From the NCBI GenBank assembly GCA_963663995.1, contig OY760660.1, positions 690,001 to 722,000 of the forward strand: a stretch of DNA of 32,000 nucleotides, in the 5' to 3' direction. Below are positions 1 to 32,000 of this stretch, one piece after another (within the stretch, counting starts at the first letter, position 1; every line of letters begins with the position of its first letter). The notes under the pieces were generated by a model that was given only the letters and a program-made list of their open reading frames with translations, was not told the DNA's origin and did no database searches. The translations under genes were made by a program, and so were the position numbers. The stretch comes from Erysipelotrichaceae bacterium (GTDB taxonomy: Bacteria; Bacillota_I; Bacilli_A; Erysipelotrichales; Erysipelotrichaceae).

Positions 1-1624
1 CCGCAATAATGGGATGTTGATCAACTAAGCTCTCTAAAACATCAACTGAAGTCGAACGTTTACGATTTGCTGGTAAGCCTAAATGATCAAATAAAACTTC
101 TGAGAGTTGTTTAGGTGAATTAATATTAAAATTCATTCCTGCCAATTTATAAATGGAATCGGTTAAAGCATTAATTTTAATTAAGGTTGTATCAGCAATA
201 TCACTAAGAATTGAAGCATCTACTAAGAAGCCTTCTTTTTCCATTTGATAAAGTACCTCAATCATAGGATAATCAATTTTCTTATAGACATCTAAAACAT
301 CTTTATCACTTAAAGATTTTAATAAATCAGCACTTGTTTTATGTAGAATAAGTGCTAATTCTCTGACTAAATTTTGATTCGCTTCATCATTTTTAGCGAT
401 TGCTGCACTAGGCCAATGAAAAACTTCAGCACATTTATTGTAGTTATTTAAACTAGAATCTTCGATAAATGCTAACAAAGAAACATCAATCATCTTTGGA
501 TTAAATTGAACTTTATCTGTTTGTGCATGAAATAAAGTTTTCACATCATAACTAATACAGTCCTTTGTTTCCTTGAGATAGCTTAAGCAAGCTTCATCTT
601 TAATAATCTCATCAATATCGATATAACAAGAATCTTTTCCGTCACTTAGTGCTAAGCCAAAAAGAGGATGTGGCCAATCACTATCTAAACGATAATGTCC
701 TACCACTGATAAGGGTTTTGATTGATCCAAATCTTTAAAAGATACCGCCTCATTCAAATCTTCTTTTGCGGCTTCAATATTGATTAATAGAGATTTCATC
801 TCATACTTTTCAAAAAATTTATTAGCTTCATATGGGGTTGGATTAAAGAGTGTATCCTCTAATTTAATCGCAATATCACCATCTGTCTTAATGGTTGCTA
901 ACCATTTGGAAAAAGTTGCTTTTTCACTTTGCGTTAAAACCGTTTCTTTTAACTTTCCTTTTAATTCTTCAACATGTTCAAGGACACCTTCAACACTATC
1001 GTACTGAGCTAAAAGCTTAAGTGCTGTTTTCTCACCAACACCTGGTAAACCAGGAATATTATCTGAAGGATCACCCATTAATCCCTTTAAGTCACAGATT
1101 TGTTCAGGACGTAAACCCATTGATGTCATCAATGCTGCTTCATCCATTTCTTCAATTTGACTAATCCCTTTTTTGGTTAACCAAACAGAAGTTGTTTTAT
1201 CTATTAATTGAAGCAAATCTTTATCAGATGATAAGACATTGATATCCCAATCAGGGTAGCGTTTAACTAAAGAACCAATAATATCATCGGCTTCTAGTCC
1301 GTCTTGTTGGTAATAACAATACCCACTTGATTGACAATATTCACGCACTAAAGGAAATTGAGAGATTAACTCTTCAGGTAAGGCTTTACGTGTCCCTTTG
1401 TATTCTTCATAGGCGTCATGTCTAAAAGTCTTTTTACCACTATCAAAGGCAATCACTAAAGCCTGTGGATTAATCAGTTCTAATGCTTTGTTTAACATGT
1501 TCGCAAAACCATATACGGCATTGGTTGCTTGACCAAAAGATGTTGTTGTCATACGCGTATAAGCCGTCGCATAATAAGCTCTAAAGAAGAGTGAATTTCC
1601 ATCCACTAATAACATTTTTTTCAT
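1..1624 (-). CDS. polA: DNA polymerase I, N-terminal ~541 aa (5'-3' exonuclease domain onward); C-terminus lies beyond the left window edge
   Basis: Absent from the ORF track because it is open at the left edge. My minus-strand translation from ATG 1624-1622 reads MKKMLLVDGNSLFFRAYYATAY...AFDSGKKTFRHDAYEEYKGTRK...LMGDPSDNIPGLPGVGEKTALKLL, which are 5'-nuclease/FEN and H3TH motifs. A GAGGA SD sits upstream. Confidence 0.9.
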   Translation of the reverse strand, partial: MKKMLLVDGNSLFFRAYYATAYTRMTTTSFGQATNAVYGFANMLNKALELINPQALVIAFDSGKKTFRHDAYEEYKGTRKALPEELISQFPLVREYCQSSGYCYYQQDGLEADDIIGSLVKRYPDWDINVLSSDKDLLQLIDKTTSVWLTKKGISQIEEMDEAALMTSMGLRPEQICDLKGLMGDPSDNIPGLPGVGEKTALKLLAQYDSVEGVLEHVEELKGKLKETVLTQSEKATFSKWLATIKTDGDIAIKLEDTLFNPTPYEANKFFEKYEMKSLLINIEAAKEDLNEAVSFKDLDQSKPLSVVGHYRLDSDWPHPLFGLALSDGKDSCYIDIDEIIKDEACLSYLKETKDCISYDVKTLFHAQTDKVQFNPKMIDVSLLAFIEDSSLNNYNKCAEVFHWPSAAIAKNDEANQNLVRELALILHKTSADLLKSLSDKDVLDVYKKIDYPMIEVLYQMEKEGFLVDASILSDIADTTLIKINALTDSIYKLAGMNFNINSPKQLSEVLFDHLGLPANRKRSTSVDVLESLVDQHPIIA

Positions 1625-1642
1625 AAGAATCCTCGCTTTACT

Positions 1643-1651
1643 ATTTTAACA
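1643..1651 (-). promoter_or_regulatory. Extended -10 promoter (TGTTAAAAT) for polA
   Basis: The minus strand reads TGTTAAAAT-agtaaagcGAGGAttctt-ATG, giving a short leader that contains the SD. Confidence 0.5.
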
Positions 1652-1659
1652 TACCCACC

Positions 1660-1684
1660 AAAAGAAAAAGCCCTTAGGGCTTTA
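1660..1684 (-). terminator. Rho-independent terminator after the SBP-like lipoprotein gene
   Basis: The stem AAAGCCC/GGGCTTT (1667-1673/1677-1683) has a 3-nt loop and is followed on the minus strand by TTTTCTTTT. It overlaps the stop codon. Confidence 0.7.
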
Positions 1685-2677
1685 TTCATTTGTCGTATTT
1701 GTACTTGATTCTTCAGCATAAGCGATGGGCAACATACCTTCTAAAGTTGATAGGTTTTCCCACATCAAGGTAATGTAGTTTTTATTCGCTAATGTATCAT
1801 TATCTGTTAAGAAAGCAATGTTGTGCATTTCAACCGATTGTAGATTTAATTCATCTTTAACGCGTTGGTATAAAGCTTCCATATCCTCAGTCAAGTTTGG
1901 TTCATGTACGATGTATTGAACTTCATCAATTTGAATACGCTCAAGCATAAGGGCAAGTTGTTCTTCAGTTGGTAAAACACCATAACGTGAAAGAATCAGT
2001 GGATAGACATTAATCCCAAAGGCTTTCTGCCAATTCCCAAAACTTGGGGTAACTGAAACAAAAGCAGTTTGTTGATCCCAGAGTTCTTGATAATCTGCAT
2101 CCATTCTCGCAAGTTCTAAAGCTAGCGCTTCATAGTTCGCTTCAAAAGATGCTTTTTCTTCAGGGTAATAGGTTACTAACCAATCTTTGATACTTCCTGC
2201 GACTGAAATCATTGTAATTGGATCTAACCATAAATATGGATCATTTTGATAAACATCAATCTGATCAAAAACAGAACCACTATAATAAGTAGATTCTAAG
2301 GTAACGCGAGTATTTGAAATATAATTTGTATCATAGCGTTGAAAAGCATAAACAGAAGCCGATGAACTTAAGTCAACCATCGCCACGCCTTCATTTTGAA
2401 GCAATTCATTGTATACAGATAAATAAGGTTCTAAATTACCAAAAACAAAGAGTACATCAAGATTTTCTAATAAGCTTTCGTAGTCACTTGTTATTTGGGC
2501 ACGCGTAATTGTTTTACCTTCACTAATATTTGTGACTGTTACTTTATTTTGGGCAATTCTTTCAACTAAATACTGCACCGGGTATACAGTTACACCAATG
2601 TTAGGTTGAGATAATTTACAAGCGCTTAAACTAAAGATTAAACTTGTGATTAGAGTTAATTTTATAATGGTTTTCAT
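1682..2677 (-). CDS. Lipoprotein, cluster-9 (ZnuA/TroA/PsaA-like) solute-binding protein fold with degenerate metal ligands
   Basis: The signal peptide carries the lipobox LSAC. The overall layout follows ZnuA-family SBPs (GNLEPYL, DPYLWLDP, YIVHEPN). The usual His ligands are replaced (DPH->DPY and others). Confidence 0.6.
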   Translation of the reverse strand: MKTIIKLTLITSLIFSLSACKLSQPNIGVTVYPVQYLVERIAQNKVTVTNISEGKTITRAQITSDYESLLENLDVLFVFGNLEPYLSVYNELLQNEGVAMVDLSSSASVYAFQRYDTNYISNTRVTLESTYYSGSVFDQIDVYQNDPYLWLDPITMISVAGSIKDWLVTYYPEEKASFEANYEALALELARMDADYQELWDQQTAFVSVTPSFGNWQKAFGINVYPLILSRYGVLPTEEQLALMLERIQIDEVQYIVHEPNLTEDMEALYQRVKDELNLQSVEMHNIAFLTDNDTLANKNYITLMWENLSTLEGMLPIAYAEESSTNTTNE

Positions 2678-2686
2678 GTCTAAAAT

Positions 2687-2695
2687 ATTATAGCA
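2687..2695 (-). promoter_or_regulatory. Extended -10 box (TGCTATAAT) 9 nt upstream of the SBP ATG; leaderless-type start
   Basis: The minus strand reads TGCTATAAT-attttagac-ATG, with no SD. Confidence 0.45.
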
Positions 2696-2706
2696 CAGAC
2701 CTGTGG

Positions 2707-3267
2707 CTAGGACTTTCTAACGCGATGAGATAGTGTCGTTTCTTGTTTATGACGAGCTTTAAGATTTCGATCTAATGAAAGAAGTCTTAAACGATTAAAA
2801 TAGATGACCATTAAGCTGAGTGGAATATGCATCAAAATCGTTAAAAAAGCACGATAAATAAACCAAGTACTTGGATATAAGAAAGTTAAATTTGCTAAAG
2901 CTAAAAGTCCATATAATATAAGTTCTTTTAAAAACACAACAATGACTGAAAGAATCATTAATTCTAAAGTAGTATCATTTACTTGATTTGACCATAAGCG
3001 CGCAATCACTAAGGTTAAACTGAAACTTAAAGCAGATAAGAAGAAGTAACCATAACGAACAAAGTCTAATAAAAGACCCACACTAAAGGCAACCAATAAA
3101 ACGGTTAAAAAGTTTTCTTTTCTAATGGTTAACATCAAGGCAATAATGCCTGTATTAAAAACGACAAATAAACGTCGATATTCAAAATCAACAGGAAAGA
3201 AACTTTGAAGAATTAAATCTAAGATAAAGGCTAATAGAATAAACGAAAGATTGATTAATCTATTCAT
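2707..3267 (-). CDS. mreD: Rod shape-determining protein MreD
   Basis: Polytopic membrane protein directly after mreC. I prefer the internal start MNRLINLSF at 3267, which gives an 8-nt overlap with the mreC stop, over the ORF-track start at 3327. Confidence 0.75.
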   Translation of the reverse strand: MNRLINLSFILLAFILDLILQSFFPVDFEYRRLFVVFNTGIIALMLTIRKENFLTVLLVAFSVGLLLDFVRYGYFFLSALSFSLTLVIARLWSNQVNDTTLELMILSVIVVFLKELILYGLLALANLTFLYPSTWFIYRAFLTILMHIPLSLMVIYFNRLRLLSLDRNLKARHKQETTLSHRVRKS

Positions 3268-4102
3268 AACGTTTAACCACTGCAACATAATCAATGTTAT
3301 AGAAGTCAACAGCTGGATCCACTTCAATTCTTAAACCAATCGCATTGCTTAAAGATTCTACTTTAGATACTTCACCCACAAGTAAACCCGATGGGAATGA
3401 ACCACCAATCCCTGAACTGATAACTTTCATGCCTTCAGTAATCGAAGATTGTGTATCAAGTAATTGAAGAATATAAGCTTGAGCATTAGGATCATAGCGT
3501 TCTAAAATCGCTTCTGCTGTTTTCGCTTCATCAATTTGAATCTTAACCGATACTTTATTTAAACTCGTTTCAGTTGTCAGTAAAAGAACCGTGGCTTCGT
3601 GGCTTGTCACATCAACCACTTTCCCCATTAAACCTCTTGAGGAAATAACAGCATCATTAATCGCAACCCCTTCACTCGATCCAACATTGATGTTTAAACT
3701 ATGATTAAAACTGTCTGTTGAGCGGGATGCGATTTTGGCTGAGATTAATTCATACTGAGAATAGGTGCTTTTTAAATCAGCTAAATCTTTTAAATCTTCG
3801 ATTTCACGATAGGTTTCTTCAAGCTTAGCCTGATACAAAGCAATTAATTCTAATTCTTTACGATAGGCATCATTTTCCTCTTGAGTATGCCAAAAGGATG
3901 CGATACGCTCAGTAATATTGCCTAAAGATGTTATTGGCATTTGAAAAAAAGCTGAATTAACAAGTGAGAAAAAACGATAACCAGGATCATTTAAAGTCAC
4001 TGAAGGTGCAGATAATTGTAAAGTATTCAAGAATAAGATAAAACTCACAACAATCCCAGCAATCCAGGCTAGGAATTGTTGAAGTGGGCTCATATTTTTC
4101 AT
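3260..4102 (-). CDS. mreC: Rod shape-determining protein MreC
   Basis: N-terminal TM segment, a coiled coil (ENDAYRKELELIALYQAKLEE), then beta-barrel domains with GLMGKVVDV and FPSGLLVGEV motifs. Confidence 0.9.
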   Translation of the reverse strand: MKNMSPLQQFLAWIAGIVVSFILFLNTLQLSAPSVTLNDPGYRFFSLVNSAFFQMPITSLGNITERIASFWHTQEENDAYRKELELIALYQAKLEETYREIEDLKDLADLKSTYSQYELISAKIASRSTDSFNHSLNINVGSSEGVAINDAVISSRGLMGKVVDVTSHEATVLLLTTETSLNKVSVKIQIDEAKTAEAILERYDPNAQAYILQLLDTQSSITEGMKVISSGIGGSFPSGLLVGEVSKVESLSNAIGLRIEVDPAVDFYNIDYVAVVKRYE

Positions 4103-4118
4103 GCTACTCTATTATAAC

Positions 4119-4802
4119 TTATTCTTTTAATTTGGAAATCATTGAACGCAAAGAAGTATAGCCCGTCTTCGAAATAATAATGTGATCTAAAAGTGGAATC
4201 CCCATCGTTACTCCCGCTTCTTCTAATACCTCAGTTACTTTTAAGTCATTTTGTGAAGGTGAAGTATCACCACTAGGATGATTATGCACGACAATGATAC
4301 GAGCCGCTGAGAGTGCACAGGCATGTTTATAGATTTCACGTGGATGAACGATTGAGCGATCTAATCCACCGGTAAAAAGAATACGATGACCAATCACATG
4401 ATTCTTTGTGTTCAAGAAAACAACTAAGAAATTCTCTTGGTCTAGAGCACCTATTTCATGACGCAACCAATCAATTAAGCGTTGCGGTTGATCGACCACA
4501 TCAATATTGGTACTTTGTGCTTTAGCCATCCGTCGTGATAATTCACCAATCGCACATATTTCACTTGCCTTAGCTTTTTTAATTCCTGGAATTTGAATCA
4601 GTTGATCATAGCTTAATAAACTAAGACCTAATAAATCCTTAGCTTCATCCATGAGTGTTTGAGCTAAATCTAACACAGGAATTTGTTTCGTTCCTGTTTT
4701 TAAAACACAAGCGATAAGTTCTGTATTACTTAAACTCTTAACCCCATATTGAATCAATTTTTCACGTGGTTTTTCGGGGCTAAAAACAGAAATAGAGGCC
4801 AT
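4119..4802 (-). CDS. radC: RadC-family JAB/MPN domain protein
   Basis: HhH region followed by the JAMM-like motif VVHNHPSGDTSPSQND. The start MASISVF at 4802 is preceded by AGAGG. The ORF-track start at 4820 would overlap the upstream small ORF. Confidence 0.85.
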   Translation of the reverse strand: MASISVFSPEKPREKLIQYGVKSLSNTELIACVLKTGTKQIPVLDLAQTLMDEAKDLLGLSLLSYDQLIQIPGIKKAKASEICAIGELSRRMAKAQSTNIDVVDQPQRLIDWLRHEIGALDQENFLVVFLNTKNHVIGHRILFTGGLDRSIVHPREIYKHACALSAARIIVVHNHPSGDTSPSQNDLKVTEVLEEAGVTMGIPLLDHIIISKTGYTSLRSMISKLKE

Positions 4803-4807
4803 CGCCT

Positions 4808-4933
4808 CTATTTCCCCCATGTCAGTTCGACACCAGGTAAACTGACTCGTCCTCGACCACTGGTAATGACTTTGTAGATAGCCGCTACCCCAGCCGCGAT
4901 TGCGACATAAACTAGAATCGTAGATGTTGCCAT
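4808..4933 (-). CDS. 41-aa single-pass hydrophobic peptide (MATSTILVYVAIAAGVAAIYKVITSGRGRVSLPGVELTWGK)
   Basis: It falls below the ORF-track length cutoff. A strong SD (AGGAGGT) lies 6 nt before the ATG at 4933. An Ala/Gly-rich TM helix is followed by a basic tail, and the TAG stop lies 5 nt before the radC ATG. Confidence 0.55.
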   Translation of the reverse strand: MATSTILVYVAIAAGVAAIYKVITSGRGRVSLPGVELTWGK

Positions 4934-4970
4934 AAAATGACCTCCTACTCTTCTAATTTGCGCCCACAAA

Positions 4971-5153
4971 CTATTCTCCTAAGATTTCTTTTAATTCTTT
5001 GATTTTTTCTTCAATTGTGATTAGAGCTTGATTTAATTGATGCTCTTGAATGGCTTCATGTTCCCACTGAATACTTTCAACAAGTTGCCCACTTTCAACA
5101 GCGATTAAATGAATCAGTCTTTCGACTTCACTACGGTTGAGTTCTTTTTTCAT
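4971..5153 (-). CDS. Hypothetical 60-aa helical protein (MKKELNRSEVERLIHLIAVESGQLVESIQWEHE...)
   Basis: ORF only. The longer 95-aa form would overlap the divergent transporter gene, so I use the internal Met. There is no SD. It faintly resembles a MazG-type helix motif (E-x-G-x-L-x-E). Confidence 0.35.
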   Translation of the reverse strand: MKKELNRSEVERLIHLIAVESGQLVESIQWEHEAIQEHQLNQALITIEEKIKELKEILGE

Positions 5154-5193
5154 ATAAGACAAGTGTATACTAAATTTAAGAACGATAACACTT

Positions 5194-6480
5194 ATGAATG
5201 AATCACTCAGCAAAAAAGAGAAAATAGCTTTTGGCTTTGCTGGTCTTGGCCAAAACATGGTTTATAATTTCGCCACTGCTTATATCATGGTTTTTTATAC
5301 GGATGTTGTAAAATTACTTCCTTATGCAGTTGGGACCATGCTTTTAGTGGCTCGTTTCTTTGATGCAGTAAATGATCCTATAATGGGAATATTTGTTGAT
5401 CGAAGAAAAGGTGGACGAGAAAAACTTTTACCTTTTTTACGTGCTGTACCTATTCCGATGTTTATAGCTACGATGTTGTTATTTTTGATTCCCTTTGAAA
5501 GTATGGGAGCGCGCTTAATCTATGCTTATTTTAGTTTTATTTTATGGGACTTAGTTTATACCGTATCTGATATTCCATTTTGGGGATTGACAGTCTTAAT
5601 GACACCCCATTCAAAAGATCGTTTATCTTTACTGACTTATGCTCGCGTCCTCTCGAATGTTGGATTAGCGATATCAATCGTTATTCCACCATTAATGATT
5701 TCTTCTCTAGGATCAAATCACCGAGCTTATTTAATTACCGGCTTAATCATGGCTGGTATTGGTGTTCTCCTATTTTCTTCAGTTGGTTTTTTCGCAAAAG
5801 AGCGTGTTCATCCTGATAATAACAATCAAAAAGGCAGTCTATTATCCATCCTAAAAAATAAACCTTTAATGATTCTACAAAGTTCACGTTTACTCTCTGC
5901 TTTTAGAATGGTCCTAGCCACTTCTGGCTTATATTACGCTAAGTATAATTTAGGCGATGAAGCTCAATTCTCAATCATGGGCGGTTTATTAATCGCATCG
6001 ATGATTCTCGCCATGCTGATTACCCCACGCCTACGAAAAAATTACACTAAAAAAGCCCTTTACAATTTTTCTCTTGTTTTAGGCTTTATAGCTCATTTTA
6101 CTTTATATCTTATTGGTGATACATCAACGATTATCACCTATTCAATGCTCTTTATATCAGGTTTATCATTAGGTTTAGGCGATGTTATCTCTTATACCTT
6201 AGTTGGAGATAGTGTTGAGTATCATCATCAAAAAACAGGTATAAGACTTGAAGGCATGATCTTTGCGACCCATACCTTTACCACTAAACTTCAATCAGCT
6301 CTAGGTTTATTTACAATCGGTCTTGTTTTAAACTACAGTGGATTTATTGAGAATACCCTGCAAAATCCAAGTGCTCTAAATGGAATCTTTTCGCTAATTT
6401 CTCTATTACCAGCCATTGCTTGTTTACTGAGTTTAATACCTATGTTTTTCTTTAAACTTGACGATAACATTCACGCTTAA
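5194..6480 (+). CDS. Glycoside-pentoside-hexuronide (GPH) family cation symporter (MelB/YicJ/YihO-like MFS)
   Basis: About 12 TM segments. The GPH signature FFDAVNDPIMGIFVDRRKGGREKLLPF lies in the loop between TM2 and TM3. Confidence 0.85.
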   Translation: MNESLSKKEKIAFGFAGLGQNMVYNFATAYIMVFYTDVVKLLPYAVGTMLLVARFFDAVNDPIMGIFVDRRKGGREKLLPFLRAVPIPMFIATMLLFLIPFESMGARLIYAYFSFILWDLVYTVSDIPFWGLTVLMTPHSKDRLSLLTYARVLSNVGLAISIVIPPLMISSLGSNHRAYLITGLIMAGIGVLLFSSVGFFAKERVHPDNNNQKGSLLSILKNKPLMILQSSRLLSAFRMVLATSGLYYAKYNLGDEAQFSIMGGLLIASMILAMLITPRLRKNYTKKALYNFSLVLGFIAHFTLYLIGDTSTIITYSMLFISGLSLGLGDVISYTLVGDSVEYHHQKTGIRLEGMIFATHTFTTKLQSALGLFTIGLVLNYSGFIENTLQNPSALNGIFSLISLLPAIACLLSLIPMFFFKLDDNIHA

Positions 6481-7289
6481 AGCGACTTATTCATTTTCAA
6501 GATAAGTTGGGCAAATTCTGAAACCCCAGCTTTTTTTGCGTCTGAAACAATAATATCAGCGACTTCTTTAATAAAGTCATCAGCATTATCGACGGCTGCA
6601 CTATAACCGACTTCACTTAACATAATACGATCATTGACACTATCACCAATGGCCGCCACATGATCAATGCTATCTCCTTCCAGCTGAAGGATTTCTTGTA
6701 TACCACTAAGTTTGGAATGACCAAAAGGCATAACATCCATATAAGCATCACTAAATCGCTCACAATAAGCTTTATCATGATATTTACTGATAAAAGCATC
6801 TAAGAGTTCTGGATAATCATTATTTTCACGATGCAAACAAAGTTTTGGAAAAGGATTATGAACATTATTAAGTTCAGTAATTGGAGCCACCTTCATCTTA
6901 CAGTGATCTCTTTCATAAATAACAGAATGATCTAAATGAGAATAATAAAGAGTTTTATCTTGTTCTAAGGAGAAATGAAGTCCTAATCTTTTCGCTTCTT
7001 CAATATACTCACTCAAGTCTTCAACACTGTGATCATATTGGACAAAAGGTTTTAAATCACCGGCTCTTTGAACCATCGTTCCATTTCCACCGACTAAAAA
7101 ACCACCATATTTTTCTAAGTGAACTGCTTGTGCAACAACTTCAATTGCTGAAATGGTTCGACCAGAAGCCAAGATAAGTTTTACCCCAGATTCTTGTAAT
7201 GCAATTAAGGATTCTATGTTTTTAGGGTGTATCCCTACTTCAACATCAAACAAGGTGTGATCAATGTCGGTAACGAAATATTTATACAT
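6477..7289 (-). CDS. Cof-type HAD-IIB sugar phosphatase (YbiV/Cof-like)
   Basis: Motif I is VTDIDHTLF, motif II ILASGR, and motifs III/IV are K...GDSVNDRIML. The cap domain is of Cof-family length. Confidence 0.85.
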   Translation of the reverse strand: MYKYFVTDIDHTLFDVEVGIHPKNIESLIALQESGVKLILASGRTISAIEVVAQAVHLEKYGGFLVGGNGTMVQRAGDLKPFVQYDHSVEDLSEYIEEAKRLGLHFSLEQDKTLYYSHLDHSVIYERDHCKMKVAPITELNNVHNPFPKLCLHRENNDYPELLDAFISKYHDKAYCERFSDAYMDVMPFGHSKLSGIQEILQLEGDSIDHVAAIGDSVNDRIMLSEVGYSAAVDNADDFIKEVADIIVSDAKKAGVSEFAQLILKMNKSL

Positions 7290-7298
7290 ACAAGTGAT

Positions 7299-7307
7299 AT
7301 TTTAACA
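7299..7307 (-). promoter_or_regulatory. Extended -10 (TGTTAAAAT) 9 nt upstream of the HAD (6477-7289) ATG; leaderless-type
   Basis: The minus strand reads TGTTAAAAT-atcacttgt-ATG, with no SD. Confidence 0.5.
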
Positions 7308-7322
7308 TGAGTTAAAATCACA

Positions 7323-7331
7323 TGTTATAAT
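7323..7331 (+). promoter_or_regulatory. Extended -10 (TGTTATAAT) 7 nt upstream of the HAD (7339-8124) ATG; leaderless-type
   Basis: The plus strand reads TGTTATAAT-tttcatt-ATG, with no SD. It forms a back-to-back inverted pair with the 7299-7307 box. Confidence 0.55.
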
Positions 7332-7338
7332 TTTCATT

Positions 7339-8124
7339 ATGAAAAAATTACCAAAAACATTATTCTTTGATTTTGATGGTACAATCGTTGATCCGATTAG
7401 CCATACAGTACCCCAGACTGCTCTTGATGCCCTTCAAGAACTACACGATAAAGGCTATCACATTTGTATTGCCTCTGGCCGTGGTTATCCACTTTTAAAG
7501 GCAACTGGCATTATGCAACAATTCCCTTGGTCAGGTTATGTTTTAAATAACGGACAATTGATAAAAGATGAAAACGAAGAAACATTGATTCATCACTTTA
7601 TCGAACACGATGTTGTTTTAAAACTGATTGAAGAAGCAAATAAATTAGATTTAAATATTCAATTTGGCGCAAGCTCAGGTGACTTCATGAATAAAGAAGC
7701 AAACGATTATGTTAGAGCTGCTCATGAATTCTTCCATGAACCTATTTCACCAGTGGGTGAATATACAGGTCAATCTTGTGACAAGATTTTAGTCTACAAT
7801 GAAGTTGGTTATGATTATGCTCCTTTTAAAGCGATAAAAGGTCTAGCTGTTTTTCCAGCTAGAAGCTCCTATGCCGATTGTGCATGTGAAGGCATTTCTA
7901 AAGCAAGTGCCATCATTGAAATGTGTAAACATAAAGCTTGGGATGTTCATTATGCTGCCTTTGGAGATTCACACAATGATATGGAAATGTTACAAGGTGC
8001 AAGTTTAAAAGTAGCGATGGGTAATGGTGAAGAAGAACTTAAAGACATTGCTGATTATGTTGCCCCAAATGTTTGGGATGATGGACTAGCAAAAGTTTTA
8101 AAAGATATTGGTTATATTGACTAA
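7339..8124 (+). CDS. Cof-type HAD-IIB phosphatase
   Basis: Motif I is FFDFDGTIVD, motif II IASGRG, and motif IV FGDSHNDMEML. Confidence 0.85.
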   Translation: MKKLPKTLFFDFDGTIVDPISHTVPQTALDALQELHDKGYHICIASGRGYPLLKATGIMQQFPWSGYVLNNGQLIKDENEETLIHHFIEHDVVLKLIEEANKLDLNIQFGASSGDFMNKEANDYVRAAHEFFHEPISPVGEYTGQSCDKILVYNEVGYDYAPFKAIKGLAVFPARSSYADCACEGISKASAIIEMCKHKAWDVHYAAFGDSHNDMEMLQGASLKVAMGNGEEELKDIADYVAPNVWDDGLAKVLKDIGYID

Positions 8125-8152
8125 AAAGTTGGAATTATTTCCAACTTTTTTT
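8123..8152. terminator. Bidirectional rho-independent terminator shared by the HAD gene (+) and the GRE-aldolase operon (-)
   Basis: The stem AAAAAGTTGGAA/TTCCAACTTTTT (8123-8134/8139-8150) has a TTAT loop, with T-runs on both strands. Confidence 0.8.
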
Positions 8153-8831
8153 ATAGATCATTTAAACCTTTATTATCTCCATACATTGAATACCAGTCTT
8201 TATTGAAATCATTGACTGCTTTTTCAATATTTGGATTATCAAAGATATTTTTCAGTAAATCAACAGGTGCTGTTATGGCTTGTGCACCCGCATTGAAGGC
8301 ATCTTTGATTTGTTGATTATTCTTAAAACTAGCTGCCACAATCTTACAATCATAATCATCACTGGCGATTCGATATGATAAATGATCGATTAAATCATAA
8401 GGATCTGTACCTAAATTACTCATCCGATTTACATAGGGGGCAATATAATCTGCTCCAGCTGCTAAGGCAAGATAAGCTTGCATTAAATCATAGACAGCAG
8501 TAGCTGTTACTTTATAACCTTTTTCTTTTAAAGTTTTAATGGCTTTTAAACCAACCATATTTACTGGAATTTTGATATAAACTTGCTTATCCACTTCTTG
8601 GTGAATTTTTTTTGCTTCCGCTAAAATACCTTCATAATCTTTCGCAATTACTTGAATATGTAAACTACGATCTTTACCAATGATTTCTCTTATTTCACGC
8701 ATATGCGCATAGAAATCTTTGGGAGACACTTTTTTTACGATACTTGGATTAGAAGTAACACCCACAATTGGTAAATACTCAACCGCTTCTCTTATTTCAT
8801 CTAAATTTATGGTATCAATAATAAATTCCAT
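8151..8831 (-). CDS. fsa: Fructose-6-phosphate-aldolase-type (FSA/TalC subfamily) class I aldolase
   Basis: It aligns by eye with E. coli FsaA: GVTSNPSI; a Schiff-base Lys in YIKIPV (K87); IQV (Q60) in place of the transaldolase Glu; APYVNRM (Y133) in place of the transaldolase SPFxGR Phe. An AGGAGG SD overlaps the GRE stop. Confidence 0.85.
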   Translation of the reverse strand: MEFIIDTINLDEIREAVEYLPIVGVTSNPSIVKKVSPKDFYAHMREIREIIGKDRSLHIQVIAKDYEGILAEAKKIHQEVDKQVYIKIPVNMVGLKAIKTLKEKGYKVTATAVYDLMQAYLALAAGADYIAPYVNRMSNLGTDPYDLIDHLSYRIASDDYDCKIVAASFKNNQQIKDAFNAGAQAITAPVDLLKNIFDNPNIEKAVNDFNKDWYSMYGDNKGLNDL

Positions 8832-8839
8832 AAAACCTC

Positions 8840-11251
8840 CTAAATACTTTGTTCTGTTCTTTCAATGATATCATCTTGTGTTGCTTTTGATAAAACATTG
8901 AAGAAAGCAGAATATCCAGCCACCCGAACAATTAAATCACGGTGTTTTTCAGGATGATTTTGAGCATCAATTAAGGTTTCGCGAGAAACGACATTGTATT
9001 GCACATGATAACCTTTTAATCGATTAAAGAATGTACGAATTAACATTTCTAATTTAAGTTTATTCTCATCAGTGGATAACATTTGTGGTGTCACTTTTTG
9101 GTTTAATAAAACACCACCTGTTATTTCATGTGTTGGTAATTTAGAAACTGTTTTAAAAACAGCTGTGGGACCCGATTTATCCATTGAATGAGCTGGTGAG
9201 CAACCTTCAGCTAGCGGTGACCTTCCTTTTCTTCCATCAGGTGTTGCTTTCGTTTTTAAACCTTGTCCTACATTGGCTGAGATAGATGATGTTCCTGCAT
9301 AGCGGATTCCACCAATCGGACCACGATTATGGCGTGTGTTAGGGTATTTCTTCATTTCTGAAATATAGGAATCGTACGCATCAACGACTAATTGATCTAC
9401 ATAATCATTGTCATTTCCATATTTCGGTGATTCCATGATTAACATTTGTTGAATTTTTTGAGACTTTTCAGATGTAAAATCATCTTCTAAAGCAGCCCAT
9501 AATTCTTCTGTTGTGATTTTTTCTTGTTCAAAGACTAATTTCTTAATGGCGGCTAAGCTATCCGCTGTATTGGCAATTCCTACTTGTAATCCTGAGATAA
9601 AGTCATAAATCGCTCCACCCTCTTTAATCGATTTACCACGACCAATACAATCTTGAGTTAAGGTTGAACATAAAATATCAGGTACTGAACGCTCTAATGC
9701 TAAATCAACAGTATTTTCAACAATCACTGACATACGTGTTAATTCACGTACCGTTTTATCCCAAGCATCCGCTAATTCTTCATAAGAAGACATGTCCGTA
9801 AAGTGGCCATATCCTTTAGTAAAACGTTTTCCACTTGTCACATCAATCCCATTATTCATCGTGATTAAAAGAATACGTGGGAAGTTCATATAACTCATAC
9901 CGGTACAACGATATCCCCATTTCCCTGGAACCGCTGTTTCAACACAACCAATCGCTGAATAATTATAGGCATCTTCTTCAGAAACCCCTAAATTTATAAA
10001 AGAAGGAATAATAATTTCATCACTATTAAAGGCCGGCATACCGGTTCCAAGTTTCATAACTTCGATACATTCATTCATAAATTTTTGGTCTAAACCTGCA
10101 TAATAGCGAACGGTTAAATTAGGTTGAGGTAAGCGAGTTTGAGCAACTGATTTTAAAACTAAGTAGGATAGCGCATTTACAGCATCTTTTTTATCACTTG
10201 TTTGCCCACCAATTGTGACATTTTGATATAGGGGAGATCCAGCACTTGAATAGGTGTGTGCTTGACTTCTAACTTTATTAATTGTGTATGTTTTAATCCA
10301 AAGATTTGTTAAATATTCTACCGCTTCATCTTCTTCAATAATCCCTCTTTCAAAATCTGCTTTGTAATAAGGATAAATATATTGATCAAATCGTCCATAG
10401 GATAAGGAGTGTCCATTTGATTCTATTTGCAGAATTAATTGAATAAACCAAGTAGCTTGGATAGCTTCTTTAAAAGAACTCGCTGGATAATAAGGTACTT
10501 TCTCACAGATATCAGCCATCTCTAATAATTCTACTTTACGTTTATCCTCTGCCGTTTTCGCTAAATCTTTCGCTAATGTAGCATAACGATGAGCGAAATT
10601 TTGAACCGCATCAATCGTAATTAAAACAGAACGATAGAAATGATATTTATCAATATTTTCAGGTATGGTTAAATCTAAATCTTCTTTTAATTTTAAAGTT
10701 CTTTCTTCATAGCCTTTTAAACCTAATTTAAGCATTGATTCATAATCGACCGCTAAGTGGGCATCCCCTGAGTTTAATTTACCTTCCATGCCAAAGAAAC
10801 CCGTTTCCATAAAGACAGAAACTTCATCAGGTAACATCGCTCCACCTTTAGCACGTAAGTTATTATTCTCCCAAAAGTCAGCAATAGATCGTAAATCTTC
10901 TTTAGCTTTCTCTGTAATATAGAAAACATCACCATCACGTTTTTCAAATAAATCAAGTTCTTTAATAACAAACTCTAACGTATACTCAGGAAAAATAGGT
11001 GCATCTTTATTTGACTCCGCTTGGTTCCCTACAATTAAAGTTTCATCTTCAATATAAATTGTCATTTTATCTAAGATGTTCTTAAGCATTAAAGCTCTTT
11101 GAATAACAACCGGTTGATTCTTAGTTTCTTTGTAAGACTCTGTTACCAGTAGTGCTCTTTCAGCACTAATATAAGGTTTCTTTTCCAAAACAGCTTCACG
11201 ATAATCATTCATACGTTGACTTAAAGATCCGAAATATGCATCATTTTTCAT
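8840..11251 (-). CDS. Glycyl radical enzyme, dehydratase/eliminase class (PFL2/YbiW/PflD-like), 803 aa
   Basis: The C-terminal glycyl radical motif is LIVRVAGYSAFF (G779, codon 8915-8917). The thiyl loop has a single Cys, AIGCVETAV (C436/E438, 9938-9949), not the CC pair of true pyruvate formate-lyase. A GGAG SD is present. Confidence 0.9.
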   Translation of the reverse strand: MKNDAYFGSLSQRMNDYREAVLEKKPYISAERALLVTESYKETKNQPVVIQRALMLKNILDKMTIYIEDETLIVGNQAESNKDAPIFPEYTLEFVIKELDLFEKRDGDVFYITEKAKEDLRSIADFWENNNLRAKGGAMLPDEVSVFMETGFFGMEGKLNSGDAHLAVDYESMLKLGLKGYEERTLKLKEDLDLTIPENIDKYHFYRSVLITIDAVQNFAHRYATLAKDLAKTAEDKRKVELLEMADICEKVPYYPASSFKEAIQATWFIQLILQIESNGHSLSYGRFDQYIYPYYKADFERGIIEEDEAVEYLTNLWIKTYTINKVRSQAHTYSSAGSPLYQNVTIGGQTSDKKDAVNALSYLVLKSVAQTRLPQPNLTVRYYAGLDQKFMNECIEVMKLGTGMPAFNSDEIIIPSFINLGVSEEDAYNYSAIGCVETAVPGKWGYRCTGMSYMNFPRILLITMNNGIDVTSGKRFTKGYGHFTDMSSYEELADAWDKTVRELTRMSVIVENTVDLALERSVPDILCSTLTQDCIGRGKSIKEGGAIYDFISGLQVGIANTADSLAAIKKLVFEQEKITTEELWAALEDDFTSEKSQKIQQMLIMESPKYGNDNDYVDQLVVDAYDSYISEMKKYPNTRHNRGPIGGIRYAGTSSISANVGQGLKTKATPDGRKGRSPLAEGCSPAHSMDKSGPTAVFKTVSKLPTHEITGGVLLNQKVTPQMLSTDENKLKLEMLIRTFFNRLKGYHVQYNVVSRETLIDAQNHPEKHRDLIVRVAGYSAFFNVLSKATQDDIIERTEQSI

Positions 11252-11269
11252 AAAATAAACTCCTTTTTA

Positions 11270-11281
11270 TTTCATTTGAAA
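11270..11281. promoter_or_regulatory. Palindrome TTTCAttTGAAA, candidate DeoR operator in the GRE/activase divergent region
   Basis: 5-bp inverted arms with a 2-bp spacer lie 19 nt upstream of the GRE ATG. The same 12-mer occurs at 13112-13123. Confidence 0.45.
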
Positions 11282-11341
11282 CTTTTTAATGTTTCTTTTA
11301 CAAGTTTAGTCTATAATATTTAAGAAATATGTCAATAAATA

Positions 11342-11369
11342 TTTCATATGAAAGTATATTAACTTTCAT
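11342..11369. promoter_or_regulatory. Composite inverted repeats TTTCAtaTGAAAGT-atatta-ACTTTCAT, candidate operator overlapping the activase promoter -35 region
   Basis: TTTCA-N2-TGAAA (11342-11353) is joined to an 8-bp arm palindrome ATGAAAGT/ACTTTCAT (11348-11355/11362-11369). Confidence 0.45.
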
Positions 11370-11377
11370 TAAGACAA

Positions 11378-11386
11378 TGTTATGAT
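11378..11386 (+). promoter_or_regulatory. Possible extended -10 (TGTTATGAT) for the activase gene
   Basis: TGTTATGAT overlaps the ATGATG at 11382. This placement would exclude the 11382 start and favour ATG 11406. Confidence 0.35.
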
Positions 11387-11405
11387 GAGAAAGAGAAATA
11401 AGCAA

Positions 11406-12302
11406 ATGGAAAAAGGTGTCATTTTCAATATCCAAAAATTTAGTATTCATGATGGTCCAGGAATAAGAACGACCGTATTTTTAAAAGGCTGTCCTTTAAA
11501 ATGTGAATGGTGTTCCAATCCTGAATCACAAGAATTTTCAGTTCAAATCCTTTGGGATGATAGAAAATGTGATAAACAGCTAAAATGCATGAGTGTCTGT
11601 GAAGATAAATCGATTAATCTTGTAAATAATCAAATACTCATTAATCCACAACTTTGTACTCTTTGCGATAAATGCATTAAAGCTTGTCCTAATCAAGCCT
11701 TAAGTTTAAGTGGTGAAACAAAAGAAGTTGAAGATATTGTCAATATTTGTCTACAAGATAAAGATTTCTATGAAGAATCAGAGGGTGGTGTCACTATTTC
11801 AGGTGGTGAAGGAATGTCACAAGCTGAGTTTTTAAAAGATCTTGTCGCTAGGTTAAAAAAAGAAAAGATACATCTAGCCATTGAAACAACTGGTTTTGTG
11901 CAAACCGAAGTATTTAAAGATTTATCCAATCGTTTTGATCTATTACTTTTTGATATGAAACATCATGATTCTACTCAACATAAAAAATATACTGGTGTAA
12001 ACAATGAACTGATCATTCAAAATTTAAGGTATGCTATTCAAAATAATATCAATACATTAGTCAGAATCCCTGTGATCCCTGATGTGAATAATAGTCTTGA
12101 TGATGCTGAAAAATTTTCTAAACTCTTAAATAAAATCGGTGTGCAACGAGTTCAACTTTTACCCTTTCATCAATTTGGGGAAAAGAAATATGATATGTTA
12201 AATCGTGAATATCAGCTCAAAGAAAAAAAAGCCCTCTATCCAGAAGACTTAAAAGATTATCAAAGGATCTTTATCAAACATCAAATTGACTGTTTCTTTT
12301 AA
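11406..12302 (+). CDS. Glycyl radical enzyme activating enzyme (radical SAM) with an inserted 2x[4Fe-4S] ferredoxin-like domain
   Basis: It contains FSIHDGPGIRT, the radical-SAM motif CPLKCEWC (11490-11513), and extra Cys motifs CDKQLKCMSVC and CTLCDKCIKACP. The ORF is open from 11382; I prefer MEKGVIFNIQKF at 11406. Confidence 0.9.
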   Translation: MEKGVIFNIQKFSIHDGPGIRTTVFLKGCPLKCEWCSNPESQEFSVQILWDDRKCDKQLKCMSVCEDKSINLVNNQILINPQLCTLCDKCIKACPNQALSLSGETKEVEDIVNICLQDKDFYEESEGGVTISGGEGMSQAEFLKDLVARLKKEKIHLAIETTGFVQTEVFKDLSNRFDLLLFDMKHHDSTQHKKYTGVNNELIIQNLRYAIQNNINTLVRIPVIPDVNNSLDDAEKFSKLLNKIGVQRVQLLPFHQFGEKKYDMLNREYQLKEKKALYPEDLKDYQRIFIKHQIDCFF

Positions 12303-13063
12303 CTAAGACTTACTTTAATCCCACGATTTTCGAGGGATTTTTTAATTTCATCATCCATTTCAAAATCAGTCACGACTTCGAAGATTCTCTCTGTCTTTAT
12401 GAGTGGAACAACACCACTTTGTTTAAATTTTATCGAATCAGTCACAACAATAACTTTATTTGCTTGCTCAGCCATATCGCGAACGGCTTCAGCACGCATT
12501 AAATCATTTCCAGTAAATCCTATTCTATCTGAGTACCCATCGGTCCCAACAAACAATTTATCAACAAAGAAATTACTAGCACAACGCTTCGTCATCGGAC
12601 CAACCATTACCTGTGCTTCATTTTGATATTCCCCACCAAGGAGTACAATCTTACTTTGATTTACTTTTCTTATAAAATCAGCGACAAAAGCAGAGTTTGT
12701 AATAATCGTAATATCCTTTCGATTAATCGCTAGTTCTAAAGCCACAAGTGCACAGGAAGAACCAGACTCAATCATCACAGTTTCTCCATCCTTTACTGAT
12801 TCAATGGCTTTCTTAGCAATCTTTAACTTTTTATCATAATGATAGGCTAAGCGTGTATTAATATCGTCTTTAGCGTTTAATGTCGCAAATCCATGTTCTC
12901 TTTTAATTAAACCTTTCTCTTCAAGTTGAATTAAATCCTTACGAATAGTAACTTGGGAAACATTAAAAGCTAGTGCTAATTCAGATACATCCACTTTCTT
13001 CTTATCTGTAATCATTTCTAATATTTGTGTATGACGTGTTTCAAGTTTTTTCATCTTAAGCAT
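12299..13063 (-). CDS. DeoR-family transcriptional regulator (N-terminal wHTH plus C-terminal sugar-phosphate-binding DeoR-C domain)
   Basis: The HTH region is VDVSELALAFNVSQVTIRKDLIQLEEKGLIKREHGFA. The C-domain contains ESGSSC...ITNS...LLGGEY...FVGTDG. The start is ambiguous (13063 MLKMKK or 13054 MKKLETRH); the ORF-track start at 13117 lies inside a hairpin. Confidence 0.85.
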   Translation of the reverse strand: MLKMKKLETRHTQILEMITDKKKVDVSELALAFNVSQVTIRKDLIQLEEKGLIKREHGFATLNAKDDINTRLAYHYDKKLKIAKKAIESVKDGETVMIESGSSCALVALELAINRKDITIITNSAFVADFIRKVNQSKIVLLGGEYQNEAQVMVGPMTKRCASNFFVDKLFVGTDGYSDRIGFTGNDLMRAEAVRDMAEQANKVIVVTDSIKFKQSGVVPLIKTERIFEVVTDFEMDDEIKKSLENRGIKVSLS

Positions 13064-13090
13064 AGAATAAACTAAAAAACTTTCATTTAC

Positions 13091-13137
13091 AATAAAAATA
13101 ACTTTCGAATGTTTCATTTGAAATCTTTTCGAAAGTT
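13091..13137 (-). promoter_or_regulatory. Nested palindrome AACTTTCGAA-tg-TTTCATTTGAAA-tctt-TTCGAAAGTT followed by a T-run: operator and/or intrinsic attenuator between the 566-aa gene and deoR
   Basis: 10-bp outer arms (13100-13109/13128-13137) enclose the 12-bp core shared with 11270-11281. On the minus strand the hairpin is followed by ATTTTTATT. An extra TTTCATTT lies at 13081-13088. Confidence 0.5.
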
Positions 13138-13161
13138 ATTTAGTTTATATTTTTTTAAAAC

Positions 13162-14862
13162 TTATTTTGAATTAATTAAAGTTTCAAGTAAGGCAGTCGC
13201 TGTAATTTCTAAGTGATTCTTAGCCGCATCTTTAACACCAAGACCTGAGTAAACTTCACCAACTTTAACATTTGATGCATCTAATGCTTCAAAGTACTTG
13301 TCGATAAGTGGATTACAAGTGTCTTGATCTTGCATAGGTCCAAATGGGTTTGCAAAGTAAGTTACAGATATACCTGATTCATGTGTTGTTGCCATAGCCA
13401 TACGTTTACCGTTAACGAATGTGTCTTTAATTTCTTTAGCACTATCAACAATCTTAACACCTGTTGTATTTTCATAGTTATTCGCATAGAAGAAATAATG
13501 TACAGGATGTGAAGTTGAAATTGTTTCGTAAGTTGAAACAGGAATGATAACACGAGCATTAGTACGTTCTGGATTCATAAAGATTGAACGGTCCATTGTT
13601 TTATATGGGGTACCATTGTCTAAGTCATCTAAACGGATAAAGGCTCCAATTTCAGTTCCTTGGGCAACTACTTTACCATTTTCTAGTTGGAAAGTCCCCA
13701 TATCATCAAAGATAATATCGAAACCTAGTAGTTCTTCATGACCTAATAATTGCATGGCTTCGATCGTTTCTGATTTACCAGCACCACTATCGCCCATGAA
13801 ACAAACACCGATTGGATCACGTCCTTTTAAGTGAACATTGATCATTGCACCGTGAATTGGTAACCAACCACGTTCCATAACAATTGCATTGTGCATTGTT
13901 AACATCATTTTCTTCATGTATCCAAAGTATGAAATCTTTTCACTATAAGCTACTTTTGCAGTCCAGATATCGTTGGCTTTATCGTGGTAATACGTTGTTT
14001 CATCACTACCATCGTTGTAACCAAATATAAGGATACCATCTACTTTTTTCGTTAAGATTTCTTCTTTAGTCGCAAGTTCAAATAAGTTAGCATTTGAAAT
14101 ACCAGAGAAGGAGAAGTCTTTATTGACATAAGCGTAGATTAGTAATTGTCCAACTTTTGCAGGATAAACAAAGTAATCATCTTTGCTAATGGTTAAATCA
14201 GCGATTGGGTTATCTTTTACAAGTTGGAAAGAACCAAAACGTTTCGTTCCTTTTGGTCTTAAAATTAATGGAGCACGAACTAACATTTGATCAATAAACG
14301 GAACGCCTTTTAGATATTCATAACCCGTTGGTATTTTCCATTTAATATCACGTAAAACCATCGAAGCGTTAGTACCAGCTTGAAGTTGGCGATAAACGCG
14401 ATTCTTGCTTCCTTGTAATTTTTCTTGAATACTGCGGTATAAACTTAAAACAGTCGCGTTATAACGAGTATCCATTTCAACAAAGTTATCGGCATGACCA
14501 CTCATTGAAGTCGAAACTTTTAAAACTGATACACGTGACAAGTTACGCCAAGCGTTATAAGCATCTTCAACAATTGTGATTAATTTCTTTGGTTCTTTAG
14601 CTAATGGATGATCAATTTCATCTAGATCAAGTACAAGTAATAATTTGAGTAGTCGAACTAAACCAACAATAGCTTTACTTTGACTTTGACCTTCTAATAA
14701 CCAAGTGTATTTATTTTTATCTGTAGCCTTCAAACCATCTAAATATGTATTTAGAAAAGTTTTAAAACTTTCGTGCGACAAGATCTCATCAGCATCTTTT
14801 GGGAAGAATGCAGAGAAGTTAATTATCGCTGTATCATCGTGAATGTATAATGCATCTTTCAT
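13162..14862 (-). CDS. Uncharacterised 566-aa protein with a PEP-carboxykinase/HPr-kinase-fold nucleotide-binding domain (candidate novel kinase)
   Basis: Ordered motifs in the C-terminal half: LPIHGAMINV (H337); P-loop FMGDSGAGKSE (G357-E365, 13768-13794); IIFDDMGTF (D386-D387); GTEIGAFIRL; ERTNARVIIP (R437). These parallel the PEPCK-ATP motifs MHCSANV / GLSGTGKTT / LIGDDEHGW / FEGGCYAK / ENTRVSYP, and the HprK GxSGxGKSE motif. An AAGAGG SD is present. Confidence 0.6.
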   Translation of the reverse strand: MKDALYIHDDTAIINFSAFFPKDADEILSHESFKTFLNTYLDGLKATDKNKYTWLLEGQSQSKAIVGLVRLLKLLLVLDLDEIDHPLAKEPKKLITIVEDAYNAWRNLSRVSVLKVSTSMSGHADNFVEMDTRYNATVLSLYRSIQEKLQGSKNRVYRQLQAGTNASMVLRDIKWKIPTGYEYLKGVPFIDQMLVRAPLILRPKGTKRFGSFQLVKDNPIADLTISKDDYFVYPAKVGQLLIYAYVNKDFSFSGISNANLFELATKEEILTKKVDGILIFGYNDGSDETTYYHDKANDIWTAKVAYSEKISYFGYMKKMMLTMHNAIVMERGWLPIHGAMINVHLKGRDPIGVCFMGDSGAGKSETIEAMQLLGHEELLGFDIIFDDMGTFQLENGKVVAQGTEIGAFIRLDDLDNGTPYKTMDRSIFMNPERTNARVIIPVSTYETISTSHPVHYFFYANNYENTTGVKIVDSAKEIKDTFVNGKRMAMATTHESGISVTYFANPFGPMQDQDTCNPLIDKYFEALDASNVKVGEVYSGLGVKDAAKNHLEITATALLETLINSK

Positions 14863-14913
14863 AGTAAACCTCTTTCTTTCAGTTCAGAGTTCATAATATC
14901 AAATATCTTAATA

Positions 14914-14968
14914 AAATGAAACAATTTTATGTAATAAAATGTAAATAAATAATGTAAATAAATGAAAC
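14914..14968 (-). promoter_or_regulatory. Promoter/operator region of the 566-aa gene, with two direct GTTTCATTT half-sites
   Basis: The minus strand carries TTGTTTCATTT at plus coordinates 14914-14922 and 14960-14968, the same half-site as the TTTCATTTGAAA operators. A TATTAT -10 candidate lies downstream. Confidence 0.4.
14938..14963. repeat. Perfect tandem duplication of a 13-mer (AATGTAAATAAAT x2)
   Basis: Read directly: 14938-14950 equals 14951-14963. Confidence 0.9.
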
Positions 14969-14994
14969 AAAACTCAAGACATTGCTTGAGTTTT
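14961..14994 (-). terminator. Rho-independent terminator of engB, overlapping its stop codon
   Basis: The stem AAAACTCAAG/CTTGAGTTTT (14969-14978/14985-14994) has a 6-nt loop and is followed on the minus strand by TTTTGTTT. Confidence 0.7.
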
Positions 14995-15564
14995 TATAAA
15001 TTTCTTAATCCAAGCTTCAATTTCGTCTAAACCACTTTTATCAAGTGATGAGAAGATGATCACTGGGTGAACATACTGAGCTTTTAATTCTTTTTCAGCT
15101 TTTAATTTTTGTGAGTAAGTTAACTTATCACTTTTTGTCGCAACCAAGAGTAGTGGATAACCAGCTTCTTCAACAAAGGCTAACATGTCTTCATCATCTT
15201 CTGAAAGTGGATGACGTACATCAATCACTTGAATAACTGCCATAATTTGCTCTCTCTCAGAAAAGTAATCTTCCATCAGTTTTCCATAAGCTAAGAGTTC
15301 TGAGCGTGAACGCTTGGCATACCCATAGCCAGGCACATCCACAAACATCACTTGATGAGGGACTTCATAGAAGTTGATATAACGTGTTTTCCCTGGTCTT
15401 TTACCAACATAGGCTAAAGCTTTCTGACGCGTAATTGAATTGATCAATGATGATTTACCAACATTTGATCGTCCAGCTAAAACCAATTCAGGAAGTTCAG
15501 ATTCTGGGAATTGTTCTTTTCGTACTGCCGTTGTGACAAAGCTAGCACTTTGAAATAGAGCCAT
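14974..15564 (-). CDS. engB: Ribosome biogenesis GTPase EngB/YsxC
   Basis: G1 motif GRSNVGKSS, G3 motif DVPGYG, G4 motif TKSDK. It sits after lon, as in Bacillus. Confidence 0.9.
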   Translation of the reverse strand: MALFQSASFVTTAVRKEQFPESELPELVLAGRSNVGKSSLINSITRQKALAYVGKRPGKTRYINFYEVPHQVMFVDVPGYGYAKRSRSELLAYGKLMEDYFSEREQIMAVIQVIDVRHPLSEDDEDMLAFVEEAGYPLLLVATKSDKLTYSQKLKAEKELKAQYVHPVIIFSSLDKSGLDEIEAWIKKFIKTQAMS

Positions 15565-17876
15565 TACTTTACCAATGCTTCTTTTAGAACTTGCATCACA
15601 TTGGTTACAGGCACGAATTTTATCGCATCTTTAACAACTTGTGGTACATCATCTAAATCTTTTTGATTTAAGTTAGGAATTAAGATTTTTTCGATACCCA
15701 CTCTGTGTGCGGCTAAAGATTTCTCTTTAAGTCCACCAATTGGTAATACGTTACCACGAAGTGTTACTTCGCCTGTCATCGCTAAGTTAGCATAGACAGG
15801 TGTATGGGTTAAAGCAGAGACAATCGCTGTGGTCATGGTGACACCAGCACTTGGTCCATCTTTAGGAACAGCTCCTTCAGGAACATGTAAGTGAATATCA
15901 TGTGTTTCAAAGAACTTAGGATCAATTTTAAACTCTTGGGCATGTGACTTAACAAAGCCTAAAGCAATTTCTGAAGATTCCTTCATAACATCGCCTAATT
16001 TACCTGTAAGTATTAAACGTCCCTTTCCTTCAAAAGTAGTGACTTCCACCGGAAGTACATCACCACCAAAGGATGTATAGGCTAAACCAGTCACAACACC
16101 AACTTGGTTTTCACCTTCTTTTTTACCGTATTCGAAGATTTCTTTACCTAAATATTCCATCATCAATTTATCGGTAACCGTAATCGATTTTTTACCATCT
16201 TTTAAGATAGCTAACACAGACTTACGACAGAGAGCGGCAATATGACGTTCAACTTGTCGAACCCCTGCTTCACGGGTGTAGTTACGAATGATATGTAGAA
16301 TAACATCATCATTTACTTTAAATTGAGCTTTCTTCAATCCATTTAATGCCATTTGACGTGGAACTAAGTGATTTCGCGCAATATTAACTTTTTCATCTTC
16401 TGTATAAGAAGAAAGTTGAATGATTTCTAAACGATCTTTTAAAGCAGGTGGAATATCTTCTAGATAGTTCGCGGTTGCGATAAACATAACTTTAGATAAA
16501 TCATATGGTTCTTCTAAATAGTGATCAGAGAAAAGTGAATTTTGTTCAGGATCTAAAACTTCTAACATTGCTGAACTTGGATCACCTTTATAATCAGAAG
16601 CCATCTTATCAATTTCATCAATCAAGAATACTGGATTGATGACTTGGGCTTTTTTCATCCCTTGAATGAAACGACCAGGTAGTGAACCCAAATAAGTACG
16701 TCTGTGACCTCTAATTTCAGCTTCATCACGAACACCCCCTAAGGATGCTTTAACGAAGGTGCGATTGAGGGCTCCCGCAATAGACTTAGCTAAAGATGTT
16801 TTACCAACCCCAGGAGGACCAACTAAACATAAGATAGGGGCATTTAAGCTACCTGTCATTTTCTTAACAGCTAAGTATTCCATAATCCGATCTTTAACTT
16901 TTTCAAGACCATAGTGTTGAGCATCTAAATGAGCACGAACTTTAACTAAGTCGCCTTCATCAGTAGATTCTTGCCACCAAGGAATATTTAATAACCAATC
17001 AAGATAAGTACGGATAACACCAGACTCACCAGATGAAGTTGGCAACATTTCATAACGTTGGATTTCTTCTAATGCTTTTTGCTTAATATTTTCAGGATAA
17101 GGATTTTCTTCGACTAAACGTCTGAGATTATCGACATCATCGGTCGAATTAGGTACATCACCCAATTCTTCTTTAATCGCACGTAATTTTTCACGTAAAT
17201 AGTATTCACGTTGATTTTGTTCAATCGATTCACGAACTTTTTCATTAATCCCTTGTTCAATTGAAGTTAATTCTTTTTCTTTCTTAAGCGAAGAAATGAT
17301 TAAGAGTAATCGTGCATTAAGATTAAATTCTTCTAACATCGCTTGTCTTTCATCAAGAGGCATTGGGAAATATTGGGCAACTTGATCAGATAGTTGAGTT
17401 GCGCTTACACCCTTTGTTAATTGTTGAAATACGTCAGGTGGAAAGGAATTACCAATATTCGTAATGCTTTCTAAACCTTTTGCGATTTGACGAACTAAAG
17501 CAGCTTCTTCTAAGGAATCACCAAGAACATCATCATGAGGCTCAATCGCCGCAAATAACATTCTATCGTCTTCACTTAAACGAAGGACTTTCGCTCTTCT
17601 AAGTCCCGTAAAAGTAACACGCATAAAGCCTTCTTTTTTACGAGAACTTTTAATTTTACAGAGTGTACCAACTTGGTATAAATCATTTTCATGAGGTTCG
17701 TCGACTAAGACATCTCTTTGAGAGACTAAGAAAACTTGTCCATCAAAATACGCCATTGCTTCTTCTACCGCATTGACACTCTTTTCACGTCCAACTTCGA
17801 TCATGACATCTTGATTTGGGAAAATCAAAACCCCACGAGTCGCAATTGCCGGTACATTTATTTCATGTTTTTCCAT
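15564..17876 (-). CDS. lon: ATP-dependent Lon protease (LonA type)
   Basis: N-terminal LON domain, Walker A GPPGVGKTS, and a catalytic Ser in PKDGPSAGVTM. An AAGGAG SD is present. Confidence 0.95.
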   Translation of the reverse strand: MEKHEINVPAIATRGVLIFPNQDVMIEVGREKSVNAVEEAMAYFDGQVFLVSQRDVLVDEPHENDLYQVGTLCKIKSSRKKEGFMRVTFTGLRRAKVLRLSEDDRMLFAAIEPHDDVLGDSLEEAALVRQIAKGLESITNIGNSFPPDVFQQLTKGVSATQLSDQVAQYFPMPLDERQAMLEEFNLNARLLLIISSLKKEKELTSIEQGINEKVRESIEQNQREYYLREKLRAIKEELGDVPNSTDDVDNLRRLVEENPYPENIKQKALEEIQRYEMLPTSSGESGVIRTYLDWLLNIPWWQESTDEGDLVKVRAHLDAQHYGLEKVKDRIMEYLAVKKMTGSLNAPILCLVGPPGVGKTSLAKSIAGALNRTFVKASLGGVRDEAEIRGHRRTYLGSLPGRFIQGMKKAQVINPVFLIDEIDKMASDYKGDPSSAMLEVLDPEQNSLFSDHYLEEPYDLSKVMFIATANYLEDIPPALKDRLEIIQLSSYTEDEKVNIARNHLVPRQMALNGLKKAQFKVNDDVILHIIRNYTREAGVRQVERHIAALCRKSVLAILKDGKKSITVTDKLMMEYLGKEIFEYGKKEGENQVGVVTGLAYTSFGGDVLPVEVTTFEGKGRLILTGKLGDVMKESSEIALGFVKSHAQEFKIDPKFFETHDIHLHVPEGAVPKDGPSAGVTMTTAIVSALTHTPVYANLAMTGEVTLRGNVLPIGGLKEKSLAAHRVGIEKILIPNLNQKDLDDVPQVVKDAIKFVPVTNVMQVLKEALVK

Positions 17877-17911
17877 ATGTTTTAACTCCTTATGTTAAAG
17901 GGACATAAAAC

Positions 17912-19186
17912 TTAGGCTTTTGTATCAAAGATTAAATCGTACGCTTTTCTTAAACGTAAATCGTAAGAAATTGTTTCTGTGCTTGCAAGTTGTTTAATTT
18001 GTTCAATATCCATTTGATATTGTTCTGCAACTTTTTTGTATTCTTCTTCGATTTCGTCAGCACTCACTTCAATATTTTCTGCATTTGCAATTGCGTGTAA
18101 TACTAAACGAACTTTAACTTTGCCTAAAGCATCTTGTGCCATTTGAGCACGTAATGTTGCCATGTCTTGTCCAGTGATTTGTGAATATTGTTCTAATGAG
18201 AAACCTTGTTGTTGTAGACGTTGTTGGAAATCTTGAACCATAGTATCTGTTTCTTGATCAACAAGTACATCAGGAATTTCAACACTTGCATTGTCCATAA
18301 CTTTTGTTAGAACTTCATTCTTATAATCTTCATCGACTTTAATCGCTTTTTCAGCTTTTAAATCTTCTTCAAATTTAGCTGTAAGAGCCTCTAAAGTGGT
18401 TGTATCTTTGTGATTAACTTCTTTTGCAAAATCATCGTTAAGTTCTGGAAGTTCTTTAACTTTGATTTCATTTACTTTAACTTTAAAGACAACAGGTTGA
18501 CCAGCCAAATGCTCAGCTCCATAATCTTCTGGGAAAGAAACTTCAATATCTTTTTCTTCACCGGATTTCATACCGATGATTGCATCTTCAAATCCAGGGA
18601 TAAATGTGTTTGATCCAATTTCAAGTGCATAGTTCTCACCTTTACCACCATCAAATGCGACACCATCTTTAAAGCCTTCAAAATCAATAACTGCTGTATC
18701 TTTAGCTTCAACTTTGCCTTCTTCTTTTAAGACAAGTTCTGCAAATTGTTGACGGAGTTCATCTAACTTAGCTTCTACATCTTTTTTACTTACTTTTGCG
18801 CTTGCTTTTTTAATACCTAAATCTTTATATGCACCTAAAGTTACTTCAGGTGTTACCGCAAAACTAAATGTTAAAACAGTTTTAGCTGTATCAACTGATT
18901 CAACGCCTAATTCAGGACGTGAAATCGGTTCAACTTTAGTCTCTTCTAAACCTGCTTCTAAAGCTTCTTGAGCAACATTTTGTACTGCTTCAATTAAAAT
19001 TTCTTGTTCGGAAATTTGTTTTTTAACCATGTCTAAAGGGGCTTTCCCTTTTCTGAATCCTTTGATATTTACATTTTGAGCTAACTTTTTAAAAGCTTTC
19101 TCTTGAGCCTTTGCCCAAAGGTCTCCTTCTACTTCTACTTTCAACTCTCCGGTTGATTTTTCAATTACTGTCCACGTACTTTTCAT
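17912..19186 (-). CDS. tig: Trigger factor
   Basis: Ribosome-binding GFRKGKAP motif and a central FKBP-type PPIase domain. The start MKSTWTV at 19186 lies 6 nt after AGGAGG. The ORF-track start at 19201 falls within the SD. Confidence 0.95.
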   Translation of the reverse strand: MKSTWTVIEKSTGELKVEVEGDLWAKAQEKAFKKLAQNVNIKGFRKGKAPLDMVKKQISEQEILIEAVQNVAQEALEAGLEETKVEPISRPELGVESVDTAKTVLTFSFAVTPEVTLGAYKDLGIKKASAKVSKKDVEAKLDELRQQFAELVLKEEGKVEAKDTAVIDFEGFKDGVAFDGGKGENYALEIGSNTFIPGFEDAIIGMKSGEEKDIEVSFPEDYGAEHLAGQPVVFKVKVNEIKVKELPELNDDFAKEVNHKDTTTLEALTAKFEEDLKAEKAIKVDEDYKNEVLTKVMDNASVEIPDVLVDQETDTMVQDFQQRLQQQGFSLEQYSQITGQDMATLRAQMAQDALGKVKVRLVLHAIANAENIEVSADEIEEEYKKVAEQYQMDIEQIKQLASTETISYDLRLRKAYDLIFDTKA

Positions 19187-19212
19187 GTGAGACCTCCTCA
19201 TATTGCTTAATC

Positions 19213-19240
19213 ATTATAGCATAGCATCTAGCACTGTCAA
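19213..19240 (-). promoter_or_regulatory. Near-consensus sigma-A promoter of tig (TTGACA-16 nt-TGCTATAAT)
   Basis: On the minus strand, -35 TTGACA lies at 19235-19240 and the extended -10 TGCTATAAT at 19213-19221. The leader of about 20 nt carries AGGAGG. Confidence 0.7.
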
Positions 19241-19954
19241 CTAATGAGTGCTAGAGGGAATACTTTCTTCTAATAAACTATCTTTCATCGTTTCAAAAGC
19301 GTCTCTATCATACAGGGCTGTAACCATTTTTTCCATGATTGTGATTGCTAAATCATAGCTTTCATCCACCTCATAGACCATCGGTAGTTTTAATAAACTT
19401 TGCAGATGGAGTTCTTGGGTACACAATTGATGTAAACTTGGTTCTTTCATACACCATTTTTCTAAGTATTCTTCTGCGATTTCAAACCCATCACTATCTT
19501 CAGGTAAACATAAACTCATCGGAATGATTTGATAATGAAACCCACCCATGTCCACCTTAAACTCATTCACTAAAGCTTGTTCAATACAAAGTCGAATCAG
19601 TAAGGCTTTCATTAAGTCATCACATAATATATCAAAGGCTTCTTGTATTAAATCAACATGCTGTCTTAAATTAAGCTTGCTTAATGAATCGAGTGCATAA
19701 ATGATTTGTTCATCATCCCCGTTTAAAGCTTTTAGTATGGCTTGAGGATCGGTTAAACTTGTTTGAATCTTTTCACTAGATTTAAGTTCAGTTCTTATCT
19801 CTTTTTCTAAACGTTCTATTTCCGTTAAAAAAGTTTTAGGCACATACGGCATCGCTAATTCTTCTAAGACTTTCGCATAGGCTTCTTCAAGTTTATTCTC
19901 ATCAATTAATTTTTGGATGTCATTGAGACATTGTTTATAGTAGGTATCACTCAT
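19241..19954 (-). CDS. Hypothetical all-helical protein, possibly DUF3196-like (the family found upstream of tig in Mollicutes)
   Basis: Compositionally plausible ORF that is helix-rich. The family assignment comes from my recollection of the MPN330-type neighbourhood and is not verified. Confidence 0.6.
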   Translation of the reverse strand: MSDTYYKQCLNDIQKLIDENKLEEAYAKVLEELAMPYVPKTFLTEIERLEKEIRTELKSSEKIQTSLTDPQAILKALNGDDEQIIYALDSLSKLNLRQHVDLIQEAFDILCDDLMKALLIRLCIEQALVNEFKVDMGGFHYQIIPMSLCLPEDSDGFEIAEEYLEKWCMKEPSLHQLCTQELHLQSLLKLPMVYEVDESYDLAITIMEKMVTALYDRDAFETMKDSLLEESIPSSTH

Positions 19955-19961
19955 ACATTTT

Positions 19962-19970
19962 ATTATGCCA
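19962..19970 (-). promoter_or_regulatory. Extended -10 (TGGCATAAT) 7 nt upstream of the ATG at 19954; leaderless-type
   Basis: The minus strand reads TGGCATAAT-aaaatgt-ATG, with no SD. Confidence 0.45.
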
Positions 19971-20003
19971 CAACACTTCTTTATGTGTGATGTCTTTTCT
20001 TCG

Positions 20004-20012
20004 TGTTAAAAT
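20004..20012 (+). promoter_or_regulatory. Extended -10 (TGTTAAAAT) 7 nt upstream of the ATG at 20020; leaderless-type
   Basis: The plus strand reads TGTTAAAAT-ttgtgta-ATG. This supports the internal start MKAIIFIV. Confidence 0.5.
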
Positions 20013-20019
20013 TTGTGTA

Positions 20020-20907
20020 ATGAAAGCAATAATATTTATAGTCGGCTTAGCCTTAGCGGCTGGTGGACTCACCTTATCCATTATAGGATTCACTCAAATC
20101 GATAGCTTAGATGTCACAATGCTTGGTCTTTATTTAGGTGGATCATTTCTATTGATGACGATTGGTCTTTATATGATGTTAGTTGTCTTTATGAAAAAGA
20201 AGAAAACAGATGACACAGATGAGAAAGAAAGCATTGAAGAAGTTCTCTTAGATTTAGATGAAGACGAAGACTTAGACACTGAGATATTAGAAATGAGTGA
20301 ACCTACTTCAATGATTGAAGATACGATGGTTCTTAATCTATTTGAAAAAGAAAAAGATGCACCAGTAGAAGAAGAAATGATGAAAAGTGATGATTCATCT
20401 ATTGAAGAAACAAGTGATGCCATTGAATCAGTCGATGATTTAGACATTGAAGATGAGTTTGTAGAAGAAGTCATTGAACTTGATGAAGAACCTGAATTAA
20501 TTGAAGAAGTGTCAGAAGATATTGAAAAAATCAATAATGAAGTTACAGAAGAAGAAAACTTAGATCAAACGCTTGTCTCAGATGAGATTGTCATTAACTC
20601 ACAAGAACCTGTACTAAATGCTAGCTTTGTTGAAGCTCGATTAATCGGGATTGAAGGATTTAAATCTCAGAGAATCTTAAAGAAACTTAGTGAGGGTACA
20701 GAACTTACCTTAAGAGAAAACCAAAAACATGGTTTAAAATCTTGTGAGATTTTCTATCAAAATAAATCGATTGGTTACTTATCAAAAGTTGACTACAATA
20801 AAATGGCGGATAAACTCAATCAAGTTTATAAGATTACAATTTCAACCTTTGTCTATGAAAATAATAAGGTTGCGACTGTAATGCTTAGTTTCATGTTTAA
20901 ACAATAA
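20020..20907 (+). CDS. Membrane-anchored protein: 2 TM helices, an acidic disordered linker of about 130 aa, and a C-terminal HIRAN-like domain (tentative)
   Basis: The TM segments are IIFIVGLALAAGGLTLSIIGF and LGLYLGGSFLLMTIGLYMMLVVF. A D/E-rich tract spans about 20200-20580. The C-terminus LIGIEGF...GTELTLRENQKHGLKSCEIFYQNKSIGYLSK loosely follows the HIRAN pattern but lacks the NPYD motif. Confidence 0.6.
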   Translation: MKAIIFIVGLALAAGGLTLSIIGFTQIDSLDVTMLGLYLGGSFLLMTIGLYMMLVVFMKKKKTDDTDEKESIEEVLLDLDEDEDLDTEILEMSEPTSMIEDTMVLNLFEKEKDAPVEEEMMKSDDSSIEETSDAIESVDDLDIEDEFVEEVIELDEEPELIEEVSEDIEKINNEVTEEENLDQTLVSDEIVINSQEPVLNASFVEARLIGIEGFKSQRILKKLSEGTELTLRENQKHGLKSCEIFYQNKSIGYLSKVDYNKMADKLNQVYKITISTFVYENNKVATVMLSFMFKQ

Positions 20908-20930
20908 GGCTCAATGAGCCTTTTTTATTT
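20906..20930 (+). terminator. Rho-independent terminator
   Basis: The stem AAGGCTC/GAGCCTT has an AAT loop and is followed by TTTTTTATTT. It overlaps the stop codon. Confidence 0.65.
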
Positions 20931-20945
20931 CTTGCTTAATAGGCG

Positions 20946-20951
20946 TATAAT
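20946..20951 (+). promoter_or_regulatory. -10 box TATAAT 6 nt upstream of the ATG at 20958; leaderless-type
   Basis: The plus strand reads TATAAT-ttaagt-ATG, with no SD. Confidence 0.4.
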
Positions 20952-20957
20952 TTAAGT

Positions 20958-21338
20958 ATGAAAAAACAATGGACAATATCATTAAAACTTAAATTATTTA
21001 CATCTCTATTATCTATTCTTATTGCCTTATTTTTAATGTTATTCTCATTTGATGTATTTCTAGATGGTGGCTCAACCGCTTTTGAAAGACTATTAGGTTT
21101 CATCATTCACAGTATTCCTACATGGTCAATCTTAACCAGTGTTGCGATTGCTTGGAAATATCCACAGTTTGGTGCATGGGTCTTTATTGTGATTGGATCA
21201 GTATTGTCGTATATTGTTTTTAATGCGAACGCTAATAACCCAGATATCTGGCTAATCTTCTTAATCATCCCATTACCTGTATTTGGCATATCAGCTCTAT
21301 ATTTCACAATAAACCGCTTAGAAAAGATAAATAAATAA
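20958..21338 (+). CDS. Hypothetical integral membrane protein (4 predicted TM helices)
   Basis: Hydrophobic periodicity is clear. The overlapping antisense ORF at 21107-21385 looks random. Confidence 0.6.
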   Translation: MKKQWTISLKLKLFTSLLSILIALFLMLFSFDVFLDGGSTAFERLLGFIIHSIPTWSILTSVAIAWKYPQFGAWVFIVIGSVLSYIVFNANANNPDIWLIFLIIPLPVFGISALYFTINRLEKINK

Positions 21339-21418
21339 CTAAAGTTAAAGATAATAAAGTTCTCATAAAAAAGAGTTAGACACATTAAATGTAAAACTCT
21401 AATTTAAATCGTGATTTT

Positions 21419-21444
21419 AATACAGCCATCAGGCTGTATTTTTA
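21419..21444. terminator. Hairpin/terminator between convergent genes
   Basis: The stem AATACAGCC/GGCTGTATT has an ATCA loop and is followed by TTTTTAT on the plus strand. The loop contains the stop codon of the 191-aa minus-strand gene. Confidence 0.55.
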
Positions 21445-22004
21445 TATCTAAATACTATTTCAGCATTTATGAAACGTTTATAATTCTTAATTAATCGACG
21501 AATACGCCTACCTTCAAATGTTAAACGAGATATTGCTTCCCACAAAAATACCCAACCCCCAACAACGACAATTTCGGTTAAGGTGTATGAGACGATATTA
21601 TCTCTGTGTCCAACCCCAAAATAAGAGGATGTTAATAAAAGAGCAGAAATAAATAAGTAAAGCGATGCATTCTTCATGATTCTTCTTAGTTTATTCTTTT
21701 CAAGTTCAACATAAAAACTATAAAACGTTTTAAACCATTTTCGCAAAACTTCTTCTCGAATTACATCTTTCTTCTCATCAGAGAAATAAAAAGAAATATC
21801 AATACAAAAATGAATAGGTATATCATCTATCGAATCTTCTAAGAAACTTATAAGTCCAGGATGAATATCTTTTCGCTTAAATGGTGCATGATCCCAATCA
21901 TTAAAAATGGCTTCATAATTATTAAGGGAAACCTCAATAATAAAATTACCATTCTCTGGATTTCGATCATATAACTTTTCAACTAAACTATTTGTTTTAC
22001 TCAT
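21429..22004 (-). CDS. Hypothetical protein: soluble N-terminal domain plus two C-terminal TM helices
   Basis: ORF only. The TM segments are ASLYLFISALLLTSSYF and IVVVGGWVFLWEAI. No family was recognised. Confidence 0.55.
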   Translation of the reverse strand: MSKTNSLVEKLYDRNPENGNFIIEVSLNNYEAIFNDWDHAPFKRKDIHPGLISFLEDSIDDIPIHFCIDISFYFSDEKKDVIREEVLRKWFKTFYSFYVELEKNKLRRIMKNASLYLFISALLLTSSYFGVGHRDNIVSYTLTEIVVVGGWVFLWEAISRLTFEGRRIRRLIKNYKRFINAEIVFRYKNTA

Positions 22005-22121
22005 GATCTGTTAACTTAATTATATATTATTTCCGCTATTGACTCTTTAATACTTCTAGAACAAATTTTAAATGTGTTTTTGCGATAATCATTTAGACTT
22101 TATTCTTATCTATCAAAACCA

Positions 22122-22146
22122 TAAAAAAAAACGCTTACTAGCGTTT
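22122..22146 (-). terminator. Rho-independent terminator downstream of tRNA-Arg
   Basis: The stem AAACGCT/AGCGTTT has a TACT loop and is followed by a 9-T run on the minus strand. Confidence 0.75.
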
Positions 22147-22155
22147 CTAATTAAA

Positions 22156-22232
22156 TGGCGTCCTCAGAGGGATTCGAACCCCCGACCGTGCGCTTAGAAG
22201 GCGCATGCTCTATCCAGCTGAGCTATGAGGAC
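22156..22232 (-). tRNA. tRNA-Arg (anticodon UCU), 77 nt, CCA encoded
   Basis: I folded the cloverleaf manually. Acceptor stem GTCCTCA/TGAGGAC, D stem GCTC/GAGC, anticodon stem TGCGC/GCGCA with loop CTTCTAA, T arm GGGGG-TTCGAAT-CCCTC, discriminator G, then CCA. Confidence 0.95.
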
Positions 22233-22273
22233 AAGTGCTTTAATATAATAACAAACTCCACAGCATTTGAAAA

Positions 22274-22774
22274 CTAAAAGCGTGAAAAGAATCCTTTTTT
22301 CTTTTCTTTTGGCTCATCTATAGCCAAACGGTCAACCGTAAACTGACCATTATGGTAGGTAATAAGGGCATAACTTGGAGTTGAGTAATCACGATTATAA
22401 TAGATAGAACCAGGATTTACTAAAGTAATTCCATTCTTTTCTTCTACATGAAAGATATGTGTATGTCCATATAACATCAATTTGCAGTTTTCTGCATAAG
22501 CATATTCGCTTAAGCGTTCAGTAATATGCATCGGTGGAATACGATCACCATGTTGAACTAAAATTCTTAGACCTTCAAGTTCGATGATTAATCGATGTGG
22601 ATAATCATAATACATATCATTATTCCCTTGAACACTGACAAAGCCATCTAAATATTCTTCAGAACACTCTGAATCACCACAGTTGATGTAGGCATCTGCA
22701 TTGGGATGGAGTTCTCTTAGTTTAGAATAAACTTCATTACGACCATGGGCATCACTCACAACTACAATTTGCAT
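22274..22774 (-). CDS. YfcE/YsnB-type metallophosphoesterase (MJ0936 family)
   Basis: Motifs VVSDAHG, GDSE, GNND, YGHTH and a GS motif. Confidence 0.85.
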   Translation of the reverse strand: MQIVVVSDAHGRNEVYSKLRELHPNADAYINCGDSECSEEYLDGFVSVQGNNDMYYDYPHRLIIELEGLRILVQHGDRIPPMHITERLSEYAYAENCKLMLYGHTHIFHVEEKNGITLVNPGSIYYNRDYSTPSYALITYHNGQFTVDRLAIDEPKEKKKGFFSRF

Positions 22775-23515
22775 CTAAAAAACCACCTTCTCAAATTGTT
22801 CATCTTTGCCAAATAATACTTTGGCTTGTTGAATCGCGTGATCAGCTTCAGCACTTGTGACACAGCGAGAAAGACCTTCATCAAAAGGTTCGTCTTTTAA
22901 AGAATTAACCATCGCTAATTCTGAATCATACACTTTCGCACTAAATTCTTTTTCGATTAATTTGGTGATTAAAGGATAATGGGTACAGCCTAATAAAATC
23001 GCATCATATTTATGACTTGGAATGAGTTGATGAAGATAATCTTTTATTACTGATTCATCTTCCATGTCTTCAATATAATTAACCAATTTAGGTAAAGCAA
23101 TGCCTTCAACTTCTGTATCTGGACAAAGTGCTTTAATACCCTTTTTATAAATCTCAGATTGAGTGGTTGCTTGAGTGGCAAGTACACAAAATGACTTATG
23201 TGATGTTTCTTTAAGTGCTTCAATGGTTGGTTTAACTAACTCATGAAACTGAATGGTTTTAAACTCCGTTTTTAACTCATTTAAAATTAAAGCATTCATC
23301 GTATTACAGGCAATGATAACTTGATGAATATCTTGCGCTAAAAACCATTGCATATTCTTTCTCGCAATGTCTAATAACTCATCTTTCGTTTTATTTCCAT
23401 AGGGTGCATTCTTTTGATCAGCCAAAAAAGTAAAGGCTGCTTTTGGGTAAGCATGATGCAAGGCTAAATAAATGCGATAGCCTCCTAAACCTGAGTCAAT
23501 AATTCCATAAGTCAT
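22775..23515 (-). CDS. murI: Glutamate racemase
   Basis: Motifs IDSGLGG, IIACNTMN (catalytic Cys) and LGCTHYPL (second catalytic Cys). Confidence 0.9.
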   Translation of the reverse strand: MTYGIIDSGLGGYRIYLALHHAYPKAAFTFLADQKNAPYGNKTKDELLDIARKNMQWFLAQDIHQVIIACNTMNALILNELKTEFKTIQFHELVKPTIEALKETSHKSFCVLATQATTQSEIYKKGIKALCPDTEVEGIALPKLVNYIEDMEDESVIKDYLHQLIPSHKYDAILLGCTHYPLITKLIEKEFSAKVYDSELAMVNSLKDEPFDEGLSRCVTSAEADHAIQQAKVLFGKDEQFEKVVF

Positions 23516-23522
23516 ATGTTGT

Positions 23523-23531
23523 ATTATACCA
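23523..23531 (-). promoter_or_regulatory. Extended -10 (TGGTATAAT) 7 nt upstream of the murI ATG; leaderless-type
   Basis: The minus strand reads TGGTATAAT-acaacat-ATG, with no SD. Confidence 0.5.
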
Positions 23532-23533
23532 TT

Positions 23534-25288
23534 CTATGCCGCTTTTAAGGCTTCTTTTAGTGCTTTAAGTACCGTTTCAGGTACAATTTTTAAGAGTTCT
23601 TCATCACTGGCTTCTTTCATTGCTTTTAGTGATTTAAATTGTTTACGTAAAGCTGCTTGACGCTTAGGTCCTAAACCACTAACATCATCTAAAATCGAAG
23701 CCACTTGGCCCTTAGAACGACGTCTTTTATGATGAGAGATAACAAATCGATGAACTTCGTCTTGCATTCGTGTCAGAAAGAAATAAAGTTGCGGTTCATC
23801 ACTAACTTCTATTCTTTCACCACTTAGATCCATTAGGGCTGATGTGTTATGTTTGTTGTCTTTAACTAAACCAAAAACAGGAATAGAAACATGTAAGATG
23901 TTTAAACTTTTTAAAGCTGCTTGAATTTGTGTATAGCCACCATCAACCAATAAACAATCAGGTAAATCAGAATGCTCTTTGATTTTTCTTAAATAACGAC
24001 GATAGATCGCTTCTTCCATGTTTGCGACATCATTTGCGCCATTAGAAACATTGTATAAACGATAATCTTTCTTTGAAGGAACACCATCTTTAAAGACAAC
24101 CACAGCACTGGAAGCATAAGCCCCTTGGATGTGCGAATTATCGATGAGTTCAATTGTTTCAACACTAGTGATCTGTAGTTTTTCTTTTAGCGCAACTAAA
24201 GCTTCTTCTTGGGCAGATTCTTTTAGTTTAAACATTTCTGCTTTTTGTTCGAGTTGTTTTAATGCATTGGTTTGGGCAAGTTCAATCAACTTACGTTGAT
24301 TTCCGCGTTGTGGTTGGTGAATCTTTAACTCTAAATGATCTTCAAGTAATGACACATCAATGCCTTGCGGCAATAATAGTTCATCTGGTAAATCATTTTG
24401 ACTATAAAGCTGAGCGAGAAAACTAATAAAGCTCTCATCCGCGTCATCCACTAAAATTTGTAAGGCGAAAGATCGATCTAATATTTTCCCTGCACGGATC
24501 ATTAAACCCTGGATGGCAATAATGCCATTCTTTTCAGCATAGGCAAAAACATCTTTGTTACCCTGTGTTTCACTGGCAACCGCTTGCTTATCTAAGACAT
24601 AATTTAAGGCTTTCAAATCATCACGATATTCAGCCGCTCTTTCAAAATTAAGGGCTTCAGTCGCTTCCATCATCTTTTGATTTAAACGTGCTCTTAAGTC
24701 TTTGTCATCGCCTTTCAAAACACGAATGATTTCATTAACCATTGCTTGATAGTCTTCATCTTTAACATCAAACTCGCAAGGACCTAAACATTGACCTAAG
24801 TGATAATATAGACAAACTTTCTTAGGAAGTGTTTCACATTTTCTAAGGGGGTAAAGATGATTCATCAATTTACGCATTGTATGCGCTGCTGACGCATCAG
24901 GATAAGGACCAAAATAGGTTGATTTCTTATCTCTTTTCTTATCTCTTACAACTTTTAATTGAGCATACTTTTCATTTGTTAATTTTAAGTAAGGATATGA
25001 TTTATCATCCATAAACATGATGTTGAAGCGAGGACGATGTTTTTTAATTAAATTGATTTCTAAAATTAAAGCTTCTTTTTCAGTATGGGTCACAATATAA
25101 TCAAAATCTTTTATCTGTGAAACAAGCTTTGTTGTTTTATAATTATGAGCTCCTGTAAAATAGGAAGTCACCCGATTTTTGAGTTTCTTAGCTTTACCAA
25201 CATAGATGATCTTGCCCTGTTTGTTTTTCATCAAATAACAACCAGGTTCAAGTGGTAATGTCTGTAACTTAACTTTTAAATCATCCAT
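23534..25288 (-). CDS. uvrC: Excinuclease ABC subunit C
   Basis: GIY-YIG domain (GCYLMKNKQGKIIYVGKAKKLKNRVTSYF), UVR domain, and a C-terminal endonuclease domain with (HhH)2. Confidence 0.95.
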   Translation of the reverse strand: MDDLKVKLQTLPLEPGCYLMKNKQGKIIYVGKAKKLKNRVTSYFTGAHNYKTTKLVSQIKDFDYIVTHTEKEALILEINLIKKHRPRFNIMFMDDKSYPYLKLTNEKYAQLKVVRDKKRDKKSTYFGPYPDASAAHTMRKLMNHLYPLRKCETLPKKVCLYYHLGQCLGPCEFDVKDEDYQAMVNEIIRVLKGDDKDLRARLNQKMMEATEALNFERAAEYRDDLKALNYVLDKQAVASETQGNKDVFAYAEKNGIIAIQGLMIRAGKILDRSFALQILVDDADESFISFLAQLYSQNDLPDELLLPQGIDVSLLEDHLELKIHQPQRGNQRKLIELAQTNALKQLEQKAEMFKLKESAQEEALVALKEKLQITSVETIELIDNSHIQGAYASSAVVVFKDGVPSKKDYRLYNVSNGANDVANMEEAIYRRYLRKIKEHSDLPDCLLVDGGYTQIQAALKSLNILHVSIPVFGLVKDNKHNTSALMDLSGERIEVSDEPQLYFFLTRMQDEVHRFVISHHKRRRSKGQVASILDDVSGLGPKRQAALRKQFKSLKAMKEASDEELLKIVPETVLKALKEALKAA

Positions 25289-27585
25289 TACTTATATCCT
25301 TTAAAGTTAACCACGGTGGCTCCGTGTCCACCTTCACCCTGTTCACCTAAACGATAGGACTCAACAAAAGATGCCTTATTTAAATGTTGATGGACAGCTG
25401 CCCTTAAAGCCCCTGTTCCATGTCCATGAATAAGACGACAAAATGGATATTTTGCTAAGATACAATCATCTAAATATTGATCGATTAAAGGTAAAGCTTC
25501 ATCAACACGCAAACCAATCACATTCAGTTCATGCGGAACAGACGCTATAGGCACTGTTTTTACGGTAAACTTTTTCTTTCTCACTGGTGCACTACCTTCG
25601 ATTAAGTCTTCAAGTTTAACCTCGGTACGAACCCCATTCATTGAAACATAAATTCTTTTCTTGGCTTCTACAACTTGACCTGTTTGTTGAGTCACTCTAT
25701 GTTTAACCCATTGTCCGACTTTAACTTTTTCTAAATGCGCTTCAGGATCACTAGGACTAATCGCTAGAATTTTCTCTAAGGAAGTGCGAGCAGACTGTAG
25801 ATTTTGTTTGTTTTCTTGTTTTAAGTTTTCGATGATAGTTAAAACTTCTTCTTCTTTGTTTTCAATGAAGTCTTTTAATTCATCTTGTGCTTTTTGGTAT
25901 AAATCATCTTTATAACTGATATAGACTTCTTTGGCTCTATTCACTTGTGCTTTTTCCGCTTCAAGTGCATTTTCTAATTTCTTTAAATCTTCTTCTTTTT
26001 GATAAAGTTCAGCCATTTGAATTTCAACTTTTTCAAGTTGTTTTTCGGCTAAAGTTTTTGCATTTTCCCGATGACTGATAGCTTGGTCTAAAATAGATTC
26101 ATTTAAACCAAAACGTTTCGCTATTTCAAAGGCAAAAGATTGACCAGGTAAATGTTCAACATATTTATAATTTGGTTGCATTTTCTCCATATCAAATTGT
26201 ACTGATGCGATAAGCACATCATCTCTTTGCATGGCATATTGTTTTAAACGTGTATAATGGGTCGTCGCAACACAACTAACCCCTTTATCTCTTAGATAAT
26301 CTAAAATCGCAATCGCTAAACTTTCACCTTCAACCGGATCTGTTCCGCCACCTAATTCATCTAGTAAGACAAAAGACTGATCAGTTGCCTTATCTGTCAC
26401 TTCAATTAATTTTGTCAAATGTGATGAAAAAGTTGAAAGCGATTGTTGAATGGATTGATCATCCCCAATATCCACAAAAACTTGATCAAATAAAGGAACA
26501 TCTGCTTCATCCACCCATAGTGGAATACCACTATAAGCCATTAGACACGCTAAACCCATCACTTTTAAACTAACCGTTTTACCCCCAGTATTTGGTCCAG
26601 TTATTAAAATCATTGAATGACTAGGATCTAAGCGATAGGTATTAGAAACGACTTCTTTGGGATCAATTAAAGGATGACGAGCATCTTTTAAATAAAGGGT
26701 TTTGGTTTCATTAACTCTAGCACATATTCCTTCATGTTTATTCCCATAAATAGCTCGCGCAAAATGAGAGTCAAGAATAGCCATCGTATCTAAACTGGAT
26801 GCATACATAGAAACATAAGGTTTGATGGCTTGAGAAAGTTCAAAACAGATACGCTCTATTTCTTCACTTTCCTGATATAAAAGTTCTGATATTTCATTAT
26901 TAAGTTGAATAAAAAGAGGTGGTTCAACATAGGCACTTAAACCAGAAGCACTTTCTCCATGAATGATGCCCCCTAAGGAATTCTTATCACTGTTTTTAGC
27001 TAGGACAACAATGCGATCATTTCTTAAAGTAGAAATGCTATCGGTTAATTTAGAAGCATTAGCTGAAATAAAGCGTTGAATTTTATCACTACGCTCACTA
27101 TTTTTCTTACGTAATTTGGCACGTATACTACTTAAATCTTTTGAGGCTTGATCAAGCATTTCATTAGCGGGTGAAAAACATCGTTCAATTTTCTTCGCTA
27201 AATCTAAGTTCACTTCAAGCGATTGAATCAAATCATTTAAATCACTCAAGTTCACTTCCGCTGTTTTAAAGTACGTTTGTACTGACATAACTGAGTAAGT
27301 AAAACGAGCGACATTAATTAATTCTTCAAAGCTTAGTGTTTGATCTTTATTCGCCTTCACTAAAGCCATACTGATGTTTGACATCCCTGGCATTGGTAAA
27401 GGTCCCATTAAACGCTCACATTCCATGGCAGCTTGAGTACGTTTATTTTCTCTTTCAATCCACAACAAAGAATTCGATGGTTCAAGAGCCATTATTTTTT
27501 CTCTGGTCAGTGAAAAAGTCGCAAATTTTGCGATCGCTTCTAAGATTAAATCATACTGTAATATTTCTCGTGCTTGTTTTGTCAT
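25288..27585 (-). CDS. mutS2: Endonuclease MutS2 (MutS domain plus C-terminal Smr)
   Basis: Walker A GPNTGGKT, the DELGGGTDP motif, a long coiled coil, and the Smr motif LIHGHGTGALR. Confidence 0.95.
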   Translation of the reverse strand: MTKQAREILQYDLILEAIAKFATFSLTREKIMALEPSNSLLWIERENKRTQAAMECERLMGPLPMPGMSNISMALVKANKDQTLSFEELINVARFTYSVMSVQTYFKTAEVNLSDLNDLIQSLEVNLDLAKKIERCFSPANEMLDQASKDLSSIRAKLRKKNSERSDKIQRFISANASKLTDSISTLRNDRIVVLAKNSDKNSLGGIIHGESASGLSAYVEPPLFIQLNNEISELLYQESEEIERICFELSQAIKPYVSMYASSLDTMAILDSHFARAIYGNKHEGICARVNETKTLYLKDARHPLIDPKEVVSNTYRLDPSHSMILITGPNTGGKTVSLKVMGLACLMAYSGIPLWVDEADVPLFDQVFVDIGDDQSIQQSLSTFSSHLTKLIEVTDKATDQSFVLLDELGGGTDPVEGESLAIAILDYLRDKGVSCVATTHYTRLKQYAMQRDDVLIASVQFDMEKMQPNYKYVEHLPGQSFAFEIAKRFGLNESILDQAISHRENAKTLAEKQLEKVEIQMAELYQKEEDLKKLENALEAEKAQVNRAKEVYISYKDDLYQKAQDELKDFIENKEEEVLTIIENLKQENKQNLQSARTSLEKILAISPSDPEAHLEKVKVGQWVKHRVTQQTGQVVEAKKRIYVSMNGVRTEVKLEDLIEGSAPVRKKKFTVKTVPIASVPHELNVIGLRVDEALPLIDQYLDDCILAKYPFCRLIHGHGTGALRAAVHQHLNKASFVESYRLGEQGEGGHGATVVNFKGYK

Positions 27586-27631
27586 ATGTCCAAGATTAAG
27601 TTTACTTTAAAAGCGCTCGCATGTGCAAACA

Positions 27632-27640
27632 TGTGATAAA
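27632..27640 (+). promoter_or_regulatory. Possible extended -10 (TGTGATAAA) 8 nt upstream of the rnhC ATG
   Basis: The plus strand reads TGTGATAAA-ctttagtc-ATG. The hexamer is weak and there is no SD. Confidence 0.3.
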
Positions 27641-27648
27641 CTTTAGTC

Positions 27649-28497
27649 ATGAATTTAACAAAAACCTTAAGTTTAAGTGCTGAACAAATTGCTGATTTAA
27701 AAAAACAATATCATCATGCAAGTGTACAAAACGCTAATCCTTATATTGATGCTCAATTTAAACTTGAGGACTGTACCATTACCATTTACAGTTCTAAAAA
27801 AGTGGTCTTTCAAGGTGCAGAAGCTGAAAGCATGGCTTCAATCTATACCAAAAAGTTAAAAGCCCACGCTGGAAGTGATGAAGTCGGTACTGGTGATTAT
27901 TTTGGACCGGTTGTTGTCGTGGCTTGTGCACTCACTGATGAAATACTAGATCAAGTTCAGGATTTTCACTTAATGGACTCTAAAGTTTTAAAAGATGAAG
28001 ACATTAAAAAGATGGCTCAAAAACTTAAAGACATTGTGCCCCATTCTGTCTTAGTGGTTGATAATAGCACTTATAATCGAATCCATGACAAACATAATAT
28101 GAATGCGATAAAAGCGCTACTACATAATCAAGCTTATCTTCATTTGAGTAAAAAAGTTGAGATACCAAGTCTTGCCGTAGTTGATCAATTTACACCTGAA
28201 AATCTTTATTTTAAATACATCAAAGATGAAAAGGATATCTATCGAAATTTACACTTTGAGACAAAAGCTGAAAGTAAATATCCAGCGGTTGCTTGTGCAT
28301 CGATTCTTGCGCGGGCAAAATTCTTAGAAGTCATGGAAAAGATGAATCAACATTATGATTTTGATTTCCCCTTTGGCTCTGGCGAAAAAGTTGATGAAGC
28401 TGGGATTCAATTTGTTCACCAAAGATCGCTTGATAAACTTAAAGAAGTCGCAAAAATACATTTTAAAAACACTGAGCGCATATTAAAGGCCAAGTAA
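27649..28497 (+). CDS. rnhC: Ribonuclease HIII
   Basis: N-terminal TBP-like domain followed by the RNase HII/HIII catalytic motif GSDEVGTGDYFGP and the ...DSK... motif. Confidence 0.9.
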   Translation: MNLTKTLSLSAEQIADLKKQYHHASVQNANPYIDAQFKLEDCTITIYSSKKVVFQGAEAESMASIYTKKLKAHAGSDEVGTGDYFGPVVVVACALTDEILDQVQDFHLMDSKVLKDEDIKKMAQKLKDIVPHSVLVVDNSTYNRIHDKHNMNAIKALLHNQAYLHLSKKVEIPSLAVVDQFTPENLYFKYIKDEKDIYRNLHFETKAESKYPAVACASILARAKFLEVMEKMNQHYDFDFPFGSGEKVDEAGIQFVHQRSLDKLKEVAKIHFKNTERILKAK

Positions 28498-28511
28498 TTT
28501 ACTTGGCCTTT
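28485..28511. terminator. Bidirectional terminator palindrome built from the last codons of both convergent genes
   Basis: The arms AAAGGCCAAGT and ACTTGGCCTTT (28485-28495/28501-28511) are followed by TTTGTTT on the plus strand and TTTAATAT on the minus strand. Confidence 0.65.
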
Positions 28512-28981
28512 GTTTCGAGTTTAATTTCAACGTTTTCAGATGTCTCTGTCAACTTAACGTTAGCATCTAAACACATCCGCTTACTTGCTTTAACACTATC
28601 GGTATCCGCATATTTATCAGATTCATATACAATCTCTTTTATCCCAGATTGAATAATTGCTTTCGCACATTCATGACATGGAAATAAAGAGACATAAATA
28701 CTACAGTCTTTAATACTTCTTGGGGCATTTAAGATAGCATTTAGTTCAGCATGAACGACATAAGGATACTTTGTTTCCAAAGTTTCCCCTTCTCTTTCCC
28801 AAGGATAATCATCATCATTAATACCACGCGGAAAACCATTGTAGCCAATTGAGACGACTTTGTGTTCATCATCAACAATAACGGCTCCTACTTGTGTGCT
28901 TGGATCTTTTGATCTAAGCGCTGAAAGATGGGCGATACCCATAAAATAGGCAGTCCAAGAAATGGCATTATGACGTTTCAT
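28499..28981 (-). CDS. comEB: dCMP deaminase (ComEB type)
   Basis: Zinc motifs HAELNAI and PCHECAKAI. Confidence 0.9.
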   Translation of the reverse strand: MKRHNAISWTAYFMGIAHLSALRSKDPSTQVGAVIVDDEHKVVSIGYNGFPRGINDDDYPWEREGETLETKYPYVVHAELNAILNAPRSIKDCSIYVSLFPCHECAKAIIQSGIKEIVYESDKYADTDSVKASKRMCLDANVKLTETSENVEIKLETKAK

Positions 28982-30210
28982 TATTGAGAAACCTCCAAAT
29001 AATATTTAAGTAATGAGTCACTTAAATCTTCTGCATACCATGATAGATTAAAATCATTAGCTATTTCAAGCACAAATGTGTCTGTCTTAGCATAGATTTC
29101 TTTCGCATCATTATATTGAAATGATAAAACTGCACAGGAAATATAAAGAAGCGCTAAGGCAATCATAGAATGAAGTTTTAAGTGTGAAATCTTAGCAGAC
29201 TTTGAAAAAGCAAATCCTAAGAAGAGTCCGGCGATTAAACCACCAACATGTCCTATCACAGAGACTTGAGGAATAAAATTAATAAAGATATTTATCATAA
29301 CCATGCGCCACAACTGCGCTTGTATTTGGGCTTGTTTAATCAGTCCTGTTTCATAAAGGTAAACCCCTAAAACACCTAAGATGGCATATAAACCAGCACT
29401 AATTCCAACCAGAAGCACATTGCCTTGTGAGATAAAGACAAATAAGGAACCCATGATGATACCAGCGATTAAAGTTATCAAGAATTTCTTAACACCGTAA
29501 ATACGCTCCATGAAATTTCCTAGATTAATCAAAGCATAGACATTCATCAATAAATGAAAGATATCTGTGTGGATGAAACCATAAGTTAAGAAACGGAAAA
29601 TTTCAAAGTGAGCGCTAATAAAAATTTTATAATATGCACCAAAGAAAATTGCAGCTGCATAAATATCATAATCAAAAATAAGCGCAACAGCATTTATCGC
29701 TAACGAAATAATAATTAAGGCAATACTTGTATAGAGTGTCCCTTTTGGTAAGTTCTTAACAAATCCAAAAAAGTTTTGTGGTGTTTGAGCGTTTTGTCGT
29801 CTATTTAAAATAGACGTTGCTTTGTCATAAGATTTATCATCCATGTCCTTAAAAATATAAGCACATTTTGGAAATTGCTTTGTAAAAGCTTCTGGCAAAT
29901 TAAGTGCTGACACTTGAATAACTAGACCATAATCACTCTCAATTACACCTGATGCATCTTCAGTAAATTCAAGTTCTAAGAAATTGAGTTTTTGATGAAA
30001 AACAGATTTTATCGCATCTAAAATTTGATTGGTATGTTCAGCTTTTAATCGCGGCTTATCACCTAAATACAAACGAATTAAATTATAGTCTTTTTGATTT
30101 TGATGAGATAACCATACTTCATCTTGGAGATGAGATACTTCAACCCGTTGATAACCATAGTCATTGATTAAAATCGATGCACATAGTCTAAGCGACTTCA
30201 CTAGATTCAT
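28981..30210 (-). CDS. Rhomboid-family intramembrane serine protease with an N-terminal cytoplasmic domain (GluP/YqgP-like)
   Basis: Motifs FIHTDIFHLLMN, the catalytic GISAGLYA and the catalytic-His motif GHVGGLIAGL. About 6-7 TM segments. Confidence 0.85.
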   Translation of the reverse strand: MNLVKSLRLCASILINDYGYQRVEVSHLQDEVWLSHQNQKDYNLIRLYLGDKPRLKAEHTNQILDAIKSVFHQKLNFLELEFTEDASGVIESDYGLVIQVSALNLPEAFTKQFPKCAYIFKDMDDKSYDKATSILNRRQNAQTPQNFFGFVKNLPKGTLYTSIALIIISLAINAVALIFDYDIYAAAIFFGAYYKIFISAHFEIFRFLTYGFIHTDIFHLLMNVYALINLGNFMERIYGVKKFLITLIAGIIMGSLFVFISQGNVLLVGISAGLYAILGVLGVYLYETGLIKQAQIQAQLWRMVMINIFINFIPQVSVIGHVGGLIAGLFLGFAFSKSAKISHLKLHSMIALALLYISCAVLSFQYNDAKEIYAKTDTFVLEIANDFNLSWYAEDLSDSLLKYYLEVSQ

Positions 30211-31127
30211 TATTGAATCTCCCGTTTTAAACGTTCAACAGTGTCTGAAAAAACCGCTGGCTCAGCCGCTTCAAATTCCATTTTCTGATGCGTAATTGGA
30301 TGAGTAAACTCAATTTTTTTCGCATGTAACATTTGACCTTGAGTGTCCAGAGTACTTTGTTTTGTATACTTATCGTCACCCACTAATGGATGACCAATAT
30401 AGGCAAAATGCACACGAATTTGATGGGTGCGTCCTGTTTCTAAGCGACATTCCACTAAAGTTGTATCTTTAAATCGTTCAAGAACTTTAAAATGAGTCAA
30501 AGCTTCTTTAGCGTTAATTGGCGTAACTGTCATACGTTGACGATCTTTAGGATCACGTCCAATCGGTGCTTCTATCTTTCCGGCATTATGATTAATAATG
30601 CCATGGACTAAAGCGATATAGGTACGATTTAAGCTGTGATCTTGAAGTTGATCACTTAAACCTTGATGAGTTTTATCATTTTTCGCTACAACTAAACATC
30701 CACTGGTATCTTTATCGATACGATGGACAATACCAGGTCTTAGCACACCATTGATGCCTGATAAATCAGTACAATGAGCCATTAAACCATTCACTAAGGT
30801 ATGGTTGGGATTACCAGCCCCTGGGTGTACGACTAAACCTTTTGGTTTATTAACAACTAATAGATCATGATCTTCATAAAGAATATCTAAATCCATTTCT
30901 TCAGCTTCTACTTCAAGTTCACTTGGTTCATCAAAATCGATGCTTATCCAATCACCACTTTTAACTTTTGTATTCGCTTTTACTTCATTATCATTAAGTA
31001 AAACTTCACCATTCGCAATCGCTTTTTGTAGGAGTGAACGCGAAAAATCTGGTAAAAGTTCGGTGAGTACTTTATCCAGTCTTTGCATATTGTGCGCTGC
31101 TTCTACTAAGAATTCTTTTTCGCTCAT
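30210..31127 (-). CDS. rluD: 23S rRNA pseudouridine synthase, RluD/RluA family
   Basis: S4 domain followed by the catalytic motif HRIDKDTSGCLVVAK. Confidence 0.9.
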   Translation of the reverse strand: MSEKEFLVEAAHNMQRLDKVLTELLPDFSRSLLQKAIANGEVLLNDNEVKANTKVKSGDWISIDFDEPSELEVEAEEMDLDILYEDHDLLVVNKPKGLVVHPGAGNPNHTLVNGLMAHCTDLSGINGVLRPGIVHRIDKDTSGCLVVAKNDKTHQGLSDQLQDHSLNRTYIALVHGIINHNAGKIEAPIGRDPKDRQRMTVTPINAKEALTHFKVLERFKDTTLVECRLETGRTHQIRVHFAYIGHPLVGDDKYTKQSTLDTQGQMLHAKKIEFTHPITHQKMEFEAAEPAVFSDTVERLKREIQ

Positions 31128-31594
31128 TTTTTACCTTCCAATAATGTATCTATGATTAATAATCCTACCCCAAAATTTAAACTAATATCGGCAATATTAA
31201 AAACTGGAAACATATAGCCAAATGTATTAAAGGATAGAAAATCTCGGACATAACCTAATTGTAAACGATCAAAATAATTACCTAATGTCCCTGCCATAAG
31301 CAAGATAATCGCGATTCGAAAGAGTCTTTGATGATCTTTAGAAGTGACATAGAAATAACACATCGCAATAAAGGCAGCGGGTGGAATGATCATAAATAAC
31401 CAATCATTACCGGAAAACATTGACCATGCTCCGCCAGTATTTCTAAGGATATGAATCCAGAAGAAGTTCTCAATCACTTCATAGGAATTTCGATAACCTA
31501 ACCAATTCTCAGTCACAAATTTTGTGATATGGTCGAAATAGAGAATTAAAGCTAAGAGAGCTAGATCAAGCCCATATTTCTTAACTAAATTCAT
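31124..31594 (-). CDS. lspA: Lipoprotein signal peptidase II
   Basis: Four TM segments and the motifs NTGGAWSMF and VFNIADISL. Confidence 0.9.
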   Translation of the reverse strand: MNLVKKYGLDLALLALILYFDHITKFVTENWLGYRNSYEVIENFFWIHILRNTGGAWSMFSGNDWLFMIIPPAAFIAMCYFYVTSKDHQRLFRIAIILLMAGTLGNYFDRLQLGYVRDFLSFNTFGYMFPVFNIADISLNFGVGLLIIDTLLEGKK

Positions 31595-32000
31595 TAGCGA
31601 TTAGATTCACTCAATTGATTTAAGATTTCAGCATCTAAACGACGGGCAAACTCAGTGATCAAAGTCACGGTATCAACGTAATCTTTACGATGAATCATTG
31701 CCCGATGTGAATGAATATATCGAGAAGGAATAGAAATCGTTAAAGTGATGACTCCATCATGTGCTTTGTGTATTTCACCTGAATCTGTACCACCGGCTAA
31801 AAGCATATCGTGTTGAACATCAAGCTTTAATTCTTCCGCTAGATCTTCCAACATATTTAATAAACCACGATGACCTAAAACTGATGAATCTTTAACACTT
31901 AAGGTAATTCCTTTACCCATAGGTGAACCCATATCAGCTCCTGGAATATCATTGGCTAAAGTTACATCAATTGCTAAAGCTAGATCAGGATGAATTTTAT
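31594..32000 (-). CDS. M42-family (YsdC/FrvX-like) aminopeptidase/endoglucanase-like peptidase, C-terminal part; N-terminus lies beyond the right window edge
   Basis: The reading frame stays open upstream of the ORF-track Met to position 32000 (...KIHPDLALAIDVTLANDIPGADMGSP...). It contains GGTDSG and IPSRYIHS motifs. Confidence 0.8.
   Translation of the reverse strand, partial: KIHPDLALAIDVTLANDIPGADMGSPMGKGITLSVKDSSVLGHRGLLNMLEDLAEELKLDVQHDMLLAGGTDSGEIHKAHDGVITLTISIPSRYIHSHRAMIHRKDYVDTVTLITEFARRLDAEILNQLSESNR

Follow-up and report, generated by a model that had tools for sequence, protein, structure and literature searches.

Does the stretch of DNA analyzed here, 32,000 nucleotides in all and hereafter called the window, encode a sugar pathway of a new kind, or a known pathway set among older neighbors? 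The original prediction took the first view: nine genes, flanked by radC/mreC on one side and by engB/lon/tig on the other, were read as a single island in which a glycyl-radical enzyme is wired to a non-PTS module for uptake and activation. The inventory itself held up, in that ORF listing and Pfam/NCBIfam scans find all nine genes at the coordinates predicted. The argument turns on the following features.

5194-6480, plus strand: GPH-family (GPH/MFS_2) cation symporter, 428 aa (TIGR00792, 300 bits)
6477-7289, minus strand: Cof-type HAD phosphatase, 270 aa (Pfam Hydrolase_3)
7339-8124, plus strand: Cof-type HAD phosphatase, 261 aa (TIGR00099, 143.6 bits)
8124-8151: hairpin AAAAAGTTGGAA-TTAT-TTCCAACTTTTT where the HAD and FSA genes converge, read directly from the sequence
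8151-8831, minus strand: FSA-type fructose-6-phosphate aldolase, 226 aa (NF009299, 304.9 bits, cut-off 214; Pfam TAL_FSA)
8840-11251, minus strand: YbiW-type glycyl-radical C-O lyase/isomerase (GRE), 803 aa (PFL-like and Gly_radical domains)
11252-11381: divergent GRE/activase control region with two copies of the palindrome TTTCAWWTGAAA (11270-11281 and 11342-11353)
11382-12302, plus strand: GRE-activating radical-SAM enzyme (activase), 306 aa (TIGR02494, 341.9 bits)
12299-13117, minus strand: DeoR-family regulator, ORF of 272 aa (Pfam HTH_DeoR and DeoRC)
13096-13141: perfect 14-nt inverted repeat around the third TTTCATTTGAAA site (13112-13123), upstream of deoR (repeat search, I21 and D1, and pattern search)
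13162-14862, minus strand: PEPCK-superfamily P-loop protein, 566 aa (sub-threshold PEPCK_ATP match, 21.4 bits, cut-off 26.5)

What lies between 8125 and 13161 is a compact four-gene cassette: deoR, activase, YbiW-type GRE, and fsa. Judging from its genes, it is probably an ordinary copy of the recently described oxygen-sensitive pathway for breakdown of 1,5-anhydroglucitol, a dietary sugar, and so a member of a known system.

The case begins with the GRE. Its thiyl loop, GCVE, occupies residues 435-438 (C436, E438) and its glycyl motif, RVAGY, residues 776-780 (G779), positions that had been called correctly. In a PDB search the protein scores 855 bits against the YbiW structure 8id7/8yjn and 856.5 bits against 6xs4, the next classes being glycerol dehydratase (610 bits) and PflD (475 bits). 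E. coli YbiW is 50% identical to it over the full length (residues 9-803), PflD only 36%, and five blocks (SGDAHLAV, LQIESNGHS, SPLYQNVTIGG, GTSSISANV, GGVLLNQK) are identical or nearly so in the GRE and YbiW but differ in PflD. C436 and E438 align with YbiW C441 and E443, residues that, according to a review, lie at C2 and at the C2 hydroxyl of 1,5-anhydroglucitol-6-phosphate (AG6P). NCBIfam contains no YbiW-specific model; the sole NCBIfam model above its cut-off is that of the broad PFL2-3 subfamily, and the equivalog models for other GRE 1,2-eliminases all fall far short of theirs. By sequence, then, the GRE groups with YbiW. Identification as pyruvate formate-lyase or as a choline, hydroxyproline or isethionate enzyme was rejected, in keeping with the original prediction, the PDB search and the comparisons favoring YbiW.

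The pathway invoked in the original prediction does exist: starting from AG6P/AM6P it forms 1-deoxyfructose-6-P, and an aldolase then cleaves this product (Ma et al., JACS 2024, as summarized in PMC13450708, section 5.7, and PMC12441222, section 5.1). The first reaction, however, is a ring-opening isomerization by a C-O lyase and not the net dehydration that had been supposed. I propose that it would proceed in the window's enzyme as follows. The activase would place a glycyl radical on G779, from which the radical would move to C436; C436 would abstract the C2 hydrogen of AG6P, E438 would deprotonate the C2 hydroxyl, and the ring C-O bond would break to give 1-deoxyfructose-6-phosphate. The aldolase is predicted to split this product into glyceraldehyde-3-phosphate and hydroxyacetone.

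The other cassette genes are consistent with these roles. The aldolase shares 33% identity with E. coli FsaA, and its K87, Q60 and Y133 align with FsaA K85, Q59 and Y131; for the activase, identity to E. coli YbiY is 36%. Just 8 nt separate the GRE stop from the FSA start, an arrangement that fits 1-deoxyfructose-6-P as the product. The true start of the regulator is likely M22, at 13054, giving 251 aa, the length annotated in the close relative L003.

I infer AG6P to be the substrate from the 50% identity and from the aligned catalytic residues, Cys and Glu. Might the cassette be as described, with the GRE acting instead on some other phosphorylated anhydro- or deoxy-sugar, or on a small polyol? 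An enzyme that shares only half its residues with the characterized YbiW leaves room for this idea, as does the homologue PflD, which takes the C2 epimer, and the one NCBIfam model above cut-off is a broad one. Furthermore, only 28 of 80 related loci (those with GREs 75-92% identical to that of the window) have FSA adjoining the GRE. Yet YbiW, at 855 bits, is by far the best characterized match (the class after it reaches 610), the blocks that discriminate YbiW from PflD follow YbiW, and the aldolase immediately downstream suits the expected product. A sugar-phosphate effector, moreover, is what one would expect of a DeoR-family regulator. A different substrate is, in my judgment, quite unlikely.

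The cassette appears to carry its own regulation as well. The 32 kb contain three exact matches to TTTCAWWTGAAA, where 0.17 are expected (pattern search), and all three lie in cassette promoters; allowing up to one mismatch, none is found upstream of the GPH, HAD or 566-aa genes. A promoter scan of the divergent control region finds a minus-strand promoter-like site between the two copies, with TTGACA at 11335 and TAGACT ending at 11308. The arrangement is conserved: in 40 of the 80 related loci the GRE is preceded by TTTCAWWTGAAA sites, and of the 57 exact matches to the palindrome in the 80 loci, 51 fall in the interval from -135 to +22 relative to the GRE start. DeoR would probably act through these palindromes to repress both the divergent GRE/activase promoter and its own, with a sugar phosphate as the probable effector; I infer both the pairing of regulator with operator and the nature of the effector. 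The inverted repeat at 13096-13141 is probably the auto-regulatory operator of deoR and, on the minus strand, may also terminate the 566-aa gene. The stretch from 8125 to 13161 would on this proposal be a self-contained, self-regulated anhydroglycolysis cassette.

What, then, of the genes on either side? Related loci separate them from the cassette. An activase homologue adjoins the GRE in 73 of the 80 loci and a DeoR homologue is found in 66-67, while no family beyond those of the cassette appears in more than 22, a level reached by generic ABC ATPases. Only in the window's close relative (L003/L004), where the gene order of the window is kept, does the GRE stand beside homologues of the symporter, the two HADs and the 566-aa protein; the other 78 loci have the cassette without this block. 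Conversely, two more distant relatives have the block without the cassette, in the order lon-engB-566aa-HAD-HAD-metallophosphoesterase-GPH-radC-mreC in L002, where the 566-aa and HAD genes overlap by 4 bp, and lon-engB-566aa-HAD-GPH-radC in L085. Their GPH orthologues are 51-53% identical to that of the window. The HAD at 6477-7289 has an orthologue in L002, in a locus with no GRE, and orthologues of the HAD at 7339-8124 directly adjoin the 566-aa gene in both L002 and L085. Seen from the side of the 566-aa family, GRE, activase, FSA and cassette-type DeoR are absent within 8 kb in all 79 of its other loci, where the usual neighbors are proS, U32 peptidases, SpoU methylase and Bax1-I.

By this comparison of neighborhoods, the GPH symporter, both HADs and the 566-aa protein are ancestral neighbors, the last of them of engB, and not conserved partners of the GRE; they would have functions of their own. 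Two older genes converge on the cassette with their 3' ends, and the hairpin at 8124-8151 marks its left edge. It may have been inserted in the window's lineage, although deletion in L002 and L085 would produce the same pattern, and with either history the neighbors persist without a GRE. The nine genes are not one island, since relatives possess the older block, whose convergent genes flank the cassette here, but not the cassette itself. Nor is there support for the wiring of the cassette to an uptake and activation module, whose genes accompany the GRE in the close relative only.

The module had been invoked to make up for a missing PTS, and domain scans indeed find no PTS domain in any ORF of at least 80 aa across the 32 kb. 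The premise that E. coli places a PTS beside such genes is true of pflD (frwCBD/ptsA) but not of ybiW, the closer homologue, which has no PTS gene within 10 kb. Since the ybiW locus itself lacks one, its absence from the window does not define a variant. A PTS-family ORF occurs within 7 kb in 20 of the 80 related loci and in the remaining 60 none was detected with seed families drawn from these loci (Gat, Glc/Lac-type EIIC, EIIA_1/2, IIB), which may have missed mannose-type components. The genes for uptake and phosphorylation that supply AG6P, presumably a PTS or a sugar kinase, would then lie elsewhere in the genome, as they do for E. coli ybiW and most of the related loci.

The PTS-independent alternative holds that the GPH symporter imports an anhydro-sugar in unphosphorylated form, for a cytoplasmic enzyme of the island, the 566-aa protein or another, to phosphorylate, with the HADs as pathway phosphatases. 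The 566-aa protein does have the PEPCK fold ascribed to it: an AlphaFold2 model (pLDDT 85.6) finds ATP-PEPCKs as its best PDB matches (Foldseek, E about 1e-15, TM 0.42-0.48), and hhalign pairs the protein with E. coli Pck at 93.5% probability. Its homologues number more than 3600, every one unnamed. It retains the P-loop and PEPCK-like Lys-Lys, His and Arg motifs, and so is probably a phosphotransfer enzyme. The nine genes are contiguous, and in the same order in the close relative, no PTS gene is found in 32 kb, and a HAD adjoins ybiW in E. coli too. It is too much to ask, however, that these genes serve a GRE that is missing from L002, L085 and all 79 other loci of the 566-aa family, and that 78 cassettes do without them. 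The promoters of the neighbor genes lack the conserved operator, and the GPH, HAD and HAD genes alternate in strand, which precludes their co-transcription with the GRE operon. The HADs are only 23% (6477-7289) and 25% (7339-8124) identical to YbiV and are present in relatives without a GRE, so they are not the YbiV counterparts they had been taken for. Finally, no PEPCK-fold enzyme is, to my knowledge, known to phosphorylate sugars. I regard the PTS-independent variant as very unlikely.

A weaker coupling may be imagined, in which the cassette is catalytically autonomous and AG6P or 1-deoxyfructose-6-P, being toxic, is drained off by one or both HADs as a relief valve. Such a role could account for both the retention of the cassette at this site and the position of ybiV beside ybiW. 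AG6P is described as an inhibitor of hexose phosphorylation in mammals (PMC12441222), the gene beside ybiW encodes a Cof-type HAD, and 9 of the 80 loci have HAD-family ORFs no more than 7 kb from the GRE. But none lies nearby in the other 71, the HADs of the window are older than the cassette or survive without it, they resemble YbiV little, and they share no operator with the cassette. A relief valve is thus unlikely here, though ybiV beside ybiW and the nine loci may reflect a loose link between phosphatases and the anhydroglucitol pathway.

How does the cassette compare with known systems? B12-independent glycerol dehydratase (PDB 1R8W), CutC, HypD, HpsG and IslA share with its GRE the PFL2-type fold, the single-Cys CxE loop and the activase type with two ferredoxin clusters, but the GRE scores at most 610 bits against them, compared with 855 for YbiW, and their equivalog models fall far below cut-off. 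The E. coli locus frwCB-pflD-pflC-frwD/ptsA-fsaB-gldA (PflD, 1,5-anhydromannitol-6-phosphate C-O lyase, PDB 8ID0) likewise combines a GRE isomerase, an activase and an FSA aldolase. Its GRE, however, is only 36% identical, with PflD-specific blocks that the GRE of the window does not share, and it has its own PTS (frwC, frwB, frwD, ptsA) and gldA for reduction of hydroxyacetone, all lacking in the window.

Closer is E. coli ybiV-ybiW-ybiY/fsaA (YbiW, AG6P C-O lyase, PDB 8ID7), with a GRE that is 50% identical and has the same GCxE loop and RVAGY motif, an activase 36% and an FSA-type aldolase 33% identical, and, as in the window, no PTS gene. It differs in that no regulator is adjacent, whereas DeoR lies inside the cassette of the window, and in that fsaA is divergent, while the aldolase of the window is co-directional with the GRE and directly downstream. 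The HADs of the window are not YbiV orthologues (23-25%), and the activity of its cassette is a predicted one. Closest of all are the deoR-activase-GRE(-fsa) cassettes (L004-L083) of Erysipelotrichaceae/Coprobacillaceae, Anaerostipes, Peptacetobacter, Enterococcus, Vagococcus, Tetragenococcus and Amphibacillus. Their flanking genes vary by locus, and some in Enterococcus have an Fe-alcohol dehydrogenase after fsa or adjoin a Gat-type PTS/PfkB/class II aldolase operon, but their GREs are 75-92% identical to that of the window, their core genes are the same, and in 40 of the 80 the same palindrome stands upstream of the GRE.

The nine genes of the original prediction are all present at their predicted places, as judged by the ORF listing and by Pfam/NCBIfam matches, and they are flanked by znuA-mreD-mreC-radC and, at the opposite end, by engB-lon-tig.

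Principal genes of the locus: window coordinates, strand, identity and basis of the call.
5194-6480, + strand, GPH/MFS_2 symporter (ORF with Pfam/NCBIfam match)
6477-7289, - strand, Cof-type HAD phosphatase (ORF with Pfam/NCBIfam match)
7339-8124, + strand, Cof-type HAD phosphatase (ORF with Pfam/NCBIfam match)
8151-8831, - strand, FSA-type aldolase (NF009299)
8840-11251, - strand, glycyl-radical enzyme (GRE), 803 aa (Gly_radical; match to YbiW)
11382-12302, + strand, activase (TIGR02494)
12299-13117, - strand, ORF of the DeoR regulator (Pfam HTH)
13162-14862, - strand, 566-aa protein (sub-threshold match to PEPCK_ATP)

The activase and GRE genes diverge from an intergenic region of 130 bp. 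The true start of deoR is probably M22 (13054) instead of 13117, because the Pfam HTH domain begins only at residue 28 of the long ORF, because the close relative annotates a protein of 251 aa, and because the 60 nt upstream hold an operator/terminator palindrome.

Between radC and the GPH gene are two small ORFs (4808-4933 and 4971-5153, both on the - strand), one for a hydrophobic peptide of 41 aa (MATSTILVYVAIAAGVAAIYKVITSGRGRVSLPGVELTWGK) and one for a helical protein of 60 aa. Two relatives (L002, L003) have genes of 41 aa and 58-60 aa annotated at this site, and the 60-aa product of the window visibly resembles its counterpart in L003. Further away are two ORFs for which Pfam gives nothing at E <= 1e-5: 19987-20907 (+, 306 aa, GTG start) and 21429-22004 (-, 191 aa). 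The first runs against the direction of most genes, where GC skew is positive.

The GRE is best read from its sequence as a YbiW-type isomerase, a 1,5-anhydroglucitol-6-P C-O lyase. It carries a Gly_radical domain (Pfam, 117.7 bits, residues 681-785) with the glycyl motif RVAGY at 776-780 (G779), and its single-Cys thiyl loop, AIGCVETAV (C436/E438), aligns with AIGCIETAV of YbiW (C441/E443). Both motifs, including the GCVE core of the loop, had been read correctly beforehand. Comparison with the characterised GREs, suggested in the original prediction, was made by searching all PDB sequences. The top matches are 6xs4 (856.5 bits) and E. coli YbiW (8id7/8yjn, 855 bits), followed at a distance by glycerol dehydratase (610), 9rco and diol dehydratase (570-573), CutC (480), PflD (475), HypD (425), HplG (382) and IslA (374). 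It is YbiW, then, and not CutC, HypD or IslA (374-480 bits), that is the best characterised match, and over its full length the enzyme is nearer YbiW than any other characterised class. Identity is 50% to E. coli YbiW (residues 9-803) and 36% to PflD. YbiW has the blocks SGDAHLAV, LQIESNGHS, SPLYQNVTIGG, GTSSISANV and GGVLLNQK in identical or almost identical form, and in PflD they differ. This bears indirectly on the residues that hold the phosphate and hydroxyls of the substrate in structure 8ID7.

The aldolase belongs to the fructose-6-phosphate aldolase (FSA) subfamily of the class I transaldolase-fold aldolases, both by the NCBIfam equivalog model NF009299 (304.9 bits, cut-off 214) and by its active site: K87, Q60 and Y133 align with K85, Q59 and Y131 of FsaA, which we take to be the Schiff-base lysine and the FSA-specific glutamine and tyrosine. 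The activase is of the PflC/YbiY type: it scores 341.9 bits against TIGR02494 (cut-off 174), carries the radical-SAM motif Cx3Cx2C, as CPLKCEWC, together with Fer4 domains, and adjoins the GRE.

What such a set of enzymes does has already been described. According to the portions of PMC13450708 and PMC12441222 that relate the work of Ma et al. (2024), YbiW and PflD open 1,5-anhydroglucitol-6-phosphate (AG6P) or 1,5-anhydromannitol-6-phosphate (AM6P) to 1-deoxyfructose-6-phosphate, which aldolases then cut to glyceraldehyde-3-phosphate and hydroxyacetone. The original prediction gave these substrates, this product and the aldolase step as they appear there; it also called the reaction a dehydration, whereas it is an isomerisation with no net dehydration. 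In YbiW, according to section 5.7 of the 2026 review (PMC13450708), C441 lies next to C2 of AG6P, and the hydroxyl at that carbon is the site of E443.

We propose that the cassette works in the same way. The activase would make a radical at G779 of the GRE, C436 would take the C2 hydrogen from AG6P while E438 deprotonates the C2 hydroxyl, and cleavage of the ring C-O bond would lead to 1-deoxyfructose-6-P. The FSA step would then release glyceraldehyde-3-P and hydroxyacetone. Gene identities, the limits of the cassette, the neighbourhood counts and the conservation of the operator come directly from the analysis, whereas the substrate, the effector and the origin of AG6P are inferences.

Are the nine genes one island? 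It had been supposed so, and three comparisons say otherwise. The first is a census of close relatives of the GRE, one genome per species, yielding 80 loci whose GREs are 75-92% identical to that of the window (92% being the best match in the genome collection). The loci come from Erysipelotrichaceae/Coprobacillaceae, Anaerostipes, Peptacetobacter, Enterococcus, Vagococcus, Tetragenococcus and Amphibacillus; ORFs were called in all of them and compared with the window's proteins. An activase adjoins the GRE in 73/80, a DeoR homologue is present in 66-67/80 and FSA in 28/80. Homologues of the GPH, HAD and 566-aa genes adjoin the GRE in L003/L004 and nowhere else; L003/L004 is one organism, closely related to that of the window (Lon is 97% identical). 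The remaining loci are flanked by unrelated housekeeping genes, feoB, pst/phoU, hrcA-grpE-dnaK-dnaJ, parAB, tyrS and others. When about 1000 neighbouring ORFs were clustered, by strict and by lenient criteria, and representatives of the clusters were searched with Pfam, no transporter or kinase family emerged as a conserved neighbour; even at the lenient, superfamily level the commonest non-core family, found in at most 22/80 loci, consists of generic ABC ATPases.

The second comparison is with two more distant relatives in which this chromosomal site is kept and has no cassette. The order is tig-lon-engB-566aa-HAD-HAD-metallophosphoesterase-GPH-radC-mreC in L002, with a 4-bp overlap of the 566-aa and HAD genes, and lon-engB-566aa-HAD-GPH-radC-mreC in L085. 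The third is with loci of the 566-aa family at large, from metagenomes and genomes: GRE, activase, FSA or a cassette-type DeoR lies within 8 kb in 0/79. So fsa-GRE-activase-deoR (8125-13161) sits at a point where two genes of an older block converge. It may have been inserted in the window's lineage or deleted in the relatives; in either case the neighbours function without the GRE and the GRE without the neighbours. Moreover, the GPH, HAD and HAD genes alternate in strand and so cannot be co-transcribed with the GRE operon.

At the edges of the cassette the only repeats of note are the palindromes of terminators and operators, with no convincing direct or inverted ones of the transposon type, and the GC content of the cassette (0.327, against 0.343 for the window) is not a distinctive signature of transfer. 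The HAD phosphatases had been counted as completing the set ybiV-ybiW-ybiY-fsaA. That part of the equation fails: they are ruled out as YbiV orthologues by an identity of 23-25% and by their occurrence in relatives that have no GRE.

The cassette appears to have a regulatory site of its own. The palindrome TTTCAWWTGAAA occurs twice in the GRE/activase intergenic region (11270-11281 and 11342-11353), flanking a promoter-like site, and a third time upstream of deoR (13112-13123), within a perfect 14-nt inverted repeat. These three are the only exact matches in the 32 kb, where 0.17 would be expected, and no copy with up to one mismatch lies upstream of the GPH, HAD or 566-aa genes. Over the 80 loci, 51/57 exact matches fall at -135 to +22 relative to the GRE start, in 40/80 loci of different genera; exact matches are absent from most of the Enterococcus-type loci, where the order is activase-deoR-GRE. 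Conservation upstream of the GRE points to TTTCAWWTGAAA as a candidate operator specific to the cassette, and the protein that binds it would be the cassette's own DeoR. DeoR would repress through the palindromes until a sugar phosphate, its presumed effector, builds up. An Rfam scan of the island for riboswitches or leaders found none, its sole match being a tRNA at 22159-22232.

The 566-aa protein is a separate matter. It has more than 3600 unnamed homologues, mainly in Erysipelotrichaceae, and recurrent neighbours of their genes are proS, two U32 peptidases, a SpoU methylase and a Bax1-I protein. It falls below the cut-offs of the PEPCK models (PF01293, 21.4 bits against 26.5; NF006821, 19.5 against 369), and neither the protein nor its family profile finds anything significant among PDB sequences (for the profile, nothing at E <= 0.01). 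The relationship to PEPCK is visible only at the level of fold or of profile-profile comparison. An AlphaFold2 model (pLDDT 85.6) matches ATP- and GTP-dependent PEPCKs (E ~1e-15, TM 0.42-0.48), and hhalign against E. coli Pck gives a probability of 93.5%, pairing YFGYMKK, IHG, GDSGAGKSE and NARV with the regions of Y207/K212/K213, H232, the P-loop (K254/T255) and R333. Across the family the PEPCK-type Lys-Lys, His, P-loop and Arg motifs are conserved, whereas the consensus shows no conservation at D268/D269, and the N-terminal domain is a different one that gives no alignment with Pck. Phosphotransfer is the probable reaction of the protein and a small acid its probable substrate; the family may consist of carboxykinases that have diverged, or else of phosphotransfer enzymes of a new kind. 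Our analysis found no link between it and the GRE.

The locus is an added Erysipelotrichaceae example of the anhydroglycolysis pathway, already published in 2024, and in itself matters little beyond annotation. The comparisons made here carry somewhat further: in Firmicutes the pathway moves as a compact deoR-activase-GRE(-fsa) cassette into many unrelated contexts, TTTCAWWTGAAA is an operator candidate open to testing for the cassette's DeoR, and the PEPCK-like family, a large group of uncharacterised enzymes, deserves separate study.

How does the locus compare with known systems? In E. coli gldA lies beside fsaB, and in some related loci (L008, L036, L055, L070, L074) an Fe-dependent alcohol dehydrogenase gene lies beside or downstream of fsa, as it does in some cassettes of Enterococcus; it is plausibly, by analogy, a hydroxyacetone reductase. 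The window has neither arrangement and encodes no obvious gene for such a reductase. In the Enterococcus loci L047, L048, L051, L058, L060 and L066 the GRE has no adjoining fsa, and directly 3' of it is a separate operon for a PfkB kinase, DeoR, EIIA_2, IIB, EIIC-GAT and a class II aldolase, which could serve the same GRE as another arrangement for uptake or for the downstream steps.

Then there is the matter of uptake. The locus was rightly said to have no PTS component: not one ORF across the 32 kb has a PTS domain, and the cluster lacks the PTS EII genes of a pflD/frw-type locus. From this an undescribed, non-PTS variant of the pathway had been proposed, a claim that our analysis does not support and that we consider unlikely. 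Also unlikely is a reading in which, in this Erysipelotrichaceae lineage, the GPH symporter brings in unphosphorylated anhydroglucitol, or some similar anhydro- or deoxy-sugar, for phosphorylation by a cytoplasmic kinase, possibly the conserved PEPCK-superfamily protein, and the cassette is kept next to the symporter for that reason. If true, radical-mediated glycolysis would have an entry that needs no PTS, and the more than 3600 unannotated proteins of that family would gain their first function. The original prediction also had an adjacent PTS phosphorylate the substrate in E. coli. This is so at pflD, which has its own (frwC-frwB-pflD-pflC-frwD beside ptsA-fsaB-gldA), and is not so at ybiV-ybiW-ybiY/fsaA, the locus of the closer homologue, which has no PTS gene within 10 kb. 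The count of GRE loci with and without PTS genes, also suggested originally, gives a PTS-family ORF within 7 kb in 20/80 and none in 60/80, the 20 being in the manner of a lower bound, with mannose-type components outside the seed set. Because PTS genes are absent both from E. coli ybiW and from these 60 loci, their presence does not define a YbiW-type cluster, and a YbiW-type locus without one is the norm, not a variant. Most YbiW-type loci, that of E. coli included, have no dedicated transporter, so the missing PTS gene should not be read as a new form of the pathway: in this respect the window simply resembles E. coli ybiW.

Follow-up and report, generated by a model that had tools for sequence, protein, structure and literature searches.

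An orphan member of the PEPCK/HprK P-loop superfamily beside a YbiW-type GRE cassette in an Erysipelotrichaceae genome

A 566-aa protein, here called T, is encoded on the minus strand (14862→13162) of the 32,000-nucleotide stretch of Erysipelotrichaceae DNA that was analyzed (hereafter, the window) and belongs to the PEPCK/HprK P-loop superfamily, in which it is nearer to PEPCK than to HprK. T is probably an enzyme that stands alone, from an unnamed family of this superfamily, and would carry out PEPCK-like phosphoryl transfer constitutively and without a link to the GRE cassette that it adjoins. Its architecture comprises a PEPCK-type catalytic core (residues ~253-566) preceded by a family-specific N-terminal module (residues 1-~260). 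The ORF, read directly from the window, is present at 13162-14862 as described in a sequence-only reading of this DNA, which left the strand unstated. That reading considered T to be a PEPCK-fold protein and a candidate for the missing kinase of the GRE pathway; the fold has been borne out and the pathway role has not.

The placement of T in the superfamily was established by structural comparison. When an AF2 model of T (pLDDT 82, pTM 0.84) was compared with the PDB using Foldseek, the top 50 matches were PEPCKs throughout (best E 2.7e-13), with 380-460 aligned columns and TM values of 0.41-0.45. Alignment of T to Escherichia coli Pck using hhalign yielded a probability of 94% (E 1.5e-7) across 246 columns, in which T253-508 aligned with Pck144-410, and a permissive alignment extended this to T139-564 and Pck30-464 at low confidence (probability 82%). 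These comparisons show that the C-terminal ~310 residues of T share homology with the ATP-dependent PEPCK catalytic core, as the proposal of a PEPCK/HprK fold had anticipated. Moreover, sub-threshold PEPCK_ATP or HprK matches were detected in all 14 of the T family members tested. Searching the PDB by sequence alone, with the T protein or the family profile, returned only insignificant P-loop matches. A profile search of 1.84 billion proteins recovered only 686 clusters, so the far larger PEPCK family was not captured, in keeping with a distinct T family.

The four motifs noted previously, IHGAM (residues 336-340), FMGDSGAGKSE (355-365), IIFDDMG (383-389), and TNARVIIP (434-441), are located where they had been placed. 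A fifth, YFGYMKK (residues 312-318; 13909..13929, minus strand), had been overlooked. This motif is PEPCK-specific, aligns by hhalign with Y207-x-G209-x-M-K212-K213 (Y207-G-G-E-M-K212-K213 in E. coli), and is invariant in the T family down to ~30% identity. It includes Y312, K317, and K318 as the equivalents of Y207, K212, and K213. IHGAM and the P-loop FMGDSGAGKSE that follows it (13768..13857, minus strand) supply H337, S359, the P-loop lysine K363, and S364 as the equivalents of H232, S250, K254, and T255, an assignment based on both hhalign and invariance, while in TNARVIIP (13540..13563, minus strand; hhalign) N435, R437, and P441 correspond to N331, R333, and P337. In PEPCK, Mn2+ is liganded by K213, H232, and D269 and Mg2+ by T255, and the transferred phosphoryl group or the substrate is contacted by K212, K254, R333, Y207, and S250; K213 of E. 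coli Pck, in the counterpart of YFGYMKK, is a Mn ligand. D386 and D387 of IIFDDMG (13696..13716, minus strand), which are invariant in the T family, are by motif logic the probable kinase-2 Asp pair equivalent to Pck D268/D269; the mapping is ambiguous, since the hhalign register is 6 residues off and places the pair on Pck D274/D275. With that ambiguity of register for the Asp pair, the equivalents of the catalytic and metal-binding residues Y207, K212, K213, H232, S250, K254, T255, D268/D269, and R333 are all invariant, and key T residues are unchanged down to ~30% identity across 87 representatives. Further, two loops are invariant and specific to the family, MDRSIFMNP (residues 423-431) and YFANPFGP (502-509), located within 13336..13596 of the minus strand. 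They coincide with the low-pLDDT segments of the model (residues 414-435 and 488-510), YFANPFGP lies opposite the mobile omega-loop lid of PEPCK (Pck 386-410) in the alignment, and both are probably substrate-binding loops.

The N-terminal part of T, in which the sequence-only reading had recognized nothing, likewise finds no counterpart among solved structures: residues 1-262, modelled separately with AF2 (pLDDT 80), returned no PDB match (best E 0.11). This region is reached only by the low-confidence PEPCK alignment. The N-terminal domain of PEPCK provides R65 and half of the oxaloacetate/CO2 pocket. An equivalent of R65 was not located in T, and direct reading of the T sequence showed that TGRSPKDK, the PEPCK motif carrying R65 at the oxaloacetate/CO2 site, is absent. 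Instead, the module carries a cluster of arginines (R106, R110, R143, R158, and R208; 14239..14547, minus strand) that is kept down to ~30% identity and suggests an anionic substrate.

How T relates to the named families of the superfamily bears on what the protein might do. ATP-PEPCK (PckA; PF01293; PDB 1AQ2, 1YVY, 1J3B) has the catalytic-core fold and the order of motifs in common with T, which keeps equivalents of Y207, G209, K212, K213, H232, S250, K254, T255, R333, N331, and P337 as well as a conserved equivalent of the 'AGTExG...FSACFG' lid region. That T is a genuine if extremely divergent PEPCK (oxaloacetate + NTP <-> PEP + NDP + CO2) that operates at the PEP-oxaloacetate node of Erysipelotrichales and their relatives is unlikely. 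This reading would account for the retention of every catalytic-core residue of ATP-PEPCK, including the substrate- and CO2-contacting Y207 and R333, for the labelling of T homologs as PEPCK in some databases, and for the enolase and aspartate-type aminotransferase genes that adjoin T homologs in some lineages, and it would gain from homology that may span the full range of the permissive alignment. It is opposed by the N-terminal domain, the source of R65 in PEPCK, which in T is not recognizably PEPCK-like, lacks TGRSPKDK, and contains five invariant arginines that suggest a different, more anionic ligand. It is also opposed by the invariant loops MDRSIFxNP and FANPFGP, which are specific to the T family and stand in for PEPCK segments, and by scores below the ATP-PEPCK thresholds (PF01293, 21.4 bits versus a cut-off of 26.5; TIGR00224, 15.7 versus 590, far under that equivalog threshold). 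Additional differences are found at the P-loop, which ends in GKTT in ATP-PEPCK and in GKSE in T, in the distance from the P-loop Lys to the Asp pair (23 residues in T versus 14), and at the adenine contacts, which are not conserved in T according to a low-confidence C-terminal alignment, so that the phosphoryl donor may be ATP, GTP, or PPi. The GKSE ending had been matched to HprK, and indeed IHGAM...GDSGAGKSE of T aligns, from the preceding His onward, with MHGVLV...GDSGVGKSE of 1JB1. HprK/P (PF07475; PDB 1JB1, 1KKL) shares the superfamily with T, its 'hHG...GDSGxGKSE' P-loop and the next helix are nearly identical to those of T, and an Asp pair follows the P-loop in both. A role as an HprK/P-like serine kinase/phosphorylase of a protein or peptide would fit these features, the weak Hpr_kinase_C matches in 12 of 14 T family members, and the translation or housekeeping genes often found next to T homologs. 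We nonetheless consider this role improbable: T resembles PEPCK over a greater length and more strongly (246 columns by hhalign; the Foldseek top 50), keeps the small-molecule PEPCK motifs YxGxMKK and NxRVxxP and the omega-loop lid, and it scores below the HprK/P thresholds (Hpr_kinase_C PF07475, 15.6 bits versus 33.3; TIGR00679, 17.2 versus 240). HprK/P, which phosphorylates a protein, is moreover a two-domain protein of ~310 aa, compared to 566 aa for T, and is without the PEPCK-only motifs that T has on either side of its P-loop. DUF4914 (PF16260), an uncharacterized P-loop family, produced weak matches to the same P-loop region in 13 of 14 T family members (best E 5.3e-6). T scored under its gathering threshold (13.4 versus 25.7 bits), and DUF4914 would be at most a sister family. 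The literature search found no paper that mentions DUF4914.

The signals predicted around the T gene would fit a gene that is transcribed on its own. A good Shine-Dalgarno sequence (AAGAGG; 14869..14874, minus strand; read directly) lies 6 nt from the ATG, in keeping with the strong site that had been described. Upstream of it is a putative extended -10 promoter element, TGATATTAT (14893..14901, minus strand), identified by consensus match only; a counterpart, TGATATAAT, is also present upstream of T orthologs that have no GRE cassette. T would have a promoter of its own. Predicted terminator-like hairpins flank T on both sides. One, located 3' of engB (14969..14994, minus strand), parts T from the upstream Tig-Lon-EngB genes. 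The other (13096..13141, minus strand), between the T stop codon and the DeoR gene, which T immediately precedes as had been reported, consists of a 14-bp stem followed by a U-run (RNA fold -16.9 kcal/mol, z -6.3). It is kept in the sister locus L005, its loop contains a DeoR-type operator palindrome, and it is probably the T terminator.

The cassette itself lies outside T (8151..13117) and consists of genes for DeoR (12299-13117, minus strand), an activase (11382-12302, plus strand), a YbiW-type GRE (8840-11251, minus strand; E 3.4e-256 to YbiW, PDB 8id7), and FSA (8151-8831, minus strand). It is followed by two HAD-IIB genes (7339-8124, plus strand and converging on T; 6477-7289, minus strand) and a GPH symporter gene (5194-6480, plus strand). 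The three next-closest relatives of T (72, 70, and 67% identity) are in perfectly collinear loci that are without DeoR-activase-GRE-FSA, which makes the cassette an indel of ~5 kb, located between T and the HAD gene. GC content is even from the cassette into its flanks (0.30-0.38), which leaves composition uninformative on horizontal transfer. The cassette is conserved in 80 metagenome loci and is of the same kind as the 'anhydroglycolysis' loci of E. coli (YbiW/PflD), in which a GRE isomerase, an activase, and an FSA aldolase are fed by a PTS; the cassette here includes a DeoR regulator. T is no component of such loci, being absent from all 80 related cassettes and outside the operator set. 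That set is defined by a 12-bp palindrome, TTTCANNTGAAA, which occurs in three exact copies in the window (0.33 expected), two between activase and GRE (11270-11281 and 11342-11353) and one upstream of DeoR (13112-13123). No copy is found upstream of T in the window, and the same pattern is seen in L005. Among related cassettes, 51 of 58 keep the operator, and 60 of its 64 occurrences in these 58 are in the activase-GRE intergenic region. The suggestion that T shares operator half-sites with the cassette promoters did not hold up, as the octamer TTTCATTT occurs eight times in the window against 8.6 expected and is not enriched. The octamers upstream of T were rejected as DeoR half-sites given this chance frequency; one of the two is unconserved in the sister genome, and they do not have the palindromic arrangement that the cassettes conserve.

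These observations weigh on two proposals that would tie T to its neighbors. The first, that T is a dedicated kinase for the YbiW-type GRE (for 1,5-anhydroglucitol-6-phosphate or another sugar phosphate) or processes the hydroxyacetone C3 product, has some initial appeal: T physically adjoins the cassette in the window and in L005, its fold is of a kinase type, and no canonical sugar kinase is present at the locus, the earlier statement that ROK, FGGY, PfkB, and GHMP kinases are missing being confirmed for the nine proteins scanned (5194-15564), which include all locus genes. T itself has no similarity to these four families in Pfam or NCBIfam at E <= 0.01 (Pfam up to 1). Against the proposal, no sugar kinase with a PEPCK fold is known. 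In its favor, the GRE here is an ortholog of YbiW, and a YbiW-type GRE needs a phosphorylated substrate (PMC13450708). The anhydroglucitol GRE pathway, however, starts with phosphorylation by a PTS, and general glucose-phosphorylating enzymes are able to phosphorylate 1,5-anhydroglucitol (PMC12441222). The premise that a dedicated phosphotransferase is needed is weak, as none of the 80 related cassettes has its own PTS or dedicated kinase, and the symporter through which the locus was said to import its substrate flanks T, together with the two HAD genes, in collinear relatives with and without the cassette. In some related cassettes, an Fe-ADH directly follows FSA and is a plausible hydroxyacetone-handling enzyme. 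GRE, activase, FSA, and DeoR are next to a T ortholog in only 1 of 80 genomes, that of an 88%-identical sister MAG, with 79 of 80 lacking the GRE; conversely, T is found in 0 of 80 loci that carry a YbiW-type GRE of 76-83% identity. T homologs hence show no association with GRE loci in either direction, an outcome that the sequence-only reading had named as refuting its idea. Collinear relatives at 67-72% identity are without the cassette, the cassette operator is missing from T, and a terminator-like hairpin stands between the two. A role for T as the missing kinase of the GRE pathway is accordingly very unlikely, and the comparative data bring it close to refutation. That T acts with the GPH symporter and the pair of HAD phosphatases (Cof-type) on an imported glycoside or sugar is highly improbable as well. 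About a dozen related loci at 55-88% identity keep the order T-HAD-HAD-GPH irrespective of the cassette, yet it is lost in about 65 more distant loci, which fits synteny by descent; a bidirectional terminator lies where T and the first HAD gene converge, and T has no similarity to sugar-kinase families.

The T family comprises more than 3,600 clusters at 90% identity, all of ~566 aa, and spans at least 577 species, most of them from Erysipelotrichales, Mogibacterium, and other Bacillota. Carriers of the gene include Erysipelothrix rhusiopathiae and Faecalibaculum rodentium. Cluster names are inconsistent or uninformative ('hypothetical', 'PEPCK (ATP)', 'EcfA2'), and the literature search found nothing on the family. 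Neighborhoods are variable, with neighbors that are mostly housekeeping genes, and no operon partner is consistent among T family loci. Enolase is directly downstream of T in three Merdibacter loci, a 31%-identical family member has its start overlapped by an AspC/TyrB-like aminotransferase, and a DmpG-like pyruvate aldolase is directly upstream of a 28%-identical member. One distant representative is fused to an aminotransferase domain, and a SAICAR-synthetase fusion was set aside as probably a gene-calling artefact. The enolase, aminotransferase, and DmpG-like neighbors or fusion, each from a single lineage, are weak hints of alpha-keto-acid/PEP chemistry.

Returning to T as a stand-alone enzyme of an unnamed family, its reaction would be a phosphoryl transfer that depends on Mg/Mn and a nucleotide and in which an anionic small molecule gains or gives up the phosphoryl group, with chemistry that is probably PEPCK-like and that may involve an alpha-keto-acid enolate or a PEP-type substrate. 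Canonically bound oxaloacetate is probably not the substrate, given the replacement of the N-terminal half of the cleft; any specific substrate proposal is a guess. The role of T would be constitutive, cellular, and unrelated to anhydroglucitol catabolism. We advance tentatively, at slightly below even confidence, that the family represents a new activity on the PEPCK scaffold, in which a full bimetal phosphotransfer site is combined with a novel arginine-rich N-terminal substrate module. Oxaloacetate would not be the substrate; candidates include the enolate of a different alpha-keto acid and a metabolite that is phosphorylated or polyanionic. The gene would keep a constitutive role throughout Erysipelotrichales, Mogibacterium, and other Bacillota. 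If true, the T family would be a third functional class of the superfamily beside PEPCK and HprK/P.

For the anhydroglucitol GRE pathway, T is a bystander and the locus shows no new route of anhydro-sugar phosphorylation, while the DeoR-activase-YbiW-FSA cassette is a compact and apparently self-contained unit with a well-defined 12-bp operator. For the T family, which is widely conserved, occurs in common gut and oral Firmicutes, has an intact active site and a new substrate-binding half, and is without a curated model that names it, these results make T a reasonable target for enzyme discovery. Identifying its substrate could close a gap in Erysipelotrichales metabolism and would widen the repertoire of the PEPCK fold.

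T is a 566-aa ORF on the minus strand at 13162..14862; the sequence-only reading had its size and coordinates right and gave no strand. The four motifs claimed for it are all present in the translated ORF, namely IHGAM (residues 336-340), FMGDSGAGKSE (355-365, with K363 as the P-loop lysine), IIFDDMG (383-389), and TNARVIIP (434-441), and a fifth motif, YFGYMKK (312-318), was not on that list and is more PEPCK-specific than any of them. The gene does have a Shine-Dalgarno sequence of its own (AAGAGG, 6 nt before the ATG), and gene order bears out that it adjoins a DeoR-family gene (12299-13117), with engB (14974-15564) on its other side. Downstream, beyond the DeoR gene, are genes for a glycyl-radical enzyme (GRE) activase, the GRE, an FSA aldolase, two Cof-type HAD-IIB phosphatases, and a GPH symporter. 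Elsewhere in the window, a 306-aa ORF at 19987-20907 encodes an N-terminal membrane segment and, after it, a long middle section of low complexity that is very acidic (D/E-rich).

The resemblance of T to PEPCK and HprK is real. Among curated HMMs, PEPCK_ATP gave T a sub-threshold 21.4 bits (cut-off 26.5), and HprK and DUF4914 gave weak sub-threshold matches only; such matches were found in 14 (PEPCK_ATP), 12 (HprK), and 13 (DUF4914) of the 14 family members tested. The AF2 model, built on an input alignment of 14 sequences, is confident (pLDDT 82, pTM 0.84), and in a Foldseek search of the PDB with this model PEPCKs take all of the top 50 ranks, ATP-type ahead of GTP-type (best E 2.7e-13, 380-460 aligned columns). 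Profile-sequence alignment (hhalign) of T253-508 with residues 144-410 of Pck, the E. coli ATP-dependent PEPCK, gave a probability of 94% (E 1.5e-7) and, together with the Foldseek result, bears out the fold that had been proposed. In this alignment, T residues Y312, G314, K317, K318, H337, S359, K363, S364, N435, R437, and P441 correspond to Pck Y207, G209, K212, K213, H232, S250, K254, T255, N331, R333, and P337, respectively, and the omega-loop lid of Pck, 'AGTERG...FSACFG', is aligned to 'ATTHExG...FANPFG' of T. In PEPCK structures, the mapped Pck residues coordinate Mn2+ or Mg2+ or surround the phosphoryl that is transferred. D386/D387, an invariant Asp pair, is the probable kinase-2 motif; hhalign set it six residues out of register, and this one assignment is ambiguous.

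T is not linked to the GRE. Only one of 80 genome loci with a T ortholog, that of the 88%-identical sister MAG, had the four cassette genes (GRE, activase, FSA, and DeoR) at a distance of 10 kb or less, and T was absent from all 80 metagenomic loci whose GRE is 76-83% identical; there the companions of the GRE were DeoR (62), activase (66), and FSA (37), many contigs being truncated. The association expected between T homologs and GRE loci was thus not found. The next-closest orthologs (72, 70, and 67% identity) lie in neighbourhoods perfectly collinear with the window, in the order Tig-Lon-EngB-T-HAD(-)-HAD(+)-GPH(-)-RadC-MreC-MreD, with only 25-38 bp from T to the first HAD gene. Because these relatives are without the DeoR-activase-GRE-FSA cassette (~8151-13117), the latter is a ~5 kb indel beside T, and since the symporter and HAD genes flank T in relatives whether it is present or absent, they are not cassette genes. 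At the cassette position, a terminator of 25-38 bp is all that the collinear relatives L172, L173, and L174 carry, apart from an unrelated radical-SAM gene (289 aa) inserted there in L173; the position appears to be an insertion hot spot.

The octamer TTTCATTT, put forward as operator half-sites common to the T and cassette promoters, occurs at chance frequency in the window (8 observed vs 8.6 expected). A 12-bp palindrome, TTTCANNTGAAA (TTTCA-NN-TGAAA), has three exact copies vs 0.33 expected, two in the activase-GRE intergenic region (11270-11281 and 11342-11353) and one upstream of DeoR (13112-13123). Of its 64 occurrences across 58 related cassettes (848 kb), 60 fall between the activase and GRE genes, and 51 loci carry at least one copy; given this concentration, it is probably the operator that DeoR recognises in YbiW-type cassettes. 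No copy lies upstream of T in the window or in the sister MAG. The transcription signals around T and the cassette are all predictions: a terminator-like hairpin after engB, 5' of T; an extended -10-like element, TGATATTAT, preceding T and also found upstream of orthologs in cassette-less genomes; and a 3' hairpin with a 14-bp stem and U-run (-16.9 kcal/mol, z -6.3). Also upstream of T, at 14914-14967, TTGTTTCATTT occurs twice in direct orientation, the copies being 46 bp apart; the sister genome retains the promoter-proximal copy alone, and ~62%-identity relatives have neither. At 8125-8150, where the FSA and HAD genes converge, there is a bidirectional terminator hairpin, AAAAAGTTGGAAATAATTCCAACTTTTT, at the site taken by the T-HAD terminator of relatives. 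In the region 13054-13117, the true start of the 272-aa DeoR ORF is probably M19 or M22 rather than the first ATG, since residue 28 is where its HTH domain begins; both the operator and the terminator-like hairpin overlap the 5' extension.

The GRE itself is a clear YbiW ortholog (PDB 8ID7, E 3.4e-256) and therefore the 1,5-anhydroglucitol-6-phosphate C-O-cleaving isomerase (PMC13450708). The bacterial 1,5-anhydroglucitol pathway starts with PTS phosphorylation, and general glucose-phosphorylating enzymes phosphorylate this compound as a side activity (PMC12441222). The surroundings of the 80 related cassettes are varied (ArgRS, cardiolipin synthase, FeoB, a PFOR-like pair), and none of the 80 has a PTS or sugar kinase of its own beside it; with unrelated neighbours and no such genes adjoining, the supply of phosphorylated substrate presumably falls to systems encoded at other sites in the genome, and the argued need for a dedicated kinase at the locus is weak. 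In a few of these loci (L096, L097, L148, and L154) an iron-containing alcohol dehydrogenase (Pfam Fe-ADH) directly follows FSA and is a plausible candidate for reducing the C3 product, hydroxyacetone. Neither the comparative evidence (both co-occurrence counts and the cassette-less collinear relatives) nor the regulatory evidence (no operator) supports T as the kinase that the GRE pathway was proposed to lack, and an anhydro-sugar kinase, with adjacency to the cassette in its favour, has the least credence of the readings considered.

T is probably a stand-alone phosphotransferase that requires Mg/Mn and a nucleotide, follows PEPCK-type chemistry, and has an anionic small molecule as its substrate, this confidence applying to the class. 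That it is a true but highly divergent PEPCK fits the mapped residues and is nonetheless unlikely: the R65 'TGRSPKDK' motif of PEPCK is missing, and homology to Pck reaches T139 only in a permissive, low-confidence alignment. The N-terminal part, said to match nothing, indeed had no significant PDB fold match when residues 1-262 were modelled alone (pLDDT 80; best E 0.11, TM ~0.1). In 87 representatives of near-full length, with identities as low as ~30%, the N-terminal arginines R106, R110, R143, R158, and R208 are conserved together with the catalytic residues, as are two family-specific loops, MDRSIF[MF]NP (423-431) and [YF]FANPFGP (502-509), which lie in low-pLDDT segments of the model and are probably mobile. 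Searched against 1.84 billion representatives, the T-family profile matched 686 clusters only and so did not draw in the much larger PEPCK family, from which the T family is therefore separate. An HprK-like protein kinase would agree with the P-loop and subsequent helix, which are HprK-like; T is overall nearer to PEPCK than to HprK/P, leaving this reading improbable.

Partnership with the HAD and GPH genes, which flank T in the collinear relatives, is very improbable. No consistent operon or context partner emerged across ortholog loci. In ~32 loci the genes ahead of T are two U32 peptidases and a SpoU methyltransferase or ProRS; in others T is preceded by EngB, a MerR regulator, or an SPFH protein, and sampled distant members stand apart from neighbours or after an AspC/TyrB-like aminotransferase or a GFO/IDH/MocA oxidoreductase. 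For the phosphotransferase reading, hints of alpha-keto-acid/PEP chemistry are recurrent but thin: enolase lies directly downstream of T in three Merdibacter loci, an aminotransferase adjoins it in one lineage, one family fusion protein contains an aminotransferase domain, and a DmpG/HMGL-like pyruvate aldolase lies directly upstream (31 bp gap) of a 28%-identical T-like member. The subfamily of this member (L162 6357-9710, also L163 and L164) is without the N-terminal arginine cluster and resides in a polysaccharide-biosynthesis cluster with NTP-transferase, dehydratase/epimerases, DegT aminotransferases, and glycosyltransferases; it may take part in making an unusual sugar acid.

The original observation on T is thus largely confirmed, with a correct fold assignment. 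Its family, unnamed and almost uniformly ~566 aa, comprises >3,600 90%-identity clusters and is present in at least 577 species-level genomes. T is an uncharacterised variant inside a known superfamily and is moderately interesting for enzyme discovery, on grounds other than those first proposed.
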